Assembly: GCA_019057375.1 (NCBI GenBank)
Contig: DXJF01000050.1
Location: forward strand, 32,001 to 96,000
DNA length: 64,000 bases
From: Candidatus Heimdallarchaeota archaeon
GTDB lineage: Archaea; Asgardarchaeota; Heimdallarchaeia; Heimdallarchaeales; Heimdallarchaeaceae
Reading direction: 5' to 3'
The translations under genes and the position numbers were made by a program. This document shows positions 1 to 64,000 of this stretch, piece by piece. Numbering within the stretch: the stretch's first letter is position 1; each line of letters opens with the position of its first letter. Under the pieces are notes generated by a model. It did no database searches and was not told the origin of the DNA. It saw nothing but the letters and a program-made list of their open reading frames with translations.

Positions 1-1
1 G

Positions 2-712
2 ATATGTCAAGAAGCAAGTCTTAGAGGAGGGATAGAACAATCTAGCATAACGCCAGTTATAACTTCTGCTTTGTTTATGAACACATTTATTCAGAAAGAT
101 TTAGAACAATGTAACGGAAAATGTGGCAGTATATATTCTGATAATAGAGAAGAAATGCTCATAAGATGTGAATGTGGTGGAGAGATAGTACTAGCACCAC
201 CATTGCTCAAAATAGAAAATGTTTCTTTTGTTTATCCAGAAAAACTTGATCAGATTGTAATATCAAAAGAGGAGATTTCACCTAAAAGAATTTTTGAATT
301 TATCCAAAACTCATTTGTACCAAGAAGAATTATCCTACTTTTAAATCAACTTCCTGAGCTTAAACTCAATAAAAAAATATCAATTCCCTCAATTGCACAT
401 TTTAAGATAAAAGATACTAATGATGAAGTTAGAGTTTTTTTTGAATTTGAATGCAAATCAGAAAATGAAATAACTATATTTGCATGCATAACTGACACTC
501 GATATAAATCCTCAAATCTTATATCAGCAGTATCACTTCCAATTATTCAGAGAGATGTAAAGAATGGTATTTCAGGGGATTTTGACCCAAATAAGGTAAT
601 CCAAAAAACAGAATTAAGGGGATGGAAAGTAACTCCTTTTGTTAAAGTTCGAGAATTGAAAAATATCGAAAATCTCGAGAGCATTTTTTCTATTTTTGGA
701 GGAGTGGTTTAA
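2..712 (+). CDS. Hypothetical protein with a Cys cluster, 5'-truncated by the window edge
   Basis: The frame is open from base 2 (ICQEASLRGG...) into the listed ORF 71..712. It contains CNGKC...CECGG. Its stop abuts the next TTG start at 713. Confidence 0.7.
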   Translation: MCQEASLRGGIEQSSITPVITSALFMNTFIQKDLEQCNGKCGSIYSDNREEMLIRCECGGEIVLAPPLLKIENVSFVYPEKLDQIVISKEEISPKRIFEFIQNSFVPRRIILLLNQLPELKLNKKISIPSIAHFKIKDTNDEVRVFFEFECKSENEITIFACITDTRYKSSNLISAVSLPIIQRDVKNGISGDFDPNKVIQKTELRGWKVTPFVKVRELKNIENLESIFSIFGGVV

Positions 713-2005
713 TTGAGTGGAGACATTTTCAATACAGAGGAGCTAAAATATATTTCTAAAGATGTTGTTGAGATAGTAAATGATTTCAGTACTCTTTATT
801 CAAATTTGGAATCAAAAATGCGTCATTTCATCTTAACACAACCTACATTTCTAAATGAACTTAGGAAAGAACTAAAAACCGAAATTGGTTTCTTATCTCC
901 ACAGAAAAAAGATATGGCTCTAGCTATTTATGGAATTATAATCACTGATGATTTAATCAAGAAATATGAACCTCTGGTTTATGCTGAAGATATTTCAGCT
1001 CTACTTGAAGCAACTGATAAGAAAATGAGTTGCACTGATGATGAATTTGTGGGTCTATTAGCTTCCTTTGTGAATTGTATTAAAGCTGTTATGAATTCCT
1101 CTAAACACATAATTCATCATTTTATTGAATTGAGTAGTTTGAATATTGAAGATAATATAGTTCAATCTATTCTGGTTTTACGTAACTTTGTTGATGCTCT
1201 TACTGAAGCATATCTATATTTTGAAGTCGGGGAATTTTCAATTGATCTGCGTTATATCACGTCAATGTTTGCTCATGCTATAGAGAAAATAATTCAAGAA
1301 GAGGATTTTGAGAAAATACCCAAATCCACAGGAAAAATCTATCAAAAGATTATTACAAGCTATCCTATAGGTGATGAAGAAAAAGTTCTCTTTGATTTAA
1401 TTCATTTGAATCTGATTCAACCTTACTATCAAGATTTGAAAGAAACTTTTGAAAAACTGATAATAAATAGAAAGAGAGAACTTGAAGAGAAATATGTAAT
1501 TGTAAAAAAAGAGTATCAAAAACTTGATCAAATAAAAATTGACCAAGGAAGAATTGAACAGATACTAGCAGCTATTGAACAAACATTATTTGAAACTTTA
1601 AAACTTCAGAGAGAATTAACTGAAACAAAGCGTCAAAATCTCGAGAAAAACATCGAGAGAGTTCTGAAGAGATTAGCAATTGAAGAATTTGGGGTTCAAG
1701 ATATAGCAAATCAACAGAGATATATGCAATATTTACTTGAAACATGGTTCAGTATTTTTGAAGAATATCCTCAAATGGCTTTACCAATTATAGACATTCG
1801 TCAGTATGCGAAATTCGTATCTGATCCCCATGTATATATTGAAGAAAATAAGGAAACAATCATTCAACAATTAAAATTCAAAATACGTAGATCAACTAAA
1901 GGAGAAAGATTAACTCCAAGTAATCTAGGCAATGCTTTTGCAATAATCTTATTCGAATCTCTTTCTAATCCAACGGTTCAATCATTGTCCTTTGAAAAGA
2001 AATAG
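713..2005 (+). CDS. Hypothetical alpha-helical/coiled-coil protein
   Basis: 430-aa ORF with an E/K/Q/L-rich heptad-like central region and no recognisable motif. Confidence 0.7.
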   Translation: MSGDIFNTEELKYISKDVVEIVNDFSTLYSNLESKMRHFILTQPTFLNELRKELKTEIGFLSPQKKDMALAIYGIIITDDLIKKYEPLVYAEDISALLEATDKKMSCTDDEFVGLLASFVNCIKAVMNSSKHIIHHFIELSSLNIEDNIVQSILVLRNFVDALTEAYLYFEVGEFSIDLRYITSMFAHAIEKIIQEEDFEKIPKSTGKIYQKIITSYPIGDEEKVLFDLIHLNLIQPYYQDLKETFEKLIINRKRELEEKYVIVKKEYQKLDQIKIDQGRIEQILAAIEQTLFETLKLQRELTETKRQNLEKNIERVLKRLAIEEFGVQDIANQQRYMQYLLETWFSIFEEYPQMALPIIDIRQYAKFVSDPHVYIEENKETIIQQLKFKIRRSTKGERLTPSNLGNAFAIILFESLSNPTVQSLSFEKK

Positions 2006-2015
2006 GTAGTAAGAA

Positions 2016-2849
2016 ATGAAAGAAGTCATCCAATATAGGGAATTATTAAATTTTGCCGAATATCCTGATTTAGAAGATATTCAACGCGATGCTTGGAAAA
2101 TGCCAGACACTGAGCTAGTCCCAAAGAGACTAATTTACGCAACTCTGAAAAGCGGAGGTGTAGTCATTGGGGCATACCTAAAAGAAGAACTTATTGGTTA
2201 TGCATGGGGGTGGATAGGAAATAAGGAACCTTATGGCATTTTTATTTATTCCCATCACAACGCTGTTAGAGAGAAATATCAAAATCAAGGGATTGGACTT
2301 CAGCTCAAATTAGAGCAAAGAAATTGGGCATTGAAAAGTGGATATAAGCTTATCAATTGGACTTTTGATCCATTACAATCAAAAAATTGTTATTTAAATT
2401 TACATAAGCTTGGAGCTACTTGTGCAATGTATAATGTAAATTATTGGGGGGAGATGAAAGATGCGCTCAATGTAGGAATGGAGACAGATCGATTATATTG
2501 TAATTGGTATCTTGATTCTGATCATGTAAAAGATTATCTTGCTCACAAACAACGAGATTTCACCGAAATTGTTTCAAATGAGAATCATTCAGTTTTAAAA
2601 ACAAGAAGAAAAGGAATATTTTTAGAAATTGCTGAAATGAATTTATCAAACCCAAATTCTCTATTAACTATCGAAATCCCAAGTAACATTATTGAATATT
2701 TAGCTAAAAATAAAAGTCTTGCAATAGAATGGAGAAACAAAACTAGAGACAGTTTTAACAATTATTTCAGTAAAGGCTATAAAATAATTGATTTTGTAAT
2801 AATGAAAGAAAATAAATCAATGAGATGTTTTCATATTCTTAAAAAGTGA
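2016..2849 (+). CDS. GNAT acyltransferase (COG3375-like, probable D-amino-acid N-succinyltransferase type)
   Basis: YSHHNAVREKYQNQGIGLQLK (GNAT motif A), WTFDPLQSKN and TDRLYCNW are typical of the family. Lies directly upstream of an NSAR/OSBS gene. Confidence 0.8.
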   Translation: MKEVIQYRELLNFAEYPDLEDIQRDAWKMPDTELVPKRLIYATLKSGGVVIGAYLKEELIGYAWGWIGNKEPYGIFIYSHHNAVREKYQNQGIGLQLKLEQRNWALKSGYKLINWTFDPLQSKNCYLNLHKLGATCAMYNVNYWGEMKDALNVGMETDRLYCNWYLDSDHVKDYLAHKQRDFTEIVSNENHSVLKTRRKGIFLEIAEMNLSNPNSLLTIEIPSNIIEYLAKNKSLAIEWRNKTRDSFNNYFSKGYKIIDFVIMKENKSMRCFHILKK

Positions 2850-2904
2850 AGAGATAATATTTTATAGAGAAACTATAAATGAATTCCATAGCTAGGTTAT
2901 TAGT

Positions 2905-4002
2905 ATGAAAATAGAAAAAGCTGGTCTTTACCTAATTAAAATGAACTTACGACACCCATTCAGAACAAGTTTTGGAGAAACAAAAGAGCGTGAAATGCTA
3001 CTTGTCTGTATAGAGTCAGAAGGAGAGAAAGGTTGGGGAGAGTGTGTATCTGAGAACGGTCCTTGGTACTCTGGAGAAACCATTAGTTCTTGTACCCACA
3101 TAATTTCAGAATTCATTATACCTTGGATTAAAGAAAAGGAACTACTTCATCCTAAAGAGTTCAAGGATATCTGTAAAAGTATAAAAGGCAATCAAATGGC
3201 AAAAGCATGTGTTGAAGATGCTATTTGGGATCTTTATGGGAGACTAAATAAGAAATCTTTACAAAAATTAATTGGAGGGACAAAAGAAAAGATACCTTCA
3301 GGAATTTCATTAGGAATTCAACAAAATCCTGATATTCTTCTAGATAAGATAAAGGCAGCTCTAGAAAAAAATTATCAAAGAATTAAGATTAAAATTGAAC
3401 CAGGCTGGGATGTTGAAATAATTAAACGAATACGAGATCAGTATCCAGACTTACCTTTAATGGTAGATGCTAACAGTGCCTATAGGCTAAAAGATAAGGA
3501 CATTTTCGTTAACTTAGATAGATACAACCTAATGATGATCGAGCAACCATTACAGTATTATGATATTATCGATCATGCTTCACTTCAGAAGGAATTAGCT
3601 ACTCCATTATGCTTGGATGAATCGATAAAAAGTGTTGACGATGCAAGAGTTGCTGTTGAAATAGATGCTTGCAAAATCATTAATGTAAAACCTGCGAGAG
3701 TAGGAGGAATAACTGAAACTCTACTTATTCACGAATTATCAGAATTAGTTAAAGTTCCTTTATGGTGTGGGGGGATGTTAGAGACAGGAATAGGAAGGGC
3801 TAAGAACGTTGCAGTTGCAAGTCTGAGTACTTTTTCATTACCAAACGACATTAGTGAAAGTGCTAGATATTATACCGATTATATTATAGATCCAATCTTC
3901 GAATTGAATGATGATGGAACAATATCTGTTCCTAAAGGATTTGGAATTGGTGCTGATATACAAGAAGAAATTATTAAACAGAAGTCAATTAAAATAATGT
4001 AA
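2905..4002 (+). CDS. menC: o-succinylbenzoate synthase / N-succinylamino acid racemase (enolase superfamily)
   Basis: KIK catalytic motif (RIKIKIEPG), metal ligands in MVDAN, IEQP and LDES, second Lys in NVKP, WCGGMLETGIG, N-terminal PFRTSFG. Confidence 0.85.
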   Translation: MKIEKAGLYLIKMNLRHPFRTSFGETKEREMLLVCIESEGEKGWGECVSENGPWYSGETISSCTHIISEFIIPWIKEKELLHPKEFKDICKSIKGNQMAKACVEDAIWDLYGRLNKKSLQKLIGGTKEKIPSGISLGIQQNPDILLDKIKAALEKNYQRIKIKIEPGWDVEIIKRIRDQYPDLPLMVDANSAYRLKDKDIFVNLDRYNLMMIEQPLQYYDIIDHASLQKELATPLCLDESIKSVDDARVAVEIDACKIINVKPARVGGITETLLIHELSELVKVPLWCGGMLETGIGRAKNVAVASLSTFSLPNDISESARYYTDYIIDPIFELNDDGTISVPKGFGIGADIQEEIIKQKSIKIM

Positions 4003-4014
4003 ATTTAGCATAAA

Positions 4015-5031
4015 TTAATCTGGTGAAAGTGTCCAAAAAAGAGCTTCTAGCATTTTTGTTTTAAACTCATAATTTGTACTAAAACTTGCAGAAAAGAAGG
4101 GTAAATCACCAATGTATCTTTGAAGACCTGTAAAGAATTTAGCATACTCACCACTTGCTTTCTCAATATTGTCTGGAAGGGAAACGACTAAAGCTATCTT
4201 AGGTTTAGACTTGAGTTTTTTTAACACTTGATAAAGAGTTGAGAATTTCTTTCCTTTAACATTTGCTAAGAGAATTAATGCACTTTGTTTATTCAAATAA
4301 TTATCCTCAACTTTCGAATCCATTACAAAACTAAACTCATGTGTTTGAGTTTTGATCACTGCTTTATCTTCTGAATAGTTGGTTTCGGTATAAGGTAAAG
4401 AACCTAATAAGGAAGCATAGTATTTCTTGATAAAACTAATATATTCTTTAGGGTAGATAACACCAATATCAGTAATAGTTTTTTTCTTTCTAGGTTTATC
4501 TTTTACTTGTAGAAAATCTATTATCTGTTCAGATAATAAATCTGCTTGCTTAAAGCTTAGGAGGTCTTGTAAAATCTTATTATAGGAGCTAATGATATCT
4601 TTTAGGAAAACTGTGTTAACTTGATTTATTTTGGAAACTTTATTAAACTTATATAAAAGAACCTTAGCTAATTCTTCTCTAAAGGTATCTATCTTTGAAA
4701 CCATCTCTGGTACAAGCATAATAATTAAACCTAGGGTTTTATTTTTCATCCTTTTATCTTTCATAGTCTTATCTTCAGCAACAAATGAGAAGGTATATTG
4801 AACAAAACCTGAAGAAAAAGCAAAAGGAAAAGGACCATAAAGCTCTGTAGACATATCCTCAAGAGTAACCATTCCTTGAAAAACTAGAGAATAAGTAACT
4901 GATCCTGAGAAGGTGAATTTATCTATAGTATTCTGATCAAATTCAACATTTCTGTCTAATACCATTTCAACTAAGTTTGGACCAACATCCTCTAATCTGA
5001 ACAAGCAAACTAGCATAAAATATAAACTCAT
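4015..5031 (-). CDS. Longin/uDENN-like domain fused to a degenerate small-GTPase-like domain
   Basis: The N-terminus has the LFRLEDVGP, LYGPFP and D..MKDKR pattern. The C-terminal strand/helix order and PFFSAS resemble a Ras fold lacking a P-loop. The ORF is secure; the domain calls are inference. Confidence 0.5.
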   Translation of the reverse strand: MSLYFMLVCLFRLEDVGPNLVEMVLDRNVEFDQNTIDKFTFSGSVTYSLVFQGMVTLEDMSTELYGPFPFAFSSGFVQYTFSFVAEDKTMKDKRMKNKTLGLIIMLVPEMVSKIDTFREELAKVLLYKFNKVSKINQVNTVFLKDIISSYNKILQDLLSFKQADLLSEQIIDFLQVKDKPRKKKTITDIGVIYPKEYISFIKKYYASLLGSLPYTETNYSEDKAVIKTQTHEFSFVMDSKVEDNYLNKQSALILLANVKGKKFSTLYQVLKKLKSKPKIALVVSLPDNIEKASGEYAKFFTGLQRYIGDLPFFSASFSTNYEFKTKMLEALFWTLSPD

Positions 5032-5062
5032 CCTTAGTCTTTAAAGTCTATTGATATCATTG

Positions 5063-5578
5063 TCAAATTAGAATCTTTTCTAAGTGCTTCAAAACATCAG
5101 ATACAGATGAAGCTGAAATAATTTTATCGTCTCTACTTCCATCTATTTTTGAGTTGGCTAGTTTTTCTGCCCATCCTCCCGATTTCTTGAGTGCAATTAT
5201 TGTTTTATTCATTTGCCAGGCATATGAAATTTCAGATAAAGTTCCTGCCCCTCCATGAACTGCAATAACTGCATCAGCGGAAGCAATGATTATTTGATTT
5301 CTAGCGTTGGACATACCAGTTAAGATTTTTATATCTACAAAAGGATTAGCAGAGGATTTTTCTAATGATGGAAGAATACCTATTGTCTGCCCATAAGAAT
5401 ACTTCTTAGATTCCTTAGCTCCCTCACATACAGCTTTCATTACTCCTTTCAATCCTCCACATAAAATTGTGAAATCATTGTCAACTAATCGTTTTCCCAA
5501 TTTTTTTGCTAACAAATACTCTTCTGAATCTTCTAAGATATTCCCTGAACCTATTACAGCAATCTGGAATTTTCTCAT
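5063..5578 (-). CDS. TIGR00725-family SLOG/LOG-like nucleotide-binding protein
   Basis: IAVIGSG, CGGLKGVMKAVCEGA, ARNQIII and HGGAGTLSEI motifs. Confidence 0.85.
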   Translation of the reverse strand: MRKFQIAVIGSGNILEDSEEYLLAKKLGKRLVDNDFTILCGGLKGVMKAVCEGAKESKKYSYGQTIGILPSLEKSSANPFVDIKILTGMSNARNQIIIASADAVIAVHGGAGTLSEISYAWQMNKTIIALKKSGGWAEKLANSKIDGSRDDKIISASSVSDVLKHLEKILI

Positions 5579-5661
5579 AGATAAACATCTTTGGTCGAAT
5601 AAAAAAATCTATCCTAAAAATGAAACTTTTAGTTGAGTAGAAGGTTATTTCATTAGCAAAA

Positions 5662-8289
5662 TTATTCTTTATGAACCCTGCTTATATGAATTTTTAAACC
5701 TCTTTCTGTCTTGAAAGATTTCTGACATTGAGTACAAGCAAATTCTTTCTCTAAAATCTCTTCAGTTTGTATTTGCTCAGGCTGTTCTTCAGGTGTTTTT
5801 GTAATTTCATCCGGACCAAGTTGTTCTACTTTCTCATCAATTTTTTCTTGAATTTCCTTGATCTCTTCTATTATCTCTTCAGTTGTCTCTTCAGTAGTCT
5901 CGTCTGTTATAACTTCAGTTTCTTCAATATCTTGAACTATATAGAGTCTTCCACTAACTAATTCAATTCTCGCTGGAATTTCTTCTCGCAAAATCATATC
6001 ATAAATCATTTTTTCAGCTTTATCAACTGATAAACCAATTCTTTCCGCGAATAGTTCTAATGGAATGGAACCTACTTTTGAGAGACTGGAGATGTATTTC
6101 TTTTTCATCATCTCAAACTCAACGTTTTCAGACAACATACGTCCTTGAAAAGCTTTCACCAAATCTTCATAAGAACCTTCATTGAAGACAGTTATAACAT
6201 CTGTAATTATCTTCTTAAAAGAGTTATTCAAAGCCATCTCCTTAATAGCATTTGTAATAGATTCTAATGCTACTTCTGACCCTAAGGTTACCAAAGATAT
6301 AGCTACACTAAGTCCATCAAACATAGTTAAAAATGAAATAATTCTTCGAGTTATAGTTTCATCTGCTTCTTCCTTATCCAATTCTTGTTTGTATATATTC
6401 ACAAGAATTCTGCATAATAATTGTAATAAATCAATACTTGCAACTCCAAAAGCATTAACCATGCGTTTCAGTCTATCTTCAACATAAGCATCTGAAGTAA
6501 CAATATTCCTATGCAAGAATTTCTCAATTACCTCCCCTGCAATAAGTAAAGAACTTCTAACAACCAAAGAAGTTGTTTTTAGATTCTGATAAAATCCTTT
6601 TTCTTCTTCAGAGTTAAGAGTATCTTCAAGCAAAGTGTTCAGCTTTTCGTGATAATAATCAGGCTTGTGAGCTGATAAATAGGTGATCATATCAGCAATT
6701 TTCTCTTCTGGATTTAGCTCTCTAACTTTTATCAATCGCTTGAGTATCGTTTGAAAGATTTTATCTATTAATAGAGGATTATTTTGTAAAGACAATAAAT
6801 TAGAAAAAACAACCTCCACTCCTGTTGCATTGCTTATCATTGCTCTTTCAATAAAAGAAGTTATGATATGTTCATCGACATCTAAAGAATCTAATTCTTC
6901 CAATTCAAATTGTGTAATTTGTTCAATACCTGGTAGTACAAACTGACCTTCAGCTTTTGATTGGTAAAATTCACTATCCATACTCGCATCTTTTGGAGGT
7001 GGAGTAGGTATTGATTGAATAGTTTCTTCAGTTTCAATTACTTCCATTTCAAACTCATCTGTAAGAGTATCAGATTCAGACAAATCTTCAAATATCTCAG
7101 TTTCAGTTTCCATTTTCTTTGGTTCATCTGCTGAAATCCCTTCCTCAAATATTGATTCTATAAGTTCTAGATCTTCCTCTTTAACTGAGATTTCAAGAGT
7201 CTTAACTTCTTCTTTTTCTTGTTTAGTTTCTCGAACTCTAAATAAACTGACAAGTTTTTCTCCTAAACCTTCAATCAAACCTTGAGGTTCAACAGTGATT
7301 GTATCTAATGAAATTTCAATACTTTTCAGAACTGTATCCAGAAATTCTTGTGTTGATTGGTTTTCTGGAGATAAATCTTCCACTAAAACAGTAACCCCTT
7401 CTTCTCTAAGAGAAGGAACTAAATCACTGTCTTTTGTATCAATTATTACTGCATCCACACAGTCTTTAACCAATTTTGCAACATTAACAAGATTTGCTTC
7501 AAAATTTGTTTTTTGAAGTATTGTTTGTTCAATTTGACTAATTTCATTTCCAGGCCAGATTGGGGAAATAATCGCTATTTCTCCATCAGATTTTTGTAAA
7601 GTTTCTTTAAAGTGATTGGAATTGAACAAAATGAATAAAGAAACTATATCTGTTGGAATTATGATAACAGCTGATGCTGATGTGATTTTTCTTACAGCAC
7701 TAGAGCTTATTTTCATTTTACTAGTTTCTTCAAGATCTATTATACCTGTAATATCTTCAAGAACTTGATTTAGTGCTTTATTATTATTCTTTGAGTTTTC
7801 TTTTTGTTTTTCTAATTCAGAAGAGATTAGGAATTGACGAACTGGAATTTCCACTTCTCCATCTTTAATATGGAAAATTCTACTCTCTTCAAATAATGGG
7901 TAAATAAATTCATTGTCAAATATGGCTGTAGTGATGTTTTTCCATGCCTTCATGTATTCCTTATTTTCAGGTTTTATACTAGTAGCATACTTTGATATTA
8001 GGTAATTAAGTGTTGAAAGATGTAAGGGATTGTAAAATTCAAAAAATTGTCCTAAGGTTTCAAAAACTGCTAATGAATCCATGCTTTTCTTGGCAATAAT
8101 TTCAATTATATTGGTGAATTCAAGGCTGTAAAACAGTATCTTTGAGGGATCAGCGTGATGGATTTGGAAATCACTTGAGTTATTAGCTACAATAGAATAA
8201 GGAATTATGTCGCTTTGAAGTATTTCTTTTGTGAAAGGACTGTCCCTGTACCCCACAGAGATTATAGCTATATCGTGTTCAGAAGACAT
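5662..8289 (-). CDS. Multidomain protein: degenerate CofD-like domain, acidic linker, helical region, PCI winged helix, C2H2 zinc finger
   Basis: Residues about 1-325 follow the CofD pattern. SIPLELFAERIGLSVDKAEKMIYDMILREEIPARIELVSG fits PCI. FACTQCQKSFKTERGLKIHISRVH fits the C2H2 consensus. Confidence 0.7.
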   Translation of the reverse strand: MSSEHDIAIISVGYRDSPFTKEILQSDIIPYSIVANNSSDFQIHHADPSKILFYSLEFTNIIEIIAKKSMDSLAVFETLGQFFEFYNPLHLSTLNYLISKYATSIKPENKEYMKAWKNITTAIFDNEFIYPLFEESRIFHIKDGEVEIPVRQFLISSELEKQKENSKNNNKALNQVLEDITGIIDLEETSKMKISSSAVRKITSASAVIIIPTDIVSLFILFNSNHFKETLQKSDGEIAIISPIWPGNEISQIEQTILQKTNFEANLVNVAKLVKDCVDAVIIDTKDSDLVPSLREEGVTVLVEDLSPENQSTQEFLDTVLKSIEISLDTITVEPQGLIEGLGEKLVSLFRVRETKQEKEEVKTLEISVKEEDLELIESIFEEGISADEPKKMETETEIFEDLSESDTLTDEFEMEVIETEETIQSIPTPPPKDASMDSEFYQSKAEGQFVLPGIEQITQFELEELDSLDVDEHIITSFIERAMISNATGVEVVFSNLLSLQNNPLLIDKIFQTILKRLIKVRELNPEEKIADMITYLSAHKPDYYHEKLNTLLEDTLNSEEEKGFYQNLKTTSLVVRSSLLIAGEVIEKFLHRNIVTSDAYVEDRLKRMVNAFGVASIDLLQLLCRILVNIYKQELDKEEADETITRRIISFLTMFDGLSVAISLVTLGSEVALESITNAIKEMALNNSFKKIITDVITVFNEGSYEDLVKAFQGRMLSENVEFEMMKKKYISSLSKVGSIPLELFAERIGLSVDKAEKMIYDMILREEIPARIELVSGRLYIVQDIEETEVITDETTEETTEEIIEEIKEIQEKIDEKVEQLGPDEITKTPEEQPEQIQTEEILEKEFACTQCQKSFKTERGLKIHISRVHKE

Positions 8290-8381
8290 GAATTTGACAC
8301 CAGGTATGGATATGAACTATCATTGGAATATTTATTTTACACACTTTCAATCGTACCATCATTCATAAAGATTATTATGGA

Positions 8382-8481
8382 TTACAGTGACATAACCTTA
8401 ACAAAATTAGAATTAGACGCATTGTAGAACAAAAATACCAAAACTGTTTATAAAGTGAAATAAACTAGAATGTCACTGTAA
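8382..8481. repeat. Perfect 12-bp inverted repeat with a 76-bp spacer
   Basis: TTACAGTGACAT at 8382-8393 and ATGTCACTGTAA at 8470-8481. The spacer contains TTTATAAA at 8447-8454. Confidence 0.8.
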
Positions 8482-8547
8482 GGCTGATTTAATTACACTC
8501 TTACAAAATAAATTAGGTGAGTTGTTAATTGTTTAGAAGCATACTTA

Positions 8548-11298
8548 TTATATGAAGTGTTGACTTTCGATTTTCTTTTTAATTTCATTAACGTTTTTCA
8601 GTAAGTCTTTGCTATTTTCATTCGTGAATATTTCCCAGTAATAGAACATTAATTGCTCAACCCAGCGATAATGTTTTTCAGCCTCAGAGAAGTTCGATTT
8701 ATCAAGTAATGTTAAGATATAATCGTTAAGAATTTCAACAAGGAATAAAGGATCAGTAATCCATTCTTTTTTATCTAATAAGCTTCGAATAACGTCATTT
8801 TTATCCACACTAAATTTCTTTAAGGTCTCATCAGGAACTTCACTAATAAGTGAATACATGTACATGTTTGCTGTAACAAATAGATAATCCCAAATGTGTT
8901 TAGAGAAGTGAAAATTCTCTTTCCGACTGTTTATTGTATTAAGAACCCAGCTTAGTAGTTCAATAGATGAATCATGTTTCTCAATTTTGATTAAATGTTT
9001 AATTAAGTGCAGATATAGATATATTCCACTGTCTTTAACATCTCTCTCTTTACATATTTCAAATAGAGGTTTAATCTCATGTAACTCGCCAAGAAGATAG
9101 ATAAATAATTCTAATAAAATGTCCCAATCTTTGAATTCACATAATTCACAGAGCAAATTAAGAGTTTCAACCAGATTGTACTCCTCATCTAAATTTTCAT
9201 CTTTAAAAAGCTGGATAATTTTAGATATAACACCAAATTTTCTGCTTTTATGGTCTTTTGATTTAGCTTCAAGAACCTCGAAATCTTGCTTGAAGTTATC
9301 ACTTTTAGCAACAATTCCCAAAAAGGTTCGATAATATAGGCTCTCCAAAATTTTCTCTCCCTCACCTAGTTTATTTGCGATTTCAACCAATTTATCGTTT
9401 AAAGCTTTTTTCTTTTCAAGGAACTCATTTGATATAGATAGGTATATCCCTTTAGTTTGCAACCAAGCATATTGATAGTAAAAATCTTTCCAGAATCTAG
9501 TATCACTTCTCTTTAGAAAATCTTCAATTAATGCTTGGAAGAAATCTTGCAGTGTTTCAGATGACACATTAACGCCGTAAGCATGAGTAATTAATTTTGA
9601 TAATGGATTCAGATTATCAGCATCTCTCAGAGATAAATCAAAGATGGTTATAGGATCCGCTTGAAAAATTTGTAAAATATCAGGAATTTTCAGGAAATCA
9701 AATGAAGTTTTTAGTTTTAAAACTGAATCTAAGATTTTAACTTTAAGATCTCTAAAACCACCCTCTTGGAGATAAAATCGGAATAGATTTAGTTGAGGAT
9801 TTTTCTCAGGCAGGTAAATAATTGCTTTAGAAGCAGGACAATTGATAGATCTTTGAACTTTAAGTAAAACTTCTTCTATTTCATCAATTTCATTCATTGT
9901 ACTTTTTCTTTCATCTGATAATAAACCAATAACTGAATAATAGGGAGATAAAGTTGAGTGTAATGACTGATATTCTGCAGGATCTACTTTGAAATCTTCT
10001 TTCATAAGAAGCATTATTCTTTCATTTTCTATCTCTAAATCAAGAACGAAAAAACACCGTTCTTCTTCAACAGTAAATCCTTCGATTTTCATTGATTTTT
10101 CATGTATATAACTATATGAAGCTTTTTCGATAATTCTTAGAAACTGTGAATAAGAAGTTGTAGGAAAATTATTAGTAATGGGGCTCATGACTTGTAAATG
10201 TGACTGTTTTTTGAAATCATCAGTGTTTATTGTAATAGATTTTACGCTAAATGGATCAAATAGAGGATTGAAAGACATAAAATAAAATATCAAGCTGGAA
10301 ATCTCTGTCAGTTTATATTTTATAAGAGATTCAATTTCGGAATACTTTTTCTCTTTAGCAAACTGATATGCTTTTTCCATTATGTTTTGAGCTTTCTTAA
10401 AGTCATTAATATTATAAAAGGCATCTGACAGTTTTTGACACAAAAATAAGTACTTTTCCTCATCATTCCATCTGGAAGATTGTAATAATATATCTGCAAA
10501 TTGATACAAGGTTTCGGGTTCTACAAGCATAAGGGATTTGGCAAACAAAACATCAACATTTTCCAGTATTTCTGAAAATAGGTAGGAAGCTGAACCTAAT
10601 TGTATTAAAAAGCCTGAAATGTTATTCTTAATCTCATCAAGCTTTTCTTTAGTATATGGGAGCTCCAAAGAATTCATTACAGTTAGAAGGTAAACAATAA
10701 CAAGAAAAATTGAGTGTACATCTTTTAGAGAGTCTTTTAGAACGTCAAACCATTTAAGAGTTGAGTCAAATCCCTTGATGTACTCATCTGTTTCCCAATA
10801 AGTTCTAGATTGAAGCTCAAGAATTATTGTTGCATTTTCAGAGAAAAACTCGGGATATTTTTGGATTTTTTTAATCTCTTTGAGGACTTTCTTGTAGTTT
10901 CGTCTTTTGTAATAATCAAAAGCTAATTGAACCCTGATGCCAATTTCAATATCAATGATTTTGATTTTTCTAGCTAAGGAAAGAGCGTTTTCAAGATATT
11001 CTAACTGCGATTCTCCCTTGTAATTTGCTATCTGAGCATTCAAAAGTAGTGTTTTCATTTTTGTAAAGTCATCTTTCCATTTACTCGCAAGACTATAGAG
11101 AACGTCACATATTTCTTCTGCTGTTTCGATTTGACCTTTGGTTAAAGCTTCTTGTCCTCTTAGAGCTAGATTAATAGAAAGAGTTTCTTTATCATTATCA
11201 AACTCAATATTATATCTAGTTGCAATTTGAGAAAGCTCTTCACCAGAGTCCTTCTCTAATTTTTTACTCTCTTTGCGTTTACTATCTTCTGGGGACAA
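8548..11298 (-). CDS. Large TPR-like alpha-solenoid protein
   Basis: 916-aa ORF with TTG start and repeated helix pairs (e.g. LENALSLARKIK, FYNINDFKKAQNIMEKAYQFAKE, FSEAEKHYRW). Confidence 0.65.
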   Translation of the reverse strand: MSPEDSKRKESKKLEKDSGEELSQIATRYNIEFDNDKETLSINLALRGQEALTKGQIETAEEICDVLYSLASKWKDDFTKMKTLLLNAQIANYKGESQLEYLENALSLARKIKIIDIEIGIRVQLAFDYYKRRNYKKVLKEIKKIQKYPEFFSENATIILELQSRTYWETDEYIKGFDSTLKWFDVLKDSLKDVHSIFLVIVYLLTVMNSLELPYTKEKLDEIKNNISGFLIQLGSASYLFSEILENVDVLFAKSLMLVEPETLYQFADILLQSSRWNDEEKYLFLCQKLSDAFYNINDFKKAQNIMEKAYQFAKEKKYSEIESLIKYKLTEISSLIFYFMSFNPLFDPFSVKSITINTDDFKKQSHLQVMSPITNNFPTTSYSQFLRIIEKASYSYIHEKSMKIEGFTVEEERCFFVLDLEIENERIMLLMKEDFKVDPAEYQSLHSTLSPYYSVIGLLSDERKSTMNEIDEIEEVLLKVQRSINCPASKAIIYLPEKNPQLNLFRFYLQEGGFRDLKVKILDSVLKLKTSFDFLKIPDILQIFQADPITIFDLSLRDADNLNPLSKLITHAYGVNVSSETLQDFFQALIEDFLKRSDTRFWKDFYYQYAWLQTKGIYLSISNEFLEKKKALNDKLVEIANKLGEGEKILESLYYRTFLGIVAKSDNFKQDFEVLEAKSKDHKSRKFGVISKIIQLFKDENLDEEYNLVETLNLLCELCEFKDWDILLELFIYLLGELHEIKPLFEICKERDVKDSGIYLYLHLIKHLIKIEKHDSSIELLSWVLNTINSRKENFHFSKHIWDYLFVTANMYMYSLISEVPDETLKKFSVDKNDVIRSLLDKKEWITDPLFLVEILNDYILTLLDKSNFSEAEKHYRWVEQLMFYYWEIFTNENSKDLLKNVNEIKKKIESQHFI

Positions 11299-11434
11299 TT
11301 TACATTAACCTTCTAACAAATGAGTGTCCAGATGACCGTTTATCAACGTTTTCTTTCAACAAATTAGATAGAAAAACAGTTACACGCAATAAAGTTCATT
11401 AATGTACCAACCAAAAAATGATTAGTGGTTCAGT

Positions 11435-13042
11435 ATGAGTGAATCAAGCTGGAGAGAAAGAATGCCTTGGAGAATAAACTATCCAGATAAATCAGTATTC
11501 GAATATTTCATAGAAATTTCAAAAGGTTTTGACGATAATAAGATTCTTTTCAAAGAGGGATCAAAGAATTATAAAGCTAAAGAAATAATTGAAAAGACCA
11601 ACAAGTTAGCTTATTTTTTGGATGCAAATTCAATTGAAAAAAATGAAACAGTAGCTATTTTGTTACCTAATTCAATCGGGTTTGTAATTTCAATATTTGC
11701 GTCATTTCAAATAGGGGCTAAAGTTACTCTAATTAACCCAAGATTATCACAAAAAGAGATTGCTTTTCAGCTAAGAGATTCTGAATCTAAAGTATTGATA
11801 ACAAATCACATACTGTGTGAAAAAATTTTGGAAATAGTAAGTCAATATCAGTTCAAAGCTAAGATTCTTATTAGTGATCCAGAAGAATCAGTGAAGGAAA
11901 CTACACTAGATAAAGAATGTGATTTAGTAATATTATCAAGTATACTTAGTAAAGAGGAAAAATTAACAGAAATAAGAAGCAAAGCGTCAGACCTAGCATT
12001 TCTTCTATATACAGGAGGAACTTCAGGCACGGCTAAAGCTGTAATGCTAACTCATTCTAATGTTCTCGCAAATGCTCTTCAATTTAATGAATGGGCAAAA
12101 GAAATACCACAAAAATTTACAGGTTGTGTTGTTTCTGCTCTACCAATGTGTCACAGTTTTGGTTTGCAATGCAGTTTCCTAGCCCCACTTTTTAGGGGTG
12201 AAATGATTGTCATAATCCCAAAATTTGAACCAAAGAGCTTGCTCAAATTGATGGTGGAGGAAAAAGCTACCTCTTTTTACGGTGTTCCAACAATGTACAT
12301 AGCTCTTCTTCGATCAAAAATAGAGAGTTATGACTTAGAGAGTCTAAAAGTTTGCGTTTCTGGTGGGTCAGCATTACCCAAAGAAGTTCAGGAAGAGTTC
12401 AAGCAAAAGACATCTGTAGAGATTACAGAAGGTTACGGATTAACTGAATGTAGTCCTGTTACTCATATAAATCCTTACGGTAAAGCGATTGTCAATTCCA
12501 TAGGTAAACCTCTCACTGACACATTAGCACGATTGGTTGATTCTGAAACTCTCGATGAAGTTGAAGAGGGTGAAGTTGGTGAGATAGTCATTTTAGGTCC
12601 TCAAGTTATGAAAGGATACTTTGGTAAAGGTTTAGAATCTTCCAATGTTTTTACTTCAGATGGATGGTTAAAAACTGGTGACTTAGCTCTTATAGATTCT
12701 GAGGGATATTTCTTTATTGTTGACAGATCCAAAGATGTTATCAATTCTGGTGGACTTAAGGTTTATCCCAGAGAAGTAGAAGAAGAACTCTACAAACACC
12801 CAGGAGTTTCACTTGTAACTGTAATACCTGTTCCAGATGATTACTTTGGTGAAGTAGGGAAGGCTTTTATTGTTGCAAAAGAAGGCCTAGAAATTACTGA
12901 AAATGAAATGAGAGAATTCTGTATCAATCAATCCATAACTAAGTACAAAATCCCTAAAACTTTCGAATTTGTTGATTCTTTACCATTAAGCGCAGCTGGT
13001 AAAGTTCTTAAAAGAGAATTAATCAAAAGAGAATCAATATAG
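11435..13042 (+). CDS. Long-chain fatty-acid--CoA ligase (AMP-binding enzyme)
   Basis: YTGGTSGTAK AMP motif, EGYGLTE, WLKTGD, DRSKDVINSGG and C-terminal GKVLKR. Confidence 0.92.
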   Translation: MSESSWRERMPWRINYPDKSVFEYFIEISKGFDDNKILFKEGSKNYKAKEIIEKTNKLAYFLDANSIEKNETVAILLPNSIGFVISIFASFQIGAKVTLINPRLSQKEIAFQLRDSESKVLITNHILCEKILEIVSQYQFKAKILISDPEESVKETTLDKECDLVILSSILSKEEKLTEIRSKASDLAFLLYTGGTSGTAKAVMLTHSNVLANALQFNEWAKEIPQKFTGCVVSALPMCHSFGLQCSFLAPLFRGEMIVIIPKFEPKSLLKLMVEEKATSFYGVPTMYIALLRSKIESYDLESLKVCVSGGSALPKEVQEEFKQKTSVEITEGYGLTECSPVTHINPYGKAIVNSIGKPLTDTLARLVDSETLDEVEEGEVGEIVILGPQVMKGYFGKGLESSNVFTSDGWLKTGDLALIDSEGYFFIVDRSKDVINSGGLKVYPREVEEELYKHPGVSLVTVIPVPDDYFGEVGKAFIVAKEGLEITENEMREFCINQSITKYKIPKTFEFVDSLPLSAAGKVLKRELIKRESI

Positions 13043-13121
13043 TTTTCTTAAATCTGATTTTTTCTTAAAATTCTTTGAAAAGTTTTTTAAATTAAGATAT
13101 TAATACAATCAAGGTGGTTTC

Positions 13122-14033
13122 TTGGGGTTGGAAACAGGGGAGGACAAAAAAAAGTACGAGATTGAATTACTTGAAAGTTTAATCGATAATAGTTTATATG
13201 AAGAAGCTCTATCTTTTATAACTAGAGCAATTTCAAAATATGACGATATTAGTTTAAAATATCTCAAAGGAAAAGTCTATTATTTAATAGGTAAATTCGA
13301 TGATTCAATCACTGAATTAACCAGTGTCATTACTGAAGATTCTGATTATTGGGAAGCTTATGAACTTCTAGGAGAGATTTATAGGATACGTAATCAGACT
13401 GAGATTGCTGAAAATTACTATTTCAAGTCTACATCTCTGAACTCGAGAGCCACCCAATCATGGCTTGGAAGAGGAAAACTAGCAATGGCTCGGGGAGAGT
13501 ATCAAGTAGCTGCATTAAGTTTTGAAACATACTTGAGAACTAAAAAGGAAGACATTATGGTCTGGAGGTTACTGGGAAGAAGCTATAAAGAGCTTGAAAA
13601 TTTCGTTTCTGCAATTGATGCTTATACTGAAGCTATTGAACTTGAACCTGTTAATCAAGATCTTTATGAAGAACTCGGTGATCTCTATCTCTTCATGGGA
13701 CATCATGATATAGCTAAGGAGAAATATCTCCAAGCACTACAAGTAGAAGAAAAAACACGACCTGTGAACGCGTCTATCTATAATAAACTATCAAGAATAT
13801 ATCTAGCTGAAGGTAACATACAGAAAGCATTCAGTCTGTGCAATGAGCTGTTAACTTTGTCAAAAGAAGATGATGCGGCATTATTTATTTCAGGTCAAGC
13901 TCTAATCAAAATGGGTCAAAAATATGAAGGAACCATTAGAGTAAAGAAAGCCTTTGAGATCTCTAACAATCAAGAATACAAGGATTATCTAAACAAACTA
14001 GATGAAGAACTGTATGGTCCTAAATATGTTTAA
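13122..14033 (+). CDS. Tetratricopeptide-repeat protein
   Basis: Multiple TPR-like units (LKGKVYYLIGKFDDSI, LLGEIY, WRLLGRSYKELENFVSAIDAYTEAIELEP). Confidence 0.85.
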   Translation: MGLETGEDKKKYEIELLESLIDNSLYEEALSFITRAISKYDDISLKYLKGKVYYLIGKFDDSITELTSVITEDSDYWEAYELLGEIYRIRNQTEIAENYYFKSTSLNSRATQSWLGRGKLAMARGEYQVAALSFETYLRTKKEDIMVWRLLGRSYKELENFVSAIDAYTEAIELEPVNQDLYEELGDLYLFMGHHDIAKEKYLQALQVEEKTRPVNASIYNKLSRIYLAEGNIQKAFSLCNELLTLSKEDDAALFISGQALIKMGQKYEGTIRVKKAFEISNNQEYKDYLNKLDEELYGPKYV

Positions 14034-14082
14034 TACAAATTTTTAGAAGGAGATTTATACTCCTTCAGATATCTAGACAATA

Positions 14083-14820
14083 ATGGAAGAGTTTGAGAAT
14101 TTCTTTAAGGCATCTGAAACTAGAATCGCTAGATTAGGATACATGATATGGGACATTTATACTTGTCCAGAAATAATAATCATAGATAACCTTGGTGCTT
14201 CCTTCAGATGTTCTTATGACTTGCATACAACAGTTTTTGGACCTCCTAATAAAGAAATACTAGAAAATTTCAACCCAAAAGGACAAATTAGTCTTTCTTT
14301 TGATACAGAATGGAGGGAACTCATTGGAGAACATTTCACAAAGTTCATCCCCATGGATAAATCTGTACAAAATAAAGATATCAATACATTTGTTTGCATG
14401 GAACTAGATAGAGAAAATTTTATTCCACAAAAGGTATATCAATCTAGAGAATTGCTCCTAGAAGATGCCAAACTTCTTGGATTAAAACATAGAATTCTCT
14501 TTTCCCAAGGATTAGGAGGAGTAGGAATAATAGAAAACAATGAATTAATTGGATGTGCTTTCACTCCGCATTATATACAAAATGACCGATTCTCTTTTGC
14601 AATAATAAGAGGAGTTTGGGTCAGAAAACAAAATCGTAATAGAGGTATTGGGTATGATTTGAGTTCAAAAATGTGTGAAGTTATTTTTGGCAAAGGCATT
14701 GAAAAAGTAACTCTTTGGGTTGAGGAAACAAATTTACCGGCAGTACAAATCTATGAGAAACTTCGATTCAATATAGTTGAAAAAGTGCATGGAGTAGACT
14801 GCGTAAAAAGTGAGAGATAA
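14083..14820 (+). CDS. GNAT-family acetyltransferase (C-terminal GNAT domain)
   Basis: IRGVWVRKQNRNRGIG and VEETNLPAVQIYEKLRF. Confidence 0.8.
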   Translation: MEEFENFFKASETRIARLGYMIWDIYTCPEIIIIDNLGASFRCSYDLHTTVFGPPNKEILENFNPKGQISLSFDTEWRELIGEHFTKFIPMDKSVQNKDINTFVCMELDRENFIPQKVYQSRELLLEDAKLLGLKHRILFSQGLGGVGIIENNELIGCAFTPHYIQNDRFSFAIIRGVWVRKQNRNRGIGYDLSSKMCEVIFGKGIEKVTLWVEETNLPAVQIYEKLRFNIVEKVHGVDCVKSER

Positions 14821-14823
14821 GTT

Positions 14824-15135
14824 CTAATAACCTATAAACTTTCTAAATTTTGTTTCTAGTTCTTTAGGATCAATTTTCACATTAACATCCGAAAGAACAA
14901 TTATTGGTGTTGCATTTTCCAATCTAATATGTTCAAGAGTATCCTCGATTCCAATTGTCGCAGAAGCAGAAAGAATAATCAAAGAATAGTCTTTTTGCAA
15001 AGTTTCTTCCAGTTTTTCAAGCGTTTCTTCAGGTGTAAATACTTCCTGACCTGGAACACCTATTAAATTAAAACCTCTTACCGTTTCTCTAGCTCCAATA
15101 ACAAAAGCTTTCTTCGATGACTCCAGATCTGACAT
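14824..15135 (-). CDS. atpF: A/V-type ATPase subunit F
   Basis: KAFVIGARETVRGFNLIGV...YSLIIL...PIIVL matches subunit F in size (103 aa) and pattern. Divergent from atpA. Confidence 0.85.
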   Translation of the reverse strand: MSDLESSKKAFVIGARETVRGFNLIGVPGQEVFTPEETLEKLEETLQKDYSLIILSASATIGIEDTLEHIRLENATPIIVLSDVNVKIDPKELETKFRKFIGY

Positions 15136-15170
15136 TGAAAATACATTCAGTTTGTTTGTTTAAAGCTTTG

Positions 15171-15220
15171 TGCTATAAATATGGTCGGTGAGTAAACTAT
15201 TTATTATATAAATTTATAAT
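15171..15220. promoter_or_regulatory. Probable bidirectional promoter between atpF and atpA
   Basis: 92-bp intergenic region with TATA-like elements: TATAAAT near 15174-15180 and TTATTATATAAATTTATAA at 15201-15219. Confidence 0.5.
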
Positions 15221-15227
15221 TGGACAA

Positions 15228-17030
15228 ATGCCCCATTCAGCTAAAGAAAGAGCCAGAATTGTTACGATTAAAGGTTCTACTGTTGAAGTAAGAGGTCTTT
15301 CTTCATATAGGATGGGAGAAATAACCTATGTAGGTGAAGAGAAACTCATAGGTGAAATTATCGAAATTGAAAGAAATTTTGCCACAGTTCAGGTATATGA
15401 ACCTCTTGAGGGATTGAAGATAAATGATCCTGTTTATCCTACAGGAAAATCTCTTTCAGCTGAACTTGGTCCAGGATTATTATCTAATATTTTTGATGGA
15501 ATTCAAAGACCATTAGAGCAAATAAAGAAGATATTATCCTCATCATTTATCCAAAGAGGAATTCATATCAATGCTTTAGATAGATATAAAAATTGGCTGT
15601 TCGAACCAAATAAAGATTTAACTAAAGGTCATTTGGTGAAAGGAGGAGATGTGTTAGGTTCTGTTCAAGAGACAGAGACTATAAAGAGTAATATTATTGT
15701 TCCTCCAAATACAAATGGGGAATTACTATCCATTCAAGAAAAGGGAGAATTTAAGATCACAGATCCTATAGTTGAGTTAAAGGGATCAGATAAAGAGAAG
15801 AAAGAGTTAACTTTAATGCACGAATGGCCTGTGAGAGTTGCCAGACCATTCTTAAAAAAATTACCTGTGTCTGAACCTCTTGTAACGGGTCAAAGAATAA
15901 TTGATATGTTCTTCCCGATAACCAAAGGTGGAACTGCTGCAATTCCAGGAGGATTTGGAACAGGAAAGACAATATTACAGCACCAATTATCAAAATGGAG
16001 CAATGCAGATGTAGTAATATACATTGGTTGTGGAGAGAGAGGAAATGAAATGACTGATGTTTTGAGAGAATTTCCTAAACTTGTAGATCCCCACACTCAA
16101 AACCCACTCATGGATAGAACATTGCTTATCGCTAATGTTTCTAATATGCCTGTTGCAGCTAGAGAAGCCTCAATTTACATGGGAATAACCATGGCTGAAT
16201 TCTATAGAGACCAGGGATTCAACGTTTTACTTACTGCAGATAGTACAAGTAGATGGGCTGAAGCTCTGAGAGAAATTGCTGGACAATTGGAAGAGATGCC
16301 AGTAGAAGAAGGTTATCCAGCTTATTTAGGAGCTAGATTAGCTAATTTCTATGAAAGAGCTGGTCAAGTTGTTACAATAGGTTCTCCATATAGAGAGGGT
16401 TCAATTAACATTACTGCAGCTATTTCTCCTCCTGGTGGTGATTTCAGTGAACCAGTTACTGCAAACACAAAACGTTTTGTGAAGACTTTTTGGGGCCTAG
16501 ATTCTAATTTAGCAAATAGAAAGCACTTCCCTTCAATTGACTGGTTAAACAGTTATTCAGGATATATAAAAGTAATAGAAGAATGGGCTTTGGAGGCCAA
16601 TTTGGAGGATTGGGGCCGTTATAGGCAAGAAATGTTTACAATTTTACAAAAAGATGATGAACTTCAACATATTGCTGAACTAATTGGTTCAAAGGCATTA
16701 CCTGCTGATGAACAGTTAATCATATTAGTAGCAGACATAATTAAAGAAGGATTTCTCCAGCAAAATGCCTTTGATAAGATTGATTCTTTCTGTCCTATAG
16801 AGAAACAAATGAAAATGATGAAACTTATGCTTCTATTTTATAATAGAGCTGAAGTTCTAATAAAGAATGGATGCCCAATCTCTTTAATCATTGGTTTAAA
16901 AACAGTTCAGATACTAAAACGAATGAAAGAAGATGTCCAAAACGACAATATAATCCAAATGAACAAAATAGAAGATTACATCCATACAGATATGGAGGAA
17001 CTAGGTTCTAAATACGGATACAAGGTGTGA
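15228..17030 (+). CDS. atpA: A/V-type ATPase catalytic subunit A
   Basis: Walker [32 protein letters not shown] and [12 protein letters not shown]. The non-homologous region is present. Confidence 0.97.
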
Positions 17031-17033
17031 TGA

Positions 17034-18428
17034 ATGGCTCGTATAACAGTTAGAGGAGTATCAGAAATTCGAGGACCAATCATTATCATAGAAGGTGTTA
17101 CAGGTATCCGAATGGGAGAATATTTAGAAGTTAATCTGCCAAACAAACCTTCTAGAAAAGGTAGAGTTTTAGCAATTGAAGAGGAAAGAGTCATCATTCT
17201 GCTTTACCAAGGTACATATGAACTAGAAAAGGATGAAATTGAAACTGAATTTTTTGGAAGAACTATGCAGCTTTTTGTAGCTGAAGATATGATTGGCAGA
17301 GTATTTAACTCTCAAGGAGAGCCGTTGGATGGATTACCCAGCATCTATTCAGATGAATACAGGGATATTAATGGATCCCCAATCAACCCAACTTCTAGAA
17401 TTTATCCAAGAGATTACATCGAAACAGGAATTTCTTCAATAGATTCAATGAACACATTAGTAAGAGGTCAAAAATTACCAATCTTTACTGGGGCCGGGTT
17501 ACCAAATAACCTGCTGATAGGTCAAATAGTGAAACAAGCAAGAATTGCAGGAGCAGAAGGTGCAGATAAATTTGCTATTGTTTTTGGTGCTATGGGGTTG
17601 ACAATGGATGATTACATCTATTTTCAGCGTTTATTTGAAGAAACAGGTACACTAAACAAAGTTGTAATGTTCTCTAATTTAGCAAGCGATTCAGCTGCTG
17701 AGAGACTTATTACTCCTCGAGTTGCATTGACAACTGCTGAATATCTAGCTTTTGATAAGGGCTACCATGTTCTAGTAATTCTATCTGATATAACCAATTA
17801 TTGTCAAGCTTTAAGAGAAATTTCAGTTGCTCTAGAAACTGTACCTTCTAGAAAGGGTTTTCCTGGTTACATGTATTCAGATTTAGCCTCAATATACGAA
17901 AGAGCGGGAATAATAGAAGATTCAAAAGGAAGCATTACATTACTTGCTAATCTGACCATGCCAAATGATGATATTACACATCCGATTGCTGACTTGACAG
18001 GTTATATTACAGAAGGTCAAATTATCCTCGACCGCTCAATGCATAATCGAGGAATTTATCCACCAATTGATGTCTTAGGATCTCTTTCTCGTTTAATGAA
18101 AGATGGAATTGGAGAAGGCTATACAAGAAAGGATCATCCTTCTTTAAGCAATCAACTTTATGCTTCTTATGCTGAAGGATTAGATAAAAGAAGGCTTGCA
18201 GAAGTAATTGGAAAAAAAGAACTAAACCGTCGAGATCAGATTTTATATGAGTTTGCAGATAAATTTGAAGATAATTTTGTGAACCAAGGGGATAACTACA
18301 GATCAATTGTGGATTCTTTAAATCTTGGATGGTCATTATTATCTAACCTTCCAGAGACTGAATTAACTAAAGTATCTGAAGATCTAATTCTGGAACATAT
18401 CAAAAATAAAGGAGCTGATTCAGATTGA
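17034..18428 (+). CDS. atpB: A/V-type ATPase subunit B
   Basis: RGQKLPIFTGAGLP, ERLITPRVALT, GFPGYMYSDLASIYERAG and PIADLTGYITEGQI. Confidence 0.97.
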   Translation: MARITVRGVSEIRGPIIIIEGVTGIRMGEYLEVNLPNKPSRKGRVLAIEEERVIILLYQGTYELEKDEIETEFFGRTMQLFVAEDMIGRVFNSQGEPLDGLPSIYSDEYRDINGSPINPTSRIYPRDYIETGISSIDSMNTLVRGQKLPIFTGAGLPNNLLIGQIVKQARIAGAEGADKFAIVFGAMGLTMDDYIYFQRLFEETGTLNKVVMFSNLASDSAAERLITPRVALTTAEYLAFDKGYHVLVILSDITNYCQALREISVALETVPSRKGFPGYMYSDLASIYERAGIIEDSKGSITLLANLTMPNDDITHPIADLTGYITEGQIILDRSMHNRGIYPPIDVLGSLSRLMKDGIGEGYTRKDHPSLSNQLYASYAEGLDKRRLAEVIGKKELNRRDQILYEFADKFEDNFVNQGDNYRSIVDSLNLGWSLLSNLPETELTKVSEDLILEHIKNKGADSD

Positions 18429-19069
18429 GAGAAGTAATTAATGTTCCTCCAACAAAGGATAACTTGTTAAAATACAAGAAAAAGCTCCAATTAGTTGAAA
18501 GAGCATACGATTTACTTAGAGAAAAATATGAAGCATTATTAATGAAATTACATATCATCTCATCACAAGCAATTTCGATGAGAGAAAAAATGGATGAAAA
18601 TCTTAGTGAAGCTTATTATGAATATATCAAAACCGAATCAGAACTAGGAAAGGATATGATTAATATTTTTAGTGAAACAATCCTAAAAGAGGTCATAATA
18701 AATTCTTTACCTCTTGAATATATGGGAGTGTCTTACTCTGATTTACAGTTAACCAATCTTCCTGATCCTTCATATGGATTCTTTGGAATTTCTAGTTCAC
18801 TGTGGATAACTGCAAAAAGATTTCGTGACATATTTGATTTAATTGTTGAATTAGCAGAAATTGAGAATTTTGCATACAAAGTAATTCGTAATCTTCAATC
18901 TACACAATTAAGTCTTAATGCTTTGGATAAAGTATACCGAGTGAGATTTGGAAATATAGTCAAATATATTGAGGAAGCGTTAGAATCATATGAATTGGAG
19001 AGTATCTACACTATCAAGAAACTTAAACAAAAAATAGAGTTAAAAAATAAAATAAAGAGGAGAAAGTAA
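18425..19069 (+). CDS. atpD: A/V-type ATPase subunit D (divergent)
   Basis: NVPPTKDNLL...LLREK N-terminus and NALDKV...VKYIEEALE C-terminus. Overlaps the atpB stop. Confidence 0.85.
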   Translation: MREVINVPPTKDNLLKYKKKLQLVERAYDLLREKYEALLMKLHIISSQAISMREKMDENLSEAYYEYIKTESELGKDMINIFSETILKEVIINSLPLEYMGVSYSDLQLTNLPDPSYGFFGISSSLWITAKRFRDIFDLIVELAEIENFAYKVIRNLQSTQLSLNALDKVYRVRFGNIVKYIEEALESYELESIYTIKKLKQKIELKNKIKRRK

Positions 19070-19497
19070 TGAAAAAAGCACTTATCGCAATAGGAGACTT
19101 TGAAAGCGGTAAAAATCTAATCTCTCAAATTCTTGATTTCTTCTTTGATTGGGTTACAGAAATACATCTGCTGTATGTAATTGACAGAGAAAATGTAGAA
19201 CATCTAGCTAGTTATAGAAACACATCTATCGAACAGATTCTAGAAGAATATCACAGTCAGTATGCTAACATTCTTGAAAAACTCAAACTTGCTTTTTCAG
19301 ATACTCATTTGTTAATGACTTCTGAACTAGATCAAGGATTAGTTGCTGAAAGAATAATTGAAACCTCCAAAACTGAAAAGGTTGATTTCATAGTTATGGG
19401 AACAAGGAAGGAAAGTTATACAAAAAGACTATTGAAAAACTATGTTAGGTATGTAGTCGAATTGTCAGAAAGTCCTGTCTTACTATTTCCAGTATAA
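19069..19497 (+). CDS. Universal stress protein (UspA family)
   Basis: KKALIAIGD, IHLLYVID and VAERIIETSKTEKVDFIVMGTR...SPVLLFP. Its start overlaps the atpD stop. Confidence 0.85.
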   Translation: MKKALIAIGDFESGKNLISQILDFFFDWVTEIHLLYVIDRENVEHLASYRNTSIEQILEEYHSQYANILEKLKLAFSDTHLLMTSELDQGLVAERIIETSKTEKVDFIVMGTRKESYTKRLLKNYVRYVVELSESPVLLFPV

Positions 19498-19498
19498 A

Positions 19499-20143
19499 GT
19501 GATGAAAATGAAAAATGAAGAGCTCTCTGAAGAAGACACTGAAAGCAGTTCTTTAACAAGACTGATTCTTAAAATCAAGAATGCTGCAGAAGAAGAAGCT
19601 AAAATAATAAATAGGGAAGCTAAGCAAAAATTGGAAGAGATAGAAAAAGGAACCAAAAAACTTGTTGATGAAGTTAAAAAACAAGAGTTAGAAAAAGAAA
19701 CCTCTAGATTGGAATTTATTAAAAAAAGAACAGAAACTGAATTTGAACAAAAAGCAAAGAAAATAACTATTCAAGCTAGAGAAAGTTTAATTGATCAGGT
19801 CTTTGAGAAAGTAAAAAAGGAAATGCTAGTATTGAGAAATAATAAAGGATATTCAAAATATTTAGAAAATCTTCTCATTTATACGATAAGGAACATCACA
19901 GCACAAAGGATGAAAATTATTGCAGATAAAAAGGATAAGGAGATATTAAATAAAATCACAGCAAATATCGCTCAAAAGGAAAAGATAAACTTCAAAGTAG
20001 ATGTCTCGTCTTTGAAGACACATGGTGGGTTCATTCTCACAGATGATTATGGGAGAATTAGGATTGATTATACGATTGAAAACACATTGAAAGCCAGTAG
20101 AGATAAAATTAGAACTAAAATAAATGAGATTCTGTTTGCATAG
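19499..20143 (+). CDS. atpE: A/V-type ATPase subunit E
   Basis: N-terminal coiled coil followed by GGFIL...RIRIDYTIE, typical of subunit E. Confidence 0.85.
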   Translation: MMKMKNEELSEEDTESSSLTRLILKIKNAAEEEAKIINREAKQKLEEIEKGTKKLVDEVKKQELEKETSRLEFIKKRTETEFEQKAKKITIQARESLIDQVFEKVKKEMLVLRNNKGYSKYLENLLIYTIRNITAQRMKIIADKKDKEILNKITANIAQKEKINFKVDVSSLKTHGGFILTDDYGRIRIDYTIENTLKASRDKIRTKINEILFA

Positions 20144-22207
20144 GTGAAGAAAATGGGTTTATTTCCAGATAAAATGTTAGAAGCAACGATAATAACACCG
20201 AAAGAAGTGTTTCCTCAAGTAGTTATTAGAATAGCTGAAACTGAAAGCTTGATGATAAAGCATAATATATCTATAGAAGGATTGGAAGACTTTTATCCAT
20301 CAAACAAAATGGAAAAAATTAGACAATTAGAATCGGCTTATAAAGATCTTATAGTTCAAATTCCTGAACCTAAGGAGAAATTTAGACAAAAAATAGCTAG
20401 AGCTTATAAAAAACAGAAAACGATATCACCTATTTTTAAGAACTGGGAGAATTTAGAGGATATAGAAACAAAACTAGAAAATCAGATTAATATCTTTAAC
20501 AGTGAACTTAAGAATTTAAAGAATAAATTGGAAGAACTTACTGAATTAAAAGAAAAAGACCAACTAATTGCGAAAGGTTTTAGACTTATAGAAGAAGAAC
20601 GACCGTATAATGTAGATTCTGATGAGAGTGCATTAATAGGAGTATTAACAACATCTAGAATTGAAGATGCGGAAAACTTTGTTTCCCATTTTAAGAAACA
20701 TGAAGTAATTTTCTTGGTTAAAGATAGACATTTTGTTTACGTTAAAGGAAAAAAAGGAGAAATATCTAAACTTATCAAAGAATTATCTATTGTAAGATGG
20801 TATAAACACAACTATAAAGGTCCGATTCATTTAGATAAAACTGAACTTGAGGAAGAAATTCTAAATGAGTTTAATAACTTAAGTGAAGAAGTATCTAAAA
20901 TTGAAAATGACCTAAAACAATTTGCAATAAAACATAAAGAGGATATTGTAGCAATAAAATTGTCAATCGAAAGCTACAGTCACTTCTTAAATATATACGT
21001 TTCCGCAAAGCAAACCAAGAAAATAGTAGTTTTTCAAGGATGGGTATCAGAAAAGGAAATTGGGATAATTGAGGAAACCATAGGTGAGTTTCCAGAGGTA
21101 ATACTGGAATATGATGAACCTCCAGAAGAGATGAAAAACATCCCTGTAGCTCCAGCAAAGAATCCTATTAAGAGTGCATTTCAGAATATTGTAGCTCTTT
21201 ATGGACTTCCTGCATCTAAAGAGGTAGATCCAACGATTTTCTTAATTTTTACATTTAGTATTTTCTTTGGAATTATGTTTGGTGATGTAGGTCACGGTCT
21301 AATTTTCCTTGTAATTGGTTTAACTGGAGTATTAGCTAGGGGGTTGAAAAAAAGTATTAGACAAATGTTTCTACTTGTACTAGTAATGGGTATTACTTCG
21401 TCAATTATGGGATTCATTTTTGGTGAAGCCTTTGGTTTTCATATTGTTGAGATATTAGGGATCAGAGGACCGGGAGATCATACTCCAGTATATCTATTTG
21501 GATTAGAATATCCCTTCATCAGTCCAATTAAGGATTTGGTAGAAATTTTCAATTTAACTCTGATTATAGGAGCTCTTCATGTCATATTAGGAATAATTCT
21601 TAGAACAATAAATCAGATAAGGCATAAGGAGTATGCAGAAATAATAGAAGAAACAACTCCTCAAGTTTTTCTTTATGCAGCAGTTATATATTTTCTTTCC
21701 AGCCTGGGAATTCTAAACATTGGAATTGATCCAGCTGGTAAAGGTTTTCTTTTAGTTGGGCTTGTTTCTGTCATTATTGGAGTAGGATTAACGCTTTTTG
21801 GTCAAGGGATTGTGTCTATCTTGTTCAAAAAGAAGAGAAAAAATATATTTCGTAGTTTTCTTAGTGGAATGGGGATGGGGTTAATACACCTTCTAGAATC
21901 TTTTAGTTCTTTCATAAGTAACACTATTTCTTATGGAAGAATGCTTGCAATGCTCATTGCTCATGCGGTTTTCCTGAGTGTTATTAATGCATTAGCTGAG
22001 CAAGTTGAATTTATTCTCTTTAAAATACTAATTTTAGTAATTGGTAATATCTTTGTACTAGTTCTTGAAGGTTTATTAGTTTTTGTTCAAACTTTAAGAT
22101 TACATTTTTATGAATTCTTCAGTAAATTCTATGAAGGAAGTGGAATTCAACATAAACCAGTTTTTGTTTTCAATAAAGAAATGGATTTGAGTAAATATGG
22201 CAATTGA
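20144..22207 (+). CDS. atpI: A/V-type ATPase subunit I (a)
   Basis: Soluble N-terminal half, then YGLP...EVDPT, FFGIMFGDVGHG, the essential Arg in SYGRMLA, and LRLHFYEFFSKFYEGSG. Confidence 0.95.
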   Translation: MKKMGLFPDKMLEATIITPKEVFPQVVIRIAETESLMIKHNISIEGLEDFYPSNKMEKIRQLESAYKDLIVQIPEPKEKFRQKIARAYKKQKTISPIFKNWENLEDIETKLENQINIFNSELKNLKNKLEELTELKEKDQLIAKGFRLIEEERPYNVDSDESALIGVLTTSRIEDAENFVSHFKKHEVIFLVKDRHFVYVKGKKGEISKLIKELSIVRWYKHNYKGPIHLDKTELEEEILNEFNNLSEEVSKIENDLKQFAIKHKEDIVAIKLSIESYSHFLNIYVSAKQTKKIVVFQGWVSEKEIGIIEETIGEFPEVILEYDEPPEEMKNIPVAPAKNPIKSAFQNIVALYGLPASKEVDPTIFLIFTFSIFFGIMFGDVGHGLIFLVIGLTGVLARGLKKSIRQMFLLVLVMGITSSIMGFIFGEAFGFHIVEILGIRGPGDHTPVYLFGLEYPFISPIKDLVEIFNLTLIIGALHVILGIILRTINQIRHKEYAEIIEETTPQVFLYAAVIYFLSSLGILNIGIDPAGKGFLLVGLVSVIIGVGLTLFGQGIVSILFKKKRKNIFRSFLSGMGMGLIHLLESFSSFISNTISYGRMLAMLIAHAVFLSVINALAEQVEFILFKILILVIGNIFVLVLEGLLVFVQTLRLHFYEFFSKFYEGSGIQHKPVFVFNKEMDLSKYGN

Positions 22208-22676
22208 AGGATATGTATTAGGAATAATTGGAATCGCAGGAACTATGCTAACAATTTTGGGAGCTGGTATTCCGCTAGCAAAAGGAGTTCAAGCAGCTGC
22301 TGCAGCAGTTGCAGAAAAGCAGAGATTAAATATTTTCATATTGATCTATTTAGCTTTAGCGGAGGCTTTAGCTATATATGGGCTCTTAATAGCATTTGTA
22401 ATGTATACTAAGATTCAACCTTATCTTGATGGTACTTTGCAATTAGCAGATTTTAGTCTAACTTACGGTTGGATTTACATTGCAGCGATGTTCATTATGG
22501 TTGTATCTAATCTAGGAGCAGCAATTACATTGGCAAAAGGAGAACCAGCAGCTATTGGTTCAATAACAGCAAATTCAGAAGTGTTCACACCAAATCTGAT
22601 ATATCTAGGTCTTGGTGAGGCGTTAGCAATCTATGGTCTACTAATTGCATTCATACTCCTAAATATCGTTGTTTGA
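22197..22676 (+). CDS. atpK: A/V-type ATPase proteolipid subunit K (c), two-hairpin form
   Basis: Four hydrophobic helices; EALAIYGLLIAF occurs twice (E56 and E141). Confidence 0.92.
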   Translation: MAIEGYVLGIIGIAGTMLTILGAGIPLAKGVQAAAAAVAEKQRLNIFILIYLALAEALAIYGLLIAFVMYTKIQPYLDGTLQLADFSLTYGWIYIAAMFIMVVSNLGAAITLAKGEPAAIGSITANSEVFTPNLIYLGLGEALAIYGLLIAFILLNIVV

Positions 22677-22686
22677 CGAGGTTCAT

Positions 22687-23742
22687 CTAAATAAGGCTTA
22701 CAATTAATTCCCTGGTTTTTTCAACAGGGAACTTATACTCCTTGAGATATAACAGTTTATTCAAATCCTGAATCTGAGCTTCGTATTGTTTAAGATAACA
22801 GAGGATACTTAGAAGTCCAAAGTCACTATAGTAAACCTTTCTTATAAATTCTAATTCTCTCGCTCTCAAGGCAATCTCTATGTGCAAAAACATTTTATCT
22901 TTCTCATATCGCTCTATACCTTCAGTTAGTTTAGCTTGATTTAAGGATTTGAGAATTTCTAAATCAATGTTTAAACTTCGTTCATCAGCAAGGGATACAA
23001 TCTGTCTTCTGAATGGTATATCTTTTGGTAATGATATTAACTCTAAAGCATCCTTTACATCAACGTTTACAAAATCAGCTTTTAGTATAACTAGGAGAAC
23101 ACTTGTAATCAGCTCTTGATGAACAAAGCTTATTGCACCACTTCTTTGATTTCTAGGAAGTTTTTGAGCTTTTTCTAACATCAAATTCAAATAGTGGACA
23201 TTTAAAGCAAACTCAAGTGGCCAGATATCTCCCACTTTGCTATAAAGTATTTCAGATATTTCGATTACCTTCTTATACTCTGTTAGTTTTATTTTTTCAA
23301 GAAAAACACCTAAATCTTCGCTCTGTAGAAGCTTTGCTATAAAAGAAGTTCTCCCAAGCATCTCTTGAGCTCGTAAATTGATTACATCTCTTAAATTGAC
23401 TTCAGCCTTTGAGTAAAGGTATCTAATAATCCTCTGAAGATTCATTACCTCGAATTTAATCATATATGCTTCAAGAAATTCTTTTCCCCATTTAGGCATG
23501 TTTTGAAGTATGAAATCATATTGATCTAATAATTGTCTTGTTAGAATACGCTCTATCTCATGAGATTGATAAGATGGCTCCAACCTAAGAATCTCACCAA
23601 TTTCAAAAGAAGTCAAATGATTTATGAAGGCTTCATAAGGTTTATTTATTAAGTTTTCAAAGTCTTCATTAGAAAGAAGTTTAGCATGTTGCCCTCTTAC
23701 ATAACTAGTGAGAAAAGATATGTCCGGTGAGATATTTGCCAT
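22687..23742 (-). CDS. atpC: A/V-type ATPase subunit C (d/AC39 family)
   Basis: YVRGQHAKLLSNEDFENL, EVMNLQRIIR and YLKQYEAQIQDL follow subunit C. ATG at 23742 (alternative TTG at 23745). Confidence 0.8.
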   Translation of the reverse strand: MANISPDISFLTSYVRGQHAKLLSNEDFENLINKPYEAFINHLTSFEIGEILRLEPSYQSHEIERILTRQLLDQYDFILQNMPKWGKEFLEAYMIKFEVMNLQRIIRYLYSKAEVNLRDVINLRAQEMLGRTSFIAKLLQSEDLGVFLEKIKLTEYKKVIEISEILYSKVGDIWPLEFALNVHYLNLMLEKAQKLPRNQRSGAISFVHQELITSVLLVILKADFVNVDVKDALELISLPKDIPFRRQIVSLADERSLNIDLEILKSLNQAKLTEGIERYEKDKMFLHIEIALRARELEFIRKVYYSDFGLLSILCYLKQYEAQIQDLNKLLYLKEYKFPVEKTRELIVSLI

Positions 23743-24059
23743 CAAAAGAACAAGAGATTATAGAACAAATAAAGATTGCTGAACGACAAGCAGACCAAAT
23801 TGTATCTGAAGCTAATAATGAATCATCTTTTCTAATTGAAAAAGCTCAAAGCGATAGAGTAAGAAGGTTGGAACAGGCAAAACATGAAGCGAGAGAGATA
23901 CTCAAGAAGAAAATTGAGGAAGCGAGAGATACAAAACAGTTCGAGCAGTTAATAATTGAAGCTGAAAAAGAATCTGCAGAATTAATAGGTACTACTAAGG
24001 ATAAAATTTCAAAAGCAGCTAAAGAAGTTGCAAAATTCATACTAGACATCAATGAATAG
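23736..24059 (+). CDS. atpH: A/V-type ATPase subunit H (G-like peripheral stalk)
   Basis: About 107-110 aa, EIIEQIKIAERQADQIVSEA coiled coil, ends KEVAKFIL. Start is TTG 23736 or GTG 23727. Confidence 0.75.
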   Translation: MPSKEQEIIEQIKIAERQADQIVSEANNESSFLIEKAQSDRVRRLEQAKHEAREILKKKIEEARDTKQFEQLIIEAEKESAELIGTTKDKISKAAKEVAKFILDINE

Positions 24060-24060
24060 C

Positions 24061-24068
24061 TTTTTTTT
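24061..24068 (+). terminator. Oligo-T terminator after atpH
   Basis: T8 run immediately after the atpH stop codon. Confidence 0.5.
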
Positions 24069-24808
24069 CATTCATCAACTAGTTCAAAATCATCAATCTC
24101 ATCAAATTCTATTTCTTCAAATTCAACCTCTTCTATCTCTTCTGAAGAGTCCTCTTTTAGATCTTCTAGGTGATCTTCTACCATTTCTACGAGTTCTGAT
24201 ATCTCATCCACAATAAAGGGAGTATCTAACTCTCCTTCATCTGAATATCCCCAATTTACTCCAAAACAGGGAATTTTTAACATCTCAGAAACATAAACAT
24301 CATTAGGTAAATCACCAACAAAAATTCCTCTAGCGATGGTATCTGGGTCTATGTTGTGAACGATTAACTCAAATTTGTCATCTCCAGCTAATAGCTGGTC
24401 AAAAGGATTATCCTTACCAAAAAGTTTCTCCATCAAGATATTAGAAGCAGTTTCATCTTCCATCAGTGGATTCTGTGTAACCAAAATGAGTGAAATATTT
24501 TCATCTAATTCTTTGATCTTCAACAAAGTTTCTTGTACTTCAGGATATAATTCAACTATTTCCGTAAATTTTTTTTTCTGAAGATTGGCTATTTTATTTT
24601 TCTTAATCAAGAGTTTAACAGGGTTCACCGGATATTTGAAGAACATGGCCATACTTTGTCCTTTTCTGGATGCATCTTTGTACATCTGCTTAATTTTGCT
24701 GCTAGGAAAATCTTTTCCTAAAGCTTCTTTGAAAACTTGTCGAGTTACTTCTAGAGTATCAACTAAAGTTCCTCCAAAATCGAAAAAGATAGGAATAGTA
24801 TCACTCAT
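24068..24808 (-). CDS. HAD-superfamily hydrolase with an acidic C-terminal tail
   Basis: FFDFGGTLVDT (motif I variant), LVTQN, FVGDLPNDV and GVNWGY. The last ~40 aa are mostly E/D. Confidence 0.8.
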   Translation of the reverse strand: MSDTIPIFFDFGGTLVDTLEVTRQVFKEALGKDFPSSKIKQMYKDASRKGQSMAMFFKYPVNPVKLLIKKNKIANLQKKKFTEIVELYPEVQETLLKIKELDENISLILVTQNPLMEDETASNILMEKLFGKDNPFDQLLAGDDKFELIVHNIDPDTIARGIFVGDLPNDVYVSEMLKIPCFGVNWGYSDEGELDTPFIVDEISELVEMVEDHLEDLKEDSSEEIEEVEFEEIEFDEIDDFELVDE

Positions 24809-24859
24809 GGTTTAGAAATATATTATCCCCTTTTAAATAAAAAGGTAAAAGAGAAATAT

Positions 24860-25846
24860 CTATCTCTTGAATCTCCTTTTCTTTGACCTTTCCGTTTCTC
24901 TATGTCTAGATTTAAGTCCAAGTTGTAACGTTCTACCCGCAAGAATGAGACCAGCAATTGCACCGAAAATTCCAAAATAGAATAGGATACTCTGAACCGC
25001 TAGATAAATACCAGCTAGTCCTACTGCTGCGAAAATAGTAGTTAATACTCCAACTTGTATCCAATAGGAAGTTTCTCGGGGAACATCAGTTAGTACTGTC
25101 CTACCAGTTGCCCCATCTAATGTAGCATTGTGTTTCTTTCCAGCTGCTTCAAATTCAATGAAATAGAATGGTATGTGTAATAAATAAACACCTTTTATTT
25201 CTGGTTGATCTCTAACTTCAAGAATTTGAGCTAATTCTTTGAGCATCAGTCCTTTATGTATCTCTCTCATCGAGTGTGTAGCTTCATTTTTGGCTTGATC
25301 TAAATCGAATATACTAGGAACAACATCAGCTTTAACTTTCTCTGCCTCGAGTGCTTGGAAAAACCTCTTACCTCTGGTTGATATTTCAAAGTTGATTAAA
25401 TCAGTTTTTGCTTCTTCAGCTGCATATATTATGAACTCTCTAGTATCATCAAATACTCCTTGTTCAGGTTTCAGATGAGTACTGATATGCCTATATCCGG
25501 ATTTGTATCGATTGCTAAATGTAGCATATTCTCCATTTCCTTTGTATTCTGTTCGGAGGTGAACAGTTACAATGAAATAGGGATAGAATTTAAGATCTAA
25601 TTTAGTAATTTTTAATGATTTATGCAAATCTTCAGGAGCACCTGGATATTTAAGTATGTCACCTACAAGTTCAGTTCTAATTTGCTCAACATCATAAACT
25701 ACTGGTAACATAAAATGTTCAATCAGGTCTGTTACTTTCTTTAGTTCACTTGTTACAGAACAATATGGACATGTAACATGTGATTGTGTAGCTTCTAATT
25801 CTAAAGGTGCAGCACAATTTGGGCACATTATTGATCTTACACTCAT
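24860..25846 (-). CDS. Zinc-ribbon membrane protein, YdjG-like (paralog 1)
   Basis: CPNCAAP...CPYC, FYPYF, HIPFYFIEFE...LDGATG, and two C-terminal TM helices. Confidence 0.7.
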   Translation of the reverse strand: MSVRSIMCPNCAAPLELEATQSHVTCPYCSVTSELKKVTDLIEHFMLPVVYDVEQIRTELVGDILKYPGAPEDLHKSLKITKLDLKFYPYFIVTVHLRTEYKGNGEYATFSNRYKSGYRHISTHLKPEQGVFDDTREFIIYAAEEAKTDLINFEISTRGKRFFQALEAEKVKADVVPSIFDLDQAKNEATHSMREIHKGLMLKELAQILEVRDQPEIKGVYLLHIPFYFIEFEAAGKKHNATLDGATGRTVLTDVPRETSYWIQVGVLTTIFAAVGLAGIYLAVQSILFYFGIFGAIAGLILAGRTLQLGLKSRHRETERSKKRRFKR

Positions 25847-25847
25847 T

Positions 25848-26831
25848 TTAGTCCACCACCGATTTAGGTTTGAAAGTATTCTTAAGCGTGAAGAATCCTA
25901 ATGCTGCCGCAACAATTCCCGCTATTATTGGCACATAAACTACAGTATTGAAGAAGTAGCTCAAAACTCCAGCTCCTCCTAGAATTAATACCGTTAGTGA
26001 GAGAAAAATAATTCTGAAAATTGTTGTAACAGGAATTTCTCCTAGTATTATTTTCCCAGAACTACCTAAAATAGCTACTCTGTAAGTTTCTCCTTTGAAC
26101 TCATATTCTATCTGCCAAACTGGAGCATGTAAGAAATAAGTGCCAGAGTAAGTTAATTGTGTAGCGCAATCGAAAACTTTAGTGCAAGCTCTCTCAGCTT
26201 GAGCTCTATGATTATCAAAAACAATAGTTTTACCTAGTTGATTTGCTGCATCCAAATCTATTTCTGATGAAAGATAGTTGAATTCTTTTTCATCAGCCAG
26301 TAATTGATCATGGTTAAATTGAACTGCATTTGCAAATTCTGTTCTCACGATATCTTTTACTCTATCATATCCATAAATTGAACTACCTCTCCTTCCAAGT
26401 AAAACATCTGCTCGTTTTTCCCTTATTTCTCTGTCGATTGGTCGGTAAACTGTAACACTTTCAGTTACTGTTCGTCTATTTTTTCCAGTACCTGCTGTTC
26501 TAGTTCTTGTTTCAGTGTATCTGAGGTATCCTACAAAATGGGTATACGCATCAGAAGTTACAACCCAAAAGGGCATCAATGTTGGGGTAATGTTTGTAAT
26601 CTTGTAACCTTTAATTCCCCTCATGAAACCTTTTTTCCTAATAAGCTCCTTCACAATATCGTGTATCTTTTTCTGACTGAGCGTATTCCTTAGGATATAA
26701 TGATTATCAAATTTAGATCCATCAGCTAGAATAGCTTGTCCACAAGATACACAGTTAAAGATTGCGTCCTCTGGATTAACATCCATTGGAGCATTGCAAT
26801 GAGGACATTGAAATTTCTTAATTAGGCTCAT
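25848..26831 (-). CDS. Zinc-ribbon membrane protein, YdjG-like (paralog 2)
   Basis: CPHCNAP...CVSC, LMPFWVV, HAPVWQIEYEFKGETY...GSSGK, and two C-terminal TM helices. Confidence 0.7.
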   Translation of the reverse strand: MSLIKKFQCPHCNAPMDVNPEDAIFNCVSCGQAILADGSKFDNHYILRNTLSQKKIHDIVKELIRKKGFMRGIKGYKITNITPTLMPFWVVTSDAYTHFVGYLRYTETRTRTAGTGKNRRTVTESVTVYRPIDREIREKRADVLLGRRGSSIYGYDRVKDIVRTEFANAVQFNHDQLLADEKEFNYLSSEIDLDAANQLGKTIVFDNHRAQAERACTKVFDCATQLTYSGTYFLHAPVWQIEYEFKGETYRVAILGSSGKIILGEIPVTTIFRIIFLSLTVLILGGAGVLSYFFNTVVYVPIIAGIVAAALGFFTLKNTFKPKSVVD

Positions 26832-26878
26832 TAATACTACAGTTTACATTAGCTATTATAAAATTTCATATAAGAATC

Positions 26879-26900
26879 GCGAAATTCCAGATATTTTCGC
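26879..26900. other. Short inverted repeat downstream of the MinD-like gene
   Basis: GCGAAA (26879-26884), 10-nt spacer, TTTCGC (26895-26900). Confidence 0.35.
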
Positions 26901-26904
26901 AATA

Positions 26905-27759
26905 TTAGACCTTATTTTTCTTCATTTTGTCTATATCTTGAATCACCTTGTCTACCATTTCAGATAGTTTTTCATAAAGAATTGAATTTTCAGGAAAGAT
27001 ATACTCTCCTTTTATCCCCAGTTCCATGATTTCGAATGATATTGGTAAGAAGTCTAGAAAAGTGATCTTATCAGGTTTATAGATTTTTATAAGTTCGTTT
27101 TTCCATTCTTCCAATAATTTCTGATTTTCATCTTTCAATTTTGGAGGTAATTGATTAAATACGAAGAAGCTAAGAGATCTTATGTCTAATTTTTTGTATA
27201 TATCTCTCAACATCTGTTTTGCTCCTTCAAAGCTGAAAGTGGAGGGTCTGATTACAAAAATTCGAGCATCTGCTATGGCAGCAGCATTAACTGACTCCAT
27301 TCTGTAACCAGGGGCTAAATCATAAACAACGTATCTAAACCCCATTCTTTGGAGAAATTTTGTCATTTCATGTAGAGCAAAGAAAGAATACTGTTGAATA
27401 TCTTCAAGAAGTGAAAGCAAACCTTCACCATACTCGACATTTTCCTTTGCAACAATTAGATGTAAATTAGGATTCTTTGTTTTAAGAAGTACATCTTCAC
27501 TGACTTTCTTTTTTCCCATAAGAATATCATTTATGGTATGTTTAATCTTTTTATCTGGAATTTTAAAGATGTGCTGAATTGTTGGTTGTGCTATATCTAA
27601 GTCTACTAAAATGGTTTTATTCCCTCTTCTAGCAAGTTCATGAGCTATGTTACATGATAGAGTTGTTTTACCAGGACCACCTTTTTGAGAATGAAGGATT
27701 ATTATATCCAATCTAGCTGAAGCCATTTCCTTTAGTTTTCCAAAATCAATACTAGACAT
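26905..27759 (-). CDS. MinD/ParA-family ATPase
   Basis: Deviant Walker A KGGPGKTT with the signature Lys, VDLD and YDLAPG. GGTGA RBS at 27764-27768. Confidence 0.88.
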   Translation of the reverse strand: MSSIDFGKLKEMASARLDIIILHSQKGGPGKTTLSCNIAHELARRGNKTILVDLDIAQPTIQHIFKIPDKKIKHTINDILMGKKKVSEDVLLKTKNPNLHLIVAKENVEYGEGLLSLLEDIQQYSFFALHEMTKFLQRMGFRYVVYDLAPGYRMESVNAAAIADARIFVIRPSTFSFEGAKQMLRDIYKKLDIRSLSFFVFNQLPPKLKDENQKLLEEWKNELIKIYKPDKITFLDFLPISFEIMELGIKGEYIFPENSILYEKLSEMVDKVIQDIDKMKKNKV

Positions 27760-27954
27760 TAATTCACCGGACAGGTATTATCTTTTTTAGTCCTTTTTAT
27801 TCTTTACTGCATAAAATAATGTTCTTTCACGGAATAAATGTGTTTTTTTCGTATAAAAATACCAACAGCAACCTTTTATTTATTAAACAATTAGTACAGT
27901 TAAATAAGGTTAATGTACTCTGGTATAAGTCTCTAAGGCAATAATAATAAATTG

Positions 27955-27959
27955 GGTGA
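27955..27959 (+). promoter_or_regulatory. Archaeal Shine-Dalgarno GGTGA
   Basis: GGTGA 4 nt before the ATG at 27964. The same motif precedes the starts at 27759, 32426 and 38114. Confidence 0.65.
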
Positions 27960-27963
27960 ATAA

Positions 27964-29376
27964 ATGAAAATACTTTTCGATGAAACTCAAAAAGAGAGAG
28001 GAAAAATTTTTGAGAATTTTCAGAAACTAGCAAACATACTAGAAGGAGAAGGACATGAAATAAGTAAACATGATTCATATCCGATAAAATATTCAAACAT
28101 TTCCAAATATGATATCTTTGTTTTCTTGTGTCCTGATGGTTCAAAGATTATGGGCCATGAAGTTAAAGCTTTGCTAAGATTTGTTGATGAGGGAGGAGCA
28201 TTAGCTGTTTTCACTAATGCAGGAGGAGATAAAGGATTAAATACTAATCTGAACACACTACTTAAACATTTTAAGGTGGAAATTGTAGCTAATCAAATTT
28301 TTGATTACCAGAACTTTGATTTGGAATTAGAAAGTAATGTAATTGTTTCAAAATTCTATAAGCACCCAATTACTGAAGGTCTTAGTGAAATAACGATGGT
28401 TTCCAGTTGCTCTTTACATCTCCAAGCAGGAGTAGAGGAACTAGCTAGGACAAAAAAAACAAGCGACCCACCAAGTTCTGCTGTTATGGGCATATCGTCT
28501 TATGGTTTAGGAACAGTTTTTGTATGTGGTTCATACCTAATGTTATCTGATTCCAAATCTGGGATTGAGTTAAGAGATAATTCTAAATTAGCTAAAAACC
28601 TATTCAAATATGTATTAGTTCCGCCAACATTTACAAAACAAGATGAAGAACTTGCAGAAGAAGCTGAAGAAGATATAGAAGAGACTGTACAAACAATAGA
28701 AATTAAAGAAAAAGATAGAGAAAAACCTTTTGAATCTGTGAGTAAAATTGATATGGTTAAGGAAGCTCTCTCTAAAGGAGAAACAGATACTGTTAAGGCT
28801 GAAGTTATAAAAGCCATGAAGTCATTAAAAGAAGAAATCAGATCTACAAAAACTGTTGAAAGAGAACCAGAAATAAAAGCACCTCACAAAAATGTTTACG
28901 AATCAATTGCAATAATTCAGGAATTGGAGAAAGATATAGATGAATTGAAAATCGAAGATCCTGGATATCGCGATATTCTGCTGACAGATATGGCTCGCAG
29001 AGAAGGAATTGATTACGCACAAATCCTGCCTTATTTGGAAAGAATTCGTGAAAAAGAAGAACGCGATAAAAGCAAAAAGGAAAAACGTAAAAAAGCTGCT
29101 AAATCTGTAATTAAGGGTGACATTACTTCAATACCAGAACCTAGAACTCCTGAAATGGATCAATTTGAGAAAGATATCATGATTTTTGATCAGGAATTAC
29201 AAGTAGATACAGAAGTTCAGAAAGTTCAACCTGTAGAACAAATGCAAAAAATTGATGATCTTACTCAAGCTGTTAGAGAACTTAAAAATAGTCTTGATGT
29301 TTTAAGTGCAAATCTTATTCATCTGATTAGTGAAATTGTTCTGGAAATGAAAGAGCAAAAAGGCAAGAAAAGATAA
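27964..29376 (+). CDS. GIFT (IFT52/GldG-like, DUF4350-like) domain protein with a coiled-coil C-terminus
   Basis: ILFDETQKE...LLRFVDEGGALAVFTNAGGDKGLNTNLNTLLKHFKV resembles the IFT52 N-terminal domain. No signal peptide; acidic/coiled-coil tail. Confidence 0.65.
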   Translation: MKILFDETQKERGKIFENFQKLANILEGEGHEISKHDSYPIKYSNISKYDIFVFLCPDGSKIMGHEVKALLRFVDEGGALAVFTNAGGDKGLNTNLNTLLKHFKVEIVANQIFDYQNFDLELESNVIVSKFYKHPITEGLSEITMVSSCSLHLQAGVEELARTKKTSDPPSSAVMGISSYGLGTVFVCGSYLMLSDSKSGIELRDNSKLAKNLFKYVLVPPTFTKQDEELAEEAEEDIEETVQTIEIKEKDREKPFESVSKIDMVKEALSKGETDTVKAEVIKAMKSLKEEIRSTKTVEREPEIKAPHKNVYESIAIIQELEKDIDELKIEDPGYRDILLTDMARREGIDYAQILPYLERIREKEERDKSKKEKRKKAAKSVIKGDITSIPEPRTPEMDQFEKDIMIFDQELQVDTEVQKVQPVEQMQKIDDLTQAVRELKNSLDVLSANLIHLISEIVLEMKEQKGKKR

Positions 29377-29392
29377 CCTAGGTCTGATAAAG

Positions 29393-31156
29393 GTGAGGTT
29401 CAAAGATTTATGCGAGTGTTATTTTAGATTAGAGAATACACAGAAGAAACTAGAAATGGTTGATATCTTAGCTAATACTTTATCCAAAGCAGATGGGAGT
29501 GAGATAGGTAAAATTTCTCTTATAACTTTAGGTAAGCTTTATCCAGATTTTGTTGGGATCGAATTAATGCTTGCAGAAAAAATGGCAATCAAAGCTCTAG
29601 CCTTAGCAACAGGTAAGAGCGAGAAAAATATTCTAAACTTCTTAGAAGAAATAGGAGATTTAGGTAAAGCAGTACATAAACTTCTAGATAATAAATCACA
29701 ATCGACATTATTAGCTTTCACAAATCAACAAGAGACTGAACAATATGATGTTGTTGATGTCTGGAAAATTCTTGATACAATTTCTCAAACTTCAGGAGAA
29801 GGATCAGCAGATAAGAAAATAAGGATCTTATCTGGTTTATTATCAAAAGTTACATCTCTGGAAGCAAGATACATCTCTAGGGTGGTTGCAGGAAATTTGA
29901 GAACAGGTGTTGCAGTACAGTTATTGCTTGAAGCGCTATCAAAGGCGAAAACTGGTTCGAAAGAAAACAAGGAATTTTTGGAGAGAGCTTACAACCGATG
30001 TTCAGATATAGATCATGTTTCATCAGTTCTGTATAAAGAAGGTCTTAAGGCTGTCAAGGAAATTGAAGTAAGGGTATTCAGTCCTATTAAAGTGATGCTT
30101 GCACAAAGAGTATCAAGCTCAGAAGAATTACTTGAAAGGTTTAATGGAAAATGCTCTCTAGAGTATAAATATGATGGCTTAAGAGTTCAAATTCACAAAA
30201 AAGATAATCAAGTGAAATTGTTTTCAAGAAGTACTGAAAATATAACAAAACAATTTCCTGATGTTATTGATTTCATTAACAATGCTGCTCTAGAAAATGA
30301 GTTCATTATAGAAGGAGAAATAGTTGCATACGATCACGAAAAAGAAGCAATTTTACCTTTTCAATATGTTTCCCAGAGAAAAAGAAAACATGATATAGAT
30401 CAAAAGATAAGTGAAATTCCTGTTAGAGTTTTTCTTTTTGATGTTCTTTACAGTAATAATACTTCCAGATTAGATTTTAATTATCTTGAAAGGAGAGAGA
30501 ATCTACAGAATATAGTTAGAGAAACTAACAGCATCAAGTTTTCCCATCAAACAATTACTGACAACTCAGATGAAATAGATAATTTCTTCCATAAAGCACT
30601 CCAAGATAGTTGTGAAGGGATTATGGGAAAAAGTATTGGAAAAGATTCTGTGTACCAAGCTGGAGCGCGGGGTTGGAATTGGGTAAAATATAAGGCAGGA
30701 TATGATGCAAAATTATCTGATTCTTTTGATTTAGTGATTCTTGGAGCAGAATATGGAAAGGGAAAACGTGCAGGTAAATATGGAACCTTCCTACTTGGAT
30801 GTTATGACCAGATTGAAGGCGTCTATCAAACCTTTACTAGAATTGGAACAGGATTCTCTGATGAAGATCTTGCATATTTCTTTCAAGAACTCAAACCCCT
30901 TGAAAGAGAGAAACCTAAAGAATATCAAAGTGACATTGAAAGCAGTATCTGGTTTGACCCTAAGATAGTTATTGAGGTAACAGGAGATGAAATAACTAGA
31001 AGTCAAATGCACACTTGCTCAAGAGGTTTATTAGAAAAAGACATGGATGGCTTGGCTTTAAGATTTCCTAGATTTACAGGTAGGACTGTACATGACAAAG
31101 CTCCAGAACAAGCCACTACAAATGATGAAATACGCACAATATATTTAAAGCAATAA
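29393..31156 (+). CDS. lig: ATP-dependent DNA ligase
   Basis: Adenylation motif EYKYDG, IEGEIV, FLFDVLY, EGIMGK, WVKYK, DLVILGA and LRFPRF. Confidence 0.97.
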   Translation: MRFKDLCECYFRLENTQKKLEMVDILANTLSKADGSEIGKISLITLGKLYPDFVGIELMLAEKMAIKALALATGKSEKNILNFLEEIGDLGKAVHKLLDNKSQSTLLAFTNQQETEQYDVVDVWKILDTISQTSGEGSADKKIRILSGLLSKVTSLEARYISRVVAGNLRTGVAVQLLLEALSKAKTGSKENKEFLERAYNRCSDIDHVSSVLYKEGLKAVKEIEVRVFSPIKVMLAQRVSSSEELLERFNGKCSLEYKYDGLRVQIHKKDNQVKLFSRSTENITKQFPDVIDFINNAALENEFIIEGEIVAYDHEKEAILPFQYVSQRKRKHDIDQKISEIPVRVFLFDVLYSNNTSRLDFNYLERRENLQNIVRETNSIKFSHQTITDNSDEIDNFFHKALQDSCEGIMGKSIGKDSVYQAGARGWNWVKYKAGYDAKLSDSFDLVILGAEYGKGKRAGKYGTFLLGCYDQIEGVYQTFTRIGTGFSDEDLAYFFQELKPLEREKPKEYQSDIESSIWFDPKIVIEVTGDEITRSQMHTCSRGLLEKDMDGLALRFPRFTGRTVHDKAPEQATTNDEIRTIYLKQ

Positions 31157-31178
31157 GATAAACTACATGTGAAAGTAT

Positions 31179-31745
31179 ATGTTCGGTAAGAAAAAGAATT
31201 TGTCTGAAGAAGAAATTTCAAAGAGGCCTAGTGAGGCTCTAAAGATTCTTAGTTCAAATATTGAAAACTATCACGGATACAAAGAATTAGAGCTAAGAAG
31301 AGATTCTGATGTAGCTTTCAGAACAAAATTACTTACACTAATGAGGGAAACTGGAGATATGATGAGTCAAGTGCATGAACTTCTAATCCATTCACAATTA
31401 TTAACAAGTTGGGGTCCGGCGGGAATAGTCATGAAAATCGTTTCAGATATGAGAAAAGAAGCATCAAGTACAGATTATAAGTATAGCACATTTTTTGATG
31501 TAAAAGAAGTTGAAGGTGAACATGGAATTGATTTATCCATTCTTTACTTACTAGAAATAGATATTTTGGATAACGCTGAAGAATTTAAAGACAAAATAGT
31601 AGATGTAAAAGTCAATCTAGAGGAGATGATGTTGGATACGGTAGAGAATAATATCACTTCTCTCATGACTCTGAGTAGCAGCGTACAAAATCGGTTTAAT
31701 GAAAGAAATGAGTTACTCCGAGCATTTGAAAAGATGAAACTCTAA
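31179..31745 (+). CDS. Conserved all-helical hypothetical protein
   Basis: YHGYKELELRRDSD and YSTFFDVKEV motifs in a 188-aa helical ORF. Confidence 0.65.
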   Translation: MFGKKKNLSEEEISKRPSEALKILSSNIENYHGYKELELRRDSDVAFRTKLLTLMRETGDMMSQVHELLIHSQLLTSWGPAGIVMKIVSDMRKEASSTDYKYSTFFDVKEVEGEHGIDLSILYLLEIDILDNAEEFKDKIVDVKVNLEEMMLDTVENNITSLMTLSSSVQNRFNERNELLRAFEKMKL

Positions 31746-32044
31746 ATATGCTTTCCAATTATTTTCTTCAAAAGTAAATCATTATCTTGATCCTTTATTA
31801 CAACTATTTTGTTTCTAGACTTTAACCCTCGAGAAATAGAAATAGAAGAGGAGGGAATTTTGAATGTTTTAGTTAAACAACTTAATACTGATCTATTTGC
31901 TTTACCTTTATCTGCTGGCTCCTTAACATAGATATCTATAGAAAAATCAGAAACATCAATCCTATTTACTGAAGATTTTGGATGAACTCTAATTGATAAA
32001 AAGACTTCATCATTCCTAATTTCAAAAGCTGGATGTGAAAACAA
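31742..32044 (-). CDS. DUF167/YggU-family protein
   Basis: IRVHPKSS, VKEPADKGKAN and ISRGLKSRNKIV. Confidence 0.9.
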   Translation of the reverse strand: MFSHPAFEIRNDEVFLSIRVHPKSSVNRIDVSDFSIDIYVKEPADKGKANRSVLSCLTKTFKIPSSSISISRGLKSRNKIVVIKDQDNDLLLKKIIGKHI

Positions 32045-32066
32045 AAAAACACCAATTGAATCCTTA

Positions 32067-32426
32067 TCAAGCTACTTTTGCTGCAAGTCTTGCTGTAGTA
32101 GCATAAGCTATGTCTTTCTGTATATTGGCTGGAGACCAAGAAATTACACAACCCGCCCATTTTGGACAACGGGCAACAATTAAATGTCCTTGACCGCCCA
32201 TGTTGGTTGAGATCAATCTCTCAGGAGTCATTGTGATTACTGTAAATTTTAAACCTCCACCAAAATCAATGCTTGGTTTTTGATTTTTCCATGAATCGAA
32301 AGGTATTGTAGGGTCAACAGCCCAGTCACCATATTGAAAATAACATTTCAAATCATCCCCAATTAACCAAACCACTCCAACAGTTCCTTCTTGAGCAGCT
32401 ACTGCAACATCGTCTTGAAAACTCAT
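32067..32426 (-). CDS. Asgard-type profilin
   Basis: 119 aa. YGDW...W...KFTVITMTPERLISTNMGGQGHLI...AYATTARLA matches the pattern of Asgard profilins as I recall them. GGTGA RBS at 32434-32438. Confidence 0.8.
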   Translation of the reverse strand: MSFQDDVAVAAQEGTVGVVWLIGDDLKCYFQYGDWAVDPTIPFDSWKNQKPSIDFGGGLKFTVITMTPERLISTNMGGQGHLIVARCPKWAGCVISWSPANIQKDIAYATTARLAAKVA

Positions 32427-32575
32427 GATTCTTTCACCATTTCTGAATTAATCTATTCCTTATTGTATTAAATATTTTTTCTTACGGGTAGATTAGTTTA
32501 CCTAGTATCTTAAATATTTAATATGGGTAATTTAGGAACATATTTGAATACGTACAATCTTTAATCTTATTAAGA

Positions 32576-35146
32576 ATGTTAGACGATGAAGTAAACGTTA
32601 AGAGAAGACGTATTCTCCGATTTATTAGAGATTTAGATTTACGTTACATACGTGGTTCAATTGATAGAAGAACCTATCAAACTTTAAAAAACAAATATAA
32701 GGAACTTCTAGCAAATCTTCCAAAAACTATTACTGCAGACGAGGAAAAGAAAAAACTAGAAGAAACCAAACAAAAATTACCTGAAGTTGAACAAGACATT
32801 CATCAAATTCAGATAGGGGAAATATCAATTCCAGCTGAAACTGAAACTGGTGAACCTCAAATTAAGACAGAAGAAGTGTCGGTACCTACTGAAGTCGAGA
32901 TCGTTAAAGTAACCGAGATTCCCATTATTGAGCTTGAAGAAATCCCTCCTATTGAAATTGAAGAATTAAAAGTAAGATATGTTATGAATATGGCTATAAA
33001 GGCAGCTACAAAGACATTCGAAGAGGAAATGGCCCTAGAGCAAGAATATATGTCTGGTAAAATTGATGACCAGGAATATATGGAAAAAAAGAATGAAGTT
33101 GAAGCCAAGCAACATAAAATCTTTCAACATTTTTACAAATTATCTGAGCTATTATTTTCTGTTAGCACAGAACATTTATACAAAAACACTCACAATAATT
33201 TTCTACTTTTTAACAATGAGTTGAGTGAAAACATCAATAGGTTAAGACGTCTTGTTACAGATAAGAAAGAATTGAAGGGAATAATCTATGATATTAATGA
33301 AAGAGTGTTAAGACATCGACCTATTCTCCGAAAAGCAGCTCAAGATACTCTAAGATGGAAGGTTATTATTCAACAGGAAAGAGAAAATTTTAGAATTTTC
33401 AAGGAGAACAACATAGATGAAATTTCTGAAGCTCAGATAGATGAATTAACCAGAAAAATCAAGCAACTCGAAATTTATGAGGAGCTATTAGATGAAGATG
33501 TTAACGATTACGCTAAAGATTTGGATGCCTTGGATGTAATTTATGGAGAGCATCTACAGTTTCAAGAAATAATAACTCCTTACTTCAAAGATCTAACACT
33601 TGAGACAGAAAATCGTATTCAAAAATATAGTGAAATTATTAGTGCCCTACAATTTCGCAATCAATTAACAGTTGCAACCAGTGCATCAAGTAGGGAGATA
33701 GATTATCAGCTGTTATCAGAACTTAAAGCACTTTGGAGATATTCTGGTAAGCCTGTGATTGATGAACAAAAGGATTTAGTTGGTTTTGCAGTCGGTCCTG
33801 GACAACTAAATGAGAAATTTGGTATAATTCTAAGGCAACAACAAGAGTTATCGCTCTCTATGGTCAGAAGGATTTACGATAATATCGTAACACAAATTAG
33901 TGGAGAATCTGAACTGGAAAATGAAAAAGAGAAAAAAGAATTTTTGTTAAATGAGCTACCTAAAAATATACCACAAATGCCTTTTACATATTTAATACCA
34001 GAAGCGATCATAGAATACTGCAAGATTAAGGGTTCAGTATTAGCAGAAGAAATAATTGAAATAATTCTTCAACCTCAAAATTATCTATTTGTTCCCATTG
34101 AGAAAATAGAGAAAACGGCAAGAGAAATGAAAATAAAAAGTCAAGACATTATCCAAAATGGTGATGTACTTCCTTATTTCAATCCAGCAGAAAGCAATAT
34201 TATTAATGATAAAATTACTGAAAATAAAAATATTGCTGCAAGAAATGTTTTTGGAAAGGCAATTGGTAAAGCCCATTCTGTCATATATCACCCTATGAAA
34301 GGATACTTCCTTGTTGTAGAAAAGAAAAAAGTATCTGCTGATCTTTTTGGAATAATTTATGATTTCTTTTATGATGTTTACAACCAGCCGCTCATTACTC
34401 GAACTAAGATATCTCTTCGAGATAAAAGGAAAAAGATTCTAGAAGATTTTTCACAAGAATATGACAGAACTGAGGATGAAATAGATGATATTGAAATGCT
34501 GAAAAGGATTTTAATTGAGAAAAACTCTGGAATTCTCCCTGAAAAAGTAGAAAATTCTAAATTTTCATTATATTCAATGGGCAATGTTAGACAAATTGGT
34601 AATATGATTCAGGTTAGTTACGGTGCTCCTTCATTTGAGTTAAATGAAATTTTTGATTTAGAAGGTAAAGTAGTTGAAAATGTAAAAGGTACAGAAATTG
34701 GTATTGTATATAATTTACAACTTATGGAAAAACCCTTCCTCTATTTATGGACATCAATTGACCTATTATTAATTGCTTCTTTCATCAGTGAATTTCCAGC
34801 TTCACTGTTTGAAAAAGATCAGAATTTCATTGATAACTTAGCTATTTCTATAGGTAAACAACTGAGTATAGCTCCGCAGGTTGCACTCAGACCTGACATA
34901 GTAATGACCTTTATGAATCTCATAGGTAAAATTGGAAATCTTGCGCAAATGAAAGAAACGATGGAAAAATTCAATCCGAAAACTATAGAATTAAGCAGAA
35001 TTATTTCAGTTGATAAGCGTAAAATATTAGCTGATATAAGTGATAAAGAAATTATGGAAGAAATTTACACTGACTTTGAAGTAGGAGATGCTGAAGATGA
35101 GAATAGATTTGTTACATCTCCTGATTACTACTTAAAGGAACAATGA
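32576..35146 (+). CDS. SHOCT-like/coiled-coil protein with three PRC-barrel-like repeats
   Basis: Two SHOCT-like motifs and a long coiled coil, then GKPVIDEQKDLVG, NVFGKAIGKA and GKVVENVKGTEIGIV units. Confidence 0.55.
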   Translation: MLDDEVNVKRRRILRFIRDLDLRYIRGSIDRRTYQTLKNKYKELLANLPKTITADEEKKKLEETKQKLPEVEQDIHQIQIGEISIPAETETGEPQIKTEEVSVPTEVEIVKVTEIPIIELEEIPPIEIEELKVRYVMNMAIKAATKTFEEEMALEQEYMSGKIDDQEYMEKKNEVEAKQHKIFQHFYKLSELLFSVSTEHLYKNTHNNFLLFNNELSENINRLRRLVTDKKELKGIIYDINERVLRHRPILRKAAQDTLRWKVIIQQERENFRIFKENNIDEISEAQIDELTRKIKQLEIYEELLDEDVNDYAKDLDALDVIYGEHLQFQEIITPYFKDLTLETENRIQKYSEIISALQFRNQLTVATSASSREIDYQLLSELKALWRYSGKPVIDEQKDLVGFAVGPGQLNEKFGIILRQQQELSLSMVRRIYDNIVTQISGESELENEKEKKEFLLNELPKNIPQMPFTYLIPEAIIEYCKIKGSVLAEEIIEIILQPQNYLFVPIEKIEKTAREMKIKSQDIIQNGDVLPYFNPAESNIINDKITENKNIAARNVFGKAIGKAHSVIYHPMKGYFLVVEKKKVSADLFGIIYDFFYDVYNQPLITRTKISLRDKRKKILEDFSQEYDRTEDEIDDIEMLKRILIEKNSGILPEKVENSKFSLYSMGNVRQIGNMIQVSYGAPSFELNEIFDLEGKVVENVKGTEIGIVYNLQLMEKPFLYLWTSIDLLLIASFISEFPASLFEKDQNFIDNLAISIGKQLSIAPQVALRPDIVMTFMNLIGKIGNLAQMKETMEKFNPKTIELSRIISVDKRKILADISDKEIMEEIYTDFEVGDAEDENRFVTSPDYYLKEQ

Positions 35147-35190
35147 TATCAAAATAATTTTATTCTATTGAGATAATATAATTCAAGACA

Positions 35191-36072
35191 ATGAAAAACA
35201 CATTTCTAGGTTTCTTTGATCAATCTTTTGAATCATTAGACAAACTTAAAGAAAAAAATACACTTTTTCTTTTCGGCATTCCATTCGAAAGAACAAAAGA
35301 TAACAAGAGAGGGTCTAGAAAAGCTCCCAATGCTCTTAGGAAAAAATCTCTTGAGTTTAGTGCAGTTTCAACTACTTTTAACATCTACCAGAATAAAGCA
35401 AATTACTATGATATTGGAAATTTTCATCCAATTAAGGAAAAGAAGAAAATCCAAAAACTCTGGGATAAGGCTTTAGATTTGAATTCTAGAATTTTAGTTT
35501 TAGGAGGAGACCATAGTATAACTTTCGATACACTTTCTCTTGCACCATGGGATGATAAAACTGCATTAATTTGGTTTGATGCACATTCAGATCTAGCAGA
35601 TGAATATCCTCCCGGAATTTTTCAATCACATGGTACTGTTTTCGCTAATCTGAAAGACAAACTAGAACTGGAAAAAGACCAGATGCTGTTTATAGGTGGT
35701 CATGCATATACTCAAACCACCACAGAATATTTGAAGATTCAAGAAGAGACAGAAGTATTTCATGTACCAACTCAGAAGATATTTTCAAATAAGTATGATT
35801 CGTTAAAGATTATCTCTGAATTTGTTTCCAACTTTGACAGAATTTATGTGAGTATTGATGCAGATGCATTTGATCAAGCTTATGTCCCCACACTTGCTAC
35901 TATGGAACCTTTTGGATTAACTCCCCAGTTGATTGTAGAAATGCTAGAAATTATTTTACCTAGAACCAAATACGTTGACATAGTAGAATTCAGACATTCA
36001 TTCCTCAATAGAACAGCATTAAATTTTGGTGTTGGTTTGATTTTCAAAATTCTTGAATTATGGGAAAAATAA
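35191..36072 (+). CDS. speB: Agmatinase/arginase-family ureohydrolase
   Basis: GIPF, GGDHSIT, DAHSD, SHGT and SIDADAFD. The Mn-binding motifs are intact. Confidence 0.85.
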   Translation: MKNTFLGFFDQSFESLDKLKEKNTLFLFGIPFERTKDNKRGSRKAPNALRKKSLEFSAVSTTFNIYQNKANYYDIGNFHPIKEKKKIQKLWDKALDLNSRILVLGGDHSITFDTLSLAPWDDKTALIWFDAHSDLADEYPPGIFQSHGTVFANLKDKLELEKDQMLFIGGHAYTQTTTEYLKIQEETEVFHVPTQKIFSNKYDSLKIISEFVSNFDRIYVSIDADAFDQAYVPTLATMEPFGLTPQLIVEMLEIILPRTKYVDIVEFRHSFLNRTALNFGVGLIFKILELWEK

Positions 36073-36117
36073 CCGATAGAGAAGAAACTTTATTTTTATA
36101 TATCACATATATAGGTT

Positions 36118-36504
36118 ATGTCTCCCAAAAAAATTATTTTAACAGATAAAGCTCCAGCACCTGTAGGACCTTATTCCCAAGCAATCAAGGCTGGAAATTT
36201 CCTTTATGTAGCAGGTCAAATCCCAGCAAACCCAGCAACTGGAGAGATTTACTATGGTGATGTAAAAGTAGCTACAAAACAAGTATGTGAAAACATCAAA
36301 GCAATTGTAGAAGAAGCAGGTTACACACTTCAAGATGTTGTAAGATGTAGGGTATATCTAAAAGATATGGAACAATTCTCAAATATGAATGAAGTTTTTG
36401 CTCAATATTTCGGAGATAGCCCTCCTGCTAGAGTAGCTATTGAGGCGAAAAGGTTACCAAAGGATGTAGATGTGGAGATATCTGCAACTGCATGGAAAGA
36501 GTGA
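36118..36504 (+). CDS. ridA: RidA/YjgF enamine-imine deaminase
   Basis: [21 protein letters not shown]...PPARVAI...LPKDVDVEI with the conserved Arg. Confidence 0.95.
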
Positions 36505-36518
36505 TCTTCCTTTTCGTA

Positions 36519-36526
36519 TTTTTTTT
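36519..36526 (+). terminator. Oligo-T terminator after ridA
   Basis: T8 run 15 nt after the stop, in a convergent intergenic region. Confidence 0.5.
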
Positions 36527-36617
36527 CTTACTCTGTACTTATATAATCTTTTGTTAGATTAAATTAAACGATTCAAGTTTAAGAAAAGAAAATGAAAATT
36601 TTTAGAAGAAAAATCGT

Positions 36618-38114
36618 CTATTTCTTCTTTTTTAAGTAGATTGCAGCTAATGCGATTAAACCAGCTATAGTAGTTAGACCAAATGGGAATGGTACAGGGA
36701 AATCGCTACGTGTTTCGACAGGAATTAAGTCTATAGAGAAAGTAAATAAGTATTGGTTACCAGATCTATCATAAACTGTCATTAAGATGTCGTGTTCTCC
36801 ATATTCTAAGAATAGTAAAGTAACTTCACCTGAATCTCCTTCAGCAGTTACTAGATTACCTTCATCTGTTTCTAATGAGATTTTCAAGACGCCGCTACCT
36901 CCAGTGTCATTAGCTGAGACTTGAAATGTTGCACTTTTGATTTCCACTTTAATAGGGATATTTTCACCGGCTAAAGGTTCAATTAACTCACCATCAACTA
37001 GTACTTTTACTATTCCTATTGGATTTATTTGTTCTATTAAAGTTATCACATATTCTGTGACTGAAAGAGTTTCGGAATACGCTGTAACTGAGATGTTATA
37101 TTCACCTACACTTGAATAAAGATGATATATGGTATCATATGATATATTTACAATCGATTGTATTCCTGATAAATCATCCCAATCAATTTCTACGAGTGTA
37201 ATATTTGAATGAGGTGCCAAAGCTACATACATTAGGCTATAATTTAGAGAATTAGTATATCTTTCTCCTGTTAATTCTACTTCAGGAGTAGTGTCTACTA
37301 TTGTTACAACATGAGCCCAGTTCTCATGTAGAATTCTACTTTGAAGAGTCATATTATCATTTTGTATTATGAAACCTCTTACTTCTACTTCTGTCCCTAC
37401 TTCAAATGAGTGATTAAAGGATATACTAACATTTCTTTCGGTTACACTCGATTCAACTAGAGAAACTGTAACATTTTGGAAATCAGTATCATGTTCCGGA
37501 GTTACTTCACGGTAACTCAACCCATATCCTGTAATATTATACTCATACATTGTCAAATTGTACTTAATTTCATTGAGTTGTGTGTAAACATCTGGGATTA
37601 GAGCAGATATAACCCTTGGTGAAATTGTGATTAAATGTGGAACGCGAAAATCATTCTCATATACTCCATATCTGACAATAAATGATATGAAATTAGAAAT
37701 TATGAAAAATGTATGATTATAATATGCAGAACCATCTGATTCTAATTCAGTTTTTTCATAATCATAGGTCATCAAGATTCCAATATTCCAAGAAAGATTC
37801 CCTACACCATCGTCACCAAATAAAATTGGAGCTGATAAATTATCTCCACCTGCAAAAGAATACCAAATTGTTACATTCTTATAGAGATCTGCTGTGTATA
37901 TTGCTCCACGACGCAATGTGATGCTTTGCGATGCTAATAAAGTGGCATTGCCATCTGTTCCTCTAAAAATGGGTTTAATATCGGCATCTAATGTGGGGAG
38001 AGAGTTTTGAGGATCATTCTGTTCACTTTTAGTAATAGTGGTTAGACTCATACTAAATACAAGAGCTAGTAGTACCAAAGGTATGACAGTACGTTTTTTC
38101 ATCAATGAATTCAC
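36618..38114 (-). CDS. Exported surface protein with PKD/Ig-like domains and a C-terminal membrane anchor
   Basis: N-terminal signal peptide, IDWDD...HLYSSVGEYNISVTAY PKD-like segment, and a PFPF + TM + KKKK tail. Confidence 0.75.
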   Translation of the reverse strand: MNSLMKKRTVIPLVLLALVFSMSLTTITKSEQNDPQNSLPTLDADIKPIFRGTDGNATLLASQSITLRRGAIYTADLYKNVTIWYSFAGGDNLSAPILFGDDGVGNLSWNIGILMTYDYEKTELESDGSAYYNHTFFIISNFISFIVRYGVYENDFRVPHLITISPRVISALIPDVYTQLNEIKYNLTMYEYNITGYGLSYREVTPEHDTDFQNVTVSLVESSVTERNVSISFNHSFEVGTEVEVRGFIIQNDNMTLQSRILHENWAHVVTIVDTTPEVELTGERYTNSLNYSLMYVALAPHSNITLVEIDWDDLSGIQSIVNISYDTIYHLYSSVGEYNISVTAYSETLSVTEYVITLIEQINPIGIVKVLVDGELIEPLAGENIPIKVEIKSATFQVSANDTGGSGVLKISLETDEGNLVTAEGDSGEVTLLFLEYGEHDILMTVYDRSGNQYLFTFSIDLIPVETRSDFPVPFPFGLTTIAGLIALAAIYLKKKK

Positions 38115-38208
38115 CGAATAGCTAGGCTGTTCTTATTAGGTTTCGGAAATCATCCGCATTTTTAAACTTTTTCGAACTTGATTTTATTAAAATATTTAGA
38201 AACGCTAT

Positions 38209-39564
38209 TCAAGGAAATAGTTCAATCTTTGTTGTAAAAAGATAAGGTGCTAGAACACTATAGGGAGTATTAATCGGCCTAACAACTTTTCGTTCTTTTA
38301 GAAAAAGTGGATCTTCAGATAAAACTTCAAACATATTTCCAATTACATCAAAAGTAGGCAAAGCTCCACTAATTGAACCATTTTCAATTCTATATGCATC
38401 ATTTGCGGATATTTTAAATGTACCAGAATGGTGATCTGCGGTCATGTATCCTTGTGTGGAATTAATTAAGATGCACTCTTTAGTATCATCGTACATTTCT
38501 TCTAAAGATGTTTTTCCTTCACCAATTATTAAATTAGATGGATAGATTTCAGGATAAGCTTGAAAGTTTCTTGGGAAAGCTTCAAACATTTTTACTCTGA
38601 AGGAATTTCCAGTTCTTTCAACTGGCTCAACCTCATATTGACAGTTATTTAATGCTGTTTGGAAAGAACCGTTTCTGATGATTATAGTTCTTGATTGACT
38701 TATTCCTTCATCATCAAATGCTGTGGAGTTCGGAAGCCCTGGAACAGTTCCGTCATCAATTAAATTAAAATCTGCTGAAAAATCTTGCTCAGCCAATTTT
38801 CCTGCATGACCCAATTTCAGATGAGGTATAACTGTAAATGAAAAAATCTGCGATAGAGCCATTGGTGAGAAAATCACTGGAACCTCAGTGTTTATTGTGT
38901 TTTCATCCATGGTAGACCTTTGGATAGCCTCCCGTACTAAATCTTCAACAATGCTAGATACTGAACTTGGTATTTGACGACTAGTTAGATGTTTTTCTGA
39001 ACTTGAAATCAGGTTAAATCCCTTATAGAGAGCTCGAAGATTGATATCACTCCAAGTACTTTTTTCAAAAGCTATTGATTGTGTAGAATTAGCAATTATC
39101 TTTCTTTCTAAGGAGAATCGAATTGAACCATCTAGAATAATATCTTTCATTTTGTCTTCTAAATCATTTAAGGAATATGACAGTGAATAAATTTCTTCTT
39201 CATTCATAGCCGCTATTCTTTTGTCATAAATCTTGTCAATCTCATCTTGAGATATCTTAATTTCAGGAAACTCAAATTTTGGAGAATCAATTGGAAAAGA
39301 TACAATTGTATTTATTTTATCTATATCAGATAAAACAGATTTGAGAGGAAAACATGCAAAATAGAGCCTATCATCTTTAAAGAATCTAATAGCACAACCT
39401 TCTCTATTGATGGATTGAAAAACTTTTGGAGTTCTATATTCAGTTCCACCCATCATATGTGAAAGTGATTGTATATATACTTCTGCTTCCTTAAAACTGA
39501 ACTTTTGATCAAGTTTATGCAGCACTCTGATGCTTAAATCTTTTAATTCTTCATCAGTATACAT
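38209..39564 (-). CDS. pmbA: PmbA/TldE-family protein
   Basis: PVIFSPMA, DDGTVPG...STAFDDEG and GNSFR...PSNLII. Lacks HExxH and is paired with tldD. Confidence 0.85.
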   Translation of the reverse strand: MYTDEELKDLSIRVLHKLDQKFSFKEAEVYIQSLSHMMGGTEYRTPKVFQSINREGCAIRFFKDDRLYFACFPLKSVLSDIDKINTIVSFPIDSPKFEFPEIKISQDEIDKIYDKRIAAMNEEEIYSLSYSLNDLEDKMKDIILDGSIRFSLERKIIANSTQSIAFEKSTWSDINLRALYKGFNLISSSEKHLTSRQIPSSVSSIVEDLVREAIQRSTMDENTINTEVPVIFSPMALSQIFSFTVIPHLKLGHAGKLAEQDFSADFNLIDDGTVPGLPNSTAFDDEGISQSRTIIIRNGSFQTALNNCQYEVEPVERTGNSFRVKMFEAFPRNFQAYPEIYPSNLIIGEGKTSLEEMYDDTKECILINSTQGYMTADHHSGTFKISANDAYRIENGSISGALPTFDVIGNMFEVLSEDPLFLKERKVVRPINTPYSVLAPYLFTTKIELFP

Positions 39565-40967
39565 TAGCTTACCCTCAACTCAGATATAGTTATTTTTGGT
39601 CCAATAGAACCAACAAACACACGTTGATTATTCTTAATACAACTGCTTGGTTGAGCAATAATCTTGTCACTTATTAATTCAATCTTGGAAAGAGTATCCA
39701 TCATAGTGCCACTGATTTGGAATTGAAGTATATAATCACCTAATTCCCCATCTTTTATTTCTCTACCAAATTGAGCATCAAGGTTATATTCACCTGTTTG
39801 AGGTTCTGAAGAGCCTCCAAGTCCATCGCCGATATACAAACCATTTTTCACGTGCTCAAAGAGCTCTTCTTCAGAATAATCTTTTGGCTCAAAGAAGAAA
39901 TTACTCATTCTTACTTGTGGTAAAAATTCGAAATTACTAGCTCTGTAATTAGAAGAAGATTCAGTCCCCATAGCTGCTGCTGATAATCTGCTATGTAAGA
40001 AATCAGTTAAAATTCCTTCATCAACCAACAAATTTCCTCTTCCTTTAACACCTTCAGAATCAAATTCGTAATAACCTAAAGATTCTATATAAGGGTCATC
40101 TATAACACTTACAACAGTTGGAGCTATTTTCATTCCTAGAAGACCACTACTAAAAGAACGACCTGAAAGAACGTTATCAGCTTCTAATGAGTGTCCAAAA
40201 ACTTCGTGGTTCAATGTCCATGCCATATCCTCACTTAGAACGGAGTTGTACAATCCTTGTTCAACGTTTTTAGCCTGTTGTATATTATTAATAGTTTCAA
40301 TAAAACCTAGTGTTTCTTCCATTCTATCAAAAGGAAGAATTTCTAATCCCCCCATTCCACCATAGGATTTGTAATATTTTAGTTGGTTCCCATTTTTAGA
40401 TAATCTACCTGTTAAAGTGAGGATCACATAAGGATATTCTTGATAAACTCGTGTACCCTCAGAATTTCCAAACTTTTCTGACCAATTAATCAACTGAATA
40501 TCAGTCTCTATACTGCAATCCACCCTCAAAAACTCATTGATAAAAGAATCTAAATCTTTAATTTTCTCCTCAAATTCCTCATTTCCTAAATCTACCCAAT
40601 TAATTTTAGGTTTCTTAACAATGGATGAATCAGCTACTGGGGCATCTGCTAGTTCTGATATTCCTTTTTTCCAATTTGTTAGTAACTTAGAAACACTAAT
40701 TGCTTTCTTTATCTCTTTCTCAGCTAATCTAATTCTCGGAGTTGAAGTAAAGGTCACAATACCTTCTGAGAGCATCCGAATCCCATACCCAGAATTAATG
40801 CAATTTCTTTCATCTACAATTTTACCATTTTGAGCAATAATATTCTTTGTAACAACTCTACCATGACGTACATCTGTATAGGATGTTCCTTGTTTTATAG
40901 AAGTTTCAATCAATGAATCTAAGGTTTCGATAAATTGCACCCTAATGGCATTACATAACTTTAACAT
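39564..40967 (-). CDS. tldD: TldD-family metalloprotease
   Basis: HEVFGHSLEAD zinc motif, FDSEG, QVRMSN and a terminal Cys...Q...GP. Confidence 0.9.
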   Translation of the reverse strand: MLKLCNAIRVQFIETLDSLIETSIKQGTSYTDVRHGRVVTKNIIAQNGKIVDERNCINSGYGIRMLSEGIVTFTSTPRIRLAEKEIKKAISVSKLLTNWKKGISELADAPVADSSIVKKPKINWVDLGNEEFEEKIKDLDSFINEFLRVDCSIETDIQLINWSEKFGNSEGTRVYQEYPYVILTLTGRLSKNGNQLKYYKSYGGMGGLEILPFDRMEETLGFIETINNIQQAKNVEQGLYNSVLSEDMAWTLNHEVFGHSLEADNVLSGRSFSSGLLGMKIAPTVVSVIDDPYIESLGYYEFDSEGVKGRGNLLVDEGILTDFLHSRLSAAAMGTESSSNYRASNFEFLPQVRMSNFFFEPKDYSEEELFEHVKNGLYIGDGLGGSSEPQTGEYNLDAQFGREIKDGELGDYILQFQISGTMMDTLSKIELISDKIIAQPSSCIKNNQRVFVGSIGPKITISELRVS

Positions 40968-41027
40968 ATAAATAAGTAACCAAATGGTATATTTTGAAGG
41001 TATATAGGAAAGCTTTTCTTATCCTAA

Positions 41028-41699
41028 TTGAAGACTAGTGTAATGAACATTGCTATTTGCTGTGATTTTGATGGAACTATAACTTTGACAGATACAGGAA
41101 AAGAAATGTTAACTTCTTTAACAACTAAAGACTGGCAATATTATGACAAATTAGTAATAAATGGTGAAATTGGTACCAGAGCAGCCTTAATCAAGCAATG
41201 GGGTATGATTGAGCATACAACGATGGATGAAATATACGAAATCGTTGATAGAATAAAGATAGATCCCACATTTTTAGATTTTTACAACTGGGTTAAAGAA
41301 AATGGAATCTTTTTTATCATTCTCTCAGATGGTTTTCATACCTATATTACCAGAATTCTTGAGAATCATGGAATTGATAGTAAGAAGCAGGAAATAAAAG
41401 CTAATGACATGGAATTAATTGATAATAAAATTCATCTAAAATTTCTAACTGATAATTGTGAACATGATTGTGCAAACTGTAAATATTCGCAAGTATTGAG
41501 AATCAAAGAAGAACATGATAAAGTGGTTTACATTGGTGATGGACTTTCTGACATCCTTCCATCTGAGAAGTTGGCTAATCATATTATTGCTAAAAGAAAT
41601 GAAGACTTAGCCAAAAAACTCCATAAAGATCCAAGATTAGTAGAATTTTCTAATTTTAAGGATATTCAGAACTTTCTAGAAAAAATACTGGATGGTTAA
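41028..41699 (+). CDS. HAD-IB phosphatase, MtnX-like
   Basis: CDFDGTIT, ILSDG, CEHDCANCK and YIGDGLSD. The real start may be ATG 41043. Confidence 0.8.
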   Translation: MKTSVMNIAICCDFDGTITLTDTGKEMLTSLTTKDWQYYDKLVINGEIGTRAALIKQWGMIEHTTMDEIYEIVDRIKIDPTFLDFYNWVKENGIFFIILSDGFHTYITRILENHGIDSKKQEIKANDMELIDNKIHLKFLTDNCEHDCANCKYSQVLRIKEEHDKVVYIGDGLSDILPSEKLANHIIAKRNEDLAKKLHKDPRLVEFSNFKDIQNFLEKILDG

Positions 41700-41705
41700 T
41701 TTATA

Positions 41706-42347
41706 TCACATATCATCTATCGAAATGAAAGGATTTTCTAGTTTTTCATTGCCAATATAAGTGGTTGGTCCATGACCTGGATAAACTTTCGTTTCATCAG
41801 GGAGATCATATAAACCCATAACTGATCTAAACAAAGTATCATAATCTCCACCATGCAAATCAGCTCTTCCAATACCCTTGTTAAATAGCACATCACCTGA
41901 AATCAAGTACTTATCGAAATAGTAACAGATACTTCCTGGAGTATGCCCAGGAGATAAAATCGCTTTAATTTCTATATCTCCCACATTGAATGTGTCTCCA
42001 TCTTTAACAAAAATATCACATTTTCCTATTGATTTTGATTTGAAACCAAACATTCTAGCAAAGGGACCTAAACTTTTGAGAACTTCTTCTTCTTTTTCAT
42101 TATACACTAATTTAGCTTCAGGAAATAACTCTCTTAAGTCCTCCAAACCTAGCACATGATCAAAATGTAGATGAGTACAGAATAAATACTTAACAACCAA
42201 TTGTTCTCTTTCAATAATTGATAGAATTTGGTTTATCTCCCCACCTACATCAAATAGAGCTGCTTCTTTCTTAACTTCATCATAGAGAAGGTAACAATTA
42301 GTCTTTAAGGGGCCTGTTTCTTCTGTAACAATATTAATTTTGCTCAT
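41706..42347 (-). CDS. MBL-fold metallo-hydrolase (glyoxalase II/YcbL-like)
   Basis: THLHFDH, PGHTPGS, SGDVLF...GRADL and PGHG. Confidence 0.92.
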   Translation of the reverse strand: MSKINIVTEETGPLKTNCYLLYDEVKKEAALFDVGGEINQILSIIEREQLVVKYLFCTHLHFDHVLGLEDLRELFPEAKLVYNEKEEEVLKSLGPFARMFGFKSKSIGKCDIFVKDGDTFNVGDIEIKAILSPGHTPGSICYYFDKYLISGDVLFNKGIGRADLHGGDYDTLFRSVMGLYDLPDETKVYPGHGPTTYIGNEKLENPFISIDDM

Positions 42348-42435
42348 GAACAGCTATTTTATCTCTCTTTTTTAAGCTCTTCGTAATGAAATGATAGCTT
42401 TTTTAATCACCAAGTTATAAAGAACGTGAGAGAAA

Positions 42436-43323
42436 TTGACTTACTATACTCTAAATTCAGAGGAAGATGAAGTGGAGATTTTTTTAGAAGAATTAGAAGA
42501 AGATTCTGAAGAGTTTGTCAAATCAAGTGAGTATAAGAAAAAAAACCTAGAAATCAAGGATACAAATATTATCGATACTTATGAATCAGAAGAAGTTCTA
42601 GATTCCCATATTGAAGAAATTCAAGCTGAAAAAAGAATAATAACATCATCAGAGGAAATTCAAGAGATTCTTAATGAGTATGAAAAAACGCGAAAGAACA
42701 AAGATAGAGTCCTGATAATTGATAAGATAGCTGAACTCCTCCCAAACAGTGATTTAGAGGAACTTCTCAAAGAGATTGCCTTCAAAGATTCTTATTCTCT
42801 CTGTAGAGTAAAAGCTGTTTCCCTGCTAGCCGATCTTAATGATAAATCTGAAGTTAAGAGATTATTAATTAGGAAATTAGACGATAGTTCTCCAAAAGTA
42901 AGATTGTGGTCTGTATGGGGATTAAGACCCATTATCTATGACACTGAAATTCAAGAAGTTTTTATTAATAAAGCTAAATATTTTGAGAAATCAAAACGAG
43001 TTAAACTTTGGTTGATTCGGGCTTTAAGTGATCGAATTAATGATAATAAAATACAAGATACTTTTCTGCTTTTGCTTAAATCGAAACCAGATAATGAGAC
43101 TAGAAAACTTCTACTTTTCTATCTTCTTCAAAAAGCAAACGAAGAGAATATAGCTTATGAATTGTCTCGTTATGTGTTGAAAGAAGCTAATCGAGATATT
43201 CGCAAGGAAATTGTAAAAAAACTTGTAATGCTTGATAATGAGGATGTCAAATATTCTCTTGAAAAATTGTTCAAAACTGAGAGAGATGAAGAAATTAGGG
43301 AGATTTTACAGACCACCCTTTAA
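42436..43323 (+). CDS. HEAT-repeat protein with an acidic N-terminus
   Basis: Repeats such as CRVKAVSLL, SPKVRLWSVWGL, KRVKLWLIRAL and DIRKEIV. Confidence 0.7.
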   Translation: MTYYTLNSEEDEVEIFLEELEEDSEEFVKSSEYKKKNLEIKDTNIIDTYESEEVLDSHIEEIQAEKRIITSSEEIQEILNEYEKTRKNKDRVLIIDKIAELLPNSDLEELLKEIAFKDSYSLCRVKAVSLLADLNDKSEVKRLLIRKLDDSSPKVRLWSVWGLRPIIYDTEIQEVFINKAKYFEKSKRVKLWLIRALSDRINDNKIQDTFLLLLKSKPDNETRKLLLFYLLQKANEENIAYELSRYVLKEANRDIRKEIVKKLVMLDNEDVKYSLEKLFKTERDEEIREILQTTL

Positions 43324-43445
43324 TAAAAAGTTTATCAATTTAATTTCATCTTGAGCCTTAGATATATCTGAGAAGGTTATTCTAGCTAAAATGAAAATCG
43401 AGATATCAAGCAAAGTTAACTGAATATTATAATAGAATCACCAAT

Positions 43446-44978
43446 TTAGTTATTGGTAATTTCATTTTTTTGATTTAATGAATTATTGTTTCTAAAGTTA
43501 ATTTTTCCTCTTAAGTAAGAAGAAATGACAGCTAAAATACCTAACCCAACAGCTACGAAGAACGCTATTTTGATGCTCATCAATAGAAGAGGACTATGTT
43601 GTGAGATTGATAAGTTCGATGGAATTACAGGTAGTAGAAATTCTGTTTTAAATTGAAAAGCAGAGGATGAAATATTAGGACCAAGAAATATTGAAAACAG
43701 TAAAGTTGCAAAACCTAAACTAATAGATTGTCCAATTGTTCGCATTGTCCCTATTAAAGCTGAAGTAACACCATACATTTTCTTTGGAACAGAACTCATA
43801 ATAGAATTCGCATTAGGGGAAGAGAATAAGCCAAACCCTATTCCACCAAGAAGTAAACCAAAAATCACTAATAATATGTGTGTTTTCTGATTAACAAAAG
43901 CAAGCATAACTAGTCCGACTAATCCTGTTGCTACACCTATTGTTGTTATAGTTCTATGTTCTATTTTGTCAGAAAGTCTTCCACCTATTGGAGATAAAAT
44001 AGCTTGTGCAATTGGTCTAGCTAAAAGTATCACACCTGCCAGGGATACTGAAAGATAAAGCACATCTTGTAGATAATAATTCAGTAAAAGTGATGTTGAG
44101 GATGTAGCCGTGTAAAAAAGAAAAGCTGTTAAATTAGCAAACGTGAAAAACCTGTTCTTCTTGAACAGTTTTAGCTCCAATATAGGTACTTCTACTTTTC
44201 TCTCCCAGAATATGAAAACAATCAGAGTTAAAACTGAAGCACCAACCAAATAATATCCATAACTTGTATTAATAGATCTGAAACCGTATAATAGTAGAAA
44301 CAATGTTATAATATAGATAACAGCTCCTACAAAATCTATCTTCTCCTTTTCTTCATTTTTCCATTCTCCTTTCAAAACAAATGTCATAAGGAAAGCAATG
44401 ATGATCCCAAATGGGACAACACTGAAGAAAACACTTCTCCACCCTAAATGTTCAACAATAACTCCTCCTAGTGAAGGACCGACAGTTAAACCTAGATAAA
44501 CTGAACCTATGCTAATTCCAAATGCTTTTCCTCTTTCTTCCTGTGGGTAAATAGATGTCAGTATGGCTGTTCCAGTAGCAAATATTAAAGCTGAACCTGC
44601 TCCTTGAATGAACCGAAAAATTACTAACGTTGTTTCACTGTTCATAAACCCTAAGACCAAAGCTGCTGAAGTAAAAATTATTGTTCCAATAATGTAGATT
44701 TTTTTCCTCCCATAATTATCGGAAATTTTACCAAAAGGAATCTGAAGCATGGCGGTAGCTAAAATGTATATGGTAATAATCCACCCCATTCCAGCTTCAT
44801 CAAGTCCTGGAACATGTTGAGGACTGAGAGGATTAGTCATTACAGGTGCCGCAACTGAAAATGCAGAGCCACTAAAAGCACTGACAAATGATGATAGAGA
44901 AATAATCGAAAGAGCGGTGATTCTTTGTTTTCTAGCATTAGGATTAGATAATTGATTTGTCATGGGAAGACCCAGCAT
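43446..44978 (-). CDS. MFS transporter (DHA2-like, 14 TM)
   Basis: GKISDNYGRKK motif A, FRFIQGAG, YPQEERGKAFG and GGRLSDK. Confidence 0.92.
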   Translation of the reverse strand: MLGLPMTNQLSNPNARKQRITALSIISLSSFVSAFSGSAFSVAAPVMTNPLSPQHVPGLDEAGMGWIITIYILATAMLQIPFGKISDNYGRKKIYIIGTIIFTSAALVLGFMNSETTLVIFRFIQGAGSALIFATGTAILTSIYPQEERGKAFGISIGSVYLGLTVGPSLGGVIVEHLGWRSVFFSVVPFGIIIAFLMTFVLKGEWKNEEKEKIDFVGAVIYIITLFLLLYGFRSINTSYGYYLVGASVLTLIVFIFWERKVEVPILELKLFKKNRFFTFANLTAFLFYTATSSTSLLLNYYLQDVLYLSVSLAGVILLARPIAQAILSPIGGRLSDKIEHRTITTIGVATGLVGLVMLAFVNQKTHILLVIFGLLLGGIGFGLFSSPNANSIMSSVPKKMYGVTSALIGTMRTIGQSISLGFATLLFSIFLGPNISSSAFQFKTEFLLPVIPSNLSISQHSPLLLMSIKIAFFVAVGLGILAVISSYLRGKINFRNNNSLNQKNEITNN

Positions 44979-45108
44979 GGTTTACAGTTTTTGAATTCTT
45001 AATTGACAGTTATAAATATTCTTCCTTGTTTCAAAGAATTTCTTAGAATGTCTAGTTGTAAAACAATCTCATTTTCTAACCTAATACAAAAAGAAAGAAA
45101 AAAAGAAA

Positions 45109-45774
45109 TTATCTCACTAAAGCTTTTTGTACCATTCTTGCATGGAAAATAGCTAACTTATTAGAGACTTGCAATACAACTGGAATTAGAACTATACCTA
45201 ATAAGCCTCCAACTATCATAATTGCAATAGTACCACCACTTGATATATTGGCTATTAGCCAATCTAAAGCTACATCAGATATACCTTGAGTCCAGTGTAC
45301 AAGAAATACTATAGGCATTGCTATTAAAGCTCCAGATAACGATAAGAGAAATGTCATTATTGAAAAAACAAATGTCCCATATGGTAAGGCCAAGAACATT
45401 GAATAAACTAATGACTTGCCAATTCTTTTATCTTTTAATGCGTTTAAAGCTTTTGTAAAGAAACTACCTACTATTTCTTTTGGTATATCATCCTTTATAG
45501 GTACAGGGAGTCCTACAAAGAATTCTGTTAAATATCCTATAACTAACACTAACCGAGGTAAAGACCAAAGGAAGAGATACAGAATAGGTAAGACAATTAC
45601 AAAAACAGACAACCCTACAAATAAAGGAAGGCATACCCATGCATAAATGAAGAATGTTAACCCAATTGGGAAAGTTAGAAATACATATAGTAGATTAGTA
45701 TAACTCCTTGGATACCTTAGAACACCAAAATATGAGGCAGTTTCTAATTCATGTAAAGAATCTTCGACTGTCAT
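45109..45774 (-). CDS. Stand-alone 'putative sensor' membrane protein
   Basis: YTNLLYVFLTFPIG...WKSLVY-like pattern with 4-5 TM helices and no kinase domain. Confidence 0.6.
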   Translation of the reverse strand: MTVEDSLHELETASYFGVLRYPRSYTNLLYVFLTFPIGLTFFIYAWVCLPLFVGLSVFVIVLPILYLFLWSLPRLVLVIGYLTEFFVGLPVPIKDDIPKEIVGSFFTKALNALKDKRIGKSLVYSMFLALPYGTFVFSIMTFLLSLSGALIAMPIVFLVHWTQGISDVALDWLIANISSGGTIAIMIVGGLLGIVLIPVVLQVSNKLAIFHARMVQKALVR

Positions 45775-45867
45775 AGTGTTTTTTTGAGAAGGTTCTATAT
45801 AAATGTATAATCTTCATTTAAATAGAATAAGCTAATCTTGAAAAAATGATTTTCAATAAAAAAAAGA

Positions 45868-47664
45868 TTATAATCCCGATTTTTCTAATTTTGCATCTGT
45901 AGGGATTCCTTCATCATTCCATTCTCTTAACTTATAATACTCAAGCTTAGCTTTCTCAAATTGATCTTTATCTACAACCAACCCTTTTGCGTCCCCTTCA
46001 GGCATCTTTTCACTGTAGAAACGTTTTGGAAGAACATCATCATCAGCTGTTATGCCCTCGCGTACATTAAACATCCTTGTCAGATTCCATATCCTTTCCC
46101 CTACCGCTAGATAACTTTCAGGTGTGTAAGAAAATCCTGTAGCAGAATTCAACATTTCAACCATTTCAGGGACATTAAAGGGTAAGAAATCGCAAACTAC
46201 TAGTGAAAAACAAGCAGCTCGTTCATCTTGAGATTCCTTTACGAATTTGGGAACACCTTCAAATGAGAATCTTGGTAAATCACCACGTAGTTCAGCACTT
46301 GGAGTCCATGTTCTTTGGTGACAAGCACCTCTATCTGATGTAGAATAGGCTAATGCCATCCCCCAAGACCCTCTTGGTTCAACTCCCGCTAATTCGTTTC
46401 CCTTTACTTGAATAGCAAAATCCATTGAATCATGACCAATTTTCAAGGCCGCGGATTTTGATCCTTGAGCAAACAGATCACCTATTTTCTCTCTATGTGA
46501 AATAAGTTTTATCATCTCAAGTACTGCATCATCATTTCCAAAAGCTAGATTATCAACATCTGATTGTTGTAGATATCCTTTTTCTATACATTCCATTGCA
46601 AAACTTATAGTCGCTCCTGCAGTGATTGTATCAATTCCTAGATCATCGCACATTTCACTTGCTTTTGCAACAGCTCCTAAATCTTTGATTCCGCAGTTAG
46701 AACCTAGCAAAGCTGTTGTCTCATACTCTGGACCATCTACATCTAATCCAGCAAATTTCCCAGTTGTGAATTTGTTAGCTTTTCCACAAGCAATTAAACA
46801 TCCATAACAAGCTCTGTTAGCATAGGTATAATTCTCTAACATAGTTTCTCCTGAGATAGAATCAGCTTCTTCAAAGACTCCACTTTGATAATTTTTTGTA
46901 GGTAAGAATCCCCCTTGGTTAGACATATTCACCCACATCATTGTTCCAATTCTATTCCTATTCTTTACTCCATCATCATTTTGTACCTTAGTTCGAAAAG
47001 TTCTAGTAAGTTCTTTGAAATTATCATGAACAGCATCTATTTTTTCATTACCACTCACTACGACAGCTTTCAGATTTTTTGAACCCATGACAGCTCCTGA
47101 TCCTCCTCTTCCTGCCATATGAGATCTGCCTGTCATTACATTTGCATAGGAAACTAGTTTTTCTCCAGCTATACCAATTGATGCCACTTCAGATTTTGGA
47201 TGTTTTCCTTGAAGTATTTCTTCTGTTGCAAAAGTTCCTCTTCCCCAAACTTCTTTTGCTGAAATGATTGTAGATCCCTCTGAAGTAACTAACAAATAGC
47301 ATAGATTTGCTGCTTTTCCTCTAACTAGGATGAAATCATAACCAGCTTTTTTCAAACGATGACCAAAGTTTCCACCGATTTGGCTATCAAGATAAATTCC
47401 AGTATGGGGAGATTTAGTGACTATACACCATCGACCAGAAGTTACAACAGAAGTACCTGTTAGTGGTCCAGTCATAAAAAGAATGATATTTTCTGGACTT
47501 AAAGGATCAACTCCAGCTTCTAATTCATCGTAGAGAATTTTAGCTCCTAATCCTTTACCTCCAATGAATTTTTCTGCTAATTCCTTATCTAATTTCTTCT
47601 CTTGAATTCTTTCAGATGTTAGATCGACATCTAGATACTTATGCATATAACCCATTAAAATCAA
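45868..47664 (-). CDS. aor: Tungsten-type aldehyde:ferredoxin oxidoreductase
   Basis: GGKGLGAK, KSPHTG, GRGGSGAVMGSKNLKA, CYGCLIAC, GPEYET, CDDLGID and RGACH. Confidence 0.93.
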   Translation of the reverse strand: MILMGYMHKYLDVDLTSERIQEKKLDKELAEKFIGGKGLGAKILYDELEAGVDPLSPENIILFMTGPLTGTSVVTSGRWCIVTKSPHTGIYLDSQIGGNFGHRLKKAGYDFILVRGKAANLCYLLVTSEGSTIISAKEVWGRGTFATEEILQGKHPKSEVASIGIAGEKLVSYANVMTGRSHMAGRGGSGAVMGSKNLKAVVVSGNEKIDAVHDNFKELTRTFRTKVQNDDGVKNRNRIGTMMWVNMSNQGGFLPTKNYQSGVFEEADSISGETMLENYTYANRACYGCLIACGKANKFTTGKFAGLDVDGPEYETTALLGSNCGIKDLGAVAKASEMCDDLGIDTITAGATISFAMECIEKGYLQQSDVDNLAFGNDDAVLEMIKLISHREKIGDLFAQGSKSAALKIGHDSMDFAIQVKGNELAGVEPRGSWGMALAYSTSDRGACHQRTWTPSAELRGDLPRFSFEGVPKFVKESQDERAACFSLVVCDFLPFNVPEMVEMLNSATGFSYTPESYLAVGERIWNLTRMFNVREGITADDDVLPKRFYSEKMPEGDAKGLVVDKDQFEKAKLEYYKLREWNDEGIPTDAKLEKSGL

Positions 47665-48701
47665 CTCTTAGAAAGTAGTCGATTAATATCAAGAATGTCA
47701 GTGAGTAAAGCAAAACCTGTGGGAGTTTTTCCTGCACCAGGTCCCACGATAGTCACGTCATCAACATACTTAGTAGAATAAGTCAGAGCATTAGTTGGTC
47801 CCATTATATTGGCTAATGGATGAGTTAGTAGGATTTTTTCTGGTCTGACATATGCTTCAACAGAGCCATCCTCCTTAATCTCTGCACCTGCAATCAATTT
47901 CCATCTATATCCTTCTTCCTTAGCCTTAACTATATCTTCAGCTGTTATTTTTGTTATGCCTTCACAGGGTGGTTCATCTTTGCTCAAATTAGCTCCCATG
48001 ACTGTATTTGCTAAAATAACGATTTTTCCTAATGCATCATAACCTTCAACATCAGCTGTTGGATCTGCTTCTGCATATCCCAGTTCTTGAGCTTGTTCTA
48101 GCGCATTCTCATAACTAAGTCCTTTCTCCATCTCTGTTAGAATGTAGTTAGTAGTACCATTTACTATGCCCATTGCCTTAGTTATTCCTGCCCCTGCTAG
48201 ATTGTATAATCCAAGATTCAATGCTGGAGTTCCACTCAGCACAGTTCCTTCATATCTCATTTCAACACTATTCTCTTTAGCTAAATCTAGTAGCTCTCTG
48301 ACAGCTAAAGCAATAGGTCCTTTATTTGTTAAAACTACATGCTTCTTATTTTTCAGAGCAGTTTTGACATGAGTAATTGCCGGTTCTCCAGTCTTGAGAT
48401 CAGTCCAAGCAACTTCTAGAATAAGATTAGCGTTGGTTTCCTCAATTGTCTTAATCGAATCCCAACCTTCAATACCATCTCCATAACCCTTTAAATTGCC
48501 ATTTTCATTTACTAAATCGAGTAATTTTCGCAAATCTAAACCAGTTCGTTTATACCAAGACCCTTTCATCGTATCTGATATTGCAACCACTTTGAAGTGG
48601 AAATCATAATTCTTCTTTAGATATTCTTCTTGTTCGAGTAAGATTTCTGCTAATCCTTGACCAACAACTCCAAATCCAATAAAAGCTATATTAAATTCCA
48701 T
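47661..48701 (-). CDS. hom: Homoserine dehydrogenase (no ACT domain)
   Basis: GFGVVG, TNKGP, YEGTVLSG, NGTTNYIL, GYAEADPTADVEG and GPGAG. Confidence 0.95.
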   Translation of the reverse strand: MEFNIAFIGFGVVGQGLAEILLEQEEYLKKNYDFHFKVVAISDTMKGSWYKRTGLDLRKLLDLVNENGNLKGYGDGIEGWDSIKTIEETNANLILEVAWTDLKTGEPAITHVKTALKNKKHVVLTNKGPIALAVRELLDLAKENSVEMRYEGTVLSGTPALNLGLYNLAGAGITKAMGIVNGTTNYILTEMEKGLSYENALEQAQELGYAEADPTADVEGYDALGKIVILANTVMGANLSKDEPPCEGITKITAEDIVKAKEEGYRWKLIAGAEIKEDGSVEAYVRPEKILLTHPLANIMGPTNALTYSTKYVDDVTIVGPGAGKTPTGFALLTDILDINRLLSKS

Positions 48702-48817
48702 TTTGAGCCCTCAATAATCTTTCACGCCTACTTTAAGTGGAATTGCTTATAAATTTGTTGTCACGGAGTCGCTTTGACAGTACAAAAGGTATAAAAGAAC
48801 AATTAACTAAATAGAAT

Positions 48818-49414
48818 TTGAATTCTATGTCACGATTCTTCAGCTCAAAAAAACGATCCAAGAGAAACATCACATCAGCTGAGCAGTACTATAGAGAGAA
48901 ATATGGGGAAGTAAAGGACGCATCTCCAAGTGATCGAGATACTGCAATAATGCAAAAATTAATTGAAATAGGTGCAGATAACATTAAGAAATCCTCAGGA
49001 TACTTGACAAAATACTCATTTGATTTACCTATTGAACATGAAGATGATGTAACTCAAAGAATTACATTAGTAGAAGAAAGCGACAAAGATGTTCATATAG
49101 ATGCTGAATTAATACATGAGTTCCCTTTATTTCTACATGTTACAGTTAAGGAAGATTCAAAAAACAGAGAATTCGAATCAGTAACTGGAATGAGTATCAT
49201 CAACTTTGTTAACGTAAGAACTAACAATGATAAACTTGCTGTGAAGATTTTAGATGATTCTTATGTTAGTGAATACTTCTTCCAACTTGTGAAGGATTTA
49301 GTTCTAATATCTGCAAATAAAAGCACTCTATCTGCAAAGCTAACCTCTATTGACAAATTAAAATACTTCTTCAAATTAATAGCCAGAATGGTTAATATTG
49401 CTGAAAAAAGATAG
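48818..49414 (+). CDS. Hypothetical protein
   Basis: 198-aa ORF with normal composition; overlaps the next ORF. Confidence 0.6.
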   Translation: MNSMSRFFSSKKRSKRNITSAEQYYREKYGEVKDASPSDRDTAIMQKLIEIGADNIKKSSGYLTKYSFDLPIEHEDDVTQRITLVEESDKDVHIDAELIHEFPLFLHVTVKEDSKNREFESVTGMSIINFVNVRTNNDKLAVKILDDSYVSEYFFQLVKDLVLISANKSTLSAKLTSIDKLKYFFKLIARMVNIAEKR

Positions 49415-49430
49415 CTTTGGAAGTAATAGA

Positions 49431-50465
49431 ATGACGTTGAATGATCATGCTTTGGAAGTACTTGAAGAATTAAAGAAAAAAGATGTTATTTCAGATGATT
49501 CCAAAATAAAAAGCTACGAACAATTACAAGGGGGGGCAGATACAACTATGTTCGAGATAAGTATCATTAACCAGCCTAGAAGATACATTCAAAGAATTTT
49601 TAGATCTTTAGCATCAAATAAAATAGCAGAATATGAATATAATGTTCAAAAAACACTTTTTGAAAACAATGTAAATGTTCCAGAAACTTATCTGATTAAA
49701 TTAACTCCAAACTCGCGTGAAAGACCATATTTTGTTATGGAAAAAATTGAAGGTACAAGACTAGATCAAGTATTTTACAGAAATCCCGAGAAATTGGAGC
49801 AACTAATTGAAATGTTACTATAAGAATTATACAAAATTCATTCTATCGAGCCAAAATTATTTCCCCTAATTCCATCAGCTAACATTCAAAAGAATCCCTT
49901 TGAACCAATTGAACAAACAATATCAAGAAGAAAGTACTTTCTTGACAAGTATCCAAAAGAATTATCTGAGCTAAAGCCAGTTATAGACTGGTTGGAAACA
50001 AATAAAACTGAAAATCCCTGTAAAAAACTTGTTGTTACTCATGGAGATTACCACTCACAAAACATAATTGTTCAAAAAGATTCAAAACTCAAAATTCTAG
50101 ATTGGTCAAACATTAATATCTGTGATTTTAGAGAAGATTTAGGATTTACAACTGTTATATTAAGTATTGGAGCAAAAAGGAATTTAGCATCAACAATTGC
50201 AAGTTCATATGAACAGATTTCAGGAACTAAAGTAGAGAATTTAGAATATTTCATGATATTGGCAAATATATTTAATATGATAAGATTCTATAGTTGTATA
50301 AAAAATCCTGAGATTACAAATGAGACAGAAGATACGATAAATTTCTTCAAATCGATTAAAGAATACCCATTATTTCTTGTCGAATTAGTTGAAAATACAT
50401 GCGATATAGAACTTCATCAAATTTGGGATTATTTTACTATTAATGGTAAAGATGAGATAAGATAG
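49431..50465 (+). pseudogene. Aminoglycoside-phosphotransferase-like kinase interrupted by one in-frame TAA
   Basis: ORFs 49398..49823 and 49992..50465 share a frame. Only the TAA at 49821-49823 separates ...EMLL from ELYKIH.... Kinase motifs GGADT, VMEKIEG, HGDYH and LDW are present. Confidence 0.8.
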
Positions 50466-50482
50466 TTCAAGGATATGAACAA

Positions 50483-51298
50483 ATGATAATAGATGGTCAT
50501 GCTCATGCTTTTGGAGAATTTGCTTATACAAAGAAACTAATTCCACTTATGGATAATTTAGGAGTCGATAAAGTTGTTCTATGTCCAGGTGGAACTGATC
50601 CTGATTTTGAATTCAAAGTTCCTAAAATTGCTTATAGAAAATCTTCATACAACCATTATTTTCACATCTTGGGGAACGTATTCTTCTTACGTCTTTTTCA
50701 TAAAAAAATGAACAATATTGACAATGAATATGTTTTTTCACTAGTGAAAGATTATCCTGATAGATTGATTCAATATTTCTGGACCAATCCAAATGATCCT
50801 GAGTTAATCTCTACTTTAGAGCAGAACTTTGAGAAAATGTCTTTTGCTGGAATTAAGCTTCATCAATGCTTAAACAAATTCTCAAATGAAGATGAAGGGA
50901 TGAAACTCATTTCTCAATTTGCAATAGAAAAGAACATACCAATTTTTATCCATCTTTATAACTTCAAAGAAACAAGAAAATTAGTAAAACTAGCTCAAGA
51001 ATTTCCAAAAGCTAACTATATCATAGCTCATTCTATGGGGCTAGAAACTATTGCCAAGAAAGGGGAGAGACTAAAAAACGTCTACTTTGATATTTCAACT
51101 TATTTCATCATTTCTGAGAAGAGAATACGTTTTGCTATGGATAAGTTTGGTGAAGATAAAGTTTTACTTGGTTCAGATTCACCGCTAGGATATAGGAATC
51201 TTGAACTAAACATAGAGAAAATTAGAAAAATGGACTTAGCAGAAAAACAGAAAAATAAGATTTTAGGAGAGAATATTGCCAAATTACTAAATTTGTAA
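50483..51298 (+). CDS. Amidohydrolase-family protein (COG2159-like)
   Basis: IIDGHAH, GIKLH, FIH, IAH, FDIS and GSDSP. Confidence 0.85.
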   Translation: MIIDGHAHAFGEFAYTKKLIPLMDNLGVDKVVLCPGGTDPDFEFKVPKIAYRKSSYNHYFHILGNVFFLRLFHKKMNNIDNEYVFSLVKDYPDRLIQYFWTNPNDPELISTLEQNFEKMSFAGIKLHQCLNKFSNEDEGMKLISQFAIEKNIPIFIHLYNFKETRKLVKLAQEFPKANYIIAHSMGLETIAKKGERLKNVYFDISTYFIISEKRIRFAMDKFGEDKVLLGSDSPLGYRNLELNIEKIRKMDLAEKQKNKILGENIAKLLNL

Positions 51299-51303
51299 CA
51301 TTC

Positions 51304-52476
51304 TTACTCGAAAGAATCCTTGATTTGTTGAACAGCTTTTTGGATGGTTTCTATGGATGTAGCATAACTAAATCTAAGATAACCTTCTCCACCTTCTCCA
51401 AAAGCTGATCCGGGTAAACAACATACTCCAGCTTTATACAAAATATGATCTGCCATCTCTCTAGAATTCATCCCTGTATCTTTGATATTTGGAAAAGCAT
51501 AGAAAGCTCCTTGTGGATGTAAACATGTGAAGTTTGGTATACTATTTAATCCTTCAACTATCGCATTTCTTCTTTCAAGAAAAGCTTTCATCATTTCAGT
51601 CAAAGGGTCTTGACTTCCTTTTAGAGCTGTTATACCAGCTTTCTGAACGAATGATGTTGTACAAGATAAAGCATTAATCATTAATGTACCCATTCTTCCT
51701 ATTACTTCTTCAGGACCTATTACATAACCTAATCTCCATCCAGTCATAGCATATGATTTTGAGAACCCATCTAGAATTATTGTTCTCTCTTTTGATTCAT
51801 CAAGAACTGCAGGTGAATGGAATGAAGCTTCATAAAGCATCTTGGAGTAAATCTCATCTGATAAGATGAAAATATTGTTTTTGTCCGCTAGTTCTGCAAC
51901 TCTGTCTATTTCCTTTTTCGTCATTACAGAACCTGTTGGGTTTTGTGGGCTATTCAGAATGATTAGCTTTGTTTTATCAGTGATTCTTTCCTCAATATCA
52001 TTGGGATTTAAACGAAATTCGTTTTCTTCTTTCAATTGAATTGGGACATCTCCAGCATTAAGATATTTAGCAACTGAACCATATGTGGGAAAACCTGGAT
52101 CTGGATATATTACCTCATCACCAGGATTAACTAACCCGAGCATTGTAAAGAAAATTCCTGGCTTAGCACCAGGTAAAATCAAAATTTGCTCAATTGAAGG
52201 TCTAAATCCTCTAGTTTGCTCAATTTCATCTTGGATTGCTTGTTTTAGTTCTAAAATTCCAGTAGCTGATACATAACCAGTGAAATTGTTCTCAATTGAT
52301 TCATAAGCTGTATCCTTAATATTCTGAGGAGTGGGAAAATCGGGTTGTCCTATTTCGAAATGAAGTACTTCTTTTCCTTCTCTTTCCTGAGCTTGAGCTT
52401 TCGCAAGATATTCAAAAGCTCCTTCTCCTTGAATTCGATACATTCCGTTTGCCATTTCCTTCATACTATCACTCAA
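51304..52476 (-). CDS. PLP-dependent class I/II aminotransferase (aspartate aminotransferase-like)
   Basis: IGQPDF, NSPQNPTG, SDEIY and GFSKSYAMTGWRLGY with the PLP Lys. Confidence 0.93.
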   Translation of the reverse strand: MSDSMKEMANGMYRIQGEGAFEYLAKAQAQEREGKEVLHFEIGQPDFPTPQNIKDTAYESIENNFTGYVSATGILELKQAIQDEIEQTRGFRPSIEQILILPGAKPGIFFTMLGLVNPGDEVIYPDPGFPTYGSVAKYLNAGDVPIQLKEENEFRLNPNDIEERITDKTKLIILNSPQNPTGSVMTKKEIDRVAELADKNNIFILSDEIYSKMLYEASFHSPAVLDESKERTIILDGFSKSYAMTGWRLGYVIGPEEVIGRMGTLMINALSCTTSFVQKAGITALKGSQDPLTEMMKAFLERRNAIVEGLNSIPNFTCLHPQGAFYAFPNIKDTGMNSREMADHILYKAGVCCLPGSAFGEGGEGYLRFSYATSIETIQKAVQQIKDSFE

Positions 52477-52479
52477 ATC

Positions 52480-53778
52480 TTATCTATGATGGAGTTTTCT
52501 TGCAGCAATAAAACTCAAACCTTTTTCTGTAAGAGCTTTAGCAGTGTTGTTAATAGCTGTTTGACGATCGTAATAATTTTGTTCAAGATGTCCCCATAAA
52601 TTTTGTTCTGTTATCTGTTCTTTTGTAAGGAAATAATCCAGAATATCAGAAGGATGTTCCCGTGTCTGATCTATTTTCACAGGTCCTCCTTCATGCTTAG
52701 CACTAATGTTTCTAACTTTCGGGGCAAGTTCAAGTAATTCTTGTGTTCTATCATATGGTTGTCTCACAATTGATTTCTGTGTTTCGATTATATGATGTTC
52801 TAACCTAACAACATCTTCAAAACCAAAGTTATTTCTTATATCAGAGCTCATTTCAATTGTCCAATTATTCACTGCATTAGACAGATTGAATCCAATCAGA
52901 GGGGAAGTACCATCATCTCTTGCGAATAATTTTGCAGTCATTAAAGTCCAAAGGACTGAATAGGGGTTATCATTTCCCATATATACAGAAATCTTAAACT
53001 CATTATTTATTCCGAGCTTGTGTAGCATGTATCCTAAGATTACAGTACCAGGATTTATATTCAAAACTTGCTTAATACCATAGTTGGTATAGTAATAGAG
53101 AAACTCGTCTACCCATTTTAAAGCCAACTCATTTCCCATTCCCACTCCTCCAAAATATCCAGTTATCGTATCAGGCCCTCCTAAATGTATATTCATAGGC
53201 AATCCATCTGGTCCAGGCATTGTTCCTTTTGTATCTAAAGTTTCTACAATTGATGCACCAATTATATTTACAGCTGCTTGCATTGCCAAGAGATCCCCAT
53301 CTTTTTCTTGCTCTTTCATATATCTGACACGGATTATCCTTCCTGGTAAAAGATCTTGTTTAGGAATGGCCTTTTGTGCACTTTTAATTAGAAACGGGAA
53401 GTATTGGCATGCTGAAAGCTCCAAAGTCACAGCAAAAGAATCATCAAACTTGATTCTATCAACCGCATTTCCTAAGATTTTTCTTCGATAATTATCAACG
53501 CTAATAAAAACTTCATTATCTCTCTGTTTTGTTAACCACTCAAGATCGTCAATATATTCTGGTTTGACTGTTTCGAGTTTTTTATAGATGGTTTCAATTT
53601 TACTTGATTCTTTGAATTTGTTATTAATTTCATCTACTCCTCCATATTTATCTATTAACTGGAGAATGTCATTAACAAAGGGGTTGTTTTCATCAATTAA
53701 GAATTTTTGAATCTCATCTATATTCTCTTTAGAAATGCTCAATCTATTTCTTATATTTTCCATATAATATTCCTCCAT
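52480..53778 (-). CDS. Conserved uncharacterised enzyme-like protein
   Basis: 432-aa ORF with enzyme-like motifs (ETLDTKGT, HLGGPDTITGYFGG, RLEHH, AKHEGG), 3 nt from the aminotransferase. Confidence 0.7.
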   Translation of the reverse strand: MEEYYMENIRNRLSISKENIDEIQKFLIDENNPFVNDILQLIDKYGGVDEINNKFKESSKIETIYKKLETVKPEYIDDLEWLTKQRDNEVFISVDNYRRKILGNAVDRIKFDDSFAVTLELSACQYFPFLIKSAQKAIPKQDLLPGRIIRVRYMKEQEKDGDLLAMQAAVNIIGASIVETLDTKGTMPGPDGLPMNIHLGGPDTITGYFGGVGMGNELALKWVDEFLYYYTNYGIKQVLNINPGTVILGYMLHKLGINNEFKISVYMGNDNPYSVLWTLMTAKLFARDDGTSPLIGFNLSNAVNNWTIEMSSDIRNNFGFEDVVRLEHHIIETQKSIVRQPYDRTQELLELAPKVRNISAKHEGGPVKIDQTREHPSDILDYFLTKEQITEQNLWGHLEQNYYDRQTAINNTAKALTEKGLSFIAARKLHHR

Positions 53779-53849
53779 GAGAGTTCAGGAATTTTTCACT
53801 CATGTTGATTATCCTAGTGAAAATATATACAATTTTAAATATATCTCTA

Positions 53850-54704
53850 TCAATATTTGATATTATGTTTGGATTTTATTCTTTCTAGAGCTTCCTTTGC
53901 ACTTTCACTAACGAATCTATTATCATCTTCTATCAAATTCTCTAAAATATTGATTACAAATATATCCTTAGAATGGCCTAAAGCAGATGTAGCACATTTT
54001 CTGATAAACCAATTTTCACCCTTTAAAGCTTGTTTAAGAAGTAATAGTCCTTCGTCACCTCCAATCTTTCCAATTGCTGATGCAGCTTGTTCTTTTACAT
54101 CTTGAAAATTATCATTCATCAAGAGGTTAAAGAGAAGCTTAATAGATATATCACTTCGAATTTCACCCAGAATCCAAGCAATTTTAGATCTAACATCCTT
54201 GTCAGGATCATTTAAGAAGTATTCTAGAAGCTGCACATCAAGATGTTCTTGTTCTAGCAGCTTTTCCCACTTCTCCTTGGCAATAAGAGATAAAGCTTCT
54301 TCTTTCTGACTAGAAGGAACCCAGCCCAAATGTTCCAACACTACAATTGACTCAGATCTTACTTCCCAACTGGTATCTTCTAATTTGTTTACTAGGGAAG
54401 GAATAGCATCAAAAGCCATCATATCTCCTAATGATCTGGTAGCATTTTTCCTTACTTCTGGTTCTTCATCATTTAAAGCAAGAATCAAAGGATTGATTGT
54501 TCTCTCATCCGCTATTTTACCTAGAGCCCAAGCGATACGGCTCCTTACTGGTGCAACATCTTCCTTGAGCATTTTTATAAGAACAGAAACTGTTTGCTTT
54601 TTGCCAGGATTATCAACAATGGAATTAATTGTAAAAACACGAACATGAAGATCTTCATCCTTTAAACTTTCAAGCAAAGATTCTACATCATCATCTTCAA
54701 TCAT
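53850..54704 (-). CDS. HEAT/PBS-lyase-repeat protein
   Basis: Repeats VRSRIAWALGKI, VRKNATRSLGDM, VKEQAASAIGKI and IRKCATSALG. Confidence 0.88.
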   Translation of the reverse strand: MIEDDDVESLLESLKDEDLHVRVFTINSIVDNPGKKQTVSVLIKMLKEDVAPVRSRIAWALGKIADERTINPLILALNDEEPEVRKNATRSLGDMMAFDAIPSLVNKLEDTSWEVRSESIVVLEHLGWVPSSQKEEALSLIAKEKWEKLLEQEHLDVQLLEYFLNDPDKDVRSKIAWILGEIRSDISIKLLFNLLMNDNFQDVKEQAASAIGKIGGDEGLLLLKQALKGENWFIRKCATSALGHSKDIFVINILENLIEDDNRFVSESAKEALERIKSKHNIKY

Positions 54705-54732
54705 CTGTTTTCCACTCTCTGACAGAAATTAA

Positions 54733-55038
54733 TCACTCTATGCATTCCCATGAATCTACCAGAAGCTGATATTCCTGATATGTTTCATCATCTATTTTTT
54801 GCGGTCTTTTGGAGCTTCCTTTAGTAAGAATTACTTCTCCATTAATTTTCATTTTTCCTCTGCATGAAATTGGTTCTCTAGAATAAATAACGATTTGTTC
54901 TCCGTTTTCTAAATCAAAATAATTTATATGGTCCCTATCACTAACAAATTGAATTAAATGCTGCCATGGGATTTTTGATATATTCCCAGTTAGAGTTATT
55001 TCTTCTCCTACAGATTCTGTAAAATTATATCTCAACAA
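54733..55038 (-). CDS. Small hypothetical beta-rich (OB-fold-like) protein
   Basis: 101-aa ORF, GEEITLTGNIS...WQHL...KINGEV. Confidence 0.55.
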   Translation of the reverse strand: MLRYNFTESVGEEITLTGNISKIPWQHLIQFVSDRDHINYFDLENGEQIVIYSREPISCRGKMKINGEVILTKGSSKRPQKIDDETYQEYQLLVDSWECIE

Positions 55039-55142
55039 TCATCAACTTTTATGTTATAAGTTAAAACTTAGAAGTATTTTTGTTTTTCCTTAAGAAAAAA
55101 CAATTATAGCTCTTTGAATATATGTAATAGGAGGTTGTTCGA

Positions 55143-58100
55143 ATGGTGAAATCTAATAAAGATGAAAAAGATGAATTTTCACCTGATGTAATCAGAGTAT
55201 TGCATATTGATGACGAAGAAGATTTTCTTTTCTTAACAAAGGAATTTATTGAAAAAATGAGTGAAGGAGAGATACAAGTAGAATCTTTAAGGATTCCCAT
55301 AGAGGCTTTTGAGAGAATAAAAGATGATAACATTGACATCATAGTCTGCGATTATCTGATGGAGGATCTGAATGGGCTAGATTTGTTGAAGCAAATAAAG
55401 CAAAAAGAGCTTCAAATACCTTTCATAATCTTTACAGGTAGAGGAAGAGAAGAAGTTGTAATTGATGCTCTTAACCTCGGAGCAGATTATTACATCAGAA
55501 AAGGTTCAGATGCAAGAAGTCAATATACTGAACTTGTACATCAAATTCGTACAGTTCTTAGACATAAGAAAGCTGAACAAGCTCTAACTGAAAGTGAAAG
55601 AACTATCAGAAGAGAGAGGGACCTTACTCAACATTATCTGAACGAAGCAAATGTCATGTTTGTAATCGTAAATGAGAATGAGATCGTTGAATTAATGAAC
55701 AAAGAAGTAACCTACGTATTAGGTTATACTGAAAAGGATTTAATAGGTAAAAACTGGTTCACAACTGCTTATTCATCAGAATATGTAGATGAATTAAGGT
55801 TCAGTTTTCAACAAGTTATTGTAGGTATGCAAAAACCAACCCCATATTTTGAGATTGAAATGGAAACAAAAAATGGAGATAAAAGAATAATTGCTTGGCG
55901 TAATACAACTATAAAAGATGAAAATGATAAAGTGATTAAAATATTGGGAGTAGGAGATGACATTACTCAAAGGAAGGAAATAGAAGCAGCTTTGCAACAA
56001 AGTGAAGAAAAGTATCGAAAGTTAGTGGATACATCCCCTGATTCTATTGTTCTAGCAGACTTAACAGGTATTATTACATTAGCTAATCCACAAGCTGCAA
56101 TCATGCACGGAGTAGACAAACCTGAAGAATTAATTGGACGTTCAATGCTGGAGTTTACTGCTCCTGAAGATCATGAAAAGGTAATGAGGGGGATGAAAAA
56201 ACAAACGTTTTCAACACAAAAAGGATATGTTGAATATACAATGCTTAAAAAGAATGGTGAAAGTTTTCCTGTTGAACTTAATGCTGTAGTCATTACTGAC
56301 AAGTCAAATAAACCAATAGCAATGATGGCCATAGGCAGAGATTTAACCCAAAGGATAAAAGCTGAAGAAGCCTTGAAGGAAAGTGAAGAAAAATATCGAG
56401 GTTTTGTACAGAACTTTGATGGGATAGCTTTTAGAGGTTCAATTAATTTTAAACCATTCTTTTTCCATGGGGCAGTAGAACAAATAACTGGTTATACAGA
56501 AGACGATTTCGTTATAGGTGAATTAACTTGGGACAAGCTAGTATTACAAGAGGATATTGAACAATTACTAGCAATTAATGAAGATCTGGAAAATACACCA
56601 GGATTTAGCAATGTGATGGAATATAGGATACGAAATAAGACTGGTGAGATAAGATGGATAAGACAACATATCCAAAACATAGGCTCGAAGGAAGGAGAAT
56701 CATTTATTGTTCAAGGTAGCTTATATGATATAACAGAAAAGAAATTGTTTGAAGTGAATCTACGAGAAAGTGAAAACAAATTTAAGAGCTTGTTTGAAGG
56801 GATTCCTGATGCGGTATTTGTAGCAGATCCTGAAACTCAAGCAATTATTGATTGTAACAAGCAAGCAGAAATGCTCCTAGGATGTCCAAGAGAGAAAATA
56901 ATAACTATGAATGCATTAGAACTACATCCAGAGGACCAAAGAGAAGCAATCAATCAAAATTTTAGAAGACATGCTCAAGGACATGAGGAAATTATAGAAA
57001 ATGAAGTATTAACATGTAACAATAAGAGAATCCCGGTCAGTATTAATGCAAATTTAATTACAATCAAAGGGAAGAAGTATTTACAAGGGATTTTCAGAAA
57101 CATAACACACAGAAAAGAAGTGGAAGAAAAACAAAGAGAATCTGAAAAACTTTACAAGATTACTTTTGAAAGCACTGGAACAGCAAATTTGATTGCTAAA
57201 AGTGATAAAACTATAAATCTAGTGAATTCGAGATTTGAAGAATTAACTGGTTTAAAGAAAACTGAAATTGAAAACAAAATGAAATGGTCAGATTTTATTT
57301 CAGAGGAAGAAACGACAAGATTTGAAAAAATTCAAGAATTACACTTCCAAGACCCTACTCTAGCTCCAGATTATTTTGAAACTTCCATAATCCTAAAAGA
57401 TGGAACTAGCATAAATGTATATCTAACTGTAAAAACCATTCCAGAGAGTACGGATTTCATCATTACTCTAATCGATATTTCGCAAATGAAAAGAGCTGAA
57501 GAACAACTCAAAGAATCTGAAGCTCTTTATAGAACACTTTTCGAAGCCACAGGTACAGCAAATGCTATCGCTAGAGCAGACTCTATAGTAGAAAAAATGA
57601 ATGATCGTTTAGCAGATATATCTGGCTATTCTAAAGAGGAAGTTGAAGGAAAACTTTCATGGCACACTTTTGTTGATGAATCTGAATTAGAGAGATTGAT
57701 GGAATATAATAGAAAAAGAATGATAGACCCTACTAGTGTTCCAACAAGTTATGAAGCTAAGCTTAAGGATAAAAACGGAAATATCGTTCCTTGTTTGATT
57801 CATGTTGGTGTAATTCCTAGTACTGAGAAATTTATAATTTCATTGATTGACATTTCAGAGACTAAAGAAGCTGAGAATGAATTATTGAAATCAGCTGAAT
57901 TATACAAAACAATATTCGAAGCTACTGGAACTGCTAATATGATTGTAGGACCTGGTAGAACTATAAAACAAGTTAACTCTAAACTTGAAGAAGTTTCAGG
58001 ATATTTGAGGGGCGATTTAATTGGCAGGAATTGGAGTGAGTTTGCCCCTGAATCTGAAATGGATAATTTGCTGGATTTCAGCAGAGCTAGGAAAACAGAC

Positions 58101-59276
58101 CCCAGTAATCTACCAGCATTTTATGAAACAAAATTTGTTAATAGAAAAGGTAATGTAAGAAACACAATAGTTAACCTAACCCCCATTCCACTTTCGGAGG
58201 ATTACATAGTATCTTTATTTGATATTACTGATATGAAACTGGCTGAAGAAGAACTAAAGCAGTCGGAAATTATGTACAGAGATTTATTTGAGAGCACTGG
58301 TATGGCTAATGTCATTTATAACTTGGAAGCAAGTATTGTTTTGGTTAATTCAAGAATGGAAGATCTATCAGGTTATACAAAGGAAGAATTAGAAGGACGA
58401 AAATGGATAGAGTTTATTCCACAACCTGAACTTAATCTAATGTTAGAATATAACAGAAAGAGAATGCTACAACCTGAAAGTGTTCCAGAACAATATGAAA
58501 CACGTTTCATAACAAAGGAAGGAACACCAAAAACCATAGTAATCAGTGTTAACCCTCTACCTAATTCAACGAATATTCTAGCCTCAGTTTTTGATATTTC
58601 TGATAGAAGAAAAATTGTAGATACTCTCACTAGACAGAAAAAAGAGCTTAGTAATTTTGTACACTTGATGGGTCATGATATAAGGAACTGCCTTTCATCA
58701 ATTGAGGGATATACAGATTTACTTGAAGAAAATGAGCAAGAAAAAGAATTAGTTCTTAAAAAGATAAATAATCAAACTGATTACCTCCAAAAACTCTTAA
58801 ACAGGTCTATTGAACTTGCAGATGCAGGACAAACTGTAGAGAAATCTGAAAAAGTAAATCTGAATAAGCTCGTAGAAACCATAGGAGCAATAACAATTCC
58901 ACAAAATATTAAGCTCAGTCATGATCCTCTTGTAGCTGTCAGAGCAGATAAAGAGAAACTATCACAGATTTTCAAAAATCTTTTCGAAAATGCTGTTATT
59001 CACGGAAAACCCAGTCAAATAGATGTGACAAGTAAATTGTTAGATAATGAAATAGTTTTAACTATAGAAAATGATGGACTACAAATAGAAGCTAAAACTG
59101 TGGAAGAAGCTTTTGAATCAACATTCACAACAAAAGAAAAAGAATCGATTCATGGTTTAACTATTGTCAAGAAGCTAGTGGATGCTCATGGATGGAAAAT
59201 AAGATTAGCTGATAAGCAAGAAAAAGCATGTTTTGAAATACTAATTCCAAAAGAAGATGTCACAGAAATTTTCTGA
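55143..59276 (+). CDS. Hybrid sensor: receiver domain, eight PAS domains, histidine kinase
   Basis: REC (HIDDEE, VCDY, FTG, RKG), eight PAS starts, H-box MGHDIRN and N-box NLFENAVIHG. Confidence 0.92.
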   Translation: MVKSNKDEKDEFSPDVIRVLHIDDEEDFLFLTKEFIEKMSEGEIQVESLRIPIEAFERIKDDNIDIIVCDYLMEDLNGLDLLKQIKQKELQIPFIIFTGRGREEVVIDALNLGADYYIRKGSDARSQYTELVHQIRTVLRHKKAEQALTESERTIRRERDLTQHYLNEANVMFVIVNENEIVELMNKEVTYVLGYTEKDLIGKNWFTTAYSSEYVDELRFSFQQVIVGMQKPTPYFEIEMETKNGDKRIIAWRNTTIKDENDKVIKILGVGDDITQRKEIEAALQQSEEKYRKLVDTSPDSIVLADLTGIITLANPQAAIMHGVDKPEELIGRSMLEFTAPEDHEKVMRGMKKQTFSTQKGYVEYTMLKKNGESFPVELNAVVITDKSNKPIAMMAIGRDLTQRIKAEEALKESEEKYRGFVQNFDGIAFRGSINFKPFFFHGAVEQITGYTEDDFVIGELTWDKLVLQEDIEQLLAINEDLENTPGFSNVMEYRIRNKTGEIRWIRQHIQNIGSKEGESFIVQGSLYDITEKKLFEVNLRESENKFKSLFEGIPDAVFVADPETQAIIDCNKQAEMLLGCPREKIITMNALELHPEDQREAINQNFRRHAQGHEEIIENEVLTCNNKRIPVSINANLITIKGKKYLQGIFRNITHRKEVEEKQRESEKLYKITFESTGTANLIAKSDKTINLVNSRFEELTGLKKTEIENKMKWSDFISEEETTRFEKIQELHFQDPTLAPDYFETSIILKDGTSINVYLTVKTIPESTDFIITLIDISQMKRAEEQLKESEALYRTLFEATGTANAIARADSIVEKMNDRLADISGYSKEEVEGKLSWHTFVDESELERLMEYNRKRMIDPTSVPTSYEAKLKDKNGNIVPCLIHVGVIPSTEKFIISLIDISETKEAENELLKSAELYKTIFEATGTANMIVGPGRTIKQVNSKLEEVSGYLRGDLIGRNWSEFAPESEMDNLLDFSRARKTDPSNLPAFYETKFVNRKGNVRNTIVNLTPIPLSEDYIVSLFDITDMKLAEEELKQSEIMYRDLFESTGMANVIYNLEASIVLVNSRMEDLSGYTKEELEGRKWIEFIPQPELNLMLEYNRKRMLQPESVPEQYETRFITKEGTPKTIVISVNPLPNSTNILASVFDISDRRKIVDTLTRQKKELSNFVHLMGHDIRNCLSSIEGYTDLLEENEQEKELVLKKINNQTDYLQKLLNRSIELADAGQTVEKSEKVNLNKLVETIGAITIPQNIKLSHDPLVAVRADKEKLSQIFKNLFENAVIHGKPSQIDVTSKLLDNEIVLTIENDGLQIEAKTVEEAFESTFTTKEKESIHGLTIVKKLVDAHGWKIRLADKQEKACFEILIPKEDVTEIF
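57150..58610 (+). repeat. Four tandem paralogous PAS repeats within the kinase
   Basis: The (L/M)Y..(T/I/L)FE(S/A)TG(T/M)AN motif starts at 57150, 57525, 57900 and 58272 (periods 375, 375, 372 nt). Confidence 0.85.
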
Positions 59277-59365
59277 TTTTCTTCAATCTCAGTTTCCTTT
59301 TAAAACTTCGCATGAAAAATTCTTCAGCTAGGTATCCTTTTATGCTTCGATATTGACTTCAAATC

Positions 59366-60289
59366 ATGACCATACGAATTGTTACTGATAGTGCTTCAGA
59401 CCTTTCATGGGATTTTGCAAGAGAAAATAATATCAAAATTGTACCACTTTATATGATGGTACATGACGAAGTGCTCAAAGAAGATGAAAATTTCGATAGG
59501 GATAGTTACTACCAACTCTTCGAAGACGAAAAGGCTTTTCTTCACATACCTAAATTAAATTTGCATTCCTTTGTTCCTAGTACTTCCCAACCTAATCCTC
59601 AAGATTTTGAGAAAGCATATCAAGAGCAGATTGACGAAGGTGCCAAAGAAATACTAGTAATTAATGTTACAGCTGGATTATCAGGAACTACCAACAGTTC
59701 AAATTTAGCAGCTAAAAAGGTTATGAGAAAACAATCTGATATCAAAATATACATTATTGATGCTAAGTCTGCATCTTATCCTGAAGTTATTTTAATAAGA
59801 ATGGCGCTAAAGTTAATTAAACAGAAAAAATATACAGGAGAGCAAATTACAGAAATTCTCAGAGAACAAGCAATAAAGATTCGTACAATCATTCTACTTC
59901 CAACAATAAGATATCTCTGGAAAGGTGGAAGACTAGGAAGATTTGGAACAGCTAAATTTGCACTAGGGTCTTTATTGAAAAAGAAACCCATAGTAACAAT
60001 GAATGAAGAGGGATTCGTTGAAACTGCAGGATCTGCTACTGATGTTGAAGAAGGACTGAAAGAGTCATTAAGACTTAGTCTTGAGAACGCACCAAAAGAA
60101 CCTAAAGCTTTTACTATCGTTTATGGTAGTAGGAAGGACTATGCTGAGAATCTTGCTAATCTAATAAAAGAAAAGTATCCTAAGATTGAAATTGAAATTG
60201 GTCAGAGTGGAGGTTCAGTTCTTTCGCATTTAGGACCTGAATCTATTGGGTTAATAACTGATTACACTGATGATGAACACTGGAAATAA
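59366..60289 (+). CDS. DegV/FakB-family fatty-acid-binding protein
   Basis: IVTDSASDL, STSQP, AGLSGT, YLWKGGR, KKPIV and SHLGP. Confidence 0.92.
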   Translation: MTIRIVTDSASDLSWDFARENNIKIVPLYMMVHDEVLKEDENFDRDSYYQLFEDEKAFLHIPKLNLHSFVPSTSQPNPQDFEKAYQEQIDEGAKEILVINVTAGLSGTTNSSNLAAKKVMRKQSDIKIYIIDAKSASYPEVILIRMALKLIKQKKYTGEQITEILREQAIKIRTIILLPTIRYLWKGGRLGRFGTAKFALGSLLKKKPIVTMNEEGFVETAGSATDVEEGLKESLRLSLENAPKEPKAFTIVYGSRKDYAENLANLIKEKYPKIEIEIGQSGGSVLSHLGPESIGLITDYTDDEHWK

Positions 60290-60391
60290 GTGAGAAACCA
60301 TTCCACACGAAGTATAGGTAAGATCTTCTTGGAAAGGGTTCATTCCGAAAAGGAATCATCTAATAAGGTAGGATAGGGTTAAACATTCACT

Positions 60392-60910
60392 CTACCTTCT
60401 AACAAGGTCTAAATTCTCTTCTGCTTTCTTTTTCTTTGCATATTTCAAATAGTATCTTATTCCTAAAATTAGAAAACCAACTATGAACATGATTCCTAGA
60501 ATTAGATAATCAGTTCTTGAAGACATAATATTATACAATATCCCGTTTTTCTGCGAAAATGGATAGAAGAACATTATCTCAGGATAAAGGATTGCATCAA
60601 AAAAAACATGAGAAAACAAACCTATAATACTTGATATAAGAGACAGATAAATATTATATTTTGGGAGATATCTATCTAGTTTCAAAAATCTGTAGCATAA
60701 CCAACTTATGATTGATGCAGGTATAAAGAAAACAATTACACCAAGAGTACTATGCATAATTCCATGCATTCTCCCTATACCAGTTATAAGATAAAAAATT
60801 GGTTCAAGATCAATAATTACAGTTCCAATCAATAGTGCAATTGGATCCAAAAATGGCAATATACTAAAAAGAAAGATTCCAAAACCTAAATGCATTGGAG
60901 TAAAAGGCAT
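60392..60910 (-). CDS. Membrane-bound metal-dependent hydrolase-like protein (DUF4184-like)
   Basis: MPFTPMH, IDLEP, HGIMHS and SHVFFDA...FYPFS. Confidence 0.75.
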   Translation of the reverse strand: MPFTPMHLGFGIFLFSILPFLDPIALLIGTVIIDLEPIFYLITGIGRMHGIMHSTLGVIVFFIPASIISWLCYRFLKLDRYLPKYNIYLSLISSIIGLFSHVFFDAILYPEIMFFYPFSQKNGILYNIMSSRTDYLILGIMFIVGFLILGIRYYLKYAKKKKAEENLDLVRR

Positions 60911-60945
60911 CTTGGTTTAATAGCTGTAATCAGCTTATATATCTT

Positions 60946-62259
60946 TTATCTAATCAAGCTGTGACATTTTCTTTTCCTGATTATAAAAACCACAACATAG
61001 AAATTTACTAATCCAGTAAAGATCAAAATACTGAAGCTTGTTTTCTCTGTAGGAATCTCTAGTAATGAAGTAAAATCATATACAACATCATCTAAACTAA
61101 CACTTGTTCGGTTCAAGACAGTAATTACAGAAGATTCATTGTTGAACATTGGTGCTTCACAATGATATAGAGTTGAAGTTGAAACATATTTCTCTTCATG
61201 ATGTTCATGACCATAAAGCATAACTTCTATATTGTAGCTTGCTCTTAGATTTGAAGCATGATTCTTGTAGTCTGAATGATAAAATAGTACATTCGGTTTT
61301 TCCTCTTCAGTTGATAAAATATCCACTACACTATCAAGATCAGATACACTTAAACCTCCATTAGTACAAGTGTATCCAATAAATGACCAATCTAGAAAAT
61401 TAAAATTCATATAGTTCTCTCCAAAGTAATTCTTCCAAACAACTGCTGGGTTATCAGGAAGGAGAGATGAAGAATCCAAATCGTGATTTCCCCCAATAAT
61501 GTAAATAGGTAGATTAAGTAAATCAAACACCCATAAACTTAGCTTTACTTGCACTTCAGCAGCCAAGGGTTTTCCTGTTATAGGATTAACATATTCTGAA
61601 GCTGGTGCTCCTTCTATTAAATCTCCAGTGAAGATTGCAAAATCTACATCAAGACTCTTTATTGAATCTATATAATTTAAAACTATATCAGTTGTGTTCA
61701 TTCCTGCAAACGAAGGAATATGTGAATCAGAAATATGGAGAATATTAAACGGATATGACTTCTGCACTACTATTTTAACTGAATTTGTTTGATAATCATC
61801 ACCAATACTGCAATTCAATTGTAAATCGTATAATCCAGCAATATTCTCTGAAGGATTAACCTCAAAATACCAAAGAGCATCAATCTCATCATATGTTGAT
61901 TCTAAGATATCAAGAGTAATATTTGCTCCGGACGAAACTAATGAAAACTGCCAACCAACTGTATCTGAATCAGCTTGAGCTGTGATTGATATGTTTTGAC
62001 TATAATCGATAATTGCAGGGAAACCTTTGTGGGGAGATCGAATTATTGAAAGAGGTCTAGCTACAAGGTGATATCGAGGAAAACTGGTTTCATTGAAATA
62101 TTCTGTTGGAGAGGTAGCATTAATACTTGTTAGAACGGGATTATTGGTTGGGTTATCTAGAAATATTAAACCATTTATAGTTTGAGATTGAGATACAAAT
62201 AAGCTTGAAAATAAAATAATAATTGTCAATAAAAACCAAAGTCTAGATTTTATTTGCAT
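60946..62259 (-). CDS. Exported calcineurin-like metallophosphoesterase with a C-terminal anchor
   Basis: Signal peptide, HISDSH, TGDL, GNHD, YGHEH, and a TEKTSFS + TM + RKRK tail. Confidence 0.85.
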   Translation of the reverse strand: MQIKSRLWFLLTIIILFSSLFVSQSQTINGLIFLDNPTNNPVLTSINATSPTEYFNETSFPRYHLVARPLSIIRSPHKGFPAIIDYSQNISITAQADSDTVGWQFSLVSSGANITLDILESTYDEIDALWYFEVNPSENIAGLYDLQLNCSIGDDYQTNSVKIVVQKSYPFNILHISDSHIPSFAGMNTTDIVLNYIDSIKSLDVDFAIFTGDLIEGAPASEYVNPITGKPLAAEVQVKLSLWVFDLLNLPIYIIGGNHDLDSSSLLPDNPAVVWKNYFGENYMNFNFLDWSFIGYTCTNGGLSVSDLDSVVDILSTEEEKPNVLFYHSDYKNHASNLRASYNIEVMLYGHEHHEEKYVSTSTLYHCEAPMFNNESSVITVLNRTSVSLDDVVYDFTSLLEIPTEKTSFSILIFTGLVNFYVVVFIIRKRKCHSLIR

Positions 62260-62335
62260 AATTATTTCATTATTCTAAATAGAAATAAATCTTACTGTGA
62301 TTTTACGAATATATTTATGGATTCTACAAAACAAC

Positions 62336-62950
62336 TTATAAAGGATCTTCAGGAAACTTTCCAAAACTTAAACACAAGTCCCAGAGCAAGTTTTGAGCTT
62401 GAGGGTTCAGATAATCATATGGAGAAACATGTTCTCTTACTCCAATAAACTTGTAGAAGCTGATAGTCCAATGAATATGTGGAAATTCAGCGCTAAGAAC
62501 AGGAATCAAGAAACCAAGAGACTGATTTACTTCAACCCTATCACCTTTTTTTACAGTTATTGCAGCTAATTGATCATCTATCACAGATTCTTCAGTCGTC
62601 CATGGTTCAAAAGCAATGAACATTGTCCATTTCATATTTATTTTGATGTTTACATCTATTAACCAATAACCATTTGACATCCTAAACTTCTTCACATCTG
62701 TAACTTTGCCTGAAATTGGTGTAAATATTTCAGTATCATTATCAAGTTTAAAATCAAAACCAATGTGTAATTGAGTAGACATATTATCATGAAAAACTTG
62801 AACACCAGTAACATCTTCTAAATTATGAACAGGTAAAGAAAATTCAGGTGTTTCTGCTAGTGTAAAAGCAATAGCAAAACCAGCTGAAATACCACCAGCA
62901 AGAATAATTGTTGATATGAATATGAAAAAGATTAGTTTGATTTTTTTCAT
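62336..62950 (-). CDS. M23-like metallopeptidase domain protein, N-terminally anchored
   Basis: N-terminal hydrophobic helix, HIGFD (HxxxD), FTPISGKV, GDRV and PHIH (HxH). Confidence 0.7.
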   Translation of the reverse strand: MKKIKLIFFIFISTIILAGGISAGFAIAFTLAETPEFSLPVHNLEDVTGVQVFHDNMSTQLHIGFDFKLDNDTEIFTPISGKVTDVKKFRMSNGYWLIDVNIKINMKWTMFIAFEPWTTEESVIDDQLAAITVKKGDRVEVNQSLGFLIPVLSAEFPHIHWTISFYKFIGVREHVSPYDYLNPQAQNLLWDLCLSFGKFPEDPL

Positions 62951-63094
62951 TGCATCTATTTTAAGGAAAAGATAATTATAGTTTTCTAAAGTTTCTGAAG
63001 GTTTGCAACAATGTTTATCATCACTTCCTTTTGTACCATTGTACTTGAACTGCAGTAGAAGTGGTCAGATGGAGAAGAAAAATAAAATAAAACA

Positions 63095-63370
63095 GTGTAT
63101 CAAAAAGTGTTTGCTGGTTTTCTGTGGACAATTCAATATATTGTCTCCATAAGAAGATCAATCAAAATTGCATTTTTAATGATTATATCTGGTATAATTT
63201 CTATTACAATGATTATTGGAACTATATTTGGTTCTCTGGTTTGGACATCAGGTCTAGCTACGGTGGCTTGGGGTTTTATAGCTATCATTTCAGGATTAAC
63301 TTGCATAATTACAACTACTATGTTTGTTAGAGCAATTAAAAAAGAAAGAGAAGTCGTAACTAATCTATGA
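63095..63370 (+). CDS. Small membrane protein (2-3 TM)
   Basis: 91-aa hydrophobic ORF from a GTG. The real start may be ATG 63069 if one A is missing. Confidence 0.5.
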   Translation: MYQKVFAGFLWTIQYIVSIRRSIKIAFLMIISGIISITMIIGTIFGSLVWTSGLATVAWGFIAIISGLTCIITTTMFVRAIKKEREVVTNL

Positions 63371-63371
63371 G

Positions 63372-63998
63372 TCATAATTTCTTTGTAAGTATATCGTAGG
63401 AAGCTGATTTCTCAAATCCAACAGCCATGAAATCTTCTGCTTCTTCTTTCTCAACTGGTGTTTCAGGATTAAGATAAACAGCTACTTGTTTGAAACCTGC
63501 TTCATTAATTTTTGTTAAGAGATCAGAGATTATGTGTTTTTTGAGTTCAGAACTTTTACCTATAAGGAGTGAAATCGTCGCAATTCCCTCATTTTGAGTT
63601 GAAGTTGCTGCACCATAAGCTAAAATCTCACCATCTTTCTTAATTACTCTATAACCAAGTAAATTTTCATTTTCTGCTATTCTTTTGACATAGTTTTCTA
63701 AATTATCTCCAGCAAGATTTGGATAAGTTTCACCAAGCTGATTTTTAACTTGTTCAACATCAGTTTCATGGTTATAATCAGCAATAGAATTTTCTGTTTT
63801 AAAGTGTTTAACATCTGATGGGTCACAAAGATAAATTTCAGTAACTGTTCTAGTTTTGGAAAATCCTAGTTTTTCTGCTATTTCATAATAATTATCATTA
63901 AGTATAGTTTGGGGAGTTTCTATTTCAGTAACTTCCTTTTGTTTAAGAACCTCAACTAGTTGGTCAAACAACAGGTTAAAAGCTCCCTCATGTCCTGG
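63372..63998 (-). CDS. GNAT-like protein, 5'-truncated by the window edge
   Basis: The frame stays open to the window end (PGHEGAFNLLFDQ...). GYRVIKKDGEILAYG and AVGFEK are GNAT-like. Confidence 0.6.
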   Translation of the reverse strand, partial: PGHEGAFNLLFDQLVEVLKQKEVTEIETPQTILNDNYYEIAEKLGFSKTRTVTEIYLCDPSDVKHFKTENSIADYNHETDVEQVKNQLGETYPNLAGDNLENYVKRIAENENLLGYRVIKKDGEILAYGAATSTQNEGIATISLLIGKSSELKKHIISDLLTKINEAGFKQVAVYLNPETPVEKEEAEDFMAVGFEKSASYDILTKKL

Positions 63999-64000
63999 AA

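Follow-up and report, generated by a model that had tools for sequence, protein, structure and literature searches.

A conserved Asgard protein with three insert-split PRC barrels, encoded beside profilin and proposed as a scaffold

The open reading frame 32576–35146 (+) of the window, by which the whole analysed stretch of 64,000 nucleotides is meant (contig C150), is a real gene, and its product, designated P0001, represents a conserved protein family that holds as previously undescribed as far as tested. Its C-terminal half is built of three PRC barrels, each split by a helical insertion. The family has so far been found only in Asgard archaea, and its gene lies beside that of profilin. We infer for P0001 the function of a PRC-barrel scaffold standing outside the CdvA, CdpB and SHOCT families, and consider the chances about even that it is a self-assembling Asgard scaffold or adaptor with profilin-actin as the likeliest partner system and FtsZ/SepF as the second. 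Among known organisms, Asgard archaea stand closest to eukaryotes, and in vitro work has demonstrated the function of their actin, profilin and gelsolin; to our knowledge, Asgard profilins have no identified natural ligand, and the docking partners of all three proteins in the cell are almost wholly obscure. The PRC barrel, for its part, is the one fold known to serve archaea in both of their division systems. A protein that is large, conserved, seen in Asgard archaea only, linked to profilin and built of PRC barrels would thus be a concrete candidate, open to cloning, for a link between actin regulation and cell division or membrane shaping.

The gene is present as a single copy in its own genome, a Heimdallarchaeaceae assembly of 3.47 Mb and 89% completeness, and its ATG agrees with the start of the homologues in the family alignment (A1). 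P0001 is an acidic protein of net charge about −35, in which no membrane segment is predicted (maximum hydropathy 1.55). Positions of all features are collected in Table 1. Searches of Pfam and NCBIfam gave no match either for whole P0001 or for the separate PRC units, a profile search of PDB sequences with P0001 returned one chance match and nothing else, and ESM Atlas, queried by shape and by features, yielded low-scoring PRC clusters only, none of them with the architecture of P0001. No paper describing the family or linking such a protein to Asgard archaea was found in the literature searched, so that the statement of an earlier note on this DNA, according to which the protein had not been described, still stands as far as tested. 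The sequence strings quoted in that note are all present in P0001 (LDLRYIRGSIDRRTYQTLK at aa 20–38, LEQEYMSGKIDDQEYMEKK at aa 153–171, LFVPIEKIEK at aa 504–513, LYSMGNVRQIGNMIQV at aa 664–679 and TIELSRIISVDKRKILA at aa 803–819).

Table 1. Positions of the P0001 gene, its predicted regions and the neighboring profilin gene in the window
Feature	Position	Strand	Remarks
Asgard profilin gene, 119 aa	32067..32426	-	PDB matches 5zza_P E 3.5e-11, 7pbh E 2e-5, 6yrr E 4.5e-3
Whole target gene (P0001)	32576..35146	+	856 aa plus stop, reading without internal stops
N-terminal helical region, aa 1-82	32576..32821	+	AF2 helices 3-26, 31-46, 54-66, 68-80
Acidic linker, aa 83-124	32822..32947	+	pLDDT <50 for 83-111; non-helical up to 124
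Helical bundle, six helices, aa 125-358	32948..33649	+	AF2 model
PRC unit 1, aa 384-524	33725..34147	+	strands 393-421, 503-520; helical insert about 425-498
PRC unit 2, aa 545-684	34208..34627	+	strands 554-582, 663-680; helical insert about 586-658
PRC unit 3, aa 690-822	34643..35041	+	strands 699-725, 801-819; helical insert about 729-796
Acidic C-terminal tail, aa 823-856	35042..35143	+	net charge -9; low pLDDT at 834-840

The AF2 model of P0001 obtained on alignment A1 has a mean pLDDT of 78.6, rising to about 85 in the C-terminal half, where the units 393–520, 554–680 and 699–819 share one layout, in which a short strand is followed by a long hairpin, 4–5 helices and three short strands. 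In each unit an insert of about 70 helical residues separates strands 3 and 4 of the barrel, and this is reproduced in both models; the second of them, comprising units 1 and 2 and made with distant relatives in the alignment, reached a pLDDT of 89.2 and a pTM of 0.84, which suggests fixed packing of the units. Comparison by hhalign of the corresponding slices of a broad alignment (A2) gave E 6.8e-10 for units 1 and 2 (probability 97%, 134 columns including the insert), E 1.6e-3 for units 1 and 3 and E 4.3e-3 for units 2 and 3, all in register end to end. The similarity is more than chance would give, and the three units are mutually homologous, as the reading of the earlier note requires, being products of triplication of an insert-bearing unit; since the homology spans the insert and the same insert recurs in each unit, it was already in the ancestral unit before triplication. 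Unit 2 is further marked by a family-invariant G..H-P..G hairpin (G564, H572, P573 and G576) and by L654-P655.

All three units match solved PRC barrels structurally. The AlphaFold and Foldseek check of the C-terminal half that the earlier note had proposed led to the PRC fold: with the whole model as a query the best matches were CdpB1/CdpB2 (8qzo), followed by RimM and the reaction-centre H subunit, with E-values that are all weak, while in a Foldseek-independent search of the two-unit model against 48,161 chains the best seven were all PRC barrels. The units superpose on solved PRC domains, that is, on a small, partly open beta-barrel, the queries in this comparison being predicted models and not solved structures. 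PF05239, matched by canonical PRC proteins such as CdpB, misses P0001 even at E 10 (cut-off 21.2 bits) and is detected in 4 of 29 family members (best E 0.0089); this is expected, since the barrels are split by inserts and do not form the contiguous domain of about 80 residues that the model describes. After removal of the insert columns, the units were compared by hhalign with a set of 17 small canonical PRC proteins drawn from other Asgard genomes, which gave E 2.8e-6 for unit 2 (probability 88%, 63 columns), 8e-4 for unit 3 and 0.025 for unit 1, with the alignment running over the whole barrel and with reversed controls at E 0.08–0.4; unit 1 is tied to PRC through unit 2 by virtue of its close match to the latter. 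The three insert-split barrels proposed in the earlier note are thereby upheld by the AF2 models, by the chain search and by the insert-removed comparison. A 61-codon frame on contig C99 matching the spliced unit-2 profile was set aside as an artefact of the splice junction. PRC barrels can escape standard family models behind large inserts, and barrels hidden in this manner matter for the reported near-universality of PRC proteins in archaea, where they were counted in 509 of 524 genomes (10.1101/2023.03.28.534520).

The nearest structural counterparts, CdpB1/CdpB2/CdpB3 (PDB 8qzo, 8onw), resemble P0001 in being archaeal and non-enzymatic, the latter putatively so for P0001, and in bringing several PRC barrels together. 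In P0001 three barrels reside in one chain, whereas CdpB is a heteromer of small proteins (CdpB1 has 97 aa) without a helical insert in the barrel (10.1101/2023.03.28.534520); the inserts of about 70 residues and the tandem fusion behind 360 helical residues are unlike anything in CdpB.

A search of 5.8 billion proteins revealed 42 relatives (E up to 2.8e-186), most of them full-length, and all source-named members among these 42 come from Heimdall-type metagenome-assembled genomes; the full-length ones share 38–94% identity over 834–897 aa. From 1.84 billion cluster representatives a profile search retrieved 16 proteins only, six of them remote and aligning solely over residues about 355–805; the source names given among them are Asgard group, Promethearchaeota or Heimdallarchaeota, that is, all named ones are Asgard. 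Within a sample of 301 Asgard genomes, whose families are denoted here f1–f24, the C-terminal module occurs in 67, namely in 27 of 28 genomes of f1, 17 of 21 of f5, 11 of 11 of f6, 4 of 7 of f24 and in all genomes of f7, f9, f15 and f22, and the search of the same 301 genomes found it absent from f2–f4, f11 (0/76) and f14 (0/68). Members of f6 carry a long form together with a short paralogue of the target family.

The profilin gene (Table 1), the only one detected in this genome, is divergent from the target and separated from it by a 149-bp intergenic region (32427–32575). According to coordinates across the 301 genomes, profilin adjoins the target family gene in every same-contig case, and this applies to five Asgard families: f1 (19 of 19, one of them at 1.7 kb), f6 for the long form (10 of 10), f9 (2 of 2), f15 (1 of 1) and f22 (1 of 1). 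The pair is divergent in f1, convergent in f6, f15 and f22 and co-directional in f9; because its orientation varies to this extent, co-transcription is not the general reason for the linkage. Beside a relative with about 17% identity profilin is found again, directly downstream. The linkage spans tree distances of more than 4 substitutions per site, and the linked genes make up two well separated groups on the tree; profilin does not adjoin the relatives of f5, f21 and f24, nor the short paralogue of f6. Profilin linkage points to actin at least as strongly as to FtsZ/SepF.

P0001 may be envisaged as a soluble, non-enzymatic scaffold or adaptor that would assemble via helix-helix and PRC contacts, as in CdvA and CdpB1-3, and would recruit its partners through barrels, linker and tail. 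Profilin-actin appears to be the likeliest partner system, as deeply diverged lineages still have the gene next to their single profilin gene, while a role at the division site with FtsZ/SepF, replacing the absent small PRC proteins, would be the second possibility, and both may hold. The two archaeal PRC-barrel systems whose function is known serve as models of such behavior, namely the filament-forming CdvA and the PRC polymers of CdpB1-3 at the division ring. The parts that could engage partners have recognizable signatures in alignment A1: the flexible linker (net charge −9), whose length varies widely across the family, has the conserved end I-P-x-I/V-E-I-E-E-L-K and an invariant P116, and the tail closes with the conserved peptide F-V-T/A-S-P-D-Y-Y-L (aa 845–853, nt 35108–35134), with V846, P849 and L853 invariant and S848, D850 and Y851 at least 90% conserved, which is likely a docking motif.

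A more specific version of this proposal makes P0001 the native docking platform of Asgard profilin-actin, i.e., a PRC-built factor of actin assembly or anchoring without FH2 or WH2, in which the linker or tail would recruit profilin-actin while the self-associating helical half and the triple barrel would fasten actin at the membrane or at the division site; in such detail it is doubtful. Heimdall profilin binds polyproline in vitro (PMC8410842), and some f6 relatives have proline runs P8/P4/P3 in the linker, so that up to eight linker prolines next to an adjacent profilin gene recall the proline-rich profilin-docking segments of formin FH1 and Ena-VASP. Unlike these, the P0001 family is devoid of FH2 or EVH domains, and P0001 itself has no proline tract, with prolines nowhere standing three in a row.

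Just as doubtful is the assumption that P0001 is primarily an organiser of the FtsZ/SepF divisome, in which, after loss of the small PRC proteins from this lineage, the triple PRC module would do the job of CdpB1-3 and be tethered at mid-cell via SepF. It draws on the distribution of canonical PRC proteins: PF05239 was found in none of the 29 Heimdallarchaeaceae genomes, and neither a six-frame search of the own genome with this model at E up to 1 nor a search with an HMM built from canonical PRC proteins of Asgard archaea gave anything, while PF05239 is present in 10 of 11 genomes of the sister family f2 and in 64 of 76 of f11. With no canonical PRC protein in 29 genomes, P0001 is perhaps the only one this family has, i.e., it may be the sole PRC protein of Heimdallarchaeaceae. 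The genome does contain SepF and two FtsZ-like genes, along with actin, an ARP-like gene and two ESCRT-III genes, and in Haloferax, besides PRC proteins being near-universal in archaea, three of them act at the division ring and are needed for division (10.1101/2023.03.28.534520). Against the divisome assignment, f6 holds both target-family and canonical PRC proteins, hence complementarity with the small PRC proteins is not strict, and f14 mostly has neither, the genomes in this comparison being related and thus not independent samples. Moreover, in the loci read the target gene never adjoins ftsZ or sepF, nor does it sit near division genes, and its persistent neighbor is profilin. The co-fold of the C-terminal module (A2) with the SepF of this genome (P0062) scored 0.00, which counts neither way.

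A rather improbable alternative takes profilin adjacency for inherited gene order and P0001 for a PRC scaffold of unrelated housekeeping, for instance ribosome- or RNA-related as RimM. RimM is a bacterial ribosome-maturation factor, and its C-terminal PRC domain (PDB 2f1l, 3h9n, 2dyi) has the barrel alone in common with P0001; the N-terminal domain of RimM is absent in P0001, its barrel has no insert, and the fold matches are restricted to the barrel. The chromosomal context partly supports the idea of inheritance: GIFT-domain, DNA ligase, DUF167-like and agmatinase genes accompany the pair in f1, f9 and f22, DNA ligase and agmatinase being together with RidA constituents of an old block, and convergent orientation in three families speaks against co-expression; archaeal PRC genes, in addition, are often situated near translation genes (10.1101/2023.03.28.534520). 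Part of the profilin adjacency may therefore be inherited old gene order. Yet profilin outlasts all other neighbors (five families vs three), survives local inversions and persists in f6 and f15, where the remaining block is gone, and no conserved translation gene stands beside the target.

The helical front half has affinities of its own to be considered. Both LDLRYIRGSIDRRTYQTLK and LEQEYMSGKIDDQEYMEKK turned out to lie where two helical hairpins reverse direction, each through a G-x-I-D turn: hairpin motif 1 (aa 13–46) is made of a helix, a G-S-I-D turn and a helix, and hairpin motif 2 (aa 148–178) lies in the helical bundle around S-G-K-I-D. They had been called SHOCT-like, and of this designation the motif resemblance survives while the match to the SHOCT HMM does not: PF09851 has no match in P0001 (cut-off 27 bits) and appears in two distant relatives only, at E 0.012–0.016 and about 15.5 bits. 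Membership in the SHOCT family was rejected, given the missing HMM match and the N-terminal and internal location of the motifs in P0001 vs the short C-terminal domain of SHOCT. Similarly, the coiled coil of about 250 aa announced for this part is helical indeed but appears in the model as a set of antiparallel helical hairpins and not as one long rod. The hairpin motif is also picked up by the GvpG model (E 1e-4 to 0.06 in seven segments, sub-threshold) and by the CdvA model PF18822, whose best match in the own genome is P0001 aa 4–77 (18.7 bits, E 3.5e-3, cut-off 30 bits); three relatives are matched by PF18822 at E 7e-4 to 0.026 (best 20.1 bits, likewise sub-threshold), and the search of the own genome, extended to 14 control genomes, gives weak matches in 10 of them.

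CdvA of Thermoproteota (arCOG04054; PDB 9s9g; PF18822) combines a PRC barrel with a three-helix coiled coil and an ESCRT-III-binding tail, and is comparable to P0001 in the PRC barrel, the antiparallel helical domain and the flexible tail with a short conserved end peptide (10.1101/2025.09.15.676241; PMC11188069). The domain order is reversed, with the helical region first and three barrels last in P0001, which is about three times larger and has three barrels with inserts vs one; instead of a cdvA-cdvB-cdvC cluster its neighbors are profilin and agmatinase, and the two Snf7 genes of the genome are on another contig, C132. Assignment to CdvA was rejected on the PF18822 cut-off, on domain order and on gene cluster. 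That P0001 could be a permuted, enlarged CdvA working with ESCRT-III/Vps4 in membrane scission is very improbable, for the union of PRC barrels with a helical domain, the PF18822 match at its N-terminus, the two relatives matched at E 7-8e-4 and the two ESCRT-III genes, which favor it, are opposed by PF18822 scores all below 30 bits and weak matches in control genomes, by the equally weak matches of the GvpG and SHOCT models to the same motif, by the reversed domain order and by the lack of linkage to ESCRT genes. Hairpins 1 and 2 compare with each other at E 0.023 over 22 columns only, so their origin by duplication is not established; a similar hairpin motif is found at the N-terminus of distant relatives.

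The gene encoding the predicted triple PRC-barrel protein and the gene for an Asgard profilin are divergently oriented, with 149 bp between them, and this profilin, which finds no match in Pfam or NCBIfam, is the only one detected in the genome under study. In families f1, f9 and f22 (Asgard families among the 301 genomes) the pair is accompanied by an old mixed gene block. Its members are a DUF167/PF1765-like gene and the genes for an ATP-dependent DNA ligase, for a protein with a GIFT domain and for a family-less protein of 188 aa; the last of these and the DUF167-like gene also lie near the f5 relatives of the barrel protein.

In family f6 the long relatives reach about 1020-1040 aa, and runs of eight, four and three prolines (P8, P4, P3) occur in the linker that joins the helical half to the barrels; a profilin gene adjoins those carrying the runs. 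Another member of the family, at locus L027, has no proline runs in its linker. Genomes of f6 additionally possess a second, shorter copy of the module of three insert-split barrels (about 536-544 aa; loci L030, L031 and L032), which does not adjoin profilin at these loci and clusters in the tree with the f1 clade, though on long branches.

PRC proteins are reported to be near-universal in archaea (10.1101/2023.03.28.534520). A search of 29 Heimdallarchaeaceae genomes, the present one and 28 others, turned up no canonical PRC-barrel gene (PF05239); sister families of the same order have one to three such genes.

Genes considered in and outside the window
Feature	Location	Strand	Remarks
Old mixed gene block	window 27964-32044; also loci L002, L038, L039, L045 of other genomes
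Asgard profilin, 119 aa	window 32067-32426	-	PDB 5zza_P match, E 3.5e-11
Agmatinase/arginase-family and RidA genes	window 35191-36504	+	same strand as barrel gene, 45 bp downstream
498-aa protein	window 36618-38114	-	no Pfam or NCBIfam match
Long f6 relative	L029:8026-11136	-	proline runs in linker; likewise proteins P0051, P0054
Actin gene and two ESCRT-III (Snf7) genes	contig C132 of the same genome, 31953-33063 and 46535-47644

Downstream, the order of barrel protein, agmatinase/arginase-family and RidA genes is also found in Heimdallarchaeum endolithica. A functional tie of the latter two to the barrel protein is not obvious. At the position equivalent to that of the 498-aa gene, H. endolithica (L002) carries a family-less 485-aa gene. 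Outside the window, the actin gene and the two ESCRT-III genes share one contig, where ~13 kb separates them.
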